The translations under genes and the position numbers were made by a program. From NCBI GenBank assembly GCA_002794465.1, contig MTSL01000157.1, positions 22,257 through 30,310 on the forward strand: 8,054 nt of DNA, written 5' to 3'. Numbering within the stretch: position 1 is the first letter of the stretch; the number at the start of each line of letters is the position of its first letter. The notes beneath the pieces are model-generated. The model was given only the letters and a program-made list of their open reading frames with translations, searched no databases and was not told the origin of the DNA. The DNA is from Paramicrosporidium saccamoebae KSL3. Taxonomy: Eukaryota; Fungi; Cryptomycota. Below, in pieces: positions 1 to 8,054 of the stretch.

Positions 1-1
1 T

Positions 2-622
2 CAAATTCGTAACGTTAGTCCGGACATTCAGCGTCTGTTCGACCTAAAAGAAGAGCATCCAAGAATCACCGATTACTTGTTGCCTCCAACATCGCCAATG
101 CCGCTTCCAAGCTGGCAAGTACCGACAGAGCGTCCACCAGTCATTCGATTTTATGATCTCTCCGGATCCTCCGGAAAAGTAGCAGTACGACCCGCATGCA
201 TCTTTGAGTAGGCTGAAGCGGGGTCTAATCTTGTAGATACTTGGAGCTGCAGCAATCTTTTAAAAACAACGTCACTTATCTAGTCGCCCTGGAGAAATTT
301 AAAAAGTTTCGCCTTGACAGAAAACCAAGAACCCATTTCATACACTCCATCGGACACTCATCACACGTTGATAGTTGGAAGCCCCCTGTGTACTGGATTG
401 TAACTAAACTGCCCCTATACTAACGGTTAGATTCATGGGATGCTAAGCAAGCCGGAAAATGGAATCTATGGCATCACCTTTGAAATCGTGGACCAGATCA
501 CGGTCAAAGTTGAGATTTGGCGTCGAGCCCCACCTGGCGCCGCCTCGAAGCTGTCAAAGGAAGAGTTTAGTCGGATTGAAGAGTTCTATCAAGTGGACAC
601 GTATAAAGCTCTTCGAAACTGA
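2..622 (+). CDS. Paralog A of the tandem secreted-protein family, 5'-truncated by the window edge; exons <2..207, 237..399, 431..622 (186 aa visible)
   Basis: Frame 2 is open from base 2. Removing GT-AG introns 208-236 and 400-430 gives ...PMPLPSWQ...IFEYLELQQSF...DSWKPPVYWIIHGMLSKPENGIYGITFEIVDQITVKVEIW...FYQVD. This aligns without gaps across both junctions with B (VFHDLNMRFVF; ESWRAPVYHILLWILQTPESTCHAIKFTILDDHSVKVKV; YYEIE). TGA at 620-622. Confidence 0.85.
208..236 (+). other. Spliceosomal intron, 29 nt (paralog A)
   Basis: GTAGGC...CTAAT...TGTAG. Contains an in-frame stop; removal gives FEYLELQQSF, colinear with FKELDMNFSF in paralog C. Confidence 0.85.
400..430 (+). other. Spliceosomal intron, 31 nt (paralog A)
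   Basis: GTAACT...TACTAAC...TTAG with a canonical TACTAAC branch point. Removal restores exact 18-residue spacing from PVYW to the ITF strand, as in B and C. Confidence 0.92.
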
Positions 623-661
623 AAAGGTCGATATAATGCCAGATCCAAGGAATCATACCCT

Positions 662-667
662 AATAAA
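662..667 (+). terminator. Putative polyadenylation signal of paralog A
   Basis: AATAAA 40 nt after the stop; all four genes have one at or near the stop. Confidence 0.5.
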
Positions 668-745
668 CTGAAAGTTAAATGAGAGGAGAGGGGTCTGTGA
701 AATGATAGGATGCTAATAACGTCTTCACAGGGTAGCATATTAGTG

Positions 746-782
746 TGTGGCGTATAAGACTGATTGGTTGGGTATTTGAGGA
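746..782. repeat. Dispersed non-coding repeat, copy 1
   Basis: TGTGGCGTATAAGACTGATTGGTTGGGTATTTGAGGA matches 7909-7945 at 33/37 nt. A further patch 871-896 resembles 7984-8007. Confidence 0.75.
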
Positions 783-1037
783 CAGTGAGGTGTGTATCCA
801 TACTATTCTAGGATTAGCAGTGAACAAACCCCTTCCCGTCTGTGGTATTATCCCCATTACGCGACAAATGGACCAAGGATACTAATGGAGTTTTACGAGA
901 TGTTTTACTGGCGGGTCAATGATCATGAGGTACTACTTTAACTTTACAGCACTTGACCTATTACGGGCACCCAATAACCAATTTCTCGTAATTTACCTGG
1001 TAGCCAAACCCTTGCCTTGTAAAGAGATTTGGTATTC

Positions 1038-2579
1038 ATGTTTTCACCCATGGTGCTCTTGTTTACTACTCTCGTGTACTTTTTACACCATGTTGCTGCC
1101 AGTCCCTGGAGGTTGCAAATTGAAACGCTTACGCAAGACATATATAATGTAAAAGATATTGGCTGTTTCACGGCTTATGGTCTATTGTACTTTTCACGCC
1201 TGGTGGTAATATTAGTCATGAGGATTGCCTAAGGTCTATCGAGGCGCCCTCGGTGCAACAAGTACGGGTTCTAAATCAGATTCATATGACTAATGCTCTG
1301 ACGTACGTCCTTGAGCTGAGCGGCTCAATAGCCAACGCCTATCACACTTGGGTTAGTTATCGCAGGTTGGACTAATTTGCAGACTCCTCGGATTACCACT
1401 CTTGAAAATAGTTTGCTGTTTAACGCTATCCACTTCCAAAAGTCTTTAGACGACCGAGTTCGCGTCAGGATTCACACCAAAATCGTCAGTAGAGATGAGA
1501 ATATTGGCCGAGCTGAAAAGCTGATTATTGAGTGGGCTAACCAAGATGGGCTTTCTGCACAAGAATTCCCTTTGTTGAAGCACGTATTTAGCCCATCTTG
1601 GAAGTTTCAAGTCATTCATTCCAAGCCTCCGGGGGATGCCTGCATTTGTGCAGCTTCATCTCGCAATATTGAGAAATTGCCCATGTATCCCCGATTTCCT
1701 GGCTAATTAGTGCTTAGGGTCTCTAATCCCATTATCTTTCAACCCGACTATACGGCCTACTTGCTTCCCCTGGACGAGTTCAGCGCTCCCTACACGGCTG
1801 AAAAGGCATACGCTATTAGAATCGTGGCCACGATCAACCAGGAGGCGGCCGCAATCGACCCAATGGTGGCCGCGGCCAACTCGATGACGGCTGTGATCAA
1901 CCCGCTGACGACCGTGATCGATCCGAGGGTTTGCAATAATGTACTGCGTTTACTGATGAGGGAATTTTGGAAAAATGACAACAAAGTGTTCTTTGGAATC
2001 TCACTTCGATTCTTTGCGCATAACAAGGTGCTCATCAGACTGTTTTATCCCAAATCAGTTAGTTATGCACTAGCCCGAAGAAATGTTCACGATCTTTGGA
2101 GCAATTCCACAAGGGCGATACTACAAAATTTTCAATTCGCGTATGAACCGTGTACGACGCCGATGCCCACCCCACCAGAATCATACAGGCAAGACAAGAC
2201 ATTGGTCCTGCAGGTTGGCACTTCTCCCATCAACCATGTTATAAATGAAAACGTGTTTCACGATCTGAATATGAGATTTGTCTTCCACCGTGGTCATCAA
2301 AATATCATTTGGCTGGCGGGCAATAGCTCTCCATTCTATCATCATGATTTTCAACTCATCAATGTATTCCACCCTCTCCTCCAGCGGGACCAGGTGGAGT
2401 CATGGAGAGCACCCGTCTATCACATACTGCTGTGGATCCTCCAGACCCCCGAATCTACATGTCATGCAATCAAGTTTACAATCTTGGACGATCACTCGGT
2501 TAAAGTAAAAGTTATGTGTGTCATGAATATCGCTCGCAGTTACTTGGATGCGCTCTATGCATATTATGAAATAGAATAA
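1038..2579 (+). CDS. Paralog B: secreted 482-aa protein with three putative divergent eIF4E-like domains; exons 1038..1186, 1216..1351, 1383..1684, 1718..2579
   Basis: The spliced length is 1449 nt and stays in frame. Signal-peptide-like N-terminus MFSPMVLLFTTLVYFLHHVAA|SPW. Colinear with paralog C across all three junctions, with shared motifs IGRxExLII, FPLL, APYTA[ED]K, VFFG, YPKSVSY, ESWRAPVYH, DDHSV, YEIE. The gene model is well supported; the eIF4E-like call is by-eye inference. Confidence 0.85.
1187..1215 (+). other. Spliceosomal intron, 29 nt (paralog B)
   Basis: GTACTT...GTAAT...TTAG, phase 2. Removal gives 36 residues from W to IE, the same count as in C, with LF aligned. Confidence 0.8.
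1352..1382 (+). other. Spliceosomal intron, 31 nt (paralog B)
   Basis: GTTAGT...ACTAAT...GCAG, phase 0, contains an in-frame TAA. Removal gives AYHTWTPRITTLENSLLF, colinear with AYSIWVAWVAASDTCHLF in C. Confidence 0.9.
1685..1717 (+). other. Spliceosomal intron, 33 nt (paralog B); position shared with paralog C intron 3782-3813
   Basis: GTATCC...GCTAAT...TTAG, phase 2, contains an in-frame TAA. Same codon position and phase as the intron in C. Confidence 0.9.
1824..1928 (+). repeat. In-frame degenerate tandem repeat, 5 x 21 nt (VATINQE/AAAIDPM/VAAANSM/TAVINPL/TTVIDPR)
   Basis: Units GTGGCCACGATCAACCAGGAG, GCGGCCGCAATCGACCCAATG, GTGGCCGCGGCCAACTCGATG, ACGGCTGTGATCAACCCGCTG, ACGACCGTGATCGATCCGAGG. 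Paralog C has a single unit (TIKVQPR) here. Confidence 0.85.
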
Positions 2580-2589
2580 CACTATTTAT

Positions 2590-2595
2590 AATAAA
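2590..2595 (+). terminator. Putative polyadenylation signal of paralog B
   Basis: AATAAA 11 nt after the TAA, in an AT-rich tract. Confidence 0.55.
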
Positions 2596-2730
2596 ATACG
2601 GACGAATTGATGGGCTAGCGAGATCAGGAAGGGAGAGAATCTGTTTACCATTAATTCAATGACATATCGTTTAGAGTAATGCTGTGATATGTAGCGGATT
2701 GATTAACCGTGTCACCTAGTGGAGATGAAG

Positions 2731-2780
2731 AGGCGAAATAGGTCGAAATAAGTCGAGATGAGTCGAGATGAGGCGAGACG
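2731..2780. repeat. Intergenic minisatellite, 5 x 10 nt
   Basis: AGGCGAAATA GGTCGAAATA AGTCGAGATG AGTCGAGATG AGGCGAGACG. Confidence 0.85.
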
Positions 2781-2964
2781 AGAGCTGGTTTGCTGTTAAT
2801 CCCACGGCCCATTTACAATCTCACGAATAGCATAGGACTGCTAAAACCATAGAGATGTAGGTCTCATCATCTTTCAACGATTGTTCCAATTAAATCTTCA
2901 CCGAACTAGGTGACTATTTTCAAAGAATATGGCAATCGATCCTCTATATTACAACCGAGTACTT

Positions 2965-2985
2965 AGGATGATTCCCTAGTTTGGA
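2965..2985. repeat. Dispersed non-coding repeat, copy 2 (partial)
   Basis: AGGATGATTCCCTAGTTTGGA matches 7942-7962 at 20/21 nt; the following GAACAATCAAT resembles GAACAATCGAT at 7976-7986. Confidence 0.7.
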
Positions 2986-3169
2986 ACAATCAATGAAATT
3001 TGTATCTTTACTATTTCAAGGTTAGCAATGAGCAGTTTCTCTTCTCGTCTGAAAAAGTCCGTGGTGGGCATCTCACTACGCGGTAATACCACGTACTCTT
3101 AGATTACATTCATTGTCCGCTTACAATGTTCCGTGATTTTAGATCCCCGGTCCTTGGTGGCAGCCATCA

Positions 3170-4687
3170 ATGATGACGGTAATCGCAATTATCGTCTGGT
3201 TCTTGTGCTGTACCATTGTCCATTGTCAATGGACATTGTATATCGGCACGGGAATGAAAGATGGCTTGAGTACGGTGGTGATACAGGAAGGTGATAGTGA
3301 TCATCTCTTCAACAGCGAAATTTTGGAACGTATTGAGAATTTTTCCGTGTGCAGTGTAACATTGGACCTGCAGACTCGCGTATCCACCTCTATGGAATAC
3401 AATCTCTCCGTGGAAGCTTCTATGGCAGAGGCATATTCCATTTGGGTCGCTTGGGTTGCTGCTTCTGATACTTGCCATCTGTTTGAAGCTGTTGAATTAA
3501 GGCAGTTGGAAAATTCCCAAGTGCACGTCCGGATTGTTACCACCAGTTTCATTCAATACCTCGATATTGGCCGAGGCGAGTACTCATTTGACTAGTTCTA
3601 ATTGTAGAGAACTGATTATCAACTGGTTCAAGCAAGAGAGATTTTCTATAAGAGTGTTTCCTCTGCTCCAGTTAGATTATGAAAGAAACTTTCACTGGAA
3701 AATTCAAGTTGTCACGCCTGAACTTTGCTGGAGCCCCAATAGCTACACCATTTACTCCCGTGATCATTGGGACATGTTATTGTAAGTCTAAGCTTTTTGC
3801 AATTAGACTTTAGAAAACTCTCATCTCTCGATTTGAACCCCGGCTCTACCGTCTATTTCCTTCCCACTGATGCATTCAATGCCCCCTACACGGCTGATAA
3901 ATCGCATGCTGTCAGGATGACAATTAAGGTGCAGCCGAGGAGCTTTGGCACCGCATGGAGACGGCTGATACAAAACTTTTATATGACTCCTCAAAACGTC
4001 TTTTTCGGAGTCTCAATTACGTACAAATGCAACTTGTATTTGGTTCGACTGTACTATCCCAAATCAGTCAGCTACATTAAGGCAAAGGCGGGTGCCAGAA
4101 ATATTTGGAGTATTCTCAAGACTGAACTGTCAATTGATATGAAAATTGTGCGCAAGCCGCCCGTACATCTATTATCCACGCCGCCTCATTCATACACCTC
4201 GCCGATGGAGCTAGTTATACGCCATGATGGTTCAGAAGGATGGACTGCTATTGGACCGCAGGTCTTTAAAGAGCTTGACATGAATTTTTCCTTCCCCCAG
4301 GGCGCCCAAAGTACCATTCGGCTGACAGATACACCTCAGCCATACTTTAGCAACCATTACCGCCGCACGTTTATAGCGCATGATCTTAGCCAACGCACCA
4401 CATTAGAATCCTGGAGAGCACCCGTCTATCATGGCCTGAAATGGATGCTTGACACCTACTCTGAATTTCAATGTTACTCGATTGAATTTGCAGTCGTGGA
4501 TGACCATTCCGTTCTGATTCAAATCTGGTGCGCGGTGCATAACGGCCATGAAATGTTCCAACCTCTCAAAACGCACTACGAAATAGAGCTTATATCGCCC
4601 GCTTTTAGAGATGACAGCGACCCGTTCCTTTACTTATTTCGCTGGGCACAGCTTTTTAAAATGGCCAAGGGTTCATTAAATCCATGA
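3170..4687 (+). CDS. Paralog C: secreted 485-aa protein with three putative divergent eIF4E-like domains; exons 3170..3579, 3608..3781, 3814..4687
   Basis: The spliced length is 1458 nt and stays in frame. Signal-peptide-like N-terminus MMTVIAIIVWFLCCTIVHC|QW. Colinear with B. The middle domain has eIF4E-like motifs (HWKIQVV, CWSPN, RDHWDML, LSSLDLNPGS, TAWRRL, FFGVSI, VRLYY). The gene model is well supported; the fold assignment is inference. Confidence 0.88.
3580..3607 (+). other. Spliceosomal intron, 28 nt (paralog C)
   Basis: GTACTC...CTAAT...TGTAG. Removal gives DIGRGEELIINW, matching the uninterrupted NIGRAEKLIIEW in B. Confidence 0.92.
3782..3813 (+). other. Spliceosomal intron, 32 nt (paralog C)
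   Basis: GTAAGT...TTTAG, phase 2. Only the 3813 acceptor (not 3806) restores frame; same position as B intron 1685-1717. Confidence 0.88.
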
Positions 4688-4719
4688 TATCAAGGCACCT
4701 CTGGTCTAGAAACTCGAAT

Positions 4720-4725
4720 AATAAA
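4720..4725 (+). terminator. Putative polyadenylation signal of paralog C, inside the 69-nt gap before the Timeless gene
   Basis: AATAAA 33 nt after the TGA. Confidence 0.5.
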
Positions 4726-4756
4726 TTGGTTTCTTTAGATAGTGCAACAATTCAGC

Positions 4757-7699
4757 ATGCTTGGTGCGCGGGAAAGTCGATCTGAATCCACTGCTGAGTC
4801 TAGAGGACGTCCCAAGACTAAAGCGGATGTGCGCGAGCTCTATCGTCCCATTGACGTTGAGAGTGCCTCCCTCCTTCACGGAATATGCGGACGTCTTGGC
4901 CATCTTCCCAGGGACGGCTCCACCTATGTGCTCTCTGTGGATTTTTCCGACGCACTCGACGACCTTGTCCGGATGATTTCTGCAGACGAAGGACCTGTTT
5001 TGGTGAAATTGGGAGAAATGCAGACGGTGGGAAGACATTTGGCTCCAATGCTGCGGGTGGTGGAACGAAAGCGTTTTGGAGAGGCGCTCTTTACATTGCT
5101 CAATCTTTTGGTGTTACTCACGTCAGCAGAGACGACGGCGAACCGTGCAACTCCCGAGACGCTGCTTGATTTCCGTCGACAATACAAAAAAGTGTTTGAA
5201 TCAAAAGATGTCTTGGCAGCTCTTTTGGGAGTGGCGCTCACATGTGTCCGTCCGCGAAAGGATACTGCAAATGACGATGCAGAGCTGCTTCGGAAGGTGT
5301 TAACTTTGGTTCGAAATCTTCTTGCCATCCCAGACGCGAATTGTAGTTATAGCAGCTCACATGTTGCCCTCGCCAGCTCTTTCGGTCGACAGGAACGTCT
5401 GATCGCAGCCATGAAGGACAGTCGACTTTTGGAATTTATCATTGTTGTTGCCAGCTCTTGCAGTGATGCACGCGATGGACGCGTCTTTGGACCGCATGTG
5501 CCGCTGGTGGTGGAAATATTCCAATGTCTTCTCTGTGCATCGGATCCGGATGCAATTGCGGCGATTCATGAGTTGGATGTAGATGGACCTCAAAATTGCG
5601 GAACGGAACAGTCCCTGCAGAAGGAGACCAAGCTGCGGAAGCCCATTAGACACAGTCGTTTTTCTGGGTCCGTGGTTGTCCGTCTGTCGGTATTTAGGAG
5701 GAAAATTATTAATATGTTTAGACGGGCGAAGATTACATATTGCCAGGTTCTAAAATGAGAGACATGGTAACTCTGGATGAAGGAAAACGCGTCCAACACC
5801 GACCAAAGAAGCTCACCATTGTATGGTTTTAATTGCATCGGTAATCTGTAGAATCATTTCGGGGACAATTCAGTAGCTGCAAGGACGGTGGAGAAAAAGA
5901 TGATATTTGACATTGCCATTGATATTGTCAAAAGCTGCTTCAATGAGCTGGTCCGCTTCTGTCATCGTTCTGAAGAAAATGAGCAGCTTTCTGACAATTT
6001 GAATTGGAATCTTTTGAATCTGATGGCCTGGTGTCTGCGACTGGTTCGGCAATTGCAGACTAAGAAGGATCCTCCGATCGATGCCTCCAGCGTGTTTGCG
6101 GCGGTGGATGTGGATTCAATGGTTTCCTTTGGACGTTGCTTGCGCAGATTGCTGAATATGAAGCAGTATGCCACGGTCCTGGCTTGTGGGCTGTTCTTCC
6201 GCGAAGCGTTTCGGTTTTTAGATTTCATGGTTCAGAGTCCCATTGCAGCCTTGTCAACGGCTGGAAAAGACATTGAGACGGGACTGTTCTATCGCCACGA
6301 GGTGATTTCAGTATTCCGACTGGCTATCCAAGAGTCAAGGAGGTTTTCCACAAAGATGCTTTCTGTGCTTGTGGAGGCGAATCATGTGCTGCTAAAGCTC
6401 CTCAAAGCATACTGCAGCGACAGGAGACACATGTTTGTGGCACATGCAAAGCGCACCAACCGCGATTCGGAAGACGCCGAGGAGCTGCATGATGCAGAAA
6501 GGGAATTTCTATTTGATGCGTTTATTGCTGATTATGCCAACGAATCGTTTGTTGACGCCTGCACCAGATTGTTGAGAGAGGCCAGGAACCTCGATCCCAA
6601 TACCAACCGATTTGTAGCCACCATGCTTGGACGTCTGGTAAAGGAGACAAAGATGCCAATGCTGCTGTTCCGGGTCTCGGTGATGGAGGCATTCCATGGC
6701 ATTTTATCAAATGTCAACTCAGGGTGGAGACGGACAAACACAGATTTAATCAAAGTTGCTGCTTCAATCACCAAGGCGTTTTTGGCAGAAGTACAAAAGG
6801 ATCCAGTGCTAATCATTGGTGCATTTTTCAACACTTTGAGCATTTGTCGGACAGTGAGGACCGATCCGACTGCGGCGGTAAAAGATGTGGATATTGCCAT
6901 TCTGCCCGAGTATTGGTCGCTGGATGAAAAGATCAAGTGGTTGGTGCGCACCCTTGCAGACGCAGAAATGTCATCAACAATATCATGGTTATGCGGACGG
7001 CTCTTTGATGCCGCTGCCAGCCGAGGCGTCAAGGTGGAGGATGGCTCAGCGCCTGACTTTTATCTCCATGCACAAACTGATTCTCTAAAGAGCGCTTTTG
7101 AGAATTCTCACTTCTGCCGATTGCTAGTGGAAGCCGGAGTCACCCCTCCGACTAATGAAGAACGTAGTTGGCATGTAGCTGGCACCCTGACAGCAGATGA
7201 AATTATTCAAAAGGCAAATCTTATTCAGACATCACTCCGTGACACCATCTCTGCAGAGGATACAGCTATAAGTAGTCGACCGTCGACCATAATGCGCTCA
7301 AAGACGGACATTGACGATGCTGATAGTGGTGAAAGTACCGAGGAAGAGAAAATACAATCCAAATCAAGAAGCAACAAAGTGCGATCCAAAGCAAATGAAA
7401 ACGAAATGCAATCTGAAACGAGAAGAACTGCAATGCGACCAGAGTCAGGGTCCGAGTCCGAGTCCAGGTCGGAGTTGGAGTCGGAGTCGGAGAGTGACAA
7501 GATGACTTTTCAGAGCGATGCAGACTTGGTTGCTCCGCAAACACCAGCAATTTCGAAATGGGAAAGTCTTAAGAGGAACAATTTCTTCTTGACCGCTTTA
7601 CCTGATGACGATGGAGAGGAAGGGGAAGAGGAAGAGGAAGAGGAAATGGTTCGCCCAAAAAGGCCTCCGTTGGCTATTTACAGCGAAGATGAAGAATAA
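4757..7699 (+). CDS. TOF1: Timeless/Tof1/Swi1 replication fork protection complex subunit, 959 aa; exons 4757..5689, 5722..5820, 5852..7699
   Basis: Recognisable TIMELESS-family motifs: ICGRLG..Y.....D.LDDL.RMI, VLVKLGEMQTV...LAPML, YKKVF, VLTLVRNLLAIPD, RHSRFSG, LDEGK...PK, and later ISWL...L and FCRLLVEAG...W. Two introns join the ORFs 4742-5758 and 5888-7699 in frame. First ATG is at 4757. Acidic low-complexity C-terminus. Confidence 0.9.
5690..5721 (+). other. Spliceosomal intron, 32 nt (Timeless/Tof1)
   Basis: GTATTT...TTAAT...TTTAG, phase 0. Removal opens a 33-codon exon (TGEDYILPG...LDEGKRVQHRPKKLTI) directly after RHSRFSGSVVVRLS. Confidence 0.85.
5821..5851 (+). other. Spliceosomal intron, 31 nt (Timeless/Tof1)
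   Basis: GTATGG...GTAAT...TGTAG, phase 0. Joins the middle exon to the frame of ORF 5888-7699. Confidence 0.85.
7442..7495 (+). repeat. Coding hexanucleotide repeat (GAGTCS)n encoding a Glu-Ser tract in Tof1
   Basis: GAGTCAGGGTCCGAGTCCGAGTCCAGGTCGGAGTTGGAGTCGGAGTCGGAGAGT = ESGSESESRSELESESES. Confidence 0.85.
7604..7645 (+). repeat. Coding GAR-rich repeat encoding a poly-acidic tract in Tof1
   Basis: DDDGEEGEEEEEEE, with alternating GAA/GAG codons. Confidence 0.8.
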
Positions 7700-7700
7700 A
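7695..7700 (+). terminator. Putative polyadenylation signal overlapping the Tof1 stop codon
   Basis: GA-A-TAA-A: AATAAA includes the TAA stop at 7697-7699. Confidence 0.4.
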
Positions 7701-7908
7701 ACTAGTGTAACTTTTTATAAAATTGTGGTGTGATGTAGGAATCTCTTATACCTATCTACATACGGGAACTATCTATCATTGCGCGCGTCTAACTGGGGCT
7801 TTTTGTGTGGGATGGATTTTCCTTTATAATGCGAGTTTTTATCTAATGGTGCTCAATAACTGTCCTCATCCCTTGATCGATTCCATGGTTGCCAGCCAAT
7901 TGTGACAT

Positions 7909-8007
7909 TGTGACGTAAAAGACTGGTTAGTTGGGTATTTGAGGATGGTTCCCTAGTTTGGAGAATGGATAACCAGAACAATCGATCAAGGATAATGAGA
8001 TTTTTAC
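7909..8007. repeat. Dispersed non-coding repeat, copy 3 (contains the segments matching both other copies)
   Basis: 7909-7945 matches 746-782 (33/37); 7942-7962 matches 2965-2985 (20/21); 7984-8007 weakly matches 871-896. Confidence 0.72.
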
Positions 8008-8054
8008 CATTTGAGGATTATGTTATTTGTGAGCCTATAAATGGGTCGTTGGAT

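Follow-up and report, generated by a model that had tools for sequence, protein, structure and literature searches.

Three same-strand paralogous genes (A, B and C), lying within positions 2-4687 of a stretch of Paramicrosporidium saccamoebae contig MTSL01000157.1 (hereafter the window, 8,054 nucleotides in all), raise the question of whether a parasite exports proteins made from a translation-factor fold. A sequence-only reading of this DNA had proposed as much, describing an expanded, secreted, translation-targeting family built from eIF4E-like domains, and it rightly guessed an intracellular parasite, P. saccamoebae being a parasite that lives in the nucleus of Saccamoeba. Proteins with the eIF4E fold are known as cap binders that consist of one domain and stay inside the cell, and eIF4E's own description (single-domain, cytosolic or nuclear, no signal peptide) does not apply to A, B and C. 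To our knowledge, next to nothing is known of the effectors and surface proteins of Rozellomycota and of early Microsporidia-like parasites. The earlier reading knew of no published description of such a family, and our literature search likewise found none; as far as found, an eIF4E-fold protein combining a signal peptide, three modules and tandem duplication has not been described before. The interpretation that we favour, at a probability of about 0.5, is that these are lineage-specific secreted or surface proteins that use an eIF4E fold as a binding scaffold.

Gene models of the three paralogues

Once short GT..AG introns are spliced out, all three paralogues are present where they had been placed. 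Most of the introns measure 28-33 nt and a single one 74 nt, with CTAAT or CTAAC as the branch point. Paralogue A occupies positions 2..622 of the plus strand (exons 2..207, 237..399 and 431..622; stop codon 620-622), and the part inside the window is its C-terminal 186 aa, consisting of linker and domain 3 with an SWKPPVY motif and the hairpin IYGITF..VEIW. The remainder of A sits 5' of the window, past an N-run assembly gap, and upstream exons are seen there. Paralogue B (467 aa; 1038..2579, plus strand) is assembled from exons 1038..1148, 1223..1351, 1383..1684 and 1718..2579, the first of which is conserved in frame in L005, a contig of a relative, whereas the first exon of the GenBank model meets a stop there. 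Within B, Tandem Repeats Finder (TRF) marks 2.4 copies of a 21-nt (7-aa) unit (1877..1926, plus strand) inside a B-specific 28-aa insertion in the domain-2 loop that links strand 4 to helix 2; in the alignment, neither C nor the orthologues B' and C' have this insertion.

Paralogue C (485 aa; 3170..4687, plus strand; exons 3170..3579, 3608..3781 and 3814..4687) shares its intron positions with its orthologue in contig L005 and gives the clearest view of the family's architecture. Its domain 1 (residues 20-153; 3227..3656, plus strand, with intron 3580-3607 inside) has its secondary structure from the low-confidence whole-protein model described below, domain 2 (residues 154-334; 3657..4231, plus strand, with intron 3782-3813 inside) is the one with a predicted eIF4E-like fold, and domain 3 (residues 335-460; 4232..4609, plus strand) is described by alignments together with the secondary structure of the whole-protein model. 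Domain 3 is the family's best-conserved part: W395, P398 and Y400 of its ESWRAPVY motif are invariant, and SW(R/K)xPVY recurs in every family member. In the alignment, identity to C is 33% for B and 30% for A (30-33% among the paralogues overall).

The GenBank models of A, B and C are wrong, with B annotated without its signal-peptide exon and C fused to the neighbouring Timeless gene, so that proteome-wide secretome or structure screens would miss all three proteins. We rejected C and Timeless as a single gene on the grounds that C has its own stop at 4685-4687, with the tail conserved up to that stop in the orthologue; the fusion is also ruled out by Timeless having its own ATG at 4757 and an intact N-terminal domain. 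In related species the cluster keeps its position between a gene for a secreted helical protein and Timeless. The contig that holds the cluster also carries homeodomain and T-box genes; a small animal as the source, which these had suggested, was rejected because the accession belongs to P. saccamoebae.

Predicted fold and sequence comparison with eIF4E

The sequence-only reading had named structure prediction followed by Foldseek as a check on the eIF4E resemblance, and for domain 2 this check matched eIF4E in both structure collections searched. AlphaFold2 was run without template on shallow alignments (3 sequences for the whole protein, 8 for domain 2), with database fragments among the homologue input, and neither model contains a residue with pLDDT >90. 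Modelled alone, domain 2 of C (pTM 0.65, mean pLDDT 62.8) is predicted to adopt an eIF4E-like fold, with the element order b1b2a1b3b4a2b5b6a3b7 as in eIF4E; the nine elements b1-a3 closely match those of eIF4E in length, and the short b7 is less certain (pLDDT about 50-66). Against the PDB (350,542 chains), the best 50 matches to this model were all eIF4E or 4EHP (E 2.9e-7 to 3.4e-6; TMq 0.47-0.57, TMt 0.47-0.61), and 167 matches reached E<=1e-3. The best 50 matches of the whole-protein model (mean pLDDT 52.9) were likewise all eIF4E. Domains 1 and 3 probably share the fold of domain 2, to judge from an eIF4E-compatible order of strands and helices seen only in the low-confidence whole-protein model (pLDDT 52.9). 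The claim that these proteins are built from eIF4E-like domains thus stands for domain 2, as a predicted fold, and extends to domains 1 and 3 only as far as their element order in that model.

Searched against BFVD, domain 2 again found eIF4Es, the best matches being almost all from giant viruses or poxviruses (E 5e-7 to 1e-6), alongside a few entries that are unnamed or uncharacterised. Examples are the homologues of Mimivirus LCMiAC02 (A0A481Z0U3) and Alphaentomopoxvirus (W6JLI2). These viral proteins are also divergent members of the eIF4E fold and likewise belong to parasites that infect amoebae or other hosts, but they differ from the family in being sequence-recognisable eIF4Es, single-module and not secreted, and we found no evidence of a descent link between the two. 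BLES03/DUF1917 (C11orf68-type) proteins, which the earlier reading had listed for structural comparison, belong to the same general eIF4E-like fold class; they gave no Pfam match and a single structural match, far weaker than those to eIF4E (BFVD E=0.042, TM about 0.3).

None of this resemblance is visible in sequence. The peptide strings that the sequence-only reading had quoted are all found in the window proteins, and the human and yeast eIF4E strings that it had set against them are correct (the full sequences are identical to PDB 1IPB and 1AP8), but the by-eye similarity between them proved to be at chance level. Each domain aligned pairwise with human eIF4E scored z -1.6 to +1.2 against 500 shuffles. 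A search with the Pfam IF4E profile (PF01652), which that reading had also suggested, gave no match at E<=1 with the complete B and C proteins and none up to E=10 with separate domains and with relatives; no other Pfam family matched these proteins, and a family profile found nothing at E<=10 among PDB sequences. Comparison by hhalign with a small eIF4E alignment (vertebrate sequences plus yeast and Chaetomium, the added ones checked against the PDB) returned P=0.25-0.83, which is weak evidence because that profile is shallow. With every sequence-level test negative, the by-eye motifs have no statistical support, and sequence homology to eIF4E is not supported. Among the three modules themselves hhalign also found nothing significant (the best was the domain 1 versus domain 3 hairpin, P=0.059), and since they have no detectable mutual similarity, triplication by internal duplication cannot be shown from sequence.

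The positions of the cap-contacting residues were placed by secondary-structure anchoring on the alignments, so the mapping is approximate for want of a residue-level structural alignment. The W56 position holds W (W178) in C and C' only; at the W102 position the B and C lineages have Y (Y220), whereas A has R and L001-type members have V; E103 is matched by T, S or a variable residue; and dorsal W73 is not conserved across the family. The W166 position, on strand 6, keeps an aromatic in all members. By this mapping the canonical cap triad W56/W102/E103 is not conserved across the paralogues. As the cap-binding residues are not kept across the family, and as the parasite resides in the host nucleus, the label "translation-targeting" goes unsupported. 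Set beside eIF4E/4EHP (PF01652; PDB 1EJ1, 4UEB, 5NVL), domain 2 therefore shares a predicted element order, similar element lengths, TM-scores of about 0.5-0.6 both ways, a W in strand 1 and the strand-6 aromatic, whereas the family departs from eIF4E in its undetectable sequence similarity, its signal peptide, its three modules per chain rather than one, and its restriction to a few Paramicrosporidium-like lineages where eIF4E is found in all eukaryotes.

Secretion signals, distribution and evolution of the family

The earlier reading had ascribed signal peptides to the complete paralogues, and a heuristic hand rule (hydropathy plus a cleavage-type site, not SignalP) agrees, finding signal-peptide-like N-termini in B (MFSPMVLLFTTLVYFLHHVAA, followed by SP; (-3,-1) cleavage-type site VAA before SP) and in C (MMTVIAIIVWFLCCTIVHC, followed by QW; (-3,-1) cleavage-type site VHC before QW). 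The N-terminus of A, outside the window beyond the gap, is likewise signal-peptide-like. Across A, B, C, B' and C' the Kyte-Doolittle value of the h-region is 2.3-3.2 and (-3,-1) sites are present; the n-regions of these candidate signal peptides carry no positive charge. No further hydrophobic segment was found in the same five proteins (no other 19-aa window exceeded 1.6), and the C-termini carry no HDEL or KDEL retention signal. By the hand rule, the proteins fit the profile of effector candidates: a signal peptide at the N-terminus, no second membrane-spanning stretch and no signal for ER retention.

An exhaustive HMMER search of 1.84 billion (1.84e9) protein representatives gave 12 matches, about 11 of them credible and all of those Paramicrosporidium-like sequences. 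The match that we set aside, P0019, is a 1541-aa animal HYR-repeat protein with 8 matches to the Pro/Thr-rich linker, probably spurious and compositional. A word-indexed homologue search with C returned nothing, which reflects a limit of sensitivity, as HMMER later found relatives, and none of the 27 matches to the ESWRAPVY pattern in a metagenome scan was confirmed. Three genes at this locus and about 11 credible matches in so large a collection do not amount to the expanded family that had been described.

Measured against a close relative, dN/dS is 0.25-0.47 for the family and 0.09 for neighbouring Timeless, such that the family evolves about 4 times faster than Timeless yet remains under purifying selection; these are real genes. 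The family is absent from the syntenic site in a more distant relative (that locus). It could sit elsewhere in the genome of that relative. Host-interface proteins usually show the same set of features: rapid evolution, a signal peptide and restriction to a lineage.

Candidate roles in a nucleus-dwelling parasite

The reading that we favour would work as follows. Proteins of about 470-490 aa would enter the secretory pathway through their putative N-terminal signal peptides, each carrying three modules of about 130-180 aa apiece, and inside the host nucleus the parasite cell, which has no wall, would release them or present them on its surface. The middle module is predicted to form a curved antiparallel sheet with three helices behind it, and the concave sheets of such eIF4E-type modules may serve as binding surfaces for a putative host ligand. 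This ligand is probably not a cap bound in the classical manner, since the family as a whole has not kept the canonical pocket for m7G. By the simplest account the fold would be a very old, strongly diverged eIF4E derivative, fitted with a signal peptide and tripled, and would reflect descent rather than convergence.

An unlikely alternative, which would nonetheless make these the first such proteins identified outside canonical Microsporidia, is that they are structural components of the spore (of its wall, or of the polar filament and anchoring apparatus), secreted during sporogenesis rather than directed at the host, with the eIF4E-like modules as building blocks. The polar tube and spore wall proteins of Microsporidia carry signal peptides, evolve fast and are confined to particular lineages, and two of them, PTP1 and PTP2, are encoded in tandem; our family shares the signal peptide, the lineage restriction, the tandem genes and the raised dN/dS, and P. 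saccamoebae forms spores with a polar filament, being a polar-filament-bearing relative of Microsporidia without detectable polar tube or spore wall homologues. The family nevertheless shows no Pfam similarity to known polar tube or spore wall families, and none of the Pro-, Lys- or Gly-rich repetitive composition of PTP1/PTP2; its globular three-domain build suggests binding rather than polymer formation, and a core part of the spore should have been retained at the syntenic site of the related lineage. We know of no structure of a microsporidian polar tube or spore wall protein with which to compare the predicted fold. The Pfam negative does not by itself exclude a spore role, because such proteins evolve too fast; the P. 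saccamoebae genome paper, too, found no polar filament protein by HMMs, and its authors blamed fast evolution.

Quite doubtful, in our judgement, is the proposal that the modules bind caps, RNA 5' ends or nucleotides and are exported into the host nucleus, to tie up or gather host RNA that bears a cap, or to rival host eIF4E and cap-binding complexes. By virtue of their three modules such binders would be multivalent, and the capture of capped host RNA, whether for scavenging or for crippling host mRNA export or translation, is equally doubtful. The predicted eIF4E fold of domain 2, the presence of W178 and Y220 of C and its orthologue in the loops that bear W56 and W102 of eIF4E, and the aromatic at the W166 position in all members speak for it, as does the biology of a parasite without de novo purine and pyrimidine synthesis and without nucleoside kinases, which, as the genome authors speculate, may import host mRNA and break it down to obtain nucleotides. 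Telling against it are the absence of the aromatic pair in A, in B (which lacks a W56 equivalent) and in L001-type members, the replacement of the m7G-reading glutamate E103, the lack of sequence similarity to eIF4E, a residue mapping based on secondary-structure anchoring rather than structural alignment, and the fact that translation itself is not nuclear. The least probable explanation is that the resemblance to eIF4E arose as an artefact of predicting structure from little information and that these are secreted orphans of another alpha/beta fold. Alignments of 3 and 8 sequences, pLDDT of 52.9 and 62.8 with no residue above 90, and uniformly negative sequence-based tests speak for it, but the whole-protein and domain-only models were run separately and agree, the PDB matches listed were exclusively eIF4E (among 350,542 chains) with the result repeated among very divergent eIF4Es in the independent BFVD, and a pTM of 0.65 came with elements in eIF4E order and of closely matching length, with no template supplied.

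If the modules do bind RNA ends or nucleotides, they would offer a handle on an open question posed by the genome authors, namely how a parasite that lives in the nucleus and cannot synthesise nucleotides obtains its nutrition from the host, and exported RNA binders would be the first secreted, multivalent class of eIF4E-derived effectors. On either the RNA-binding or the spore reading, fold prediction would have recovered a relationship that is invisible to sequence methods.

A tandem cluster of three paralogous genes next to Timeless

The window is eukaryotic sequence in which long open reading frame pieces on the + strand resolve into genes after excision of short GT..AG introns (mostly 28-33 nt, one of 74 nt, each with a CTAAT or CTAAC branch point near the acceptor). 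Removing these introns recovered the tandem same-strand paralogues that a sequence-only reading had proposed: A (2..207, 237..399, 431..622, + strand; the last 186 aa only within the window), B (1038..1148, 1223..1351, 1383..1684, 1718..2579, + strand; 467 aa) and C (3170..3579, 3608..3781, 3814..4687, + strand; 485 aa). In an alignment of the three, B is 33% and A 30% identical to C, with an SW(R/K)xPVY motif among the invariant residues. The window matches positions 8912-16965 of an enclosing 21.5-kb stretch (L007) of the source contig, MTSL01000157.1 in assembly GCA_002794465.1, exactly and begins inside A for a technical reason, because an N-run assembly gap directly 5' of it (L007 about 8756-8911) separates domain 2 of gene A from the linker. 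On the 5' side of this gap lie exons for domains 1 and 2 of A, plus a signal-peptide-like start (MYVPQLLLSLLVLAVKA|SD). The cluster comprises exactly three genes, bordered on one side by the gene of another signal-peptide-bearing protein and on the other by Timeless/Tof1, which lies downstream of C (4757 to 7699; PF04821, E 1.8e-27, plus TIMELESS_C).

The GenBank models for all three paralogues are wrong. That of A has its N-terminus joined to the preceding gene and its C-terminus as a separate 92-aa model, while that of B (396 aa) begins with another, non-conserved exon and thereby loses the signal peptide; this exon contains a stop codon in a close relative, where our exon 1 is kept in frame. 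C is merged with Timeless as a 1374-aa protein (window 3170-7699; L007 12081-16610), a single gene that we rejected, since C terminates at a stop of its own (4685-4687) and a separate ATG opens Timeless at 4757.

Several repeats were also seen. A 21-nt tandem repeat (1877-1926, 2.4 copies) sits inside a 28-aa insertion (AAIDPMVAAANSMTAVINPLTTVIDP) found only in this species' paralogue B and absent from the close relative's B orthologue, and between B and C, at 2730-2782, about 4 copies of a 10-nt unit (GTCGAGATGA-like) are repeated in tandem. In Timeless, two hexanucleotide repeats, (GAGTCG)n at 7442-7492 and (AGAGGA)n at 7615-7645, encode acidic stretches of the C-terminal tail, Ser/Glu-rich and poly-Glu. 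The same contig carries homeodomain and T-box transcription factor genes (L007 1-1378), which at first pointed to an animal; both families are known in early-diverging fungi.

A young, lineage-restricted and fast-evolving family

The A/B/C profile, run exhaustively with HMMER against 1.84 billion representative proteins, matched 12 of them: the window's own B and A, close-relative orthologues, distant members from two or three Paramicrosporidium-like organisms known only through metagenomes and SRA assemblies, and one animal HYR-repeat protein that we judged spurious. Among them is P0011, a 254-aa orthologue 64% identical to C over the aligned C-terminal region; a word-indexed protein search with C gave no match despite its existence, revealing a sensitivity gap of that search. 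At the same locus in the species represented by contigs L001-L003 (Timeless 62% identical), at least two family members lie between the flanking signal-peptide-bearing gene and Timeless, whereas in the more distant L006 (Timeless 46%) the family is absent at the locus and the flanking gene adjoins Timeless directly; the cluster is therefore young and restricted to the lineage.

Comparing the window with the close relative's contigs L005 and L008 (both from one metagenome), we found dN/dS of 0.25-0.47 and identities of 51-69% for the family exons, against 0.09 and 90% amino-acid identity for Timeless. A, B and C are thus genuine genes: purifying selection acts on them, and they change about four times as fast as neighbouring Timeless. 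The B orthologue on L005 shows a frame change mid-domain 3 (about 1380-1850), and its database protein, P0015, reads on in a different frame; the cause is an error of sequencing or assembly, or else the copy has become a pseudogene.

Predicted eIF4E fold of the middle module

The sequence-only reading had held the proteins to be built from eIF4E-like domains, a claim that stood for domain 2 by predicted fold but had no significant support in any sequence test. All the peptide strings it quoted by eye are present in the window proteins, yet neither Pfam IF4E nor DUF1917 matched whole proteins or single domains, and the family profile hit no PDB sequence at E<=10. Local and global alignments of each domain with human eIF4E fell inside the shuffle distribution (z -1.6 to +1.2; the human and yeast references are identical to PDB 1IPB and 1AP8), hhalign against a small eIF4E alignment gave P 0.25-0.83, and modules 1, 2 and 3 showed no significant similarity to one another.

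An AlphaFold2 model of whole C (3-sequence alignment) was poor (pLDDT 52.9, pTM 0.34), with repeated strand-strand-helix units in each third, and its best 50 PDB matches, scored for C as a whole, were all eIF4E or 4EHP (E from 4.6e-5, target TM 0.50-0.63). To localise the match, domain 2 was modelled alone (residues 154-334, 8-sequence alignment; pLDDT 62.8, pTM 0.65), revealing the element order of eIF4E (b1 b2 a1 b3 b4 a2 b5 b6 a3 b7). In a Foldseek search of 350,542 PDB chains, which gave 167 matches at E<=1e-3, the top 50 were all eIF4E (E 2.9e-7 to 3.4e-6; TM 0.47-0.57 by query and 0.47-0.61 by target; 147-180 aligned columns). Against BFVD, an independent library, eIF4Es from giant viruses and a poxvirus made up nearly all of the best matches (E 5e-7), the exceptions being a few unnamed or uncharacterised entries, and a DUF1917 protein appeared only at E=0.04. 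With moderate confidence, we predict an eIF4E fold for domain 2. Domains 1 and 3 follow an eIF4E-like element order as far as a2-b5-b6-a3 in the weak whole-C model only, and would share the fold; we infer that the family descends from eIF4E.

Residues were compared with eIF4E by anchoring on secondary-structure elements, which makes the mapping approximate. The W56 loop holds W178 in C and its orthologue and no aromatic in B or its orthologue; in the B and C lineages the W102-E103 loop has the sequence APYTADK (Y220, T221), while the W102 position is R in A and V in the L001-type member; and the strand 6 W166 position is Y, F or W in all members. From the pattern at the W56, W102 and E103 positions, the aromatic sandwich and cap-reading glutamate of eIF4E are therefore not features of this family. 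Judged by these residues, the family in general is unlikely to bind m7G in the classical way, paralogue C being at best a possible exception.

Probable secretion and possible roles

The signal peptides noted by the sequence-only reading on the complete paralogues B and C were supported by a hand rule rather than SignalP (Kyte-Doolittle hydrophobicity over a 10-residue window plus a small-x-small site), as was that of A upstream of the gap. The N-termini of A, B, C and the two orthologues score 2.3-3.2 and then carry a small-x-small site at 17-21 (Timeless control, -1.05), with no second hydrophobic segment and no ER-retention tail, and the proteins are probably secreted. The guess of an intracellular parasite was correct, as the source is Paramicrosporidium saccamoebae KSL3, a member of Rozellomycota living inside the nucleus of the amoeba Saccamoeba (7.3 Mb, 3750 genes, 47% GC; PMC5701793).

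We favour, at about even odds (roughly 0.5), proteins of the host interface, secreted or exposed at the surface, in which the eIF4E sheet would be reused as a putative binding scaffold. The main rival, structural proteins of the spore or polar filament, is unlikely, though P. saccamoebae possesses a polar filament, its genome has yielded no protein of that structure, and such proteins likewise combine signal peptides, tandem arrangement and fast evolution. Cap or RNA binding inside the host, as the sequence-only reading would have it, fits an organism without nucleotide synthesis and nucleoside kinases, whose genome authors suggested uptake of host mRNA as speculation (PMC5701793), but the residue pattern speaks against a canonical pocket and we consider it quite improbable. 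That the fold is a prediction artefact, as the shallow alignments behind the models might allow, is more doubtful still. The eIF4E fold itself is known, and what would be new is its architecture, putative compartment and lineage here: the genome paper (PMC5701793) nowhere mentions secreted proteins, effectors or eIF4E, and our full-text literature searches gave no description of such a family, neither a paper on secreted or multi-module eIF4E-fold proteins nor a Paramicrosporidium secretome analysis mentioning it.

The flanking signal-peptide-bearing gene (L007 6678-7770, upstream of the window; L001 94-1152; L006 8801-9925) encodes about 350-375 aa with no Pfam match and, judged by eye, a helix-rich look, and its synteny is kept in all related contigs. 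Upstream of it in L006 lie several more small signal-peptide-like ORFs, and the region may be rich in secreted proteins.
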